Source of the DNA: Podarcis erhardii
Lineage: Eukaryota
Assembly (NCBI GenBank): GCA_964252035.1
Contig: OZ176208.1
Strand: one strand, 5' to 3'
Length of the DNA stretch: 64,000 bases
The notes beneath the pieces were generated by a model. It saw only the letters and a list, made by a program, of their open reading frames with translations. It made no database searches and was not told the DNA's origin. Each line of letters opens with the position of its first letter. The first letter of the stretch is position 1. Position numbers and translations under genes: made by a program. This document shows positions 1-64,000 of the stretch, one piece after another.

Positions 1-437
1 AAAAATTGGTTATGGGGTGCTTTGCAAAGAATAAGTTAACACAGAATACATAATAAATGCACTAAAGCAATTATAATAAATTACAGAACCAGCATAATTA
101 AAAACACCATAAAAATGACCGAACCAATTAGCTGCTAAAAGCTGGGTGGAAAATATGGCTTATCTAATGGCATGGGAAAGGATACAGAGCTGGTGAGGGA
201 CACACCTCTAATGCATTAGTTGATCCAGTTGAAGTCAGGTATAGGTACTCCTTCCCATTAAGGAAACCTGTGCCTTAAGCAACAATCATGGTTCTAGGAG
301 TTTCCCCAAACTATGAACAGTCTTGCCCACCCAAAAGGCAGGATGGGGTAAGCTCAGGATGGGGAAGCAGGACACACACCTTCACTTTTCCCTTGCAACG
401 AGAAGAGTGCAGCAATAGATTCCAGAGAGGGTATTAA

Positions 438-638
438 CCAATCCTCTAGGGGCGGAGGGCACAGTTTCCATCACTGGGAACAGACCATGAGCTCAGTCCA
501 CAGTCTCACAAAGCCTGAAAGTCTCATGAGTAAACTCATCTTACCCCATCTATAAAAGCCTGGTGAGTTGGCGTGCCACCCTATTGGGACAGCTCCATTG
601 CTTCTGCACAGTCCCATGCAGCTCCACTGCTTCTGCAC
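438..638 (+). promoter_or_regulatory. LTR-like or promoter-like module: CCAAT, GC box, TATA box and a 20-bp direct repeat
   Basis: CCAAT at 438-442, GGGGCGGAG at 449-457, TATAAAA at 551-557, then CAGCTCCA(T/C)TGCTTCTGCAC twice (590-609, 619-638). No LTR termini or TSD could be established. Confidence 0.25.
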
Positions 639-849
639 TCTTTATCCCAAACTTGGACTCCATAAACTTGAACCTCTGCCTCTAGCCTGGCTAGGCTTGT
701 CTTTCCTGTCACCTAGCCTGAGTGTAAAGGGCCTCTGTCATGCTGGTCTGAACAGTGCCAGCCAGTGAGGGATGTCCCAGCCCTGCCATGTTAATGACAC
801 TGACCAGTACATGTATACTGTGCTTGATGCCTCCCTCCCAATGAGCCAC

Positions 850-1490
850 ATCAACTGTCCATGGAGGCGCAGGTTAATTCTGTGTCAGGGCAGCTGTCTA
901 CCAGCTCCATCTGGTACGCAGGCTGCCTTGCAAGAGTGGTGCATACTCTAGCGGGAGCACTTGGACTACTGCAATGCGCTCTACATGTGGCTACCTTTGA
1001 AGGTGACTCGGAAACTGCAATTAATCCAGAATGTGGCCGCTAGACTGGTGACTGAAAAGATCTTCATTGGCTCCCAGTACGTTTCCAAGCACAATTCAAA
1101 GTGTTGGTGCTGACCTTTAAAGCCCTAAACGGCCTCAGTCCTGTATACCTGAAGGAGCGTCTCCACCCCCATCATCCAGCCCAGACCAGACACTGAGGTC
1201 CAGCGCTGAGGGCCTTCTGACGGTTCCCTCGCTGCATGAAGTGAGGTTACAAGGAACCAGGCAGAGGGCCTTCTTGGTAGTGGTGCCTGCCCTGTGGAAC
1301 ACCCTCTCAGCAGATGTCAAGGCAATAAGCAACTATTTTACTTTTAAAAGGCAACTGAAGGCGGCCCTGTTTAGGGAAGTTTTTAATGTTTGATGCTGTA
1401 TTGTTTTTAATATTTGGTTGGAAGCCGCCCAGAGTGGTTGGGGAAACTCAGCCAGATGGGCAGGGTATAAATAATAAATTATTATTATTA
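850..1490 (+). mobile_element. L2 LINE 3' fragment (5'-truncated, degenerate)
   Basis: ORF MEAQVNSVSG... matches the L2 copy at 61.9 kb. It carries the ttcaaagtgttggtgctgacctttaaagcc (FKVLVLTFKAL) motif and the L2 3' end ggaagccgcccagagtgg...ataaataataaattattatt. Confidence 0.9.
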
Positions 1491-1797
1491 TATAACTGTG
1501 ATAGCAACTTCCAGCATTGTCCAGCACTGCCATGTGCCCTACCATACTGTGACTGGGCCCAGTGTAAATGATCATCAGTGAAGCTACATAGAAAGAACCC
1601 TTTCAGCGTTCTCAGAGCAATGTGAGAGCAACTTGCAATGTCTGTACCACTGACCACTACACTCCAGGTTGGGCGTCCCCACCAGGTTATGATCTGAGGA
1701 CACACAAGCACATACCTTGGTGGTGCTAAGTAAAGCTGAGTCTGGTCAGTGGCTGAATGGGAGACCTAGCAACTCTTTGTTTGCTGCCTTGAGTTCC

Positions 1798-2062
1798 AAG
1801 AAGGAAGAAAGAAGAAGAAGAGTTTGGATTTGATATCCCGCCTTTCACTCCCTTTAAGGAGTCTCAAAGCGGCTAACATTATTCTCCTTTCCCTTCCTCC
1901 CCCACAACAAACACTCTGTGAGGTGAGTGGGGCTGAGAGACTTCAAAGAAGTGTGACTGGCCCAAGGTCACCCAGCAGCTGCATGTGGAGGAGCGGAGAC
2001 ACGAACCCGGTTCCCCAGATTAGGAGACTACCGCTCTTAACCACTACACCACACTGGCTCTC
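1798..2062 (-). mobile_element. tRNA-derived SINE, Squam3-like
   Basis: The minus strand starts gagagccagtgtggtgtagtggttaagagcg (A box) with gggttcgtgtctcc (B box), has a CORE-like gggtgaccttgggccagtcac segment and a (CTT)n tail. A near-identical copy lies at 35600-35853. Confidence 0.85.
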
Positions 2063-2876
2063 TAGGTGGGGTATACATGCACTAAATAATATATATGTGT
2101 GGAAGTGGGTCTTAACCTAAAATTGCTATCATGAGAGGAACCAGAAAGTCCATTACTTAAAACACTTTAAAAACAAAGCTAAATTATATATTAGAAGGAG
2201 CAGTTAAATATTTAGGTTCTGGATGACAACAGAAAGCTTATTAAAATCAACTTCCAAGAAGCTGTAGATGAAAATCTCAATCTCTCTCTCTCTGTCCCCC
2301 ATGTGATTGAATGATCCTTGCTATCTCAGAGGAAACTGACATTTTGCTGGTGTTTCATCAGATTAAACCTACCGTGCGTCACATTGTGATAAAGGAAATC
2401 CAGTTCACCTCCAAATATGAATGAAAGTATAGTGTTATAATTTAAATTCTGTTGTAACCATTGACATGCGGGGTTTTTTAAAAAATCAGATTGTGACTTT
2501 TACAGCACAGAAAGAATTCTGGGGCATCCAACTCTGTAGCCTTCAATGCCTGTCAGATGTGATCTTCCTGTGTGTATGAATGAATATGTTAAATCAAAAC
2601 CACACTGGGGTCCAGAAAGTAAAATAACATTCAACACACAACCAAATAAATCTCTATGGGTTGCAATTCCTGCAGCCCAGTTCTGTGCATTATATACTTG
2701 CAAGTAAGTCCCAGTGTATTAAATAGGATTTAACCTGAGTTGAATAGCACTGCCGCCTTAGAATAACTCTGGGAAAGTTCTGAAAATGTGTTCTGACTGA
2801 TCTCTAGGAAATCCAGAGAACCCAAATGTTCAGGCCTCCCTGATATTTTCAATAGTGACATATCGGTTATAGAATC

Positions 2877-3312
2877 ATAGAATCATAGAGTTGGAAGAGA
2901 CCACAAGGGCCATCGAGTCCAACCCCCTGCCAAGCAGGAAACACCATCAGAGCACTCCTGACATATGGTTGTCAAGCCTCTGCTTAAAGACCTCCAAAGA
3001 AGGAGACTCCACCACACTCCTTGGCAGCAAATTCCACTGTCGAACAGCTCTTACTGTCAGGAAGTTCTTCCTAATGTTTAGGTGGAATCTTCTTTCTTGT
3101 AGTTTGGAACCATTGCTCCGTGTCCGCTTCTCTGGAGCAGCAGAAAACAACCTTTCTCCCTCCTCTATGTGACATCCTTTTATATATTTGAACATGGCTA
3201 TCATATCACCCCTTAACCTCCTCTTCTCCAGGCTAAACATGCCCAGCTCCCTTAGCCGTTCCTCATAAGGCATCGTTTCCAGGCCTTTGACCATTTTGGT
3301 TGCCCTCCTCTG
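2877..3312 (-). mobile_element. CR1 LINE 3' end (young, 5'-truncated)
   Basis: ORF 2947-3294 ([32 protein letters not shown]...) is the CR1 ORF2 C-terminus. (ATTCTATG)-type tail. Nearly identical to the 34094 copy. Confidence 0.95.
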
Positions 3313-4689
3313 AAGCTGGTTCTCTGAAGCTGGCCTCCAGTTGACCTAGAAATGACCCAAAATCTCTCCCAGCCCTTTTTTGCTAGAGCCAATTTGACTG
3401 GGTAGGGACAAGGGCTCAGAATAAATACCTGCAATGTATCTCCTCTCCTTGAATATTGTAAGACTTTGGAATGGGGGAAATGTCTGGTTAAGGGTTAAGT
3501 ATCCACCCCCTTCTCCTAATGCTGTTCTCTTTGCCAAAGTTGGGCCCAGAGGGGCTTCATTAAACAAGTTTGTGTGCCAGTTGTAGCTTAGCCCTTTGCC
3601 TGCCATTTGTTTCTACCGTTATCTGGTAGTAAGTAAACTATATGATCAAGCTCCTAAGAGGGAAATCTAAAAGACAGAAAACCAAAGCACACTATGATCA
3701 TTCTGTGTACAAATGTACTGGAAAAGGCAAGTAGCCTACAGAAGATGCTTCAGTGTGGCACTCCTTTCCCCCATGACTTGATGAATCAATCTATATAGAC
3801 TGCCATCCCCCTTTGTAGGCAAAGGATGCAGCTACCCTTTAATACCTTGTGTAGAAACGGATATAAATATTTTTTCGCCCTTTGTTTTAGTTCATATCTT
3901 TTTATTAGCAGTGCTGTTTATTGATCCATCTTTCTCACCCCCCACCCACCAACATTTCTCTTTAGTGTTTCCACACAATGGGGATTGTCTTTTCATTTTT
4001 ATGGCTAATTAATAAACTTAGAGTTTCTGACTAGATTAAAACTTGTTTCTCTGATATCCTTTGGGTTGCATTTGTTTGTTTGTTTTCAAAATGAGTTATT
4101 TTCTTTTTTTTTATGGAGGAGAAGGGAGAAGAAAGCAGCTGTCAATTAGATTTTAGAGCTCAGCTCTCCCAGAGGCATTAATTTTGTCAGCTTTGCAGTC
4201 AGAACTGTCGGCGGACTGATCGCCCAAGGTCAAATGGCCGTCGTCTTTGGAAAGTAAACAATGCATCCTCCCCATGTCTTCTGACAGGAAACCAATCATT
4301 TCCAGCTGAAGGGATCTGGAGGATGTGTGAAAGGTGCATGTGCTTATGCACATGGGGCTGTGCGTTAAGATAGCAGCTTTTGCTTCTAACCTTAGGAAGC
4401 CAGCACTGCAGGATCAGACTAGTGGAGAGGCAAGCACTTCAACAATGGTGTTTTATGTTCTTCTTTCCTGCTGGAGGGGTGGGGTCAGAAAGACAGGGAT
4501 AAAAACTATGATAGAATGGGTGGGAAAGAGGATTTATTTGAGCGAGTGGTGGTGGTGGGGAATATATCATGAGTCTGTTCATCTCCCCCTGGAAAAATTG
4601 CTTGAAAGCAAACACACGTGGCTTTCTGGGTGTGAATAGATTAGCCCTTAGCACACCCGTCAGAAGTGGAATTGGCAAAGAGACAGATA

Positions 4690-5520
4690 GCCCCCCTGGA
4701 GGTATACAAATTGGATAAGAAAATTGGATTCCAGGTGGAAAAATCAAAATTAGAAACAGAATTGTTAGAACCCAAAACTAAAATTTTGTCAAGGATGTAT
4801 AACTTGCTGTTGAGATGGAATACTCAGGACGAAACGGTGAAGTCTGTTATGATTAAATGGGCACAAGACATAACATTATGTTTGCTGACTGGGAACAGTT
4901 GTGGACCACAGGTATGAAATTCACGGCATGTAATGCCCTAAGAGAGAATATTATGAAAATGATATACAGGTGGTACATGACCCCAGTCAAGCTTGCAAAA
5001 ATTTATCATTTGCCCGATAACAAATGTTGGAAATGTAAAGAGACTGAAGGAACATTCTTTCACCTTTGGTGGACATGCCCAAGGATCAAGGCTTTCTGGG
5101 AAATGATCTATAATGAAATGAAAAAGGTATTTAAATATACCTTCCTGAAGAAACCAGAGGCCTTTCTCCTGGGCATGGTCGGCCAATTGGTGCCAAAGAA
5201 GGACAGAACTTTTTTTATGTACGCCACAACAGCAGCAAGAATACTTATTGCAAAATATTGGAAGACACAAGATCTACCCACTCTGGAAGAATGGCAGATG
5301 AAGGTGATGGACTATATGGGACTGGGAGAAATGACCGGCAGAATCCGAGACCAGGGAAAAGAGTCGGTGGAAGAAGATTGGAAGAAATTTAAAGACTACT
5401 TACAGAAATATTGTAAAATTAATGAATGTTAGAATGATGTTGGACAGAAATTAAGCAGTTTCCAGCTGTAACGCTTAAGAGACATGGGGAAAAAAAAGGT
5501 TTAGAAATAAGTAAAAAGTA
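4690..5520 (+). mobile_element. L1-clade LINE 3' fragment (ORF2 C-terminus, frameshifted)
   Basis: ORFs 4666-4917 and 4857-5432 overlap by a frameshift. They carry the Cys-rich motif CWKCKETEGTFFHLWWTC and the WKTQDLPTLEEW...W..F motif typical of the L1 ORF2 end, followed by an A-rich 3' region. Confidence 0.9.
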
Positions 5521-5686
5521 ATGGTGAGGATTTGGGATGGCCTTGTGACGTGTATACATATTTACTAGTTTATCATGTGCAGTCACTTGTGGGATGGGAG
5601 CTGTCTTCAGTAAATGGGACAGGCTTGCTGTGGAGCACATGGGATTTAGATGCTGCAGCACTCTTTCATTTCATGTACCTTAGATA

Positions 5687-6139
5687 AAGGGGTGAAGGAA
5701 GGCTCTCCGGTATCCGGGGCGGGGTGTTGAGGGACAGGGTGGGGGCAGGACAAACTGCCCGGCGGTACATGTACAGCACCGCTATGTATGGCACCTTTAT
5801 GTATGGCACCATCGTATGTGCGGTGTACAGGCAGTGACGGGATCCTCTGCTTGCGGAAGTGGCGGGATCCTCTGCTCACAGCTGCAGTGGGGTGGGGCAA
5901 ACCGCCCAGTGGTGCATGCACAGTGCCGCTATGTACAGCGCATGTGCTGCTATGTACAGTGGTGTCGTGCATGCACTGTATGGACGGCGGAGGGATCCTC
6001 TGCTCATGGCTGCAGCGGCGGCGGAGGGATCCAACACATGCGGCTGCGGCGGCACGATCCCCGCGGGGTGCCTTCTTGTCACTCCCCATCAGAGATGGCA
6101 CCCAGGGTGGTCCGCCCCTGCCCTCTTCCTCTGCCACTG
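5687..6139. mobile_element. GC-rich non-autonomous hAT-like MITE with internal repeats
   Basis: Right end ...ctctgccactg (reverse complement CAGTGGC), degenerate left end aaggggtgaag, and a candidate 8-bp TSD cttagata/cttaggta. Internal repeats gggatcctctgct (x3) and gctatgtacag. The many overlapping ORFs are a result of GC content. Confidence 0.55.
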
Positions 6140-7744
6140 CTTAGGTATAAGCTTCTTTGAACAGAGTAGGATTTATTTTCATACAAATATGCATATGATT
6201 GCACAGCCATTCACATTTTTACAAATAAAATTGCAGGCTGCCTGTTTTAGGAGCAGGGGCGAAGGTGTGTGTGTGAGGATATAAAGAACAATGGACAGAC
6301 AGACAGACAAAGATATAGAGAGATAGATGGATAGCTAGCTAGATAAGATATAGGCACTGGTATAAAGGTTCCTCAAAATGTCATAGCACAACTATGGAGA
6401 GGATGACCTCGTTCAAACTTGCAGCTTTTAAAAATGGCTCTATTGGCACCCCCACGCTTCACTATTATAGCAAGGGAGCACTCCTTAGCAATAATTGGGA
6501 AATAATATGTAGCAAATCAACAGGGGTGTGGGAGGAAAACAAGGTGGCCATGTGTTATATTTTACAGAAAGCAATTCTCTGTTTGATTTTGAAAGGCTAT
6601 TTGAAGAGCTGTCTGGTCCAACACCAGCTGGAAGCATAAGAAGAGAGAGCTTTGAAGTTAACCTGTGAACAGTAGGCTGAGCTAGCCCACAACTCACCTG
6701 GTCACAGACTTCATCAGTCTGGTGAGATGCCTTGTATTTCTTTTAAAATTAATTTTAAATCATAACAATCATGTCTAAAATTGGCATCTATTTAAATACA
6801 TTATCTCGGGTTGCCATACATCTGGATTTTCACTGTTTGAAATTCTTTTGTCCTCTTTAATGATGCATTTTCTCTTATTTGACATTGTGTTTCTTAAAGG
6901 AAGACTTGAATTACATCATAAGCACTATCCAATAGATGCTTGTGAGACCAGCGCAACCACATCCCACTACCATAAGAGGACCCAAAGGTCCATCAGGTTG
7001 AACATCATTGGTTGTCTCCAATGTTATACCCACTGTAATTGATGGGTATGACTAACTTAGGTTCAGTAACTTCAGCAGGTCAACTCAGAGTAAAACTTAG
7101 TTGGATACAGCATCCTACTTCCCTCAGTGACCAAGCAAGTGCTACTGGGAAGACCACAATCAGGACATGAAGGCAATAGCAACTGGTATGGTGAGGCACA
7201 TCACAGGCTGCAAATACCACCATGAGTGGTAGGTGGAGATAGACTTTTTGTCCATGAATTTGCCTTATACACTTTTGAATCCACTTATGCTAATGGCCAG
7301 CAAATTCCACAAACTGGTCATTTAAATAAGTGAAATGCTTCCTTGAAGTTTTCCCAGTCTTAACCAGAATACTGCAGTCGGAAGCAATGTCTGGGAGAAT
7401 ATCGGCCAACCCATGTCGGCAGTGTTGTTTTTGCTGATTTCCCCCCGAAACATAGCTCAACAAATTTGGGCAGACCTTTAAAAAGCTCATCAATTTTGCC
7501 AAAGAAAGCTCAACAACTTTTGTGTCCTGGTTTGAGGCCCTTGCCAATGGGCAAGCGGCGGCTGCGCATGTCCGAGAGGAGGAAGGGGGCTCAGCTGAGA
7601 GCATTTCTGGCAGTCCCTCATTGGAGCAAGCTGTTTGCCGCCATTGCTTGTGCTGCCACCGCCTGTGCCGCCGCCGCTCTGCTGAGCACGACTCCTGTGC
7701 CTGCCCTTGCGAGTGGCAGAGGCTGTCGGAGGATGAGGAGCCCA

Positions 7745-7845
7745 CTCCCAAAAAAGCTTGCTGACCCCTGGTCTTAGGCGACCCCTGTGAAAGGGTTGTT
7801 TGACTCCCAAAGGGGTCATGACCCACAGGTTGAGAACCGCTGATC
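7745..7845. mobile_element. hAT (Charlie-like) MITE end
   Basis: gcgacccctgtgaaagggttgtttgactcccaaaggggtcatgacccacaggttgagaaccgctg resembles the common hAT MITE terminus, followed by a tctagag-type target. Confidence 0.55.
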
Positions 7846-8740
7846 TAGAGGATACCAGGTTGGCAAAGCTGGTCTAGTCTCCTCTCCTTCCATTTTCAGC
7901 CAGGGGAACTACGCAGCTACAGCTGGTGGGTCTGAGGACTGGGACGCAAATGCTGGCAAATCAATGGGAGGGATGAGGGAGGGATGTGGAAATGTGCATA
8001 ACAATTTAGATTGAATTAGAGAGCAAATTAAGCTGTAATGGGCTCCCATTATGCTTATAAAATAGCACAAAGAATTCCAAGTTACAATTTACATTCTGAT
8101 TATTTCAATAGTTTACAAATTGCTGCCAAATGTCCACAAATGTAAATCTCAAATGCAATGAACCAGAGCCGAAACCTCCTCTTAAATGCCTGCAGAATTT
8201 TATCCCCTTTCATTTGTTCTCCCTGCTGCCTATGCAATTACCATCATGTGAGGGGTGTGAAGATAGTGTTAGGTGCCAGAACCTTGGGGCCTGGCATCCT
8301 ACGGCATATTTGCCTTTGCCTCCCACACCCCTTTGCTCTTACCCTCTTGTCTCCACTGAATATTGGGTGGCATGAGATCATACAACCTGGCTTTAATTGC
8401 AATGAAACAGCAAGCGATGAGCAAATTAGCAGCTTCAGAGGAAGTGCCAAACATGCAGGCCATGAAGGATCCTTATCTGGTTCTGCCCACAGAGCCCGTC
8501 CCCTAGCTAAAAGTGACTTTCTCCCTATGATAAATTAAGCTTGAGAGTCAAAGCTAGGCTGCATATCTGCAGCGGGAGCAGCAGAAAGAAGCGAGTCAAA
8601 AACTTGGTCCCCCAACATTTTCCGAGGAAGCTAACGAAAATGCTCACACCTTCCATTGGACCTCAATGAAAAACCTTTCTTCGCTTAGGTGCAGCTATGC
8701 GAGGCAAAAGTGTATTTAAGTAGATCTATTAAAGGTGTTA

Positions 8741-9791
8741 GGGATGCGGGTGACACTGTGGGTTAAACCACAGAGCCTAGGTCTTGCCGATCAGAAGGTC
8801 GGCGGTTCGAATCCCCGCGACGGGGTGAGCTCCCATTGCTCGGTCCCTGCATCTGCCAGGTACCGCTCCGGCGGGAAGGAGGAGCACCAGACTGGAAGGT
8901 GCTCTGGTGCTCAGCAGGATTGTGGCAGAGCACCTTCTGGTCTGGCACAAGGACTCATGCTAGAGCACCAGAACAAAAAATGGGAAATTCCAGAATCCAA
9001 ACAGAAGCCAGGATTGGCTTCGGTGATCCAGGATGTCCCACTTAAAATGGGACACTTAGAGGCAGGTATGGATTTGTTTCCCCAAGATGTAGCAATGGCC
9101 ACCAACTTAGATAGATTTAAGACAGGATGAGACAAATTAGATAAGGTTCTCTGTAGCTACTAACCCTTGTGTCTATGTTCTAGCTCTACCGTCAGAGGCA
9201 TTATGCTGCTTAAAGGCCAGCTGCTGGAAACCAGTCTATAAATTTAATCATATCAAAGCAATTTCCAGTTGCTGGGAATGTTCTGCAGCGGCTCCCAGCT
9301 TATAGAGTGCTCTCCCCAGGGAGGCTTGCCTGGTACCTTCATTACATACTTTAGGGGCCAGGCTAAAATATTCCTATCCTCCCAGGCCTCTGACTAAAGA
9401 AGCTATGGCTTTTAAACTTTTTTTGGGGGGGCGGGCTTTTTTAACATGTTATGCATGTTGGCGTTTTTATATCCTTTAGCACTCTGTGATCCTCAAATGA
9501 AGGGCAGTATAGAAATTTAATGAATAAATGAATGTTGCTGGGTCCCAGCTCCTGCCAACCTAGCAGTTCGAAAGCACGTCAAAGTGCAAGTAGATAAATA
9601 GGTACCGCTCCGGCAGGAAGGTAAACGGCGTTTCTGTGCGCTGCTCTGGTTCGCCAGAAGTGGCTTAGTCATGCTGGCCACATGACCTGGAAGCTGTATG
9701 CCAGCTCCCACAGCCTATAGAGCGAGATGAGCGCTGCAACCCCAGAGTCGGCCACGACTGGACCTAATGGTCAGGGGTCCCTTTACCTTTA
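8741..9791 (+). mobile_element. Chimeric Sauria SINE: SINE 5' head + about 650 bp genomic cargo + SINE 3' part, within a 15-bp TSD
   Basis: TSD ctattaaaggtgtta at 8726-8740 and 9792-9806. tRNA-like head at 8741-8879 (ggttcgaatcc B box). Cargo 8876-9540 is the reverse complement of 42771-43414. SINE body and accttt tail at 9541-9791. Confidence 0.9.
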
Positions 9792-10844
9792 CTATTAAAG
9801 GTGTTAATTAGCCATTTTAAGCTCTGCCACATCTCTTTCATTCTAAGCTCATGGACATAGGGTTTATTGTATTGATGTATCTTTTTCTTTTTTGAATCTA
9901 CTGAAGAATAAAATAAAATAAAATTGGGATTAAGCGGTTTTCTCAGGATAGTGGAAGGTGTGTGTGCCATGACCTTTTGGTGTAGTGGTGATGGAAATGC
10001 TCTGTGGGGAAGGTGTCAAGGAGGAGCCGTTGCAGAGAGTAAACACCCTGAGGAATGCTGGAGTGTACGTTCCTTACCTTTATGGTGTCCATATGTGCTG
10101 TGTCCATCACAGTGCAGGAAAATCCACAGAGGGAAGGGAGGCAGCAGGGGGACACATGGGAGGCCACAGAAGAAATCCCAAAGGGCTGCATGTGACCCCT
10201 GGGCCCCTGGTTCTTGACTTGTGGGCCCTTTTGTCTGATCCAGAAAGGCTCTTGTTTTCCAGTGTTTGCCACTTTCAGCCATGCTCTGCAAATCAGTCAT
10301 CTGCAGAACTATATTTTAAAGTTTAAAAAGAACACATGTGCACCATATTTTATGAAGGCATATTTGCGAAATGGGTCCAGAGAACAGATTCATTTTTATC
10401 TTATAAAAAAACCCCAATCAATGAATAAATAGATGTGCTAAATAATCTGCTCTGAAAGTCTCATGAACATTTATCACATTACATCCCTTAGAATTTTTGC
10501 TCATCGGTTCAGAAATTAAAATGCTTAATCTTTTCCTCTTGAGGTTTTATAAATAGTGGTGCTCTTCCTCAAATGTATCCAATTATTTTTATAATGTGTT
10601 TTATTGAAATATATATTTTAATAAATATGTAAAGTGTAGGTTAAAATACCTATGCATATTCACTGCATTCATAAGAGCTTTAGCTTAGCAGTGCTAATAT
10701 CCTAAGGCCTTTGGAGCAGGAGAATTCATGTATGAAGGAAGTATTTGTATACAAATCAGATCGTGGATTTTTATTTGTGTTATATTTATTTGTATATTTT
10801 CTCCATTATTATATGCTTGTTTCTGGAGCTCATATGGAGGGCTT

Positions 10845-11030
10845 GGAGTGTCAGATGAGGAGTGGTGAGACACCCAGGTTTCATTCAGCTATGAAGCTCA
10901 CCAGGTGACTTTGAACTCTCTCTCAGACAGATCTACCTCACAGGGTTGTGGGAAGGATAAAATGATGGAGGCAGGGGAGAGAACTCTGCATGATGCTCTA
11001 AGCTGGGTTTGTGTGTGTGTGTGCGAGCTG
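10845..11030 (+). mobile_element. Old CORE-type tRNA SINE (MIR/Squam3-like)
   Basis: atgaagctcaccaggtgactttg...ctacctcacagggttgtgggaaggataaaatga resembles the CORE/Squam3 body. Confidence 0.55.
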
Positions 11031-11179
11031 GAGAAAGGGCAGGATTAAAATGTAATGTAAGTCCCATTTGGGCGTTCACTGCCATTCAAGCACTAGAGCA
11101 AAGGCAGATCTTGGGGAGCATGACTGGTTTGGTTGCAATGGGGGCAGACATTCTGGGATACTGCAGCAGGAGTCACAAC

Positions 11180-11566
11180 TACGTTTCCAAGCACAATTGA
11201 AAGTGTTGGTGCTGACCTTTAAAGCTCTAAACGGCCTCGGTGCAGTATACCTGAAGGAGCGTCTCCACCTCCATCATTCTGCCCGGACACTGAGGTCCAG
11301 CGTCGAGGACCTTCTGTCAGTTCCCTCGCTACGAGAAGCCAATTTACAGGCAGAGGGCCTTTTCGGTAGTGGCACCCGCCCTGTGGAACGCCCTCCCACC
11401 AGATGTCAAAGAGAAAAACAACTACCAGACTTTTAGAAGACATCTGAAGGCAGCCCTGTTTAGGGAAGCTTTTAATGTTTCATGGGTTATAGTATTTAAT
11501 GTTCTGTTGGAAGCCGCCCAGAGTGGCTGGGGAAACCCAGCCAGATGGGCGGGGTATAAATAATAA

Positions 11567-11606
<40 letters not shown>
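11180..11606 (+). mobile_element. L2 LINE 3' fragment with (TTA)n tail
   Basis: RFQAQLKVLVLTFKALNGLG...MAPALWNALP motifs, the L2 3' end, and a (TTA)n run at 11568-11606. Confidence 0.92.
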
Positions 11607-11607
<1 letters not shown>

Positions 11608-11702
11608 ACTATAAAGTCCAACGGAAGGCAAAAGGTAGTAGGCGTGCTGGATATTGGCATTGTGCAGGGAGCCAATGAAATTTGAGATGCCAAGCTCTGC
11701 CA

Positions 11703-12093
11703 CTAACTAGAGTGTGCAAAAGAGATCTGTGCTGCCCCTGCCAGTGTGTAACTGCCATTGGGCATTCCACCAGCCATCCTCGCCCCACATCTGTGCAGTA
11801 ACATGGAGGTTTGCAAGGGGAAGCCACTGGGTGTAATCTGTGCATGCAATGTCTTCCATGTGATTGGGGACCCTGCATTAATGTTACAAAAAGAGGTTCT
11901 TTTTGGGTCCAAATTTTTAGCTGGTTCTTTAGGAGAAAGAAACACAAGTAGACCCAGGGAGTTGCAACTCAGCAAAACATTTTTATTGTACACATTAAAA
12001 TTGCATTCCCTAACACACACATTCTCAATCATACTCACCAACTCTACGCCAGTAGCTGATCAGGCCATGGCAAGAGGAACGGGGGGCAGGCAT
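11703..12093 (-). CDS. Hypothetical two-exon 92-aa ORF (exons 12093-12039 and 11926-11703), product unrecognised
   Basis: MPAPRSSCHGLISYWRRV, then a phase-1 112-nt GT-AG intron with acceptor gtttctttctcctaaag, then EPAKNLDPK...FAHSS*. No homology recognised. Confidence 0.12.
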
Positions 12094-12147
12094 TGCAGCG
12101 CTGGGAACCTGGCACACCTTTCCACTGGAAAGTCCCTTCTTTATATA
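12039..12147 (-). promoter_or_regulatory. Candidate minus-strand core promoter and first exon
   Basis: TATATAAA at 12147-12140, a GGGACTTTCC kB site at 12136-12127, and a strong donor TTG|gtgagtatg at 12039/12038. Confidence 0.4.
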
Positions 12148-12510
12148 CTTCCAGTCAGACATTCCAGCTCTAGTGATTCATCGCCATCTGCTCCTTGTCA
12201 AAGTTGTTTATTACGTAGTTCATCACATCCTCATTAGTCAATCTTTCTCAACACCCGTCCTTTGTTATCAGCCTGTTTGTACGTCCTTTGTTATCGGCCT
12301 GTTTGAAGTCAAGTCTCATGAGTTCAGCACTTCTTCCTCACTTTGCTTGCCAACCTTATCAGTCCCACAAGTCTTAAGGAGACTCCATTTTAGAGTGGTG
12401 TTCTTCAGCCTAAAAACAGGCCCACACTCATTCCTCCATTCATACCATAAATCTCTAATGAATATGATTGTTATTTACACTATTGTACAGTGTACCATTA
12501 CACTAGTGTA

Positions 12511-12736
12511 CAGTGGTACCTCAGGTTACATACGCTTCAGGTTACAGACTCCGCTAATCCAGAAATGGTGCTTCAGGTTAAGAACTTTGCTTCAGGATGA
12601 GAACAGAAATTGTGCTCCGGCGGCGCGGCGGCAGCAGGAGGCCCCATTAGCTAAAGTGGTGCTTCAGGTTAAGAACAGTTTCAGGTTAAGTACGGACCTC
12701 TGGAACAAATTAAGTACTTAACCTGAGGTACCACTG
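12511..12736. mobile_element. Tigger/pogo-like MITE (226 bp)
   Basis: TIRs CAGTGGTACCTCAGGTTA...TAACCTGAGGTACCACTG flanked by TA on both sides. A second copy lies inverted at 33743-33968. Confidence 0.92.
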
Positions 12737-13376
12737 TACATGTCTTTGAACACAAAGCTGTACACTTAATTTATTTTTACTTTAGCTACTAACATACCAC
12801 TCAGTTCCTCAAGTTTCTAAGTGGTGCACATACACATTAGAGAAAGCATAAATTACGGCACTTCCTCATTGCAAAACAACCCACTCTTTCATGAAACAGT
12901 CTTTCTAGAGAAGTTGTAGAGTCTAGGCTTTGACAAACAGGCTGGATGGCTATTATTCAGACCAGCTGCATATACCCCTTCTTAGGGAATGTGGTGGAGA
13001 GGAGCACGGTGGCTCAACTGCAGGCATTGCAAGATGCTGCTGAGACTCATTCCAGTCTGGATTCAGACTTAGACAAATCACCTTTATTGAGAACATGACA
13101 AGGAGAGGGCAGCATTGCTCTTTCTTACTTATGTCTTTGGGGCTTTGGTGTTGACCATGGTAACTGGACCTGCTCCATGGGATGGGTAACAGCGGCACTG
13201 CGTCACAGTGGCTTTAGCCCTACTTATGCAGCCAACTCCCAAGAAAAGCATTGGAAGAGTATTCTCTCTCCCCCCCCCAACATTGAGGTTCTGTGGGCTC
13301 TAATTTCCCCCCATTGCTATTGAATACCAGTAATCAATTGCTGTTGGGAGTGGCTAGTAGAATTCAGGGCAAGGTG

Positions 13377-13850
13377 TCACCAGTATGCTGAAGGTTCTAT
13401 TTCTGCATCAATCTGAATTGTGAGAGGTTGTGCTGGTCCTGGCCTAATGCTGGATGCAGAGGTGGGCTGGATGAGGGGGAATAAATGGAATTTAAATCCT
13501 GGAATGGAAGAGGCTCTGAGGTGAGCGGTTCCTGTGTCTGAGGAATTGGTCTTTACCTCTCTGAATGAGCCAGTATGCCCCTGGATCAATAATGTCTTTG
13601 GAGACACAGTGGCTGTGGTCATTTCTGAACTAGGATAACCTGACCGCAGTAGTCCAGGCATAACTGGTGACTTCAAGACTGGATTATTGCAGAGCATTAT
13701 ATAGCAATGCACTCTGTGTGGGGCTCCCTTACAGTTGATCCAGTAACTGCAGGCTGTGCAGAATGCTGTAACATTATTGCTGACAGTAAGGGGACCTACC
13801 AGCATAGTACACCCCTTCTCAAAGATTGGCATGGCTGCTGATGTGCAACT
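13377..13850 (-). mobile_element. Older L2 LINE fragment
   Basis: The minus-strand sequence aligns to L2 motifs: cagcagttactggatcaactgtaaggg...tgcattgctatataatgctctgcaataatccagtcttgaagtcacc (Q.VQNAAA / LDYCN region in the opposite sense). Confidence 0.7.
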
Positions 13851-16800
13851 AGGCCAAGTTCAAGGTTTTAATATTAGTATGTAAAGCCCTTAACAGCTTG
13901 TGACCAATTTCATTGCCGTACCCCATACACACCTCCTGGACTGCTTGAATCTGCAGAATTTGCACTTTTAAAAGTCCCATAAAATGTACAATCTGCATCG
14001 GTGATGAGTTGAGCTTTCAGTGTTGTAGCACCTATACTTATTAACAATAGCTATGTGTTTAGAATCACATACCTGAAGTTTGCTGTAGTTTTCTCTAATG
14101 GCTTTATTTTTATTTTTTTAAATAGCTGTGTTAATTAATATAATTGAGTTTTGTTTGCCTTTATTTTATTCTCATAATTGTTTTACGCACAATGTCACTT
14201 TGAGTGCCCTTTTGCAGCGGACACAGCAGAAACATTTTATAAAGAAAGAAGTTCACCGGGGGGTGGGGAGATGTTCCAAAAGTCGGATGGACCATTTCAT
14301 TCTGGAAGACTTGATGCCGTTCTGCTAACTGAATCACCTTTCTGCACTGCTTACAGAAAAAGGATGCATGCTGAGAATTATGGATTTTCAGTTACATTAG
14401 TGAATCAATAGCAGAGTGCAGGCTGCAAGCAAGAATAGCTTCTTAGATGCATGGAACTTTTATGCCAGCACTACATGAAACCTTTGAAAATCTGGAACAC
14501 CTAAGCACCTCCTAGGCATTTGCACCTCCTGCTGATGGGCCCAGCACAAAAAGCAGCAATAGGTTAACTTTAAACCCTAAGCACTATCTTCCTGGATCAG
14601 ACCAAGTTTCATTGAATCCATCATTTTATTTCCAGGTAGGACAGCTGGATGCCTCCGGACATATACTAGCAGGGGATGATGGCATTAATACCTTGTCCTC
14701 TTGTTTATCCCTAATGTTTGGTAATCAAAGGATTGCTGCCTTTGAACATGGAGTTTGCATAATTATTGTTGCTAATAGCTGTCACATAGAAATGCAGGAG
14801 GCTGTATGGAAATTACATCTCCCATGTTCCCCTGGGTTTTGCATCCTGCAGGTTGCTACCCAACATATCAGGGGAAGGGAGAAGGAAGGAAAGGATAGGA
14901 AGTGTTCCCAACACTGCTGCCACTTGGCAGAGGATGTGCTTTAGGGTGGAGAGGCTGTTGGTGTCTCGGGCAAGGGCTGGTGGACATGTGTGGGGAGAAA
15001 CGTGGGTATTCTTCCCTGCCCATATGTTGATCCATGCTGAAGAACAACGGAGGTTCTCTCTCATTTGATGCAGCCTTTCATGAGATCCTGAAGTCCATAT
15101 CTGACTTTGGCTTGGGAGAACTTTGCAATCATCTATACACTCAGTGAGTCAGACTCCAAATAAAAGTAGACACCACATCCCGGGTACCAGTGGAACATGG
15201 GGACATAGGAAACTGTGTTATACTGAGTCAGACCATTGGTCTATCAGTTGATGCTGGGGATTGACCCTCGGACCTTCTGCAGATGAGATGCTGTGCATTG
15301 CCTTGTTGAATCAACAGTTCAGCCTAGGGGGCTAACAACATCTTCTGACTCAGTTGCTAAGCCTAGCAGCCCTTCACCCCAAACTGTCAAATAGAGTTCT
15401 CTGGCAATCTGCCCTAGAGACTGAAATGACTCAACAACATTCTCCAGAGGTGCCTGGGGGCCCACCAGGGTCCTGAAGTGTCATAGAAGCTCAAGGTTTT
15501 GAGTACAAGCCCTTTAAGAACTCTGAGGCAATCCTCCTATTACAAGGGAGGTGGAACATGCCAGGATTTGCTTCAGTGCGAGCTTAGTCTGGCCTTGACC
15601 TTCCACACTGCAAGTTGCTAGTCATGGAGCTATCCAAGGTACTGCATCTATAGCCTAGCCATAATGACATCATGTTACCGACTGCTGCATTGACCATGAT
15701 TGTTAATTTGATCAGGAGTTTTCCTTGCCCTGCAGGTATAATCTAAAAGCAGAACAGGATATTGTTTGGGTAAGAACTCTTCCATCCAGCAACCAGTCAC
15801 TTCACACAAACTATGTATCGCTGAACGTTCATCAAGCCAAGCAACACTCACATACAGAACACGTGCTGGACTTGGGCGGTTATCTAAGTTACAGAACAAA
15901 TAATTTGTGTAAGCCCTGCTTCTGATCCATTAGTTTACTTGAAAATCACTCATCCTAAACTCATAGTTATCTGGCTTTAAAGCCTCAAGGTTTGGCAGAG
16001 CTTGTTTCAATTGAAGTCAATGGCTGAACTCCTATCGACTTCAACATTGAGCTGTCCCTTACTGAGGAAATATATTGCTACCACTGTGGACTAATTCAGT
16101 CTACAATAATTTAGAAGGTTGCAAGAGATGGCTGAGATCGAAATTTCCATCTGGAAATTCAAGGCTTGAAGCTGTCTCTGGGGTTCTTTGTGTTCATAAG
16201 TAATCCTCTATAGCTCCCAGAATCATTTGCTTTCTACAGTATTCTGTGTTATTGTTTTTCTTGGTTAAGGCTCTCTGGTAATCAGATTTTTTCTTACCTT
16301 CAAGGGGAGGATATAAAGCTGTCACGTGGAAAGTTTATGTGTGCCCCAAACCTCCCAATGTAAAGCATGGGAGCCCAAAAATGTCCAAAGAGAAAAATGA
16401 AAGCTATTCTTTTGGATATAATAGGCATCTGCAAAATCAATATGGACATCTTTAGTGATTGCCACATCTGTACAAGAGATGCCCAACCACAACATCTCAT
16501 GTGTAGTGTAGAAATAAAGGGAAACCCTATTCTTCCTCTGTGTTACATGCAGACCACATGATATACATATGGTGTATTTCAACCTTAAAAGTGAGTGGTA
16601 TATAACCATGTAGTTATTGTTGTGTTTGTGTGTTTTGAGGTCTTTGTTTTCAGGGCAGAGAATATGGGCAGCCCTACCACAAAACAGTGTTGGGTGATAT
16701 TCTAGTAAGCTCTACTCAGAGTATACTCATTAAAAATCAATGGACCTCACTAATCATTTCCAGTAATTTCAGTGGATCTACCTCCCTGAGTAGTTAAAAT

Positions 16801-16900
16801 CTGTATCTTTAAACAGCCTTTAAATCTTAAGGTTTGTCCAGTATTGTAATCTATGGGCAAGGGGATGATGTTTTAGTAAACTGGGTTACATTGCACCATT

Positions 16901-16902
<2 letters not shown>

Positions 16903-16945
<43 letters not shown>
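16903..16945. repeat. (GT)n microsatellite
   Basis: Perfect GT run. Confidence 0.98.
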
Positions 16946-16948
<3 letters not shown>

Positions 16949-17082
16949 AGTTAGCCTGGGGTCTTCTGACAAAGTGTGGGATATATGGTTGTTGTTTTTT
17001 TAAAGAAATACAAATAATTAACACACATACACCCCAGCTCTATGTTCTTGCTCTAATTCTGGGATGACCACAGCTGCTTTAA

Positions 17083-17083
17083 A

Positions 17084-17131
<48 letters not shown>

Positions 17132-17133
17132 AA
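17083..17133. repeat. (AAAG)n microsatellite
   Basis: Perfect AAAG run. Confidence 0.98.
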
Positions 17134-17634
17134 AGTAACCGCAATTCTCCCATCTCTTGTCTGGTTATCAGTTAAAGAACTGCTTTTTTCAGTTTATACC
17201 ATGAAGCGTGCACACTTCTCCTTCATGATTAGCAATGCATTAAGAAAATGACAGGCATGGGACAAAATGCTACACAAACAATATTTCTCTAGAGGTACTG
17301 TAGTTAATACTCTCTGGTACCTCAAATCCATAGTGACCCTAAATCTTTCACTCAAACAGGAACTCAGAGCTCACATTGAGATAGCAGCTACTACTTTTGG
17401 CAGACTTACAAAGCATGCATTGATAGTGAGTGCTGTCACTGGACTACAATGTCATGCAAATACTTAATAAAAAAGATGCAGATCAGCAGGCTGGAGATCT
17501 CAGTTCCCTGTTGTATGGCAGCCCATGAAAAGAAACTCAACAGCTTGTGCTTCCACTCTACTAATTTCTTGGTCTTTCCTGACAGGATAAATCAGTGGTA
17601 GATATTTTCTTGGGTGGGCAAGTTTATATAGAGA

Positions 17635-17635
17635 T

Positions 17636-17674
<39 letters not shown>
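17635..17674. repeat. (TTTA)n microsatellite
   Basis: Perfect TTTA run. Confidence 0.97.
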
Positions 17675-17869
17675 TAATTCAGCTAAGCTTTACTCACAGT
17701 AGACATACTGAAATTAATGGACCTAACTTAGTCACGCTTATTGATTTCACTGGCTGTACTCTAAGTAAAACTAAGATGCAAACCACCCCCCGTCTTGTGA
17801 CTCTTCTTATATGGAGAGAAGCATTTGCTACCATAGAACATGACATAAAACACAAAAGTTCTGGTAGAT

Positions 17870-18004
17870 CAGGGGTAGACAACTTGGTGTCTTCTAGGTG
17901 TTGGACTACAACTCCTATCTCCACTGGCTAGTGACACTACTGGTTGGGGCTGATAGTAGCTGTGGTCCAACAACATCCGCACAGCACCATTTTGACTACC
18001 CCTG
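17870..18004. mobile_element. hAT-like MITE
   Basis: TIR caggggtagacaa ... ttgactacccctg with the internal palindromic actacaactcc...agtagctgtggtcc. Related pieces lie at about 28030-28135, 29870-30000, 40260-40365 and 61700-61830. Confidence 0.7.
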
Positions 18005-18689
18005 CTCTGGGTGCAACTATATGATGCCAGAAGAAGAAGAAGAAGGGGCAGTCATCATTTCCACTTTGTAATACAGTTCCATCACTGAAATAATAACAAT
18101 AATTCAAATATAAGTATTCCCATCTACTATTATATATGCATCAAATATGCAAAGTGGTGAATATTCCATCTCCTCCCCTTGCAAAAAAATAAATGAGTTA
18201 AAGGATAGCCCTCTGGCAGCCTTTTAATTGTAAAAAAAGAATGTATTACAAAGAATAAATTACTTTCATTTGTTCTGATGGCATATTCGTATGACCCTGT
18301 CATATTTATAAAGCCTGTTATTAATCTGAAGGTCTGACATCAGAGCAGCCACTTCTGTTCACTTTGGGACTAATAAAATAAACTGTTCTGTGGCACTTAT
18401 TAAAATTCCTGAAGTATGAATAGACAGCTGATATTTCTCCCCTATTAAATAATAGCAGGGGATTGACCCAAATATTATATCATTTTGGAGCTAATAGTTA
18501 AGGATGGTTGATAAATTCCAGTCTGCCACCCTAGATCATGAGCATTTTGATACTGGGATCAAAGTAGGCTAATAATGCATTGTGGAATAGAATGGTCTGC
18601 TGGAATTAGGGCTGCAATTCCTATCCATCAAACTAGATATAAAAAATATGTCTTCGTTGTTTAACTATGCAACTCGCTCCCAAAGTAGG

Positions 18690-18825
18690 CAGCAATGGCA
18701 AGCAACTTGGATGGTTTTAAAAGAGGATTAGACAAATTAATGGAAGATAAAGCTATAAATTCTACTAGGCGTGATGGCTATGATTTGCCTCCAGAGTCAG
18801 AGGCAGTAGTGCATCTGAACTAGGG
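18690..18825 (+). mobile_element. Old CR1 3' remnant
   Basis: caacttggatggttttaaaagaggattagacaaattaatggaagataaagctataaat...tgcctccagagtcagaggcag. Similar remnants lie at about 27210-27350 and inside the 8.9-9.5 kb cargo. Confidence 0.65.
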
Positions 18826-18845
18826 CCTAATGAAATGAACCCCTG

Positions 18846-19891
18846 TGTCACGGGCAGTGGGAGTCCCGGCTTGGTACGTCAGGACCGGGGTAGAGGTTGG
18901 GAAGCAGGAATCAGCAGTCCAGGGTAAGCAGTCCAGGAGTCAGGAAGCCAAGAGTCCAAGGGTCAGCAGTCCAAGGGTCAGGAAGCCAAGTGTCCACGAA
19001 TCAGGAAACCAGGAGTCAGGAAGCCAAGAGTCCATGAATCAGGAAACCAGGAGTCAGGAAGCCAGGAGTCCATGAATCAGGAAACCAGGAGTCAGGAAGC
19101 CAAGAGTCCACGAATCAGGAAACCAGGAGTCAGGAAGCCAGGAGTCCATGAATCAGGAAACCAGGAGTCAGGAAGCCAAGAGTCCACGAATCAGGAAACC
19201 AGGAGTCAGGAAGCCAAGAGTCCACGAATCAGGAAACCAGGAGTCAGGAAGCCAAGAGTCTGAGGGTCAGGAAACCAGGAGTCAGGAAGCCAGGAGTCCA
19301 CGAAGCAGGAAACCAGGAGTCAGGAAGCCAAGAGTCCATGAATCAGGAAACCAGGAGTCAGGAAGCCAAGAGTCCATGAATCAGGAAACCAGGAGTCAGG
19401 AAGCCAAGAGTCCACGAATCAGGAAACCAGGAGTCAGGAAGCCAAGAGTCTGAGGGTCAGGAAACCAGGAGTCAGGAAGCCAGGAGTCCACGAATCAGGA
19501 AACCAGGAGTCAGGAAGCCAGGAGTCCACGAATCAGGAAACCAGGAGTCAGGAAGCCAAGAGTCCACGAATCAGGAAACCAGGAGTCAGGAAGCCAAGAG
19601 TCTGAGGGTCAGGAAACCAGGGGTCAGGAAGCCAGGAGTCCAAGAGTCAGGATACCAGGAGTCACGAAGCCGAAGCACAGCTAGGTGGGCAGCATGTTGC
19701 CATGGCAAAGAGCCAGAGGGAAATGCCAATCTTATCTACCCCTCCCAGCCCTTGCCATCAGGTGCTATGTGTCTTCTGCCAAGCCTCACCTGTGCGGCCG
19801 CGCCTTGCCCTTCCAGGCCAAACTCAGGAACGCCCCAGTCCTGCGAGGCCCTACCAATCACAGGGCCTGGCTCCTTCCCGCACTCCTGACA
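18846..19891. mobile_element. Solo LTR (TG...CA) with 5-bp TSD, containing an expanded minisatellite
   Basis: Starts TGTCACGGG and ends CTCCTGACA. TSD ccctg at 18841-18845 and 19892-19896. Confidence 0.85.
18965..19665. repeat. 38-bp minisatellite, 17 full units plus partial flanking units
   Basis: aggaaaccaggagtcaggaagcca(a/g)gagtcca(c/t)gaatc recurs every 38 bp from 19003 to 19611. Confidence 0.97.
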
Positions 19892-20189
19892 CCCTGTGTA
19901 CACTGAAGCCACGGAGAAGGCCTTGCCTACACTGTCACCCCCAAACACTTCTGTTCATAGTCAGTCTGCAGGCTGAATGTATTGCTGTCTTGCCCACGTT
20001 GCTGAATTTTGGAAAGTACAGGACTGAGGAGTGGGGGAATAGCTCTTATACATACAGCACACAGTTTAGCTGTGGACTTTGCTCCCACAAGATATAGTGA
20101 TGGATACCAATTTGGATGGATTTCAATATTGTTTCGACAAAGAAATGCATGGAGGCAGTCCAAGCATGGAGGCGATTAAATAAACAATG

Positions 20190-20430
20190 GTTTATTTTAT
20201 TTTTTAAAATCATTTTTATTGATTTTCCAATAAGAAACATCCAAATAATATATCCAATCATAATACTCCAATTAAAATAAAAAACTAAAATAAAAAAGAC
20301 CAAATTATAGTCCAAATTATAATTATTAATTTTTTGGGGCTCCCCAGGGTCTGGATCCCTGAAGCATGTCTCCACATCCCAGTCCTGCTTCTCCTCGTTG
20401 TTTCCATATTTTCCACATCTCAGTTTTGAA
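20190..20430 (-). mobile_element. Possible LINE (L1-like) 3' end
   Basis: On the minus strand a T-rich UTR-like stretch ends in aataaaaatgattttaaaaaataaaataaa. No clear protein motif. Confidence 0.3.
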
Positions 20431-23400
20431 GCTTAAATCACAATGGTTTAAACCTACACAGAAGCCACATTTACACTGCATATTTACAGCACTGTGATAC
20501 TACTTTAAACAGTCATGGCATCCCCCAAGGAATTCTGGGAGCTGTCAGGGGACACCTATTCCCCTAACAACTCTCAACACCCTTAACAAAACTGCAGTCC
20601 CCAGGATTATTTGTGGTATCAAAGTGGTATCATACTGCTTTAAATTTTGCCTGGGAGAGGTACCAACCGGTGGAGGCATTACCAATATGCAGGAGACAAT
20701 GTCTGCTAGCATGCACCCATATTATCGTATGCATAAGCCTTGCATTAAAAAAAAAAAAAATCAAGGAAGAAACAAAATCCATCACACTTCTATATTGAAA
20801 GTGTTTTGTGAAAGGAACATACATTGTACAAAAGGTTGTACAGCAGCGGAATTAAATGAGCACCAGACTGTTGGATTGGAAACATGTTAATGGGCACCAC
20901 TATTACAATGAATCGAGCCACTAATCCAAGAGCTTGGGTAGAAATATGTTTTGCGGCTTTTAGTCTAATGAGGCTTGCTATGTCTTTGCTCTGTTTGAAA
21001 GCCAGGAAAAGATTACCCCACCATTTACAAAGAAGGATTAAGTATTTGTAGTACATCCTTCTCCAGTGACATCACTCGCTGTCAGGATTTGATTGCAATT
21101 TGGGACAAGGCAGCACCTTGACTGATTTCTGCGCTGAATCACACCTGCCATCCTGTAACCTGGGTCCCAGAGATCCTGCATGAATTATCTCTCATTATTT
21201 GCAAATTTGGATCTCACGGTTCACCCCAGTTCCAAATCATTTATGAATGAGATCATTAAACAGCTCTAGACTGAAAACAAAACAAAAACAGCCTCTTTTA
21301 AGCACTTTTCTCTATAGTTCCCACCATTGAGTTCCCTTAGCTGCTCTAATCATGAGGCTCTGCAAAGTTTGTGAAAAGGGTTCAACAAATTTACACAGCT
21401 TAGGTCTACCAATGGCTTTATACACAATAGACTGAATGAAGCCTTCCTATTCAAGAGCAGTATACCAGAAGCTAGGGATGCAACATGTTTTCTCCATAAC
21501 ACACTGTGTGTGAGCATCCAAGAGGTATCAGGGTGCTTGCAGTTGGAGACAGAACGGTGAACAGTAGGCAGATATTTGGTGTCATCCTGGAAAGCAAAGT
21601 TTGTGAGGTGATTAAAATAGTTCCCTCTGTTTCAAACGTTCAGGTGCAAGTGTTGCTGCTTATGTAACTACACTGGCATTGCTTTCAACTGAGAGGGAGG
21701 TGTTGTAAGGCCCAGGGAACACAAAGATTTACAAAGATTTTCAGAAATACACACACGTATGTATGTATGTATGTATGTATTTGTATTTTATATAAAAACC
21801 AAAGAGGATAAAAACCTAAAATAGCTCAATGAGGGCTGAGTGTGTTCAGTGGCCATAAAATGCTGATTGATTGATGGGAGAAATAATGAAATGGCATAGC
21901 CTGGAAGAGGGCACAGAAAACTAGTACATCACATGGTAACATTTTGTTGAAGGTCTTACTTGTTTATTTTAATGCATGTTCTGACATAGCACGTATGCTT
22001 GCATTTAATACTGAAGAATACAGAATATTTCTGACAATGACGATCAATTAATCAATATTCTCTCACCTGCAGCATGGAGATAAACATCGCCAATGTGAGA
22101 CTTCTTCATAGTTCATGCATCCTGTACTTCTGCTTCCCAGTAAAACAGAAACACCTTTTGTCTTGGTTTGCTGCTGCAAGGTGATTAAGGTAATGGAAGT
22201 CTCTTTAGCATAATGAAAACCAAATGTTTTGGAACTTCACAAAGTTAGATATGTGCATCCATCTACAGGACTCCACAACATACACACCTTGTTCCTTAAG
22301 ACCAGTGGTTGTAGTGCAAGAAATGGAAATAATGGAGTAGGAACAGCAAAATGAATCCAGTTACTCTGGCCTGGTTCAAACCTAGTGACCCTGTGGGAAT
22401 GATCCTATATGAACATTAGGAGTGAGCACTATCCCCTGTCCTCCTCCAGCATGACCATGATGTAAAGATTGGAAGCGCCTGCTTCCTGATTTAAACTAAC
22501 TACAGTTTACGATTGCAAGCCAAGATCAAACCATGATTTTTTCATCTTGACCTGTTCCAATAAACCATTGTTTAGACCAACTCTAGTTCCCAGTTTGGAT
22601 GTAACAAGAAACAATGATTAGTTTAAACCAGGAAACTAGATGCTTCTCATGTCCGCCTTGTGGGCACACTGGGGGAGGAGAAGGGAGAGGGCTATACTTG
22701 CATCCATGGCTCAAACAGTCTTAATCCCAAGAGTCAAGACTTGAAGTGGAAACTCCGTAGTATGATGTTGAAACCTAGCTTTAAACTTCCTGGGGTAATC
22801 CAGCCATGAATTCAGACAACTCTTCTGCATAGGGGTGAACTGTGTTGTACAATATCAGTTGCTGTGTTTTGCAGGTAATATCAAGACTGTGGATTGGCCG
22901 TGTTTGATATAAGTACTAGGAGCCTGGGCTTTTGTCCTTGCCTGATTAACAGAGCCTCTGACATTCTTTAGTCTTCTGCTTCCTCCTACTTCTCCACAAC
23001 GTTCAGGCCTAGATTCAGAAACTGTTATAATTTCTTACAGGCTATGGTTCAGGGGCACCAACTCTATGGATCTGCATTCCACTTTTTGTTCTGTTAGAAC
23101 TGAAAGCTACATGTATTCCTATACTTCTCTCTATTTGAACTCTGTTATGCAATTGGATATCTGCAGTCTATGTTCTTTTGTTTGAAGAATAATAGTGTAT
23201 ACGAGTAGATGTCAGTGCTTGTGCAGGATGAATGGTGATGGAGGGCTTTTGAAGTGAAATATGTCAGAAGATACTGACATCGTCATAACAATGCAGGACT
23301 TTGATTATATTCACTGAGCAGCATCGACTCTGCTGGGGCTGCTTAGAGGAGTTCAGCCTTCATTCCCAAGCTTGAACCATCCGTTATGCCTTCTTCAATG

Positions 23401-23694
23401 TACTGTGAGCCTAAAATTCACAGATAGAAGAGCCAGCTCCAAAAGTTCACTGAGGCAAGTTATTAAAAATTTGCTGCATGATGAATTTGGAACCCAATGC
23501 AGGAAAAAGAACAATGTTGCCACTCTGATGGGGGAATGTTGAGAAAGCTAATTGTAATTCAAGTTTGCTTTTTTATGTGAACACTTATTTTGAAAAGTTA
23601 AAAAAATAGGTAAGAACGTAGATAAACAGAAAGACTACTAATTTGGAGGGTGGGGGGAGACTCACAGACTATAGTCCTTAATGTGTCAGGATAG

Positions 23695-24280
23695 CCATGG
23701 GCAAATCTGTCAATTTCAATTTCTCTTTTTTATAATCTTAAATTCACTTCTCTACATTTCCACATTAATGCATGAATCATTCATTTCTTCAAAAGTTCTC
23801 ATGAAAATTCATCAGTTAATTTATCCCACTTTTCACTAATATGTCATAGTGAGGATTACATGGGGATTACATTCTAGTGATAGCACCTAAAGCCAAAATT
23901 GCATATAGTCAAAACCCATTGGGTTCAATGGTGGGTGAGATTGCTACAAATCTTTTTTCCTGGATGCCCGTCCCCTTTCCACTGCTTTTAAATTTTTTAG
24001 ATTTTTTGCCAAGCTTGTAAAGCTGAATGCACACAAATTAAATGTGCATCAGTTGTGGGCTTACTGCAATGCATTTTTGTACATTAATTTAATGAATATA
24101 TTGATTTTATGGACAATTTATCCTAGTTTATGTATTTTTGTACACATTACTGGACTGGAGAATTCAGAGAAGTGCAGATTTCAAGAGACGGCCATATTTT
24201 GGATCATGCATTGTTCTGGGAAATGAGAATTTGGTAAATTAAATGCAAGCTGAACTGAATTTCTCCCCAATCCCTATATC
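23695..24280. mobile_element. AT-rich non-autonomous DNA-type repeat
   Basis: gcaaatctgtcaatttcaatttctc ... gctgaactgaatttctccccaatcccta. Related copies lie at about 33665-35165 (interrupted), 38380-38925 and 57000-57520. Confidence 0.55.
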
Positions 24281-24450
24281 AGGCCTAAACTTAGAGTGAA
24301 ACAGTTTGAGACAGTCTGCATGTGTAATTTATGTAGACAAATCATACATGGTCAGGAAAACATGTATATCTGCACTTGACTGGAATTTGATCAGAAATTT
24401 GAGGGCCTTCCTCCTATATGGAAACCTTGTCACAATAACTTTTTAAAATA

Positions 24451-24778
24451 CAGTGGTGCCCCGCAAGACGAACGCCTCGCAAGACGGAAAACCCGCTAGA
24501 CGAAAGGGTTTTCCGTTTTGGAGGCGCTTCGCAAAATGAATTTCCCTATGGGCTTGCTTCGCAAAACGAAAATGTCTTGCGAGTTCCTGCGGGTTCCCCC
24601 CCCTTTCCTAAGGCGCTAAGCCGCTTATCAACTGATCTGCTGATAAACTGCTTAACAGCTGATCGCTAAAAGCCGCTAAACCGCTAATAGCGCTAATCCG
24701 CTAAGCTGTCAATGGGCTTGCTTCGCAAGACAAAAAAACCGCTATACGAAGAGCCTCACGGAACGGATTAATTTCGTC
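24451..24778. mobile_element. Tigger-like MITE truncated by the assembly gap
   Basis: TA|CAGTGGTGCCCCGCAAGACG left TIR. The sequence before the gap (ggaacggattaatttcgtc) matches the approach to a right TIR. CpG-rich, so probably young. Confidence 0.8.
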
Positions 24779-24911
24779 NNNNNNNNNNNNNNNNNNNNNN
24801 NNNNNNNNNNNNNNNNNNNNNNNNNNNNNNNNNNNNNNNNNNNNNNNNNNNNNNNNNNNNNNNNNNNNNNNNNNNNNNNNNNNNNNNNNNNNNNNNNNNN
24901 NNNNNNNNNNN
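24779..24911. other. Assembly gap (133 N)
   Basis: Run of N. Confidence 1.
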
Positions 24912-26529
24912 GGCTTGCTGCAGTTGCTAAGTAAGTTTGCACCTTACCGTGGCCTTCTAAATGTTTATCAATGCAGTGTACCATAGTGGCTAACAGTGTA
25001 TTCTGTGAATCATGAGATTCTGGTTCAGATTTCCTCTCTGCCATGAGCACTACTTACTAGGCCTCAGCAAATATGGTACTGGTTGTTTTAAGCCTGAATA
25101 AGGAAATGTGTTTTAAACACTTTGAACTCTACAGAAAAGCAGGATATCGTCATTATTATTTGTAGCAGAAGTAGCGATAGGGAGAACTCCAGCCAGGCTT
25201 GGAACTGGGCTCAGGAAAACTAAGCTATTTTGCTAAAATTTGGAAAATTACTATGTTTACAGTGAGCCCAATTTAGATTCTATCATAATCCTGTTTATGT
25301 TTAAAGCTATTAAATTTATAAACAATATTTTTATCGATGCTGAAATTTCAGCAATGTTCTACTTTCATTGAGTAGATAAAGAAGAGAACAAGGTTTTGTT
25401 TTTCATGATCAGTTGCTATCAAGGTCTCCTAGACCAGGTCATCCAGTTGCTTTAATCCAGGCCTGGGGGGGGGGAGGGAGGGTGGAGAGGTAGGAGTGTT
25501 GGGGGTACGATGGACAAAGCAAGGGAGACTGAAGGTTTTCCCTGACTCAGATTGCAATCAGAGCTGGTAAGACTACTTTTGGAATTGTAATACAGGCCTC
25601 TTATTTGAGCTGATCATTATGAGCTGGCCAAATTCATATTTCTAAGACAGGAAATAATTTCAGCACCATCACTAATTATTATTTTGCTGCAGCTTAGCAT
25701 ATCACAAGGCAACAGAGCAGTACTCCCTGTGATTCTGCTATGCTCAAGACTGAAATATTGGCTGACCTGATGTATCCACCCCAGGAATGTTCTGTTGTAT
25801 TTTGATTTCTGTCCTCTTTCAATGCTGAAAAGTTTGTGTTTCCTAGGAACTATGAAGTGCCTCAGTAAAATGTCACTTTTTATAAAAGCATACAAAAAGA
25901 GAAAATAAGAGCAGGATCCATGGAATTACAAGAAGGCTCTTGCATTGTTCAAATCGGCACTGAACTATGACAGATCTCTCTGTGATGCCACGGAAGTGAA
26001 GTGAATGTTCATGTCAAGCACTGATGAGCACTTAGTCCTGAATGCCCTTATGCTCCATTTGCTTGAGGTTTCTAAAGGGCAAAACTCCGAAGCTCTGAGA
26101 CACAAGGTTGAGGGCATTTGGAAGGAGGAGAAGAGGAATTCCTAAGACCCTAGAACATGATTCCTTAGATGCAGGCACTATGTTGAGATTCGTGTGAAGT
26201 CAGTGATCACAATTTACAGCAGTGTAAGACATCCTTTCACTGGAGACAATATGTGGTCTGCCCTATGAAATGGTTGTGAATTCTAACCAATATCAGAAGA
26301 GGTGGTAATAATGGAAAGTATCTTCTGTGATCACTAATTGCCCCATTGGACCAAATCCACAGACTGTGCCCAAACCATGCAATGCAACAGCAGTCTAAAT
26401 GAATTAAATTAATTGAAAATAGTACAATTTAAAGCGAGCAAGATAAGAAGTTTATAAAATTATGCGTGGCATGGAGAAAGTGGATAGAGAAACACTTTTC
26501 TCCCTCTCTCATATTACTAAAATATGATT

Positions 26530-27119
26530 ACTTGCCCTGACCTATCCACTGTGATCCATGCAATGGTCACCTCCAGACTGGATTATTGTAACTTGTTCTA
26601 CTTGGGACTGCCCTTGAGACTGATCCAGAAACTCTAGCGGGTGCAGAATGCCGCGGCGAGACTCCTTACGGGGTCCTCACTGCGAGATCACATTCACCCG
26701 GTGCTATACCAGCTGCACTGGCTCCTGGTGGAGTATAGGATCAGGTTTAAGGTGCTGGTTTTAACCTTCAAAGTCCTATACGGCCTAGAACCCTCATACC
26801 TATGGGACCACCTCTCCTGGTATGTCCCACAGAAGAACTTACGGTCTTCAAACAAAAACATCTTGAAGGTCCCAGGCCACAGAGAGGTTAGGCTGGCCTC
26901 AACCAGAGCCAGGGCTTTTCCGCTGTGGCTCCAGTCTTTGATCAGGGCACAGCCTGACTCCCTCCTTTGGCAATCCTCACAGAATTTCTAGCCGAATGGT
27001 TTCCATTAATTTGATTGGAATTAATTTTATAATGAAATGATTTTAGAATGTTTTATCGTTTTACTGTTGTTAGCCGCTCTGAGCCTGACTTTGGCTGGGG
27101 AGGGCAGGATATAAATAAA

Positions 27120-27171
<52 letters not shown>
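26530..27171 (+). mobile_element. L2 LINE 3' fragment with (TTA)n tail
   Basis: QNAAARLLTG...HIHPVLYQLHWL...RIRFKVLVLTFK motif. (TTA)n run at 27121-27171. Confidence 0.9.
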
Positions 27172-27172
<1 letters not shown>

Positions 27173-29014
27173 AACTCATTGACATCTGATGAAGCTGAAT
27201 ATTGGAAGATACAAGGCAGAGATGGGTGGCTTTAAAAGAGGATTAGACAAATCCATGGGGGAAAGAGACTATTAAAAGCTACTAGCTACCGTGCCTATTC
27301 TCTGCCTCCACAGTTGAAGGCAGTAATGCTTCTGAATACCCATTGCTGGAAACTTCAGGAGCGTGCTATTCTACTCAGGTCCTGCTTGTGAGTTTCTCAG
27401 AAGCATCAGACAGAAAACACTGAGGGAACAGGATTCTGTAGTAGATGACGCACTAGTCTGATCGAGGATGCATGGGGGTGGGATGGAGAAAGGATTTGGA
27501 TCTCATCACATTCCTAGTGGTGATATTATCATATAATTGTAGAGTTGGAAGTGTTTCCAAAGGTCATTTAGTTCAACTTCTTGCACTGCAGGAATCTCAA
27601 CACGCAGTCTCCCATCCAGTTTGAAACCATACAAGACCCTGCTTAGCTTTGCAAATGTGCTAGCGGTTTTATTGCTGCACCACTCATGTATTGTTCCATC
27701 ATGGAACATAAGGCATTGTAATGTGGTTCTCAGGCAAGCTTCCTTGCAGGCACTGACCTGTTTAGCTTCCACGAAGTGGTGGTCTCATATAATCAGTCTA
27801 TGCATTGGGGCCTATACTGGGAGTGCAATGTGTTCGGAATTTAACATGCAAAAAATTAAGTCAGGCCCAGTTTTTCTTAGAAAATAGCGTGGTTTGCCCT
27901 TCCAAATTGAGCCAAAAGGTTATTAAATAAATATTTGATCAGATCAAAGCAATCTGGAAAATCTCAATTATTGTCTATATTATCTATATTGCTCTAAGTC
28001 CACAAGTATGGACCAGTACACAGACAATGATATACCTGATGTTGGGGATTCTGTGGCTCTGCAGATGTCATTGGACCCCATCATCCTTTAGCATTGATCA
28101 TCCCAGATGGAGGAGGGCTACAGGTTCTCCATCTGTCATATACATTTCACAATATGCAGGGTACTGGTGTATCCCCATAGATAAAGTCCATAGGAACAAT
28201 ACAGTTCTGTAACACTCCTCTAGCATATCTACAAACTACATTACACCTGGAACAAAGATACTACTGACTTTAAAACTCTGTAATAACATAAAGATTGATT
28301 AGCAAATTGTAGTTGTAGCAGAGGTGCCTTAAACAAAGTTATTTGTTGCTGGCAGGCTTTCACAAATGAATATATTGGCGAGGGTCATGTATGTAAATAT
28401 GAAAGTGGATGTACTTAGGGCCTCATTTATTAGGAGGAGAATAAAAACAAATTTAATTGGTTCTTTGGCATTAATTTATTTTTCTTTATTATATATATTG
28501 ATTAGCTGGAGTCATATCATGGTCAGAAATTGATTCCTGCTTAGAATCATTTAAGACTTTGGCATTTATTTGATCCACCACTGCATTCTGACGTCTCTCT
28601 AATGAGTTATTGTAATTTGCTTTTGAAGATATAGATTCCAGAATGTTTTGTTTAATTATGTCTTCCCCTTCTGCACACCTCAATGAATTCTTCCTTTTGT
28701 AAAAGATAAATGTTTCTGAATTTTTCAAGAAACTGCTTGCTGAGATTAGAAAAATGGCTTCTTATTTTCCCTTCTGTGAAGGAATGAGATACATTTTGAC
28801 ATATTGGCTACACCATTATCTCAACATCAAATCTATTTCAGATTGAATATGCAACAATCCATTATTCAGAATGGCAGTAAGCAACATGACTTGGGGCGGG
28901 GGAACACCAATATACTGCTCCCAAAAATCTGTTCCATCCATTAAGCATTACAGCTGAAAGTTCAGAAACCCTAGAGCACTTTCACCAAGCATTTGCCTCC
29001 ATGTAAGGCATCCA

Positions 29015-29375
29015 GGGACGTGGGTGGCGCTGTGGGTTAAGCCTAGGACTTGCTGATCAGAAGGTCAGCAGTTCTAATCCCTGCAGCGGGGTGAGCTCCC
29101 GTTCCTCGGTCCCTGCTCCTGCCAACCTAGCAGTTTGAAAGCACGTCAAAGTGCAAGTAGATAAATAGGTACCACTCTGGCAGGAAGGTAAACGGCATTT
29201 CCGTGCACTGCTCTGGTTCGCAAGAAGCGGCTTAGTCATGCTGGCCACATGACCCGGAAGCTGTACGCCGGCTCCCTCGGCCAATAAAGCGAGATGAGCG
29301 CCACAACCCCATAGTTGGTCACGACTGGACCTAATGATCAGGGGTCCCTTTACCTTTACCTTTACCTTTACCTTT
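29015..29375 (+). mobile_element. Full-length Sauria SINE
   Basis: gggacgtgggtggcgctgtgggttaa head and (ACCTTT)n tail. TSD-like taaggcatcca/taaggcataca. Confidence 0.95.
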
Positions 29376-31691
29376 AAGGCATACAGGTAGGTCTGGGAGA
29401 GACCCCTGTCTAGTGTCTTGGAGAAGTGTTGCTAGTCAGTGGAGACAATAGTGGTCTGGTTCAGTATGGCAACGTCATATGTTACTTCCTATTACTGTAG
29501 CAGTTTAATAGCACAGTGGCTGACCAGTCTGCCCAGCCTACCTCCTCTGTCTTTCCCCAGGGGAAACAGCCTCATATTTTTCTAGCAAAATATATATTTT
29601 CCCTCCAGAGATGATGCAGCTGGACCACACGGTCCATTATCTCAGATGGAAACAATGCGCAGGACATAATTTGGAAAAGTTCTTAAATTTCAAAATGTGG
29701 AGTAAAAACAGTCACATTTGGCATTCAGTTTTTGAGCAGTGAAAACTGAGGCTTTGGATTTTTGAAATCCCCCACCTCATATGTTGAGTGCAAGAGCAAC
29801 CCAGTGCATGGTTACTCAGAATTAAGCTTCACTGTGATCAGAGAATCTTACTCCCAAATAAGTGTGTACACAAAGGTGGCGAACCTGTGGCCCATGTTGT
29901 GAGACTCCAGCTCCCAACATCCATAGCTACTGGACATGTTGGTTGGAGCAGAAACGATTTGAAATCCAATGACGACTGGAGGGCCACCCTTGATGCATAA
30001 GACGTCCCAGCCCCTGTCCATGTCCCTCTCCCTCTCTCTCTCTCTCTATATGCTAGCTTTTCTTTCAATATATTGTGAAGCTACTCTCTCTTGCTTTGCA
30101 AATCATTGCACCAGTCTCCTAATCTATAACAGCCTACAATAGAACTGATTTTTAGTGAGAGATCCCATGCTCTTTTACAACTGACTAACAAGCCAAGGGT
30201 TGTGGTATTTATACATGCAATTACTAGTTGGGGGAACGCTGCTGGTAGTTATATTTCTCTAAAGATGTACCACTTCATTAATTAGTCTTCCCCCTGTGCT
30301 CCATAATTGCTAGTCCATAATTCCTTAGAGAAGATTTATTGCTTCTTTATTTCCTATGATTTACATGTAAATAATCAAGATTAACCACAATTCAGCATGC
30401 TATTATGACATGAGCAGGGTTAAAATTAACAGAGCTTTTCTCATTAGTGAATAATACTTTCATGTTTAAAGGTCTTTAATTGTTTTGGAGATTTGTGTGT
30501 GAACTGAAGAAATTCTCCTTGATTCATTCTGACAAGGGCAAATCACATAGCCTTTAAAAAAAAAGAAACACTGATGATTACATGATAAATAAACCTCAAG
30601 CTGACTATTTAGAAAGCCAGTTGGTCTTCTGAATGCTCCAGCAGGCATTAGGTGAGTGACTCAGAACTTTCTCCCTTGACCAATATTTCATATGTCCTCA
30701 AGGATGAGATCAAGATATCAGAAACCTGCTCTGCAGCAGCTCATAGCAGGGCTTTGTATTGTGTCTGCCCCTGTTCTGTGGACTAGTTTTCCTGTCAGGA
30801 TATGACAGGAACCCACTACCTGAACTTTCTGGAAACAATTATATTACATTTTTATTCTGACAGGCTTTCCCAGTTGGTCTTTGCCATGAGTATTTGTTTA
30901 GTATTGTTTTAAATGTATCAGGGGGTTTTGGTGTGTGCTCTTTTAACTCCCCCTCCACCCCCCCCCATTTTTATTGGACATCATCTTGAGACAATTTGAT
31001 AGAAGGGGATGATTGAATTAACAATAACAGGCTCATCATTAGCACCTGGCATCCTTAGGCACATCATCATAATCATCAGTTTATTGCCTTAGTGTGCCAG
31101 CAGAACCCATAAGCACTCTTGCCTTCCCTGGGACTCCTTGGCATGCACTGCAAGCTACCATTTTAAAATTCTCACAGTGCCTTGGAGCACCCAAGTTGCA
31201 TCGTTCCAGAGGATCCTGTCAAGTTTAATGTGGCAGTCACACGCTACCAGTTGGCGGCCTCCCGGCTCCACTCAGAGGAGCTACCAGTGGGCAACATACC
31301 AAGCTACCCCCGAGCTGGAGCTTACTCTGGTAAAGTTTACATATATACGATGTTAGCTGTAAATGGCATATATGATGTTAGCTGTAAGACAGCTGGGTGT
31401 GACTTGGCCAAAATGGCCTGACGGACCAAATCTGGAGGCTTGGTGGGCCTGATTAGACCCACAGGGAGGAGGTTACGCAGCCCTGGATTAGTACACTGAA
31501 AGGTATTACAATATCCTATAGGCTGATGGAGAGGATACTAATTCCTTGTGCCCCATCTTTTTTGCAACCCTCTATTGCTGTTCAGTAGCTGGTTTGCAAC
31601 ATGGCCTCTGCTCTTGGAAATGCCTTCCTATATTTATAACAGGAATTAAATATGAAGGAGAAATTGCATTGGGGTGGTATCTTAACACTTA

Positions 31692-32292
31692 CACCCTTGT
31701 ACAAATTAATTGAAACAAAGCATGTTTTCTATCTTACTCATAATTCTGTACTCAAACACAAAAAGTCAGTTGATCATTATGGTGTTGGAAGCCTGCAGCC
31801 AATAGAAGGAATGGTGCTCTCGCCACAATATATTGAGGTTCTATGAAATAGAGTTATTCCAGAGCTGGAAAAGATGTATCCTGACGGTACTGGGATATTG
31901 CAGCAGGACCTAGCCCCCGGTCACACATTGAAAGTGGTGAATAAATTCATGACAGAGCAGCAAATACAGATACTTGATTTGCCAGGGAATTCCCTGGACG
32001 TAAATCCCATTGAGAATTTGTGGGCTAAATGCAAAAGTTGCCTCCGTGCTGTAGACTGTATGACTATGGAGAAGCTCATTTAGGCGCTGATTCAAGTGTG
32101 GTACAGGGATCCGAAAATCAACAGTGACTATTCAAAACTAGTAGACTCCATGCCAAACCGTGTTCAAATGCTGCATTAAAATAGCTGAGGTCATATCGTT
32201 ACTAATGTACGTATATGTGAATTTTGTACATATATATGTGAGATTTGTACAATAAACTACATTGTTTGTTTCAATTAATTTGCCCAAGGGTG
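31692..32292 (+). mobile_element. Internally deleted Tc1 element with a transposase C-terminal remnant
   Basis: TIR cacccttgtacaaattaattgaaacaaa / tttgtttcaattaatttgcccaagggtg, with TA on the left. The ORF carries QQDLAPGH...PGNSLDVNPIENLW (Tc1 DD34E region), followed by LVDSMPNRVQ with in-frame stops. Confidence 0.92.
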
Positions 32293-33066
32293 CACTTCCA
32301 ACTCTTCTCTCTTGCCTGGTGCAAATCTCAATGTGTGACAAATGAAATGAGTGCTCCATTTCTATTTTCAAATTTAGAAACCCATTTAGCTCCATAACAG
32401 CTCTAAAAAGCAACTTACTTGAAGAACGCAATCTTAACTTGTTTCAGAAATACACAATGCCTAGCCTAGCCATTGCTAAAGAAATAACTTTTGTTAATCT
32501 TTGCATTGTTATCATTATTATTAGAAGCCACTTGTTCTAGCGGAACCTCAAATTCAGGATTCAAACATATAAAACATTATGACAATGGCATATATTATTG
32601 AGGATTTAATTAGGACAAACCTTAATTATAAATAGATCATTCAGAATTATCCTGTGACTTTGTGCTCAACCAAACTCATAAAGACGTTTAATTATTGCTC
32701 TCATGTTTGTGCTGGGATGACAAATAGACTTGGAGATAACAACATTGTTAGGTTAACATTTCCAATAAAGAGGAATAATTATTTGATTACATTGATATTT
32801 TATGAGACTTGGAAATATTTTTGTTAGCAAGCATGTCGTCTAATAAATCTGTTCAGCTTAAAGCCATGTTAGCTTACTCATTGTGCAATCAAGATCACAT
32901 TTACCCTTCTCAAATTTATGTGCATCTGTTTTAAAGTCTGCTTCATTTCCGCTAGTGAACTCCTGGATTCATTAAAATCAACAATAACAGAAGCAGGAGA
33001 AGCCACACTGCCTTCCATTTCATTGTGATATTTCTCTACAGGATAGAAGAAAGCGTAACTTAGACT

Positions 33067-33425
33067 GCAATTCTATACTCCAGGGTGGGAAATCTTTTTC
33101 AGCCCATGGGTGGGGGGCACATTCCCTTGTGTGCAACCTTCTGAGGGTCGCAGGCCATTGGTGCATGGGAGCCGAGGCAAAAATGGGCAGAGGGATGGAT
33201 GCAAATCTTACCTCTGTACAGCAGGCCACATTCCAGCCATACAAAGCCTGAGGTTTCTGCATGTGCGCACATCCCTCAATCTAAGCAAACAAAAGTTTAA
33301 GGACATACTTCAGCCAGGCAAAAACAATTGAGGGGGATGCAGAGCAGGGTTGGTAAGTAGTGTGACCTGAGGAGAAGGGATGTGGTCTAGGGAACAGCCA
33401 CATTTGGCTGAGGTTCCACACCTCT
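33067..33425. mobile_element. hAT-like MITE (degenerate)
   Basis: cagggtgggaaatc...ggttccacacctct termini with a typical ggccacatt internal sequence. Confidence 0.5.
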
Positions 33426-33742
33426 AGGGCCCTGACCTCATTTTAAGTAGCTCCCAGCAGTGCCTGAAATGTCCCCATTCTTCAGTCTCATCAGAGTGTC
33501 TTTCTTCCTGTTCATTTCCTCCTTATTTCTTCTGGCATTTAAAGTATTCCCCCCACCCTTTTAATATTTCTTCTTTTCCTTTTTCTGGTTGTATAGTTTG
33601 GGGGAAGGTTTTCCTTCAACTGTCTGAACAAGCGGATGGGCTTCTGTCATAAGTGGAGTGTGACAAGGGATGAGTGAATCTGTTAATTTCAGTTTTCGTT
33701 ATCAGTTTTTCTTTTTCCCTGCCTTATGTTTAGTTTGCTATA

Positions 33743-33968
33743 CAGTGGTACCTCAGGTTAAGTACTTAATTCGTTCCGGAGATCCGTTCTTAACCTGAAA
33801 CTGTTCTTAACCTGAAGCACCACTTTAGCTAATGGGGACTCCTGCTGCCGTCGCGCCACCTGAGCACGATTTCTGTTCTCATCCTGAAGCAAAGTTCTTA
33901 ACCTGAAGCACTATTTCTGGGTTAGCGGAGTCTGTAACCTGAAGCATATGTAACCCAAGGTACCACTG
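33743..33968. mobile_element. Tigger/pogo-like MITE (226 bp), second copy
   Basis: Same TIRs and TA flanks as 12511-12736, in the opposite orientation. Confidence 0.92.
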
Positions 33969-34093
33969 TATTTCCATTTTGTGATACCCTCCCCATGAGA
34001 AATCCTCATGAAGATTTCTCAAAATTTTTGCAAGCAGCTCTGTCTGACCTAATGTTGTATGTTATGTTCTTTAATATATGCATATTTATACAT

Positions 34094-34993
34094 AGAATAG
34101 AATCATAGAGTTGGAAGAGACCACAAGGGCCACCGAGTCCAACCCCCTGCCAAGCAGGAAACACCATCAGAGCACTCCTGACATATGGTTGTCAAGCCTC
34201 TGCTTAAAGAGCTCCAAAGAAGGAGACTCCACCACACTCCTTGGCAGCAAATTCCACTGTCGAACAGCTCTTACTGTCAGGAAGTTCTTCCTAATGTTTA
34301 GGTGGAATCTTCTTTCTTGTAGTTTGGAACCATTGCTCCGTGTCCGCTTCTCTGGAGCAGCAGAAAACAACCTTTCTCCCTCCTCTATGTGACATCCTTT
34401 TATATATTTGAACATGGCTATCATATCACCCCTTAACCTCCTCTTCTCCAGGCTAAACATGCCCAGCTCCCTTAGCCGTTCCTCATAAGGCATCGTTTCC
34501 AGGCCTTTGACCATTTTGGTTGCCCTCCTCTGGACCCGTTCCAGTTTGTCAGTGTCCTTCTTGAACTGTGGTGCCCAGAACTGGACACAGTACTCCAGGT
34601 GAGGTCTGACCAGAGCAGAATACAGTGGCACTATTACTTCCCTTGATCTAGATGCAATACTCCTATTGATGCAGCCCAGAATTGCATTGGCTTTTTTAGC
34701 TGCCGCGTCACACTGTTGGCTCATGTCAAGTTTGTGGTCAACCAAGACTCCTAGATCCTTTTCACATGTACTGCTCTCCAGCCAGGTGTCACCCGTCTTG
34801 TATTTGTGCCTCTCATTTTTTTTGCCCAAGTGCAATACTTTACATTTCTCCCTGTTAAAATTCATCTTGTTTGTTTTGGCCCAGTTCTCTAATCTGTCAA
34901 GGTCGTTTTGAAGTGTGATCCTGTCCTCTGGGGTGTTAGCCACCCCTCCCAGTTTGGTGTCATCTGCAAATTTGATCAGGATGCCCTTGAGTC
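34094..34993 (-). mobile_element. CR1 LINE 3' fragment (young) with an open 258-aa ORF2 C-terminus
   Basis: ...LIKFADDT just upstream, then ANTPEDRITLQNDLDRLENWAK...KCKVLHLG...PHLEYCVQFWAP...; (ATTCT)-type tail. Confidence 0.97.
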
Positions 34994-35189
34994 CTAGGAT
35001 ACGCTAGGATACCCTAGCGTATGCATTCTTGTACACATTACTTTTTGGTGATCTTCATTGCAAAATTCGAAGAAGTGTGAATTTGGAAAGAATGGCTGTG
35101 TTTCAGTTCACATATTGTTTTGGGAAATGTGAATGAACTGAACTGGATTTCTTTTCCATTCTTAAAGGCTTATTCACACTTCCTATTGT

Positions 35190-35430
35190 CCTGCCAACCT
35201 AGCAGTTTGAAAGCACGCCAAAGTGCAAGTAGATAAATAGGTACCGCTCTGGCAGGAAGGTAAATGGCGTTTCCGTGTGCTGCTCTGGTTCACCAGAAGT
35301 GGCTTAGTCATGCTGGCTACATGACCCAGAAGCTGTATGCCGGCTCCCTCAGCCAGTAAAGTGAGATGAGCGCTGCAACCCCAGAGTCGTCCGCGACTGG
35401 ACCTAACGGTCAGGGGTCCCTTTACCTTTT
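35190..35430 (+). mobile_element. 5'-truncated Sauria SINE
   Basis: ctgccaacctagcagtttgaaagcacg...ggggtccctttacctttt. TSD-like tattgtcctgc/tatcgtcctgc. Confidence 0.92.
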
Positions 35431-35599
35431 ATCGTCCTGCTGCTTTCTCCTGGGGAAACCCTCTATTTAGCACTCAAACAGAGAGAGACCTGTCACCACC
35501 ATAGCAAGTCATCTCCCAGAAGCAGGGTCAGAGTTCAGTCACAGCTCCCAAACCAGGATGCAGAAGCACCTTGCCCAATTCACCGAGCTCTAATGGAGT

Positions 35600-35853
35600 G
35601 AAGAGGAGAAGAAGAGTTTGGATTTGATATCCCGCCTTTCACTCCCTTTAAGGAGTCTCAAAGCGGCTAACATTCTCCTTTCCCTTCCTCCCCCACAACA
35701 AACACTCTGTGAGGTGAGTGGGGCTGAGAGACTTCAGAGAAGTTTGACTGGCCCAAGGTCACCCATCAGCTGCATGTGGAGGAGCGGAGACATGAACCCG
35801 GTTCCCCAGATTATGAGACTACCGCTCTTAACCACTACACCACACTGGCTCTC
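35600..35853 (-). mobile_element. Squam3-like SINE, second copy
   Basis: Near-identical to 1798-2062. Confidence 0.85.
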
Positions 35854-37495
35854 TGGTCAGTCGGTGACCATTTTGGCTCAGGCTTACCATCTTTCTTTTC
35901 TCATGATATAATTTACACTTTCCCTCATTTATAATAGCTCAACCCTCCATCCTCCCCAAAAGTGTATGGCTCCTAAAACATCCCGGCCCAAAGGTGTGCT
36001 GACTTTAGATCCCAGTGTGCTTTATACTCCTCTGCAAAATGCCCCCCCCCCATCTCTCTCCTCAGTGAGTCACAACATTAACTCATCACAAGCCTCAGCG
36101 GCTTTCCCCCTGCAGATTGACGAGAGCTCTCAGCCATGCGTTTCCCTCTGAATTACCACCAATGCAATGTGAAAAGAACAAGGTTCCTCATGTAATAAAT
36201 CATGACAGTCTTCCTGTGAATGTAATGTGTGACTGTGCTTCCAAGCCCTAATCCATAAGTTACCATGGTGATCGGGTGTCAGCCAGAGCTCGCTTCCTCA
36301 TGTCGCAACAGTAATATATGCTGACAGCCGCCATATGGATCACCTGAATTTGGGTGGTTAGGCCCCACACTAATGCTGAACCTCTGTTTGGAGCTGCGGG
36401 GCTGGAAACTCTATGGGGTGACCCATATAGCTGCAGGTTGCATTAAAGAGTGCTTCAGTGGGAAGCCCCAGCCACAAAGAAATGAATTTTGAGCAGCAAT
36501 GATGTTGCCATGGTGATGGATGAATCAGGCCCATGAGAGGAGTTTTTCTCTCTCTTCCTTTTCTTTTCAGGAGACAATGATAAGAGAGATTATTATGGGT
36601 CTGATCACCTAATAAGTGTGTTTTTTAAGTGACAAAAAAAGAGACTGAACCTATTTCTTATGCCGTGCTTCCAGTGACGATGGCGTTGATTATGAGTGTG
36701 GCGGCAGGAGAAATACTTCCACTACAGGCTGAGCAGAATTTTATGCACTTTAGACAGGATAAAAATGAGATGAACGCGTTAATGATTTTAAAAGCTATCG
36801 GAACCTCAGCTTGACAAATGAAGTGAATCGCTCAAAATGGAATGTGTTAACATTAAGAGTGCAGTTGCAAGATGTAGGCCAGATTAAGGAATCCATCTGC
36901 TGTGGGGATGCAAACCTGTCTTGCCTTATCGTGGAGTTTGAATGAAGTTATGTATTCAACGGCTGACATATTTGCATCACCATCTCTCATTGGTTGGCTC
37001 TCAGCAATGCACGTTCTTTTGATCTTGGTTTGCCATCTGTAACACTGCAGTAGTAATCACCCACCCACAAAGTTGTTTGGGGGAGCAAATGGAATAGTTA
37101 ATGCAAAGTCCTTTTATTTGTGTGTGTGTAAATTACAGGGCTTTTTTAAAAAAGCATGTGATTCTTGCTCTGTCCATTGACAGAGCTATGTGCATGTAGC
37201 GCCACCTGAATAATCAAGGGGGTTATTGCTTTCGTTTGTTACTATGTTACACATTTTGGTTTTTTAAATTTTTAAACTGCCCTGTGATCCTTGAATGAAG
37301 GGCAGTATAGGAATTTAAATAGAAATAAAGAAACAGTTTTTTTCCCAAATGCATAAATTCCCCATCAGACACCCCATGCTAAAAGAAAGAAAAAAATCCA
37401 CATGAACACAAAGCATGCTTACACCCTGTATCAGTGAGAGTTTCTCCATTGGCACCTGTAGCCCTTGCACCCGTGTAAATCCTGCACCCATGTAA

Positions 37496-37939
37496 TGTTA
37501 AGATTCCTGCTCCGTGATTGCAGTCATGGGATTGTTGTCTATCACATGACGGTGTATGTTTTGACTCAACAGAGCGGGAAGTGATGGAGACAGGATGTTT
37601 GTGTTACTGTATTCCGCGAAGTGGGACTATTGTCCTTTGTTCTCTCTCCTTTGCTGTCTGATGAGAGAGAGGAAGGAGCTAAGTCAGAATGCTCTGAGTG
37701 TATTGTATGTAAATAAACGTAGATTAGCTAAATGCTGAGCTACTGAGTTCTGTTACACGAACTGCGCAAACTCTGCGGATCCCTAAGTGTGCCAATGTCT
37801 GTTGGCATCAGTCGCTGTGATGTTCAGGCTGAAGAAAGCTTTTGAAGCTCTCGAACGATCAGCCCAGAGGGAGAGAAAATGCCAGTCGGGCATGTGTCTC
37901 TCCCAGGGTCCTACTTGAGAGTAGGGTGAGCTCCTGACC
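37496..37939 (+). mobile_element. Solo LTR-like element
   Basis: TGTTAAGATTCC...CTCCTGACC with TSD tgtaa (37491-37495, 37940-37944) and an internal AATAAA. Homologous to 43417-43854 and 55539-55625. Confidence 0.75.
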
Positions 37940-38453
37940 TGTAAATCCCAGCTCAGTGATACGTACCCTGGGGCAAGAGCCATTGGATCATTCAGAAAGT
38001 TGTTCCTGCTTCCCTGTCACACCTGCTCTTCCAAAATTGGTACCCCTCAAACACTGGGCTTCTTTGCTCAGAGGATGTAACAGGTGATGCAGCACACTCT
38101 AAGTTGCAGAGGCCGGTGATTCGGATTTGCATATGCTCATTTATATGTATAGATGCCTCTAGACAAATTAAGATAGTGGATGTTTAAGGTCTCACGGGAA
38201 CTGTGGTTTGTAATGTGCCTGGTCACCAAAGGTCTTTTTTTAAATGTAGGTGATCCCGGCCTCTGGCGCTACTCTCTAGCAATGCCCATGGGTTTCAGCT
38301 TATCCTATATTGATTGCCTCCCAGGGATGGAGGCGAGAGTCACATCAGTTTGCATTTCAATGTGAATCTATTTCACACTTCAAATGTGTGACCCAAAATG
38401 CAGCTATCCTTTGAAATTCACACATTTCCAAATTTTGAGCTGCAGCTCTCCAC

Positions 38454-38497
<44 letters not shown>

Positions 38498-40555
38498 GAA
38501 GTGTTCATAACAGTACAGATACTGTGACAATAACATAAAGCACATTTCATTAAGGCATATTGTTTGCAAAAAAAACCAAAAACAAGTATGCCTATTAGTC
38601 ACTACTGCTCTACGCTGCTGTTTATGACATCAAAACGATTTATATTTCCTTTTCACTGTGATATTTTTGTAACCCACCCTGGGACCATTTGGTTAAGGGT
38701 GTGTTTATAAATACAAACGATGAATATGCAAATAAAATTTGCATGCAAAAATGTGTATATTAGGAGAGATACGCACTCTGAAATGCTGATAAATTTGTGG
38801 GGTGTTTTTTTAAAAAAGACACAAACTGATGTGGGAATGTGGGGAACTGATGCTAAGACTGGAAAAATGAGAAAAATAGAGAAACTGAAATGGGAGAATT
38901 CACCAGTGCCTACCCCAAACAGTTTCCACAGGTTTATCATGTGCCAATGATGGGCAGCTAGCCTATGAGCCATGATTTAAAAATTACTACATAGTATTTC
39001 TGCAGGTCATTGCGGGAAGTTTAAATCATGGTCCTGAGTGGGTGTGTCAGTCATCAGCCCCAATGGGAATCCATACCCATATCTAAAGAGTTGCTTTAAT
39101 GTAGCCATATGGCTGCTTGATGCCAAGAGAAATTGCAAATCTAGAAACATTGCAATCCAATCAACACCTGAAATAGTATTTTGTTTTTCTACTAGAAACT
39201 TCCGATTCATTAAATATTCGAGTAATAATCTAATGTGTAATATAGAATATTGAAGGTTACATCACATTTCATTGCCACAGAAACAATTGTGCAAAGTGGG
39301 TTTATTCAGGTTAACAGTGGATGGCGTTAGGTATTTTAGTTTATTCAATACCATAAAGCATACCATGGTGTTTTTTTTCTTAGTGACAGTGTGTAAAACA
39401 TAAAAAAATGCTGATGTTTCCCCATTTACAAGTCACCATTAGCAATACATTATTCATTGAATTATTCCATGAATTCATTGAAAGCGTAATAGAACTTTCA
39501 CAAAGGCTGTTCTCTCCCTTATAAAAATGGTATGTAGCTCAGTACAATAAAGCACTTCTAAAGTTGTAGCTATTCCCCACACATAGCATTTTATTACAAT
39601 AGAGTAATTGTCAAAGGTATATCTTTAGGTGAATAGGCTGACAGTAATATACCAAATAATTCCAATAAAACTGCCTCAAATGAACGGTGAGATTTTAAAG
39701 CTGAATCTGTTAACATATAATGTGCTGCTTCATATTTAAGACTTAGACTAGAAATTACCATTTTAAGGTATTTTGGAATAGTTTTATGAACTGATCTCAT
39801 TAGCATCAGCATTCAGATGATTATCCTAGAATCCTAGGTGTGTAACCTGGTGTCTGTAGCAGCTAGCAGAAACTAATTCAGTCTGAAATCTCAATCTTGG
39901 AACTGAATCTAAACACTGACCTTAAGGCTACACTACCCAGCCTAATTTTTATGTTCTTATATTTCTTCTTCCCTGCAACCAGTGGGCAACAGTCCCAAAC
40001 ATTGCCACTATTTTGTAACCATCTGCTTAGCTCTAATAAATATATTGGTCAACTGTTGGCGATCCTTACTGTTTATCAGTGAGCAGGGTTAACATGGAGG
40101 TCATGTTGCTGCTGCTATGCTCTAACAGTCCATCTTATACTACATTTTCTCATGTGAAGGATGCAGATTTACTGATAAAGCTGTCATTGGGCATGTACAT
40201 ATTTTCTTTGTCTTCCATCTATAGACAGACATGGGGCTGGTTTGGATGTAATGCCTAAACCAGGGGTAGAAAACTGGTGGCTGCCTAGATGCTGTTGGTC
40301 TTCAACTCCCATCAGCCCCAGCCAGCATGGTCCATAGTTTGGCAATATTTGGAGAGCCACAGGAGCTCTACCATAGTTTAGTGCTTTGAGAATCAGCCCA
40401 GTCTCTCCCGGGAGGCTAAGAACCTCTTCTAGTTCAGCCACAAGGAGTTCTTCAGAAGCTATTGCTTACATTTGTTCTTAAATGAAGCTTGGACAAACTG
40501 CTGGGGCAACCCATTGCCAGAGTAGGCCTTGTCTCCACAAACATGGGCTCTGTAG

Positions 40556-41319
40556 TGTAGAGAGTAGCAGGTGGGGTGCTCTAGAAGGCTAAGGCAGGCA
40601 AGGGTCCACAGCCCAGCTTACTAGCTGGCCAGGTGGGGCTCGCTAGCTCTGGAAGGAGATGTGATTCTTCAGCAGGAGTAGGCTTGGAGCAGATGAAGGT
40701 CACATGCCTCATCAAGCCCAGATGCTCAGTCAGCATGCAAAGTATAAAAGGGCAGCAGAGCTAAGGTGCTGCGTCATCTCAACTGCCCACATTGATGGAT
40801 CTCTGTGTTCCAGGATCTCTACAGGACTGCTTTCCTTTGGGCATGTGGATTGACCCTGGACTGGAGACTTGAAATACTGTTTTGCTGCCAGGTAGGACAA
40901 TGGGCTTCTCAGAAACAAGTAATGCAAGACAAATCTCATTTCTTTATAGCAACATTTTTGATGGATCAGAGGAATGCTTAGGGTGTAATGTATCTTGATT
41001 TCAGTTAGGCTTTTGACAAAGTCCCCCATGATATTCTTGCAGAAAAGCTAGTAAAATGTGGACTAGGCAAGGTAACTATTAGGTGGCTTTGTAGCTGGTT
41101 GACTGACCGCACTATTGTTTCCTCATATGCCTGGGGAAAAGGGACAAGTGGGGTGTTGCAGGGTTCTGTCCTGGGCCTGTTGTTATTTAACATTTTTATA
41201 ATCAGTGTTACCTGCACTGTTACTTGCCTAAATAAACATCCTTTTGTAAGAGACCATACTTGAGTGTTTTTGGGGTGGGAGCCAGGGTAGTTAACTGATC
41301 ACTTCAGTTTACTTTGACA
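40556..41319 (+). mobile_element. Possible LTR-like element interrupted by a CR1 fragment
   Basis: TATAAAAG at about 40743, AATAAA at about 41231, and a ...TTTGACA end. No TSD found. Confidence 0.3.
40900..41200 (+). mobile_element. Internal CR1 reverse-transcriptase fragment (no 3' end)
   Basis: Degenerate YLDFS.AFDKVPHDILAEKL...GV.QGSVLG.LLFNIFI motif. Confidence 0.85.
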
Positions 41320-42520
41320 CTGAGAAACTGTAATAGTAGCTAGTCTACAATGGAGATTAAAGTAGCATTTTGCATGATCTATAACAGACAGTTTTTGAAT
41401 ATTGGAAAATTGACTTGTCTCTTTGCTGGTTACATTAAAAATAAAAGATCACCCCTTGGCTCTGGGAAGCAGAGTAGGCCAACATTTCAAGCCCTCTACA
41501 CTAGTATGATGTTTGGCTGTGATCCTAAACACATTTTCTTGTAAGCATGCTTGAAAAATGATTTATTTATGAATAAATCCCATTGTGGTAAATAGGTTTT
41601 ACAAGAACATTCCATTTCAGTCCTAAAGGCATGAATGCTACAGTACTGCACCCCTTAAGCTGTGACTGAGACACTTCAGAATAAGCAGTCTGTGGATCAT
41701 ATGATATCTCCCTTATAACATTTGGGTTTGTGTGTAGTCTGAGGGAAAATATCCAAATTCTCTCTATTATTGAAGCACTGGTTCTACAGCCTGAATAGAA
41801 CATGCTATATATGCAGAATTTTTGCTAGACATATATGTGGGAAGACACTAAAACCCACAGTCCTAATAGACTTGTGAGATTTTAATGAGGCACTGCTCAG
41901 TTTTTTTTTTCTGATGCAGGGGGCTAGAAACTTGCTTTTAAAATATGAGATTTTAGAATCATAGGATGTTCCACTTTTGCACTGCAGTTGCAGAAGATTG
42001 AACATATGTACTGCTGATTGCAGCCAGCCTGGTCCATAAACCACATAATTTTCCTGATTTTGGTTGATTGGCTATCATGAAATGGGTAACTTAATCCTAA
42101 ACACATTCATGGCTGCTGGTGTGTTCCAATGTTCTTCCAACAAGAGGTAGGCTGGGATGTTCCCACCTGTCAACCGTTAATATCCATATTCTGTATTCTT
42201 CTTTTACTTTTTTATTGTATGTTTTAGAAATTGTTGTAAGCTATAATCTTCTATTTTATAATTATGGAATAAAATTCACCCGCAAAATAACACCTGAAGA
42301 GACAGTGCCTAAGAGTGGGAAGCTGTGACGAGTACCGATTGAAACACATCATACCTGTTATTTCATAGCAGATTGCCCACACTTGCAAAATGTTTTGCAC
42401 TGGGCTCTGCTAGTGGCACTGATTGGTGAGCAAACCCTGTTTAGCACTGCCATTTCTTTTACTGCCCCACATGCCTATGACAAGCCTGAAAACAGGACCT
42501 GAACATTCTCCCCTTCTTAA

Positions 42521-42777
42521 AAAGGTAAAGGGACCCCTGACCATTAGGTCCAGTCGTGGCCGACTCTGGGGTTGCGGCGCTCATCTTGCTTTATTGGCCG
42601 AGGGAGCCGGTGTACAGCTTCTGGGTCATGTGGCCAGCATGACTAAGCCACTTCTGGCGAACCAGAGCAGCGCACGGAAACGCCGTTTATCTTCCCGCCG
42701 GAGCAGTACCTATTTATCTACTTGCACTTGACGTGCTTTCGAACTGCTAGGTTGGCAGGAACTGGGACCCAGCAACA
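42521..42777 (-). mobile_element. 5'-truncated Sauria SINE
   Basis: aaaggtaaagggacccctgaccattaggtccagtcg... through ...gggacccagcaac. Confidence 0.95.
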
Positions 42778-43414
42778 TTCATTTATTCATTAAATTTCTA
42801 TACTGCCCTTCATTTGAGGATCACAGAGTGCTAAAGGATATAAAAACGCCAACATGCATAACATGTTAAAAAGTTTAAAAGCCATAGCTTCTTTAGTCAG
42901 AGGCCTGGGAGGAGAGGAATATTTTTGCCTGGCCCCTAAAGTATGTAATGAAGGTACCAGGCAAGCCTCCCTGGGGAGAGCACTCTATAAACTGGGAGCT
43001 GCTGCAGAACATTCCCAGCAACTGGAAATTGCTTTGATATGATTAAATTTATAGACTGGTTTCCAGCAGCTGGCCTTTAAGCAGCATAATGCCTCTGACG
43101 GTAGAGCTAGAACATAGACACAAGGGTTAGTAGCTACAGAGAACCTTATCTAATTTGTCTCATCCTGTCTTAAATCTATCTAAGTTGGTGGCCATTGCTA
43201 CATCTTGGGGAAACAAATCCATACCCGCCTCTAAGTGTCCCATTTTAAGTGGGACATCCTGGATCACCAAAGCCAATCCTGGCTTCTGTTTGGATTCTGG
43301 AATTTCCCATTTTTTGTTCTGGTGCTCTAGCATGAGTCCTTGTGCCAGACCAGAAGGTGCTCTGCCACAATCCTGCTGAGCACCAGAGCACCTTCCAGTC
43401 TGGTGCTCCTCCTT
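42771..43414 (-). repeat. Inverted dispersed duplicate of 8876-9540
   Basis: Six substitutions and one 20-nt indel over about 645 bp by eye. The ORF track shows matching 74-aa ORFs at 8911-9135 (-) and 43155-43379 (+). Confidence 0.97.
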
Positions 43415-43416
43415 GG

Positions 43417-43854
43417 TGTTAGAATTCCTGATCTATGATTGCAGTCATGGGATTATTGTCTTTCACATGATGGTATGTTTTGACTCCACAGAGTGGGAAC
43501 TGACAGAGACAGGATGTTTGTATTACTGTGTTCCGTGAAGTGGGACTATTGTCCTTTGTTTTTTTTCTCTTTGCTGTCTGATGCTTAAAAGCGAGGGAGC
43601 CATGTTGCAGTGCTCCGTGTGTGTTTATATGTAAATAAAGTAGATTAGCCAAAATGCTGAGTTGCTGAGGTCTGTCACGCACAAGTTGTGAAGACTTTGC
43701 GGATCCCTAAGTGTGCTGGTGTTGGTTGGCATCGGTCGTTGTGATGTTCGGGCAGAGGAAAGCTTATGAAACTCCCGATCGACCAGGAAGGAGGGAACAT
43801 GCCAGTCAGCCATGTTTCTCTGCCAGGGTCCTACTCGAGTGTAGGCTGTTGACA
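43417..43854 (+). mobile_element. Solo LTR-like element (same family as 37496)
   Basis: TGTTAGAATTCC...TGTTGACA with an internal AATAAA. No matching TSD. Confidence 0.75.
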
Positions 43855-45174
43855 CTCTTGACACTCAGTAGGGGTTCCCCAAAGTGTCTTCTCATCCAGC
43901 ACACTGGAGTGACCCTGCTGATGATCACCAGAGCACCGGATCAGACATCCTGATTTGGGGGACAAAAATATTGGAAAGTATGGGCGAATCTTTAACTATG
44001 TGTTGTGACATTAGATGTAGGCTAAGTGGGCCTGGCTTGGTCAAAACAGCCTCACAGGCCAAATCGAGATGCCAGACATGCCTAATGTGGCCCACAGACC
44101 GCCCCCCTCCAGCATACATGTACGCAGAGAATCCCCTCAAACTTTATTCCCTGTGAATTCAGTAGCACAGTCGTTGGGGGCATTTTGGCTCAGCACATTA
44201 CAGAACTCCAAGTACAAACTCATTTGCCAGTCGGGAGTTGTAAATTTTGCCTCACTGTCATAACTATACTAATGATTATTGCCTTCGGCTTGAAACATGC
44301 TTTCTATTTTCACCACTGGCGGTAGCCTTTCTTCAGCTAATCAGCTCTTTGGCATTTACTGCCAGTTTCTTTTGATTACTTAAGTAAAATTGTGCCTCTG
44401 CTTTCTTCCCTGCCAGGTCAAATGGTAAAAGATATAGTAGGAAAACATCTTACTTTCTAAATACTGCATGACTAAACTCATTAATCAAAGTTCTACTGAG
44501 AATCAACTCGTGTCAGTCCTGCAAACATGAAAATCCTCTTAAAAGATTATCTTGGAAAAATAAAAGAACGACTATTAAATTTAAAAATGTACTGTCGGAT
44601 GAAAAAGACAATGATAAACAATGCCACTAATTTATCTGGGGGAATAAAAGAATCCCTGCAGGATGCACACTGCAAAGGGCGGCGGTTGGTTGGTTGGGGA
44701 ATGAAACAGTCATTCCAACACAGGAAATGTTCATGATAAACACAGGGCCAGATTTAGGTGTTTTGAAGCCTTAAGTATTTTAGATTCAATTCAGTCACTT
44801 AGCTAGGGTGGGAAGTAAGGGCGCCAACCTGCACATAGGGTCATTTCATGATTTGGTGGCCCTTAGAAGTTTGACATATGGGACCCTTCCTGTGTGGACA
44901 TCTGGGCAAGCAAGGAGCCATGGTTGGATGTTACTGTCTTATTTTCCTGGAATATGACATGCCAGAAATGTCTGTTTTGGCACACTGGGTGTTAAAGAAA
45001 ATGGCTGGTAACCCTGGAGAGTTGCTGCCAGTCAGTGCACACAATGCTGAGCTAGATGGGTCAACAGTGGTGTAAGGTCGCTATGTTTAATACTGTTTAT
45101 AAGAAACCTGAATAATGCTAGTTTTGTTGGAATTCCACCCACTTCCCATAGTCTGCTGAACTCCTCCCCTCCCC

Positions 45175-45641
45175 TGTCACGGACTGGTTGGGTACAGAGG
45201 AATGGTGGGAGCAACCAAATGGGGAACCCCTAAGGGAAGAAGGCTCAGAGCCTAAAGAGTGGTGGTGGGAAAATGAGTGGTCAGAGGGAGGAGACTGGGA
45301 AGAGGAGATGTCGGAAGCTGAAAAGGTAACAGGGCTTAGTGAGCTGGGAAGTTTAGAATCAGAAGCTGAAGTGGAGGAGGGAGGCCAAGTGCCAGAAAAG
45401 TCAGGCTGGTGAAGAGTCATGGTTTCCCCCCTCCTGCTGCAACAAGTTCCCCTCCCACCTTGTCTCCCAGAACCAGAAGAGGCATGAAAAGGGCAGAAGA
45501 GAGGTTGGTTGCACACAGACGCAGCCCTGGAGAGGAGGGCACTTAGACCGCTTTGAGGAGGTGGGGACTTTCAGTCTTGACAGCTGATTTTCATGGAGTA
45601 AGACCACTGGGAATCAGCTGCTCTGCTCAATAGGCCTGACA
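45175..45641. mobile_element. LTR-like element (TGTCACGG...TGACA), purine-rich
   Basis: TG...CA termini, no TSD seen. A similar purine-rich segment lies at about 46014-46290. Confidence 0.45.
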
Positions 45642-45746
45642 CTCAACCAAATCCGTTGAGATCATGTTTTTGCTAATAGTTAACTCCAACTTAGAACAGT
45701 GTGATTTACTGCTGGCTTTGAGAACCACCCTAATAATATTACCTCT

Positions 45747-45904
45747 GGTGGGAGGGCATTGCACAGGGTGGGCACCACCACCAAGAAGGCCCTCTGCCTG
45801 GTTCCCTGTAACCTCACTTCTCACAGTGAGGGAACTGCCGGAAGGTCCTCGGCGCTGGACCTCAGTGTCCAGGCAGAACGCTGGGGGTGGAGACTTCAGG
45901 TATA
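45747..45904 (-). mobile_element. L2 internal fragment
   Basis: Reverse complement of the young L2 segment cacttctc..agtgagggaac..ccagaaggccctc. Confidence 0.85.
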
Positions 45905-47669
45905 ATAATAAATCATGAAATATTTGTTCAAAATATTTGCTGCTCTAGGTGAAAGATAAGATGGCACCCCTTGTATCAATGTATATGGAACTAAGCAAAA
46001 GGGTGTCAGGGAGTGTCAGGGCTGTGGTGGAGACAAGGGGGGCAGAGACTGACCCAGGAGAGGGGGCCAGGGGTTTATGGAGTTTGGTGCTACCCATGAG
46101 GCAGGACCCAAGGCAAAGGGAAGAGGAAGAGTCAGAACAGTCAGACAAGGAGCAAGCCAGTCAAATCCCCACCATCTCCTGCCCCACTGTCTCCAAGCCC
46201 CTCCTGGTACTACAAGAGAGAAGGGCAGCGATGACTTCCATGCAGAAGTCTTGGGCTGCATGAGCACAGAGAGAGCAGGGAGAGTTAAGAATTAAAGAAA
46301 GCTTGTTTAAATAAAGATAATACTCCCACCTGATCTTTAATTATAATTAACACCACTTGAAACATCCCCCACACCACATATGGAACTCAACTGAACTAGA
46401 AGTTGAATCTTAATTCAACACTGGCCATGGGTCAGCATCCCTCACCACACCTGAAGGCAGCAAGCTAGCTTAGATGGCATAGGGCAGGCCTTGGAGCACA
46501 TACAGTCCCTTCCACACCTTGCTGCTGGCTCACAACTCCAGCATCAGCATCAGCTGCTTGGGATGGCTGCCTCACTCTGGCCCTAAATATTGAAGATGGC
46601 ATTATTAAATAATTTGGCACAGTTCACTGAGGTGTGTATTATTTGTACCCTATATGGTGCAAGGACAGGAGTCAGACACATTCTTTCTTTTTGCCCCATT
46701 TATTTCAAAGTTGAATTCTGGCCTAGTAAACCAGATGTATAGTTTATAGGCTAAACTGTTTAGAATTCAGCATCTATCGTCTTTGCCATCACATCTTAAC
46801 AGGGGTAAAATGCTCTCCACTCCACTGAAATGGCTTCTTCACCCATCAGGATTATTCAGCTTCCTACAGATCTGCTAACATCAGTCCACAAAGTCTTACA
46901 CATTCACAGATAGATTACTGCCTGCAGTATAGGCTTTTGTTTTCATTCTGCTTGTCTTGCTGGAAAGGTAGGTTCTGTGCAAAGGTTCCTCCAAGGAAGG
47001 GAGCATATTGCAACCCGACCCGTTCAGGACACAGCAAATAGGTTTGCCAAGGTGATGAAAATCTACTTGCAAGATGAAAAGGCTTCCAGCGTCTGATGAT
47101 GCTGGTAGCAGAATGGTCTGGTTTATTTAAATATTTTGCATGAGAGAAACTCCAGCAATCATTCCCACCTTTCAAATGTTGTAGCTTTAATATATGGTAT
47201 CACACACACCTACACAACAACTGAGGCGTGAACAACTGAAGTGTGTATTTTACCCACTATCGCTTTTACCTACGGCACAATAACCAATGTGTGAATGATT
47301 TGTTATGTTACTCCTACAAAAGCATAATCATTAAGCATGCTTTTTGAAAAATCATTTGCTCTGTGTTCATATAGGCTCTGTGTTCAGAATAGCTGAATGC
47401 AGTGATCTATTGATTATGTAGAACGATACAGCGCCAATGAAGAGGTTCCCATGGAAATCGGCTCAAAGAGTCTGTAGGGAACAGGGTCCAGATCTGTGGA
47501 TGCTCTTGGGAAGTTCTGATGCTCCAGTGGTTTTCCCCCACTCATCTATATCATCAGACCATGCGGTGGAAAAAAGACAGAAGCAACTCAGTTCCCTCTC
47601 CACTAATTCAGTAGCATTTCTCAGAGCGCTCATAGGAACTTACAATTCATACTATTGGCACATCAACAG

Positions 47670-47805
47670 CAATATTGCCTACACTGACTGACTGGCAAGG
47701 GTTTCAGGCAGGAATCTTTCTCAGCCCTACTGGGAGATCCCAGGGATCAAAGCTAGGGCCTTTTGTCTATACAGCATGTCCTCCGCCACTGAACTACATT
47801 CCTTC
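47670..47805 (-). mobile_element. tRNA-derived SINE (Squam2-like), degenerate
   Basis: On the minus strand, gtagttcagtggcggaggacatg (A-box-like) head with a cctgcctgaaaccc...gccagtcagt body. Related copies at about 15200-15300, 29395-29490, 45010-45085, 55495-56220 (split) and 63225-63310. Confidence 0.6.
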
Positions 47806-48021
47806 CCTGAGTAGCAGGCTGCTGGAGTTGCCTACGGGCCATTATTATTATGAATCTCCCCCAATGCTGTGACATAGAATCTCTGCAGTATGATTAAAAC
47901 AATAGACTTAGCTATGCTGGGCTTAGCTATGTCCACTTCCCTTACCTTGAGAAGAAATGGGTAATCAGGCCTGTGGTTTCTCCAGTCTACCTGAGAAGCT
48001 GTGCGTGAAGAGGTTTGAGCT

Positions 48022-48260
48022 TAGGGTTGCCACATGTCTGGATATAGCTGGGATTTGACCATTGGAAACAGTGTCTGGGTGAAAATCACTGAAATGTCCA
48101 GGAAAATCTGGGCATAGGACAACCCATGTTGGAAGCGTAGAGTTTGGTGAATTTCCTGAAAAATTGCTTCAAAAACTTCTGAGATCTTGCAAAAAAGAAG
48201 AAGTTCAACTGAGCAAAACTAAAAAAAGCTTTTAACAACTTTGTCAAAAATAGCTCTTGA
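48022..48260. mobile_element. hAT-like MITE (TAGGGTTGCCA terminus)
   Basis: Similar in inverted orientation to 53422-53760. Confidence 0.6.
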
Positions 48261-48695
48261 AACATGGCAATCAGTGCTCTTACAAGTCACTCTTGAGTCG
48301 TTACAGAAAAGGGTTTCAACTGTTTAGAGCCAATGGCTCCCTTGATCAATCACATTCTTTCTATAGCTCCCCTGTGGGATACAGGGGAATCCCCACTTAC
48401 ATGGGAGTTCCATTCCAGGGAATTGCGTGCATCACCGGGATGCCCCCCCCCCTTACTTGGATTTGAAGGTTGCTGAGGACCTCCATATTGCTTTGTTCTA
48501 ACCCCCGACTGACTTCACTGGAAATCAATGACAGTCATGACTATCGAATTCAATGGGTCTACACTGAGTAAGATTAACACTGGCTACAACCTAATATAAG
48601 CAGGTTTTTCATACTCAGGGAAGACTCATTAGAGGTCAGTGACCCCCAAGTCAGTCACAGCCCTCAATTTCAATAGGTCTCCTCCTGGATATACA

Positions 48696-49240
48696 TTTTG
48701 TTGTTGTTTAGTCGTGTCCGACTCTTCGTGACCCCATGGACCAGAGCACGCCAGGCACTCCTGTCTTCGGCTGCCTCCAGCAGTTTGGTCAGACTCATGT
48801 TTGTAGCTTCGAGAACACTGTCCAACCATCTCGTTCTCTGTCATCCCCTTCTCCTTGTGCCCTCCATGTTTCCCAACATCAGGGTCTTTCCAGGGAGTCT
48901 TCTCTTCTCATGAGGTGGCCAGCTTCAGGATCTGTCCTTCCAGTGAGCACTCAGGGCTGATTTCCTTAAGAATGGAGAGGTTTGATCTTCTTGCAGTCCA
49001 TGGGACTCTCAAGAGTCTCCTACAACACCATAATTCCAAAGCATCAATTCTTCGGCGATCAGCCTTCTTTATGGTCCAGCTCTCACTTCCATACATCACT
49101 ACTGGGAAAACCATAGCTTGAACTATACGGACCTTTGTTGGCAAGGTGATGTCTCTGCTTTTTAAGATGCTGTCTAGTTTTGTCATCGCCTTTCTCCCAA
49201 GAAGCAGGTGTCTTTTAATTTCATGACTGCTGTCACCATC
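48696..49240 (-). mobile_element. RTE-BovB LINE 3' fragment
   Basis: TKLDSILKSRDITLPTKVRIVQAMVFPVVMYGSESWTIKKA... is BovB ORF sequence. 3' end gtcacgaagagtcggacacgactaaacaacaac; short internal deletion. Confidence 0.95.
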
Positions 49241-50329
49241 AAATGGATAGTCATTTACCTTTAGTCATTATTATTACTACTACCATTCATTGTCCCATTC
49301 ATTGTCCATCTATTACCCACCTATTTCAATGGGTTTCCTCTCGAGCAGGACTCAACAATGCCTACAACCCAATAATGATGAGGATGGGCTTTACCCAACA
49401 AAGTCCTACTCAAGAGTCACTGGGGTCAATGAGTCAAGGCTGCCCTACTATCTTCCAATGGGTCTCCTGCCAAGTACACTGACCGCAGCCTTGGCAGGAA
49501 GAAGTTGTCTTGCGGACACAGTTGCTTGGAACCTTCTAGCTGAACTGGGATTCTTTTTTAAAAAAGAATATTGGGTGGTCTCCAAATACACTGGAGCATA
49601 CCCCCTCAGTATGATTCACTCAGATACCATCCATAGTTACTGGTGATTTAGTTTTGTTTATATTTGCACAGATTTTCTACTTGCAAAATTTTCCTTGCGG
49701 CATTAATGCAATCTCCGTCTTTTCTGGAGGCTCGTTTTGATGGCAAGCAGACTTTTACAAATGTCAAACTCAATAGAGTCACTTCCTCAGCCATGACTAT
49801 ATCTACTCCGGTGGATGGAGCAAAAATGACAAGTCTGCTTCTTTTCTTGGTGCCAAGATTTCCCGGTAGTTTCTCACTGTCAAAAGTTATATGAGGCAAC
49901 AGTAACAATTCATGTTGGGCCACTAGCCTGTGACTCGGAGCTTGACCTTGACATGCTAGCCCTCCAAGGAATACTGTCGCTGATTGAAAAAGTGTCGCGT
50001 TTAATCAGGAGTCAGCACATTGGCCTGTCGCATTTGATAGACATGTTTAATTTGTGCTAAGCAAAAAATGGATTCAGCACCTGAAAAATTATAGCACATT
50101 TTTAGCAAAACGGGGGTTATTACTTTTTTTAAAAAAACATTTCTTTCCTCATTTTCTTTTATTTTCATAATACGTTTCAGAAATACTAAGCAGGTCCACA
50201 GAAGTACAAAACTGAATAGTAATACAGATTTTTTTCATAGTACGCTAAAATACAATTTGAGAATCTAACATATTCTTTTCATTACAATATTAGAGGCTTC
50301 CTGCTCTCATAAAAATGATGCTTTTGGAG

Positions 50330-51085
50330 GAATTACAGAATCTTAGGGTTGGAATGGACTCTAAGGGTCATTTATTCCAACCCCCTGCAATGCTGGAATC
50401 TCAACTAAGGCATCCATGACGGATGAACCTTCAATACTAGAGCGGCTACCACCTCCCAAGGGTGTCCATTCCATTGTCAAACAGCTCTTATCAGAATGTT
50501 CCTCCTGATATTAGTTGGAATCTCTTTTCTTGTAACTTGGAGCCATTGGTTCAGGCCCTACCTTCCAAAGAAGGAGAAAACAAGCTTGCTCCATCTTCCA
50601 TGTTACGGCCCTTTTGATATTTAAAGATGGCAATCATATTTCCTGTGAGGCTAAAAGTATTCAAGTCCCTCGACCATTCCTCATACAGCTTGGTTTCTAG
50701 ACGCTTGATCATATTGGTTACCCTCCACTGCACATGTTCCAGCTTGTCAATATCTGTCGGCTCCGGCTCCCTTTTAAGGCCTGGGAGCTGAGTGGAGTGA
50801 AGCCTTAGCAGGCACAGTCTGCTCCTGAAGCTCTGTCCCCTGTCCTGATGCTGGTTGACCAGTTCAAAAACTGGCCTCTGGAGGGAAATCAGCATCCCCT
50901 GCATTATCCCAGGGGGCAGAGCAACAGCAAACCGACGCAGCATGGCCTTGGGGAGATGGTGGTGCCGCATACTGGGCTGTAAACCCTTCCCACCGCTTGG
51001 AACATGGCGAGTGGGCATTTTTTGCTGCTGCAACACACTGTTGACTCATGTTGAGCTTATGTTAAACTACTAACAACCCTAGATC
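50330..51085 (-). mobile_element. Old degenerate CR1 fragments, interrupted at about 50755-50950
   Basis: CR1 3' UTR (gggttggaat...gtccattcc), DIDKLEHVQWRVT.MIK.LE and SQQC..AAK motifs with frameshifts. Confidence 0.85.
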
Positions 51086-51264
51086 CTTTTCAAATATATG
51101 ACTGCAGAATATTCTCATTCTTTCGTGGTACACATTTTATTCATTTGAACTACTGTCCAGATTTTGGTGATCTATTGATGTTGCTGAATTACTATTTTAT
51201 AGATGGCCTCTGTTAATTTACAGACTTTGTGTAATTTCCAGGCGGCTTATCATCCCTGTAGGGA

Positions 51265-51610
51265 GAGGGTGGTGCAGTGGTCTAAACCACTCTTGGGCTT
51301 GCTGGTCAGAAGGTTGGCAGTTTGAGTCTACATGACGGGTTGAGCTCCCGTTGCTCTGTCCTAGTTCCTGCCAACCTAGCAGTTTGAAAGCATACCAGCG
51401 GGAGGAGATAAATAGGTATTGCTGCAGCGGGAAGGTAAACAAGGTTTCCATGTGCTCTGGCACTCATTATGGTGTCCTGTTGTGCCAGAAGTGGTTTAGT
51501 CATGCTGACCACATGACCTGGAAAGCAGTCTGTGGACAAACACTGGCTCCCTCGGCCTGAAGTGAGATGAGCACTGCACCCCATAATCAAGTTTGACTGG
51601 ACCTAACCAT
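51265..51610 (+). mobile_element. Sauria SINE (divergent subfamily)
   Basis: ggtggtgcagtggtctaaaccac head, ctgccaacctagcagtttgaaagc body, tgactggacc end. Confidence 0.88.
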
Positions 51611-52999
51611 CCCCATCTCTGGCCTAATGCAGAGTCTGCCAACATGATCTTGCTTCCCCACCATACATCTCCCAAATGCATGAAGCTAAAGGTGAGAATA
51701 GCCAATAATACAAATAAGAAATAAGAAAGTGGTTACTTTGACCACCACAGCTATCGCCTATTGCTGCACTGGAGATATATCTTGAAGTTACAAGGCTTAA
51801 TTCAAAAGTATTTTGTTTGCTGAGCCCCTGTGCGATCCTGGTTGATTATTGTGGATAGCTCTGATTTCCCAGCTGGTTTGGTACATACTCGGTTTATGTT
51901 GGAGGCATTTTTCTGATTCTCACTGAAAGCTGACCTTATGCTCCTTCAACAGCTATTTGCTCATTTTAACCTCCCTACAAAAGATTTTTTTCTTCTCTCT
52001 TCAGGTTGAGGCATTTCCCAAAATCTTTCTGGTATTAAATTACATCCTCCGTTCTCTTTTCTAGCAATATTGGTAAGAGAAAGAAATTGTAGTTAAAAGG
52101 ATTTCAGTATGGGTCAGCTTAAAAAAAAAAAAAAAAGCCTTAATAAAACGGTGCCACCACTGTGTATGAATTGGATCTTGATTTATTTTTAAGGGCTGTC
52201 AGATTTCATTTTGAGTCATATTCCATGTACAACTGGGAGTTTCAAAAATAACTTAAATAAATGACGTGGGAGAACATGACAGCAGTAACTTCCATGGGCT
52301 TTGAAAAGGCTGTCATGCCACCAAAGAGTGAGTGGGCCAAGTGGTAAATTCTAACCATGAAATAATCCTTTGGCAACTCTCTACCTCTGTCTAGTTCCTG
52401 TGGGCTCTTAATGATTGGGACTGTCCCTCCTCAGAATGTACACTTAGAATATACTTGAATCCTTCACACATGTTCAGCAAAATCTGGACACACAAAGCAT
52501 CTCAACATGCAAGCCACATTTTACGAGCAGAGAAGGGAGAATCAGAAGGGGACTCTGCCTTCTGTCTTTGATAACCAATTAAAATTGACTTAACAAGAGT
52601 ACCCCTTGTGTCTCACAACCTGAGGATTATTCCCCCCAAAACTGACTGCAAATACAACCTGTTTTTGCCTTTCACACACTTGATACATGAAATTCTTATG
52701 CACACTACGCAATCTATATTTTGTCAATAATTTGTATGCCCCTTAATGGGATTATTCATGACAGCCCCCCGCTTAAATCTCCCATATGTGCACCTTGTGA
52801 TACGAATTGAATGGTTCTTTAATGCTATAAATGTCACTCTTAGATATGTTGCATTGGCTCAAGTTGACTTTAAATTGGATTAGTGGCTTAACTCCCTTGC
52901 TAGAATATTTGTAACTTAAATTGACAGCAAGTCTTTTCCTTATAAAATGTATACTGTGGTCCCTTTTGTATTTCAATATGCAGTGCAATATGCTAATGC

Positions 53000-53320
53000 G
53001 GCAGAAGACAGACTCGGGATTCAGGATGACTTTAACAAATTGGAGAAGTGAGCCAAAACTAATGAAATGAATTTCAATAGGAACAAATGCAAGGTTCTGC
53101 ACTTAGGCAGGAAGAACCAGCTGCATCAGTATAAGATGGGGAACACCTGGCTTGCCAGTAGTACATGTGAAAAGGATCTAGGGGTCCAAAACGACAAACT
53201 TAACATGAGCCTCTCTCATTCTTTTATTGGCATATAGCTTCACATAAGTCAACAGTGTGATGCAGCAGCTAAAAAAAGCTAATGCTATTCTAGGCTGAAT
53301 CAACAGTTTAGTATCTTGAT
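53000..53320 (+). mobile_element. Old CR1 RT C-terminal fragment
   Basis: QDDFNKLEK*AKTNEMNFNRNKCKVLHLGRKN..., SQQCDAAAKKAN. Confidence 0.88.
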
Positions 53321-53421
53321 CAATACATGATATAGTCCATAGATTAAATGTGCATTACAACACATATATTTGTGAAAATAACATAAGGAAAATAGATTTG
53401 TGAAAAATGAGAATAGTAGGT

Positions 53422-53760
53422 AGGGTTGCCATATTTCAAAAATTGTTGAGATTTTTTGCAAAATCTTGAGCTATTTTTAAGGAAATTCACCCAAATCTAG
53501 ACTTCTGACAGGGGTGGCCATACAACATTTCAGCGATTTCTGTCTGGGCACTGTTTCTGGCTACAGTATTTCGGAAAATTCCAGATGTATGGCAACACAT
53601 CTAATGTGCATCTAATGAGAAATTCGTAGTAAAATGCAGTTGAGCTTTTATGAGGACTTTCAAAAAAACACTTCCACAGACAGATGAGGAACTGTGAAGA
53701 ACTGAATTTAAGATTGGCAAAAACAAGAAGCTGAGAGGAACTCAGATTGACAGATTTGCC
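53422..53760. mobile_element. hAT-like MITE (TAGGGTTGCCA terminus)
   Basis: Inverted relative of 48022-48260. Confidence 0.55.
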
Positions 53761-53799
53761 CATCTAACCACCACCATTAAATAACTTAAGTATTTACGC

Positions 53800-53902
53800 T
53801 AAGGTTACCAGATTTTTTTCAATGAATCCAGGGACACTTTTCAGCTTCAATGGATTTTGTTTGGGGACTGTCCCCGGGAAACGGGGACGTCTGATAACCT
53901 TA
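53800..53902. mobile_element. 103-bp hAT MITE with 8-bp TSD
   Basis: TIR taaggttaccaga / tctgataacctta. TSD atttacgc/atttatgc. Confidence 0.85.
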
Positions 53903-54740
53903 ATTTATGCTCAAATTATAATGTTAGTCATACTCGAGAGTAGCCCCATCGAAATAAATGGACTTAATAAGTAACTCAAGTTCGTTGATCTATTTTGAGA
54001 ATGACATAGTTGGATGTCAGTCCCTGTGTTTGTGCTGTGCCAATTTTCTATAGACGGCTGTTTGACATTGGTGGTTAAAACCCATTAATTGGTGCTTGCC
54101 ACAAAAACCCTTGTATTGTCTTTCCAATTTTACTGCTTGTTTTCTTTAGCCATTCGAAATGTCATGTGAAGTTAAAAACAAATGACAGGATGGGTAAGGG
54201 AAATGCAATTTAAACGACTTTTCTTAGATCACTCCGGTTGCAGCAGTGCATTAATTTTCTTTAGTTTCCATTTCTTTCCAGTTCTCTTCACTCTTTAATC
54301 CTTCCCTGTATTCTACAATGTAACTCGCTGTCTCTAATGAGGAGGAATGAAATCAGGGTGGGTTGTTTTTTTTGCTAATGGGAACCTGGTAAATGTATGC
54401 CAAACTGCCTTAGTGTAGATTCCGAAGAAATAATTTTAAAAAGAGGCCATTTCTCAGTAAGTTTAATGAAGAAAGAATAGAGGGCTAATAAGGTTTTGAT
54501 TTCTTCCTTTTTTTACAATAGTGCTGTGTAGTCACGGCTTTAGGTTTCAGAAGCCATTAGCAAGCATCTCCCACATATAAATACAGAAAAAGCACCCTCT
54601 GTGTTGCCAGTCTGCTACCCTGGTAGTCCAAATAATGCTTTATTGGAAGGACTACCAATTTATTTTAACAAGAGCTTAATTCTACAGGCTTACCTTCTCA
54701 TTAATTGTGTCTTCTATTCAGGAGAGGGAACCAAGTGTTG

Positions 54741-55078
54741 CATAGCCTCTAACATTTCTCTGATGAAAATAGGGACATCCTATTCAATAATAATTATTGT
54801 TGTTGTTATTTTACTATTTATACCCCACCCACCTGCCTGGGTTGCTCCAGCCACTCTGGGCGGCTTCCAATATGCATATAAACATAATAAAACATAATAA
54901 AAAAAGGACTGCCTTCAGACAGCTTGGGAGGTCAGATAACTCCATACCTGCCAACATTTCTCCGATGATAATAGGGACTTCCTAAGGAAAAGCAAGACAT
55001 TCCAGGGTCAAAATGGAAACCAGAATGGCTTCTGTAAATCCAGCTATCCCTGGAAAATAGGAACACTTGGAGGGTCTG
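54741..55078. mobile_element. Composite DNA-type repeat carrying an L2 3' end
   Basis: An approximately 38-bp direct repeat (54741, 54943) flanks a minus-strand L2 3' end. Terminus ...cacttggagggtctg. Confidence 0.55.
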
Positions 55079-55538
55079 GCATTGCATCTTGGAGTTTACT
55101 CTGCCTCAAGATGTACTCAAGGACCTCAGTTTCTATAACTCTCACCCTGCCCAGCACCATCTATATTACTTCACTCAAGCCTGTGATGTTGGAAGGCTGA
55201 CAGTTCAGTCATGTACATTGTCTACTCAGAAGTCCCAATGAGCTCACTGGGCCTTAGTCCCAGGAAAGCAAGTATAAGATTGCAGCCTCGGTGTATTTTC
55301 CCTGAACCTTTCTGAGCATTGCAGACCAGGTGGGGGGGGGAGGTTTTAAAGAGGAGAATTAGAGGTTTGTCTGTTGGAGTTTTAAATTTATTCAAAAGAG
55401 GGCTAAGAAGCTGCTTTACTTACAACCAAATCTGATACACCTTTCTAAGAAGAGAAAAACATGTCTGCATGGCATAAACACAGAGCCCAGAAAGCTGTAC
55501 TAGACTGAGTCAGACCATTGGTGAATTGAACTCAGTAT

Positions 55539-55625
55539 TGTTAGAATTCCTACTCCGTGGTTGCAGTCATGGGATTTTTGTCCTTCACATGATGTATGTT
55601 TTGACTCCACAAAGTGGGAAGTGAC
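55539..55625 (+). mobile_element. 87-bp LTR 5' fragment (37496/43417 family)
   Basis: tgttagaattcctactccgtggttgcagtcatggg...aagtgac, flanked by gtat direct repeats. Confidence 0.8.
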
Positions 55626-55636
55626 GTATTGTCTAC

Positions 55637-56084
55637 CGGTGGTGTAGGGTGGGTTGCCAGTGACTGGGACTGCACCAGTGGCGTAGTGTGGGTTGTCAGC
55701 ACCCAGGGCAAGGCAAGTAATTTGTGCCCCCTAACCCGTGGATTTGTTGCTCCCGGTGCAGCCGCCCCCCCCTGCACCCCCACGCTACGCCACTGGACTG
55801 CACAGAGGGGGTTGGGAGGGAAACAGATGGAATATGCATGTGCATTCAACTGCCTAATGGTTTCTGCATCACCGAGGCAATTGCAGCCACAGAGATAAGA
55901 AAAGGAGCCATTCTGTTGTCTGGAAAGGTCACTTCCTGGTTCACATGGAAAAGCCATTTTCAGTGGAGCCCAGCAACAGAAGCACACAGCTGTATTGATG
56001 CAGCACTGGGCATTGAAATTTTGTGCCACTAACAATTTTGCACCCAGGGCAACCTCCCCTGTGGCCTCCTTTGGTACGCCACTG
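55637..56084. mobile_element. hAT MITE (outer) with 8-bp TSD
   Basis: cggtggtgtag...gtacgccactg. TSD ttgtctac/ttgcctac. Confidence 0.8.
55676..55795. mobile_element. hAT MITE (inner, 120 bp) with perfect TIR and TSD
   Basis: TIR cagtggcgtag/ctacgccactg. TSD gactgcac on both sides. Confidence 0.92.
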
Positions 56085-56238
56085 TTGCCTACACAGATTG
56101 GCTGAGGCTCTTCAGGCTTTCAGATGGGAGTTTCTCATAGATGTACATAGAGATGCGAGGAATTGCACCCGGGATTTTTGCCATGTAAAGCAGATGCTCT
56201 CCCCCTATGGGAAAAAAATAGCCTGGACAAGTGACATA

Positions 56239-56399
56239 TCACAGAATTGTAGAACTGTGGAGTTGGAAGGGATCTCGAGGGTCATCTAGTCCAATCCCTT
56301 GCAATGCTGGAATCCTGTCCATAGGCGTCCTTGGGTGGACTTGAACCACCAGCCTTCTGGTTAAGAGCGTGATGCTCTGACTCATTGCACCGCTGAAGA
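56239..56399 (-). mobile_element. Short SINE-like chimera: tRNA-like head + CR1 3' tail
   Basis: Minus strand: cagcggtgcaatgagtcagagcatcacgctcttaaccagaaggctggtggttcaagtccacccaaggacg (A and B boxes), then gattccagcattgcaagggattggactagatgaccctcgagatcccttccaactcc...attctgtgat. Confidence 0.7.
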
Positions 56400-57299
56400 G
56401 AACTTAGTGTGTGTGTTCTAGCTCAGAGTGACACCCAGTTCCCTACATTCACTGAAGACATGAAACTGAAATTAAGGCAGTGTAGTGTTAAGAGCTAACA
56501 CATTTGTTCAAATACACTACATATTGTTTAGGAAGTACAATAGACCCTTTATCATGCAAGTCACAAGAGGACTGAACACACCGCAGTGGAATCTGTAGGC
56601 TGCGGTTGCTGACAGAGGGCCCTTCTGAATGATAGATGGCCGGGTTTCCCAGCTTTGCCTGCTGGATCCAAGGAAAGCATTTTCTTATTAAATGGTCAGA
56701 GTTAGGCTATCAAAGGCTTTCAGTCAGGAATCCCCACAAAGCACAACTTAAACACAAAAGCTGAAAAGGGCGAGTTTGGTGCTGTTCTGCCGGAGCTTTC
56801 TCAGGCTTGCCAAAGGGTTAGTGAAGATGAGGTGTCAGTTCTATTCTGTCTGAATTTGTGTGGAATTGGCCATGATAGAGGAAGGGAAAGATGGGCGTAT
56901 ATATTGTGCCACTCTAAAGGTATGAGCCCTGCTGGATAAAACTGCAGCTTCAAAGCAAATATGTCTTGTCCATAGAGATGGACAAATCTATGTGCTTCTG
57001 GTTTGCTTCTCTTTCACATATTTTCCCCTATAATTCTATTGCATTAATATTTGGGGATATATACATGCACACACATGCATGCACACAGGTGCACACATAA
57101 ATATGTATGCAAGTACACATTAAAATGTGCATTTTCTAAGTTGGATTCAGATGTTTACTTTCCCTCTCACTCATATGTATTTAAATGTGCCCTTTTCCAA
57201 AATGTATGTTTGTGGATTGTATGATATATTCTAAGCTGTGACGCACCATTTAAAGGACAGCAAAACTGGATCAATAAGTTGCAATCCAATAATAATAAT

Positions 57300-57400
57300 G
57301 AGGATAATAATATACCCCGTCCATCTGGCTGGGTTGCCCCATCCACTCTGGGCAGCTTTCAACACATATAAAAACATAACAAAACATCAAACATTAAAAA
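57300..57400 (-). mobile_element. L2 extreme 3' end
   Basis: tataccccgtccatctggctgggttgccccatccactctgggcagcttt. Confidence 0.8.
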
Positions 57401-58534
57401 CATGAATTTGACAAGTGCAAATCAGGTCATTTCAAACTGGAATTTGCAAATATCAAATTTTCCAAACATTTCCAATTGTATATGAATTTCATTTACCTTG
57501 CATTAACAAAAAAGAAAATCTGCAATAGGAAATGATGTCATTTTCTAATTCTAAGTATACTGGAATTAGTTCTCCCCCCCCCCCCGCCAGTTTCCCATAA
57601 TAATTCTAATTCTTTTCTTTGTATGCTGCCTTCCCATAGTTAAAACCATGCTCAAGGCAGCTTACACCATGACAAGATTTACATAATTACGAACCTAACA
57701 AAAGTCATAAACAACAAATAAAACACATTAAGTGTACACAACCAAATTGACGTAATTTCCACATAATCATTAGAAGATCTAATATCAACAATACAAAAAT
57801 TAATAACAGCAGCAACAAACCCCAATGAAAACCCCTGAACAATAATCCAGCCTAAGGATTTCTTCAGCAGTTTTTGTAGCTGGAATCGATCAGGGCCCCA
57901 GTCTCCCAGGCCTGATGCGGGTGGGGGAGACCTGCAAGGCAGAGAGCAAGGGTGGATTTGCACATAGGAAATAACACTATAAATAAGTCAGAAATTAAAT
58001 CACTATAATAAAAGAAAAGAAAAGCGCTATGTAAAAATCGCATATATATTTTTTTGCTCTCTGGCACCATCTGGTGTTGCATGTTCATAATGAATTCAAA
58101 ATGTTGGGTTTTTTGTGTTTTTTGTTCTTTTTACAAATGTAGCTGAGTCCAGGTCTTCCTGAACTCACAGCCAAGACTGTCTCTGGCTTCTTCAGCAGCC
58201 TCAGCTTTTGTAGCTGGAGTTAGTTTATTTCTCATTTGATATAAGCTTGAAAAGGTGGAACATGTTTAGCAAGAGCTGCATTCTACTTGCAGCTTTATTA
58301 ATGTGATGCTGTTGTTACCCTTTCCATCACAAGTACTCTCCAAGTAATATACATATGGCAGGCCTCTGAGGTTGCTGCAATAGAGCGGGCCATGATTGCA
58401 GTGTTAAGGTTTAATTCTGTACCAGGGTGCCGACTTCACCAAGCAATCCAAGGCTTTGTCAAAATAAAGAGACATGTGACAGTGACAATATCAGCTGCAA
58501 AACCCATAAAGTACATTTAAAAGCAGCAATAAAA

Positions 58535-58760
58535 GCCTGTGTGCTGTAGTGGTCAGCTAGACCGAACTATCACCTGGGAGATGCGATTTCAAATCCCATC
58601 TTGGCCAAGGCCATGAAGCTCACTGGGTCACCTTGGGTGAATCACTGCCTCTCACCCTAGTCTACCTTTCAGGGTTGTTGTAGGGATTAAATGAGGAAGA
58701 GGAGAACCATGTATTCCACCTTGAGCTCCTTGAACAAAACAGTGGAATATAGATGCAATC
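58535..58760 (+). mobile_element. Old CORE-type tRNA SINE (Squam3/MIR-like)
   Basis: tgtagtggtcag A box, ttcaaatccc B box, and a gctcactgggtcaccttggg CORE-like segment. Confidence 0.7.
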
Positions 58761-58894
58761 AAATAGTAAGTAAGTAGTAAAATAATAGAGATGTAAATAA
58801 AAATTCAAATGGATGAAAATCATCTAAATGTGAGAGCAAGTTTCCATATGATGGAAACTCATTACTGTTGTAGATATCCATGCCACCCCATTGC

Positions 58895-59275
58895 TATGGG
58901 TGGCACTGTGGTCTAAACCACTGAGCCTCTTGGGCTCACCGATTAGAAGGTCGGCGGTTCAAATCCCTGTGATGGGGTGAGCTCCTGTTGCTCTGTCCCA
59001 GCTCCTGCCAACCTAGCAGTTCAAAAGCATACCAGTTCAAGTAGATAAATAGGTACCGCTGTGGTGGGAATGTAAATGGCATTTCCATGCGCTCTTGCTT
59101 CCATCATCGTGTTCCATTGCACCAGAAGCAGTTTAGTCCTACTGGCCACATGACCCAGAAAGCTGTCTGTGGACAAACGCCGGCTCCCTCGGCCTGAAAG
59201 TGCGATGAGCGCTGCAACCCCATAGTTGCCTTTGACTGGACTGAACTGTCCAGGGTTCCTTTAGCTTTTACCTAT
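58895..59275 (+). mobile_element. Sauria SINE (same subfamily as 51265)
   Basis: gggtggcactgtggtctaaaccactgagcc head, typical body, tttagcttttacc tail. Confidence 0.9.
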
Positions 59276-60687
59276 TCCAAGTCTCCATGCAATGAGACTT
59301 GGTAGGAACAAAAGCAGGTTGCCAAACGATGAGTTTGAGATCTTTAACATTTCCCTCAAGTACATAGGGGTAAGACCTCGGACTAAGCCTTTTCTGTTTC
59401 CTAAAATTAATACAAGGAAGTGCTTGCACTCTCACACACCTAGTTTTTGTGATGCCCGAAATAGTAACAGACTTTCTTTGAGGCTACAGATTCAGTATTC
59501 CCCCGGGTATGCCCTACCAGGAGGGTCCATGACTGCTATGCCAAGGTTCAAGTCTCTATTATGGTGCTACTAATTCACCAAGGAATCTAAGGCTTATGTT
59601 AAGAGAAAGATGAAAGCTCGGAAGAATTGCTGGTGCTTCTGGAAACTAACTGTAGTAATTCTCTGAAAGATGATAGCCCTTTCTCCTCATGCCATTACGA
59701 AAAGCCATTACACAACTAAACTTAGCCCAGAGACATACATGTCTGCCGGGGCTTCAGTTACGCGTTTAGAATACGTTCGCGGTTCGCAGGCTTTCTTGAA
59801 AGAAATGTGTCTAATAGTGACCCTCAGGCCATCTCTCCCTGGGACTGCCGAATCCTGTTAGTGCTTTAATGTCTTAGAGAAATTGCTGAAGTTTTCTAAT
59901 CTGTCCCAAACCATCTTTCACTAGCAATAATGATGACACTGATTTAGAGTGTTTGACAGGCAGTACTTGTGAAGATTTTTATTTTTTAAAAAATAATTTT
60001 ATGACGTTAGTATTGGCGAGTCGAGTTTGGATAACATGGCCTTGGCCTAATAAGAAACATAAATGAAGTATTAGTCGCAATGTCCTTTCTTCTTGGGGGA
60101 TTGGGGGGTGTTTAGAATTTGTAGTGGGATTTTAGTCTTCGTAATCACAACTTGAAGAGATCATTCTCCTTTATGAATCAAAACATGAATTCTGGTGGCT
60201 ATTTGAAAAAAGCTGATAGGTTTTGTAGTGTGTGGGGGTTGTTGTTTTTTGCTTCCATCAAAGAATGAAATATAAATAGCATATGTGGAAACTGACATTT
60301 GCATACTGTCCAGCGTCTACAGACAAGCCTGGGTGCTATCCCCACTTATATTGCTCTGTATTTATTTAGCATTCAGCAGTCTACCGAGAGCTGACTTCTG
60401 AAGCAGGCATGTGAATAAAACAGCCACTCCAAGATTCCATTTCTAAAACTTGAGGATGGTATAACTTCATAAAAGGATCTGATTCTATTTAGCTGCAACT
60501 TGACTGTGGAATGAGAGTGGCAAAGAGATTTGAGTGTCAAACTAGGAATGGGGAGACCCATGTTCAAATCTTGACTCGGTCATCATGTGATTGCTGTTTT
60601 ATTGTATTTGGAGGGGAGGGGAAGCCTCAGTTTCAAAGAAGTACCTGTATCATTGGCAAGATTTCTCTTGGCTAGCTGAGCTAATAG

Positions 60688-60930
60688 GTAAAGGTAAAGA
60701 GACCCCTGACCATTAGGTCCAGTCGCGGACGACTCTGGGGTTGTGGCGCTCATCTCACTTTATTGGCCAAGGGAGCCGGCGTACAGGTTCTGGGTCACGT
60801 GGCCAGCATGACTAAGCCACTTCTGGCAAACCAGAGCAGCACATGGAAACGTCGTTTACCTTCCTGCTGGAGCGGTACCTATTTATCTACTTGCACTTTG
60901 ACGTGCTTTCGAACTTCTAGGTTGGCAGTT
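60688..60930 (-). mobile_element. 5'-truncated Sauria SINE
   Basis: ggtaaaggtaaagagacccctgaccattagg...ctaggttggcag, flanked by tgagctaat. Confidence 0.92.
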
Positions 60931-61865
60931 GAGCTAATTAGCTCGATTGAGCTAATATAAAATAAATGAATGAAATTGATTAAGGTCTATGCAGTTACTG
61001 TGTGAAAAGCACCTGAATTAGTCACGATGCCAACAATGCAAGGATATTGACTGGTGTCATTAACTGAATAATCACACTTCATATAGTTGAGTTTTATATG
61101 TGGAATGTCACTTGGAAATGCCATGTTTCTCATTCGGGAGATGGATGCAGATCATGCATTTGCATGTTTGTCGTTTTCATGTTGAAAAGCTAGCTTTGCA
61201 GAACACCTTATTTTAAAAAGGGACAACAGAGGCAAGCCTAGGTATGAAAGGTGGGCCGATGCAAACAAGGACAGGGCTCCTGCTCATTCAGTCATTGTGT
61301 AGCAGGAGATGTAGGGATTTCAGTAGGCTAGCAGGTCTTGTACTCTACACCTGCAGAAATTTCCTTCTCTGCTGCTACACAGCTATTCAAGGTGTAGGAG
61401 CTTGTTCAAAATAATAAAAACAAGGAAAAACAAAACAAACCCAAGTTTCAGGTTGCAGCTCCTTATTTCATTTTTATTTTTACTACAATTTGCTGTCCTG
61501 AGCATCATATTTCCTTGAGTTTTCACTGATCCTATGAAAGTCCAGTGGGGTCCTTTACAGAAAATGATTTGAGGAAAGCATACATTTCCTTTCCCCCTTG
61601 ATCTTTGGATAGCAGTCAAGGCTGCATACTCTTCTGAGAATGTTCTCACATCTTGTTCCGTTTTCGGACAATGGAAAAGCATCCAGACAGATGCAAATTG
61701 TGTTAACATCTGTGTCCCTCCAGATGTTTCAGGACTGCAGCATCCATCATCCCTGACCATTGGCCCTGCTGGCTAGGGCTGATGGGAGCCGGGAGTACAT
61801 CAACCTATGGAGAGAGCCACAGGTTCCTCACTCATGAGATTTGTAGATCTGCTGACGTTTCTGGA

Positions 61866-62618
61866 GGATGGCATCCCTGGTGAGGGACTCTCTGGTCCTG
61901 AATGGGGTAACTGTGCCCCTGAAGGACCAGGTGCGCAGCCTGGGAGTCATTTTGGACTCACAGATGTCCATGGAGGCGCAGGTTAATTCTGTGTCCAGGG
62001 CGGCTGTCTACCAGCTCCATCTGGTACGCAGGCTGAGACCCTATCTGCCAATGGACTGTCTCGCCATAGTGGTGCATGCTCTAGTTATCTCCCGCTTGGA
62101 CTACTGCAATGCGCTCTATGTGGGGCTACCTTTGAAGGTGACCCAGAAACTGCAATTAATCCAGAATGCGGCAGCTAGACTGGTGACTGGGAGTGGCCGC
62201 CGGGACCACATAACACTGGTCCTGAGAGATCTGCATTGGCTCCCAGTACGTTTCCGAGCACAATTCAAAGTGTTGGTGCTGACCTTTAAAGCCCTAAACG
62301 GCCTCGGTCCTGTATACCTGAAGGAGTGTCTCCACCCCCATCGTTCAGCCTGGACACTGAGATCCAGCACCGAGGGCCTTCTGGCGGTTCCCTCATTACG
62401 AGAAGTGAGGTTACAGGGAACCAGACAGTGTGCCTTCTTGGTAGTGGCGCCCGACCTGTGGAACGCCCTCCCTTCAGATGTGAAGGAAATAAGCAGCTAT
62501 CTTCTTTTTAAAAGACATCTGAAGGCAGCCCTGTTTAGGGAAGTTTTTAATATTTAATGCTGTATAGCTTTTAACACTTGATTGGAAGCTGCCCAGAGTG
62601 GCGGGGTATAAATAATAA

Positions 62619-62664
<46 letters not shown>
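61866..62664 (+). mobile_element. Young L2 LINE 3' fragment with an open 229-aa ORF2 C-terminus and (TTA)n tail
   Basis: ...DQVRSLGVILDS...LDYCNALYVGLP...QNAAARLVTG...RFRAQFKVLVLTFKAL...HLKAALFREVFNI. (TTA)n run at 62620-62664. Confidence 0.97.
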
Positions 62665-62666
<2 letters not shown>

Positions 62667-64000
62667 CTTTGTTAACTGGTACAGGATCAGTGGACAGCAG
62701 GAAGCCTTTTTAGAAAGTTACCTTTCACTGCAAAAAAAAAGCTAAAATAAAAGCAGCTAGTGCATGGGGAAGAAGACAAACTGTCCTACAGTTGCTAAAA
62801 GAAGCCTTCAAGAAAGGAAGGTGATTATAGAGCCTTCTAGAAAAGACGCCCACTTGCTGAAGCAGTTTGAGGAGAGTAATATTAAATTTTACATCTATTG
62901 TTAAAATGACATTACCATGCGTGACTGTAAGATGCACGACTTGGGAAAAGAGGTAACTAACTTTAAAACAGATGTGTCTGTGTGGAGGAGGGGTGGGATG
63001 GGAAGAGTTATATATTCCTCTGTGTCCCCAGCTTGCTAACTTTCTCTCCTGGCGATGCTGTAATTTGTAATTCATGCGAGGAAGTAAGATGCTGGACTAT
63101 GCAGATGAAATCAACAGCACTGACAAAATTACCAGTACTGAGAAAACTGTGTTGCATGAACATTATAGAACAGACGAAGCTTCTGACTTAGAGCATCAGG
63201 CCATTTGTCCAGCTCTGGTCAGTGTGGTTTGGAAGCAGCTCTCCAGGATTCCCAAACCTACCTGGAGATGCCAGGGATTCTTTACCACTGAGCTACACCT
63301 CTTCCCCTTCGAGGGCATGTGCTCCACTAATGGCAGGGTGGAGGGAATGGCTGAATCTTTAGCTGCAGTTTTGGTTGTCAGGTTGTAACCTGGAGACTGG
63401 AGTCATACTGTGGTCTTCCCACTGAAGCAGGAGTTTCAGTACTACAGATCTTCCCGCTGGTTTCCCCAAAACTCCCCCAGCAGTGATTGGCTCCTAGGTG
63501 GGAGGCTGGAACGTGAGAGAGAGAGAGAGTTAAACTGGTTTCCAAGTGAGAGGTGGAATTCTAGAAAGCTGCATCTGTGTTGAGATTATGAATGCAGCTC
63601 ACGAGCCTACGTCCACTCTGATTGGCAGGTATTTCGTGATTTTGCTATTTTGTGTTGTATTGATTGACATTGTGTTTGTTATATTTTTATTCTATCTTCC
63701 ATTCATCACATGCCCTTCACTGCTTTGAAGGGGCAGATGGGGCTCGTCAACCTTCTAGGAGAAGGAAAATTCTGATCCTAAACCCCCGCTGCCCTGCAGG
63801 ATATCTTCAGAAAAATAAAAGACTAAGGAGTAAACCCTACACAAATCTGGAGCCGGATACCCTAAGACGGTTGGATGCTGTCTTGTATGCCTCCTTCCAG
63901 CAACACCTGCAGCCAGGTTGGTGCCAAATGTATTGCTCTGCTTTCCTTTGGATCTCATCAGTGAGGCCATGATGGGGTTGTTTCATCCAGGCAGCCCAGG

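What the first reader, a model, noticed from the sequence alone, without database searches (positions are those of the whole stretch)
8726..9806. TSD-flanked chimeric Sauria SINE carrying about 650 bp of genomic DNA copied from 34 kb away
Seen in sequence: one 15-bp TSD (ctattaaaggtgtta) encloses a SINE 5' head with an approximately 43-bp internal deletion, then about 650 bp of non-SINE DNA, then a SINE 3' part. The non-SINE DNA is the reverse complement of 42771-43414, the flank of another, 5'-truncated Sauria SINE. It contains CR1 and L2 remnants, so it looks like ordinary genomic mosaic rather than a TE. The left junction has AAGG microhomology, and the SINE segment ggtaccgctccggc.ggaagg occurs twice. 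By-eye divergence is asymmetric: 6 substitutions and one 20-nt indel in about 645 bp of cargo, versus 16 substitutions and 1 indel in about 250 bp of SINE. About 11 of the 16 are at CpG sites, which weakens but does not remove the asymmetry. Inference: SINE homology primed an ectopic templated insertion (SDSA/MMBIR-like) into an existing SINE. The alternative is an RNA-level 5' transduction with template switching by BovB/RTE machinery. Either would be a SINE-driven route for local DNA duplication.
Basis: partly seen in the sequence, partly recalled or inferred. Interest (0 to 1): 0.72.

Follow-up and report, generated by a model that had tools for sequence, protein, structure and literature searches.

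The report
Broken SINE patched from neighbouring SINE
A lizard SINE carries about 650 bases of ordinary DNA copied from beside another SINE 34 kb away, most likely through sloppy repair of a DNA break; this is a clean example of a known process, and the scan has already seen it elsewhere in this genome.

Summary
An exact 15-bp target duplication (8726-8740 and 9792-9806) encloses a Sauria SINE head, 658 bp of non-SINE DNA and a SINE tail. Positions 8876-9790 match the reverse complement of 42521-43414 at 95.3%, with AAGG microhomology at the left joint.

Locus B (42.5-43.4 kb) is the donor. Its cargo is a mosaic of old repeats and runs into an old repeat that is absent from locus A. T4-T7 runs in the cargo argue against spread as a Pol III composite element.

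A two- to three-fold excess remains after weighting for CpG, so this test does not settle the mechanism.

The strongest discriminator is proximity. A random retrocopy would land within 34.6 kb of its source about 5 times in 100,000, whereas ectopic repair favours nearby donors.

My odds:
- DNA-level templated patch into an existing SINE: about 0.6
- RNA template-switch chimera: about 0.2
- Multi-copy element or third locus: about 0.1
- Assembly artefact: about 0.05

The scan found the same kind of event before on other DNA of this genome (s1-263199, s1-232468, s1-214987).

The parts
8726..8740 (+). 5' copy of the 15-bp target site duplication
   Evidence: Exact repeat of 9792-9806 and the only two occurrences in the window. 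TTT lies at 8715-8717, about 10 nt upstream, and TA at 8727-8728. This fits the Tn-TA signature published for Sauria SINEs (PMC13295347).
8741..8858 (+). SINE head, from the family's 5' end to about consensus position 128
   Evidence: Aligns with the full-length copy at 29014-29359. The B-box-like GGTTCGAATCC is read directly at 8805-8815.
8859..8879 (+). 21-22 nt SINE segment (GGTACCGCTCCGGCGGGAAGG). Either the head continuing after a 43-bp deletion, or a short templated filler.
   Evidence: Direct repeat of 9600-9621. 43 alignment columns are missing before it. It ends in AAGG, which B's flank also has.
8880..9534 (+). Cargo: non-SINE DNA copied from locus B
   Evidence: 6 substitutions and one 20-nt indel against 42776-43410 on the minus strand. 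It holds fragments of old repeats and T4-T7 runs at 9410, 9418, 9437 and 9464.
9418..9437 (+). 20-nt G-rich insertion inside a T run, private to A
   Evidence: Absent from B and from the old relative at 37.2 kb. The motif GGGGGGGCGGGC is unique in the window.
9535..9791 (+). SINE tail, from about consensus position 112 to the (ACCTTT)n end
   Evidence: Its first 14 nt carry B's private variants (CTGGG, CCCAG). The rest is 16 substitutions and 1 indel from B.
9688..9735 (+). 48-bp patch holding 11 of the 16 tail differences, 8 of them private to A
   Evidence: Unexplained.
9792..9806 (+). 3' copy of the target site duplication
42521..42775 (-). Donor locus B: 5'-truncated Sauria SINE with no detectable target duplication
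42776..43414 (-). Donor locus B: original copy of the cargo, including the AAGG (CCTT on the plus strand at 43411-43414)
43417..43848 (+). Old repeat X next to the end of the cargo at B. It is absent from A and marks B as the original context.
   Evidence: 80.6% identical to 37496-37928 and 88.6% to 55539-55625. The copy at 37483-37939 has an exact 9-bp duplication TGTAAATCC.

Best explanation
A full-length Sauria SINE had inserted at 8741 by ordinary Bov-B-type target-primed reverse transcription, which made the 15-bp duplication. Later the SINE suffered a DNA break in its middle.

The right-hand end paired with a young, nearly identical, inverted SINE 34 kb away on the same chromosome (locus B) and primed DNA synthesis. 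The new strand then came off and was joined to the left-hand end through AAGG microhomology.

A second parsing puts the break at 8858. In that case a 22-nt SINE filler was added first and joined through 1 nt of microhomology, and no separate 43-bp deletion is needed.

The product is head + flank of B + tail inside the original duplication, with the donor left unchanged. The architecture, the direction and the microhomology are shown. The break, the earlier plain SINE and the DNA rather than RNA nature of the copying are inferred.
For: - **One insertion site.** A single exact duplication sits at the true 5' and 3' ends of the SINE. The target fits the published Tn-TA signature.
- **Nearby donor.** The donor lies in cis 34 kb away. 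Random reinsertion that close has a probability of about 5e-5 in a 1.4-1.5 Gb genome. Non-allelic conversion between SINEs falls off with distance (PMC8230782). 75% of Alu/Alu-mediated deletions are under 57 kb (PMC6071635).
- **Joint types.** One junction lies in SINE homology and the other in 4-nt microhomology.
- **B is the original.** B keeps its natural context, where old repeat X meets the cargo end. The cargo is a mosaic of old repeats.
- **Tail looks independent.** The tail is two- to 3.6-fold more diverged than the cargo after CpG weighting. The A and B tails share no private states and are nearly as far apart as independent copies: 11+4 differences against 12-16 + 5-9. This fits A keeping its own tail.
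- **Only such pair in the window.** The other young repeat pairs all end at clean transposon ends.
- **Unchecked leads.** Sister cases are noted in this genome, including MITEs that cannot pass through RNA.
Against: - No allele or sister species with a plain SINE at this site could be examined.
- CpG-column divergence is the same in cargo and tail (30% and 29%). The last 55 bp of the tail are identical in A and B. That is what copying cargo and tail together would give, including by RNA.
- The crossover point inside the SINE cannot be located.
- The cargo's copy number in the genome is unknown.
- The residual asymmetry leans on a cluster of three substitutions within 11 bp.
Confidence: 0.6

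Rival explanations
1. RNA-level chimera made in one retroposition. The Bov-B reverse transcriptase started on a read-through transcript of locus B that ended in B's SINE tail. It copied the tail and 650 nt of upstream flank, then switched at AAGG to a SINE RNA. It copied that RNA to its 5' end, skipping 43 nt, and the product integrated with one target duplication.
For: - One duplication encloses the whole unit.
- The A/B homology stops exactly at the SINE's 3' end.
- Head and tail have the same orientation.
- CpG-column divergence is the same in cargo and tail, and the last 55 bp are identical.
- Template-switch chimeras with double jumps are documented for LINE enzymes (PMC2104539 and 10.1101/2025.02.02.635956).
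- The scan has noted other duplication-flanked chimeric retroposons in this genome (unchecked).
Against: - Landing 34 kb from the source has a probability of about 5e-5, and no local bias is known for LINE-driven insertion.
- It needs a Pol II transcript of B's minus strand, for which there is no evidence. Pol III would stop at the T5 runs in the cargo, and B has no SINE head to promote it.
- Non-CpG divergence is higher in the tail than in the cargo (p = 0.03).
- Two switches are needed.
Confidence: 0.2
2. The cargo plus SINE tail belongs to a multi-copy composite element or a repeatedly duplicated segment. A and B are then two copies of a third source, not donor and recipient.
For: - The cargo's copy number could not be measured.
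- Two copies in one 64-kb window could reflect abundance.
- Three of the Sauria copies in the window (B, D, E) start near the same internal SINE position.
Against: - T4-T7 runs in the cargo would end Pol III transcription.
- The cargo is a mosaic of unrelated old repeat fragments.
- B has no target duplication and its cargo end sits in a natural old-repeat context.
- Only two copies occur in the window.
- A metagenome scan with a 26-mer found nothing; this carries little weight.
Confidence: 0.1
3. Assembly artefact: a second haplotype of locus B was wrongly joined into the SINE at A.
For: - The cargo divergence (0.9% plus one indel) is within the range of allelic variation.
- SINEs are frequent sites of misjoins.
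- No reads could be laid.
Against: - The left joint has only 4 nt of shared sequence, so an overlap-based misjoin is not expected there.
- The tail differs from B by 6%, well above allelic levels.
- The unit sits precisely inside an exact duplication.
Confidence: 0.05

Closest known systems
Alu/Alu-mediated rearrangement by template switching (MMBIR or MMEJ) in humans (PMC6071635)
   Same: Two diverged SINE copies in cis, tens of kb apart, serve as the substrate. One joint lies inside SINE homology and leaves a chimeric SINE. Microhomology is present.
   Different: The described cases are mostly deletions or duplications between directly oriented Alus. Here the SINEs are inverted and the outcome is a short insertional copy (about 650 bp) that returns to the original locus. 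The second joint lies outside any SINE.
Non-allelic (partial) gene conversion between SINE copies (PMC8230782)
   Same: A break in one SINE is repaired from another. Nearby copies are preferred. The results are hybrid elements.
   Different: Ordinary conversion stays within the homologous element. Here synthesis overran the donor's truncated end into unique flank, and the repair was closed by end joining. Sequence was gained as well as replaced.
Synthesis-dependent strand annealing with one-sided homology and end-joining closure, known from transposon gap repair and filler DNA (from established knowledge; review PMC7407515 listed but not read)
   Same: Invasion through homology on one side, copying of donor flank, dissociation, and a microhomology joint on the other side. 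Short fillers and small insertions at re-priming sites also fit.
   Different: Here it is seen as a fixed natural event in a retroposon, not at an excision gap of a DNA transposon.
LINE-mediated template-switch chimeric retrocopies and 5' transduction (PMC2104539; 10.1101/2025.02.02.635956)
   Same: One target duplication around two fused sequences in the same orientation. The 3' part ends in the tail that the LINE enzyme recognises.
   Different: Those chimeras land unlinked to their sources. Here the source is 34 kb away, the source SINE has no promoter-bearing head, and the cargo holds Pol III terminators.
Earlier cases in this scan: s1-263199 (SINE, 18 kb, inverted), s1-232468 and s1-214987 (MITEs, 18 and 27 kb)
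   Same: A repeat carries part of a sister copy plus that copy's flank, taken from 18-27 kb away in the same genome.
   Different: This case has the longest flank (about 650 bp against 110-201 bp) and the largest distance. The earlier notes were not checked here.

Membership tests
Sauria SINE (Bov-B-mobilised) | tRNA-related 5' head with internal Pol III promoter boxes | tested here: inconclusive
   GGTTCGAATCC is read directly at 8805-8815, and the head aligns with the full-length copy at 29014. ARAGORN calls no tRNA and Rfam gives no tRNA match.
Sauria SINE (Bov-B-mobilised) | 3' end terminating in (ACCTTT)n | tested here: met
   The element ends CCCTTTACCTTTA at 9779-9791. The feature is taken from PMC13295347.
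Sauria SINE (Bov-B-mobilised) | Target duplication with the Tn-TA signature (TTT about 10 nt upstream; the duplication starts T/TA) | tested here: met
   TTT at 8715-8717; the duplication reads C-TATTAAAGG from 8726. The C may belong to an ACCTTT unit, which would make a 14-bp duplication starting TA. Signature.
Repeat-primed ectopic repair or template switching (SDSA/MMBIR, Alu/Alu-type) | One junction inside homology between two copies of the repeat | tested here: inconclusive
   The first 14 nt of the tail carry B's variants and A returns to consensus from 9549. The crossover cannot be fixed, because both SINEs were near consensus at the time.
Repeat-primed ectopic repair or template switching (SDSA/MMBIR, Alu/Alu-type) | Microhomology at the non-homologous junction | tested here: met
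   AAGG is shared by 8876-8879 and 43411-43414.
Repeat-primed ectopic repair or template switching (SDSA/MMBIR, Alu/Alu-type) | Donor nearby in cis and left intact | tested here: met
   The donor is 34 kb away on the same contig, and B keeps its natural old-repeat context.
Repeat-primed ectopic repair or template switching (SDSA/MMBIR, Alu/Alu-type) | Recipient existed beforehand as a plain repeat copy | not testable with these tools
LINE template-switch chimeric retrocopy / 5' transduction | A single target duplication around fused parts in the same orientation, with a LINE-recognised 3' tail | tested here: met
LINE template-switch chimeric retrocopy / 5' transduction | Source locus transcribed through the flank in the sense of the element | not testable with these tools
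   No RNA data. B lacks a SINE head, and the cargo has T5 runs that would stop Pol III.
LINE template-switch chimeric retrocopy / 5' transduction | Insertion site independent of the source's position | tested here: not met
   Source and copy are 34 kb apart, with a chance of about 5e-5 under random reinsertion.

The most novel reading that the evidence does not exclude
Repeat-primed local patching may be a recurrent, distance-limited process in this lacertid genome. It would copy hundreds of bases of unique DNA between sister repeats 18-34 kb apart. This locus, another SINE, two MITEs and a Bov-B element have been flagged in 679 windows. If so, it would be a measurable source of small dispersed duplications, and its donor-distance spectrum might reflect chromatin-contact scale.
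Probability: 0.2. Interest if true: 0.55.

Novelty: new member of a known kind. Interest (0 to 1): 0.33.

Why it matters
This is a well-preserved natural example of how interspersed repeats let break repair go astray and duplicate a neighbour's flank. Both junctions, the donor and the original target duplication are still legible. It also matters for annotation and phylogenetics: such a unit looks like a composite SINE or a transduction and could be miscalled as a new element family. A single case does not change what is known about repair. A genome-wide census with donor distances would give the rate and range of the process in a reptile.

Tried and rejected
- **Reads.** That left no depth-based copy number, no long-read check and no other haplotypes.
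- **Orthologous loci.** Exact look-up of ten ORFs in and around both loci found none in the protein collection, so the protein route to orthologous loci failed.
- **Metagenome scan.** A scan with a 26-mer from the cargo gave no hit.
- **Genes in the window.** All ORFs of 110 aa or more that resemble known proteins look transposon-derived and there is no CpG island. Transcription of locus B could not be judged.
- **B as a 5'-truncated retrocopy of A.** Rejected: B has no target duplication, and its truncation would have to coincide with A's head/cargo joint.
- **Wider duplication between 1.8-12.7 kb and 33.7-43.4 kb.** Rejected: the three other young pairs are a CR1 3' end, a tRNA-type SINE and a TA-flanked MITE, each ending at clean element ends.
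- **Repeat X as an LTR promoter for a B transcript.** Not supported by anything in the sequence.
- **Divergence dating.** It could not separate the models.

Full report
**What is there**

- The 15-mer CTATTAAAGGTGTTA occurs only twice in the 64-kb window, at 8726-8740 and 9792-9806.
- Between the two copies lie four pieces:
  - A Sauria SINE head that starts at the family's 5' end (8741). It runs to 8858 and then lacks 43 columns that every other copy has.
  - A 21-22 nt SINE segment, 8859-8879, repeated at 9600-9621.
  - About 655 bp of non-SINE DNA, 8880-9534.
  - A SINE tail, 9535-9791, ending in ACCTTT units.
- Positions 8876-9790 align to the reverse complement of 42521-43414 at 95.3% over 915 columns.
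The cargo has 6 substitutions and a 20-nt indel. The tail has 16 substitutions and a 1-nt indel, and 11 of the 16 lie in CpG columns.
- At the left joint, AAGG is shared by the SINE segment and by B's flank.
- The target fits the signature published for Sauria SINEs (PMC13295347). TTT lies about 10 nt upstream, TA sits at the start of the duplication, and the element has an (ACCTTT)n end.

**Direction of copying**

- At locus B the homology stops at 43414. That is 2 nt from the sharp start (TGTTAG, 43417) of an old repeat, X. X has two more copies in the window, at 80.6% and 88.6% identity.
- One of those copies has an exact 9-bp duplication. That places the repeat's true end 13 nt further out. 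The first 11 nt or so of the cargo may therefore be the end of X.
- X is far older than the A/B split and is absent from A.
- The cargo holds fragments of at least two other old repeat families and two L2-like 3' ends.
- B has no target duplication of its own.
- B is therefore the original context and A the recipient.
- The cargo carries T4-T7 runs on the sense strand. From established knowledge of Pol III termination, these would stop a transcript started in the SINE head. A self-propagating composite SINE is therefore unlikely.

**Divergence**

  - CpG columns differ at 3/10 in the cargo and 11/38 in the tail.
  - Non-CpG columns differ at 3/625 and 5/217 (p = 0.03). Three of the five tail sites lie within 11 bp.
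  - With CpG columns weighted 8- to 20-fold, the tail is 2.0- to 3.6-fold more diverged than the cargo, with p between 0.004 and 0.12.
- In the region shared by five Sauria copies, A and B differ at 11 CpG and 4 other columns. Plainly independent pairs differ at 12-16 and 5-9. A and B share no more non-consensus states than any other pair.
- Together this leans towards A having kept its own tail. The last 55 bp are nevertheless identical in A and B, and the numbers are small.
- All the events (both SINE insertions and the copying) have about the same CpG-decay depth. That fits ectopic repair, which works best between young, near-identical copies. It fits an RNA event during SINE activity equally well.
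- Eleven of the 16 tail differences sit in 48 bp (9688-9735), and 8 of them are private to A. I cannot explain this cluster.
- A also has a private 20-nt G-rich insertion inside a T run. B and an old relative both lack it. This could be a slip made during copying.

**Mechanism**

- Both the DNA and the RNA routes account for the single duplication, the microhomology and the homology ending at the SINE's 3' end.
- What separates them is position. A retrocopy landing at random would fall within 34.6 kb of its source about 5 times in 100,000, assuming a 1.4-1.5 Gb lacertid genome from general knowledge.
- Repair templates are chosen preferentially nearby.
  - Alu-Alu conversion falls off with distance (PMC8230782).
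  - 75% of mapped Alu/Alu-mediated deletions are under 57 kb (PMC6071635).
- The RNA route also needs a Pol II transcript of B's minus strand and two template switches.
- I therefore favour a break in a pre-existing SINE at A. The break would have been repaired by invasion of the inverted SINE at B, overrun into B's flank, and closure by microhomology.
- A second parsing avoids a separate 43-bp deletion:
  - break at 8858;
  - a 22-nt templated filler joined through 1 nt of microhomology;
  - a switch at AAGG into B's flank;
  - a return into SINE homology near 9549, where A goes back to consensus while B has T.
- This parsing is an inference and has not been shown.

**Context in the window and in the scan**

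- The other young repeat pairs in the window are a CR1 3' end at 99.5%, a tRNA-type SINE at 96.5% and a TA-flanked MITE at 93.9%. Each ends at clean element boundaries. The A/B pair is the only duplication that crosses a transposon boundary.
- The scan's earlier notes list the same kind of event elsewhere in this genome:
  - a SINE patched from an inverted sister 18 kb away, with 111 bp of intron (s1-263199);
  - two MITEs patched from 18 and 27 kb away (s1-232468, s1-214987);
  - a Bov-B element carrying flank from 30 kb away (s1-254851).
- I did not check these notes, so they are leads only. The MITE cases cannot involve RNA, and the distances match.

**Limits**

- ORF look-ups and a metagenome scan were blank.
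- As a result, copy number, assembly correctness and the state of the site in other haplotypes or species remain untested.

**Verdict**

This is a real, well-preserved event of a known kind and ordinary in mechanism. It is the largest example of its type that the scan has noted in this genome. Its value would lie in a census more than in the single case.

Noticed in passing
window 43417-43848, 37483-37939, 55527-55625: An old repeat family of about 450 bp (X) starting TGTTAG and holding an AATAAA. The copy at 37483-37939 has an exact 9-bp duplication TGTAAATCC. At locus B the copied tract ends within about 11 nt of this repeat's terminus.
   Followed up: partly
window 9688-9735: A cluster of 11 A/B differences in 48 bp of the SINE tail, 8 of them private to A. 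The flanking tail is nearly identical, and the last 55 bp have no difference at all.
   Followed up: partly
window 9418-9437: A 20-nt G-rich insertion inside a T run, private to A. It is absent from the donor and from an old relative at 37.2 kb, and may be a slip made during copying.
   Followed up: partly
window 2877-3312 and 34097-34532: Two CR1 3' ends 99.5% identical (2 mismatches in 436 bp). The longer copy carries a 258-aa open frame (34167-34943, minus strand). This points to a very young, possibly active CR1 lineage.
   Followed up: no
window 12509-12738 and 33741-33970: A pair of 230-bp MITEs at 93.9% identity, with terminal inverted repeats (CAGTGGTACCTCAGGTTA...) and TA flanks, consistent with a Tc1/mariner-type MITE.
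   Followed up: partly
window 1810-2063 and 35604-35854: Two copies (96.5% identical) of a different tRNA-headed SINE on the minus strand, each preceded by a GAA-rich stretch.
   Followed up: partly
window 18916-19675: A tandem array with a period of about 38 bp and copies about 91-93% alike, seen as a ladder of self-matches.
   Followed up: no
window 8887-8945: A 20-nt inverted repeat (90% complementary, 19-nt loop) at the start of the cargo. It gives only a weak, sub-threshold match to a microRNA precursor model (20.5 bits against a gathering score of 70), which is probably chance.
   Followed up: partly
window 35189-35429, 60682-60935, 42521-42775: Three of the five Sauria-type copies in the window are 5'-truncated within about 20 nt of each other (consensus positions about 112-131). 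This suggests a preferred stop or a headless sub-lineage.
   Followed up: no
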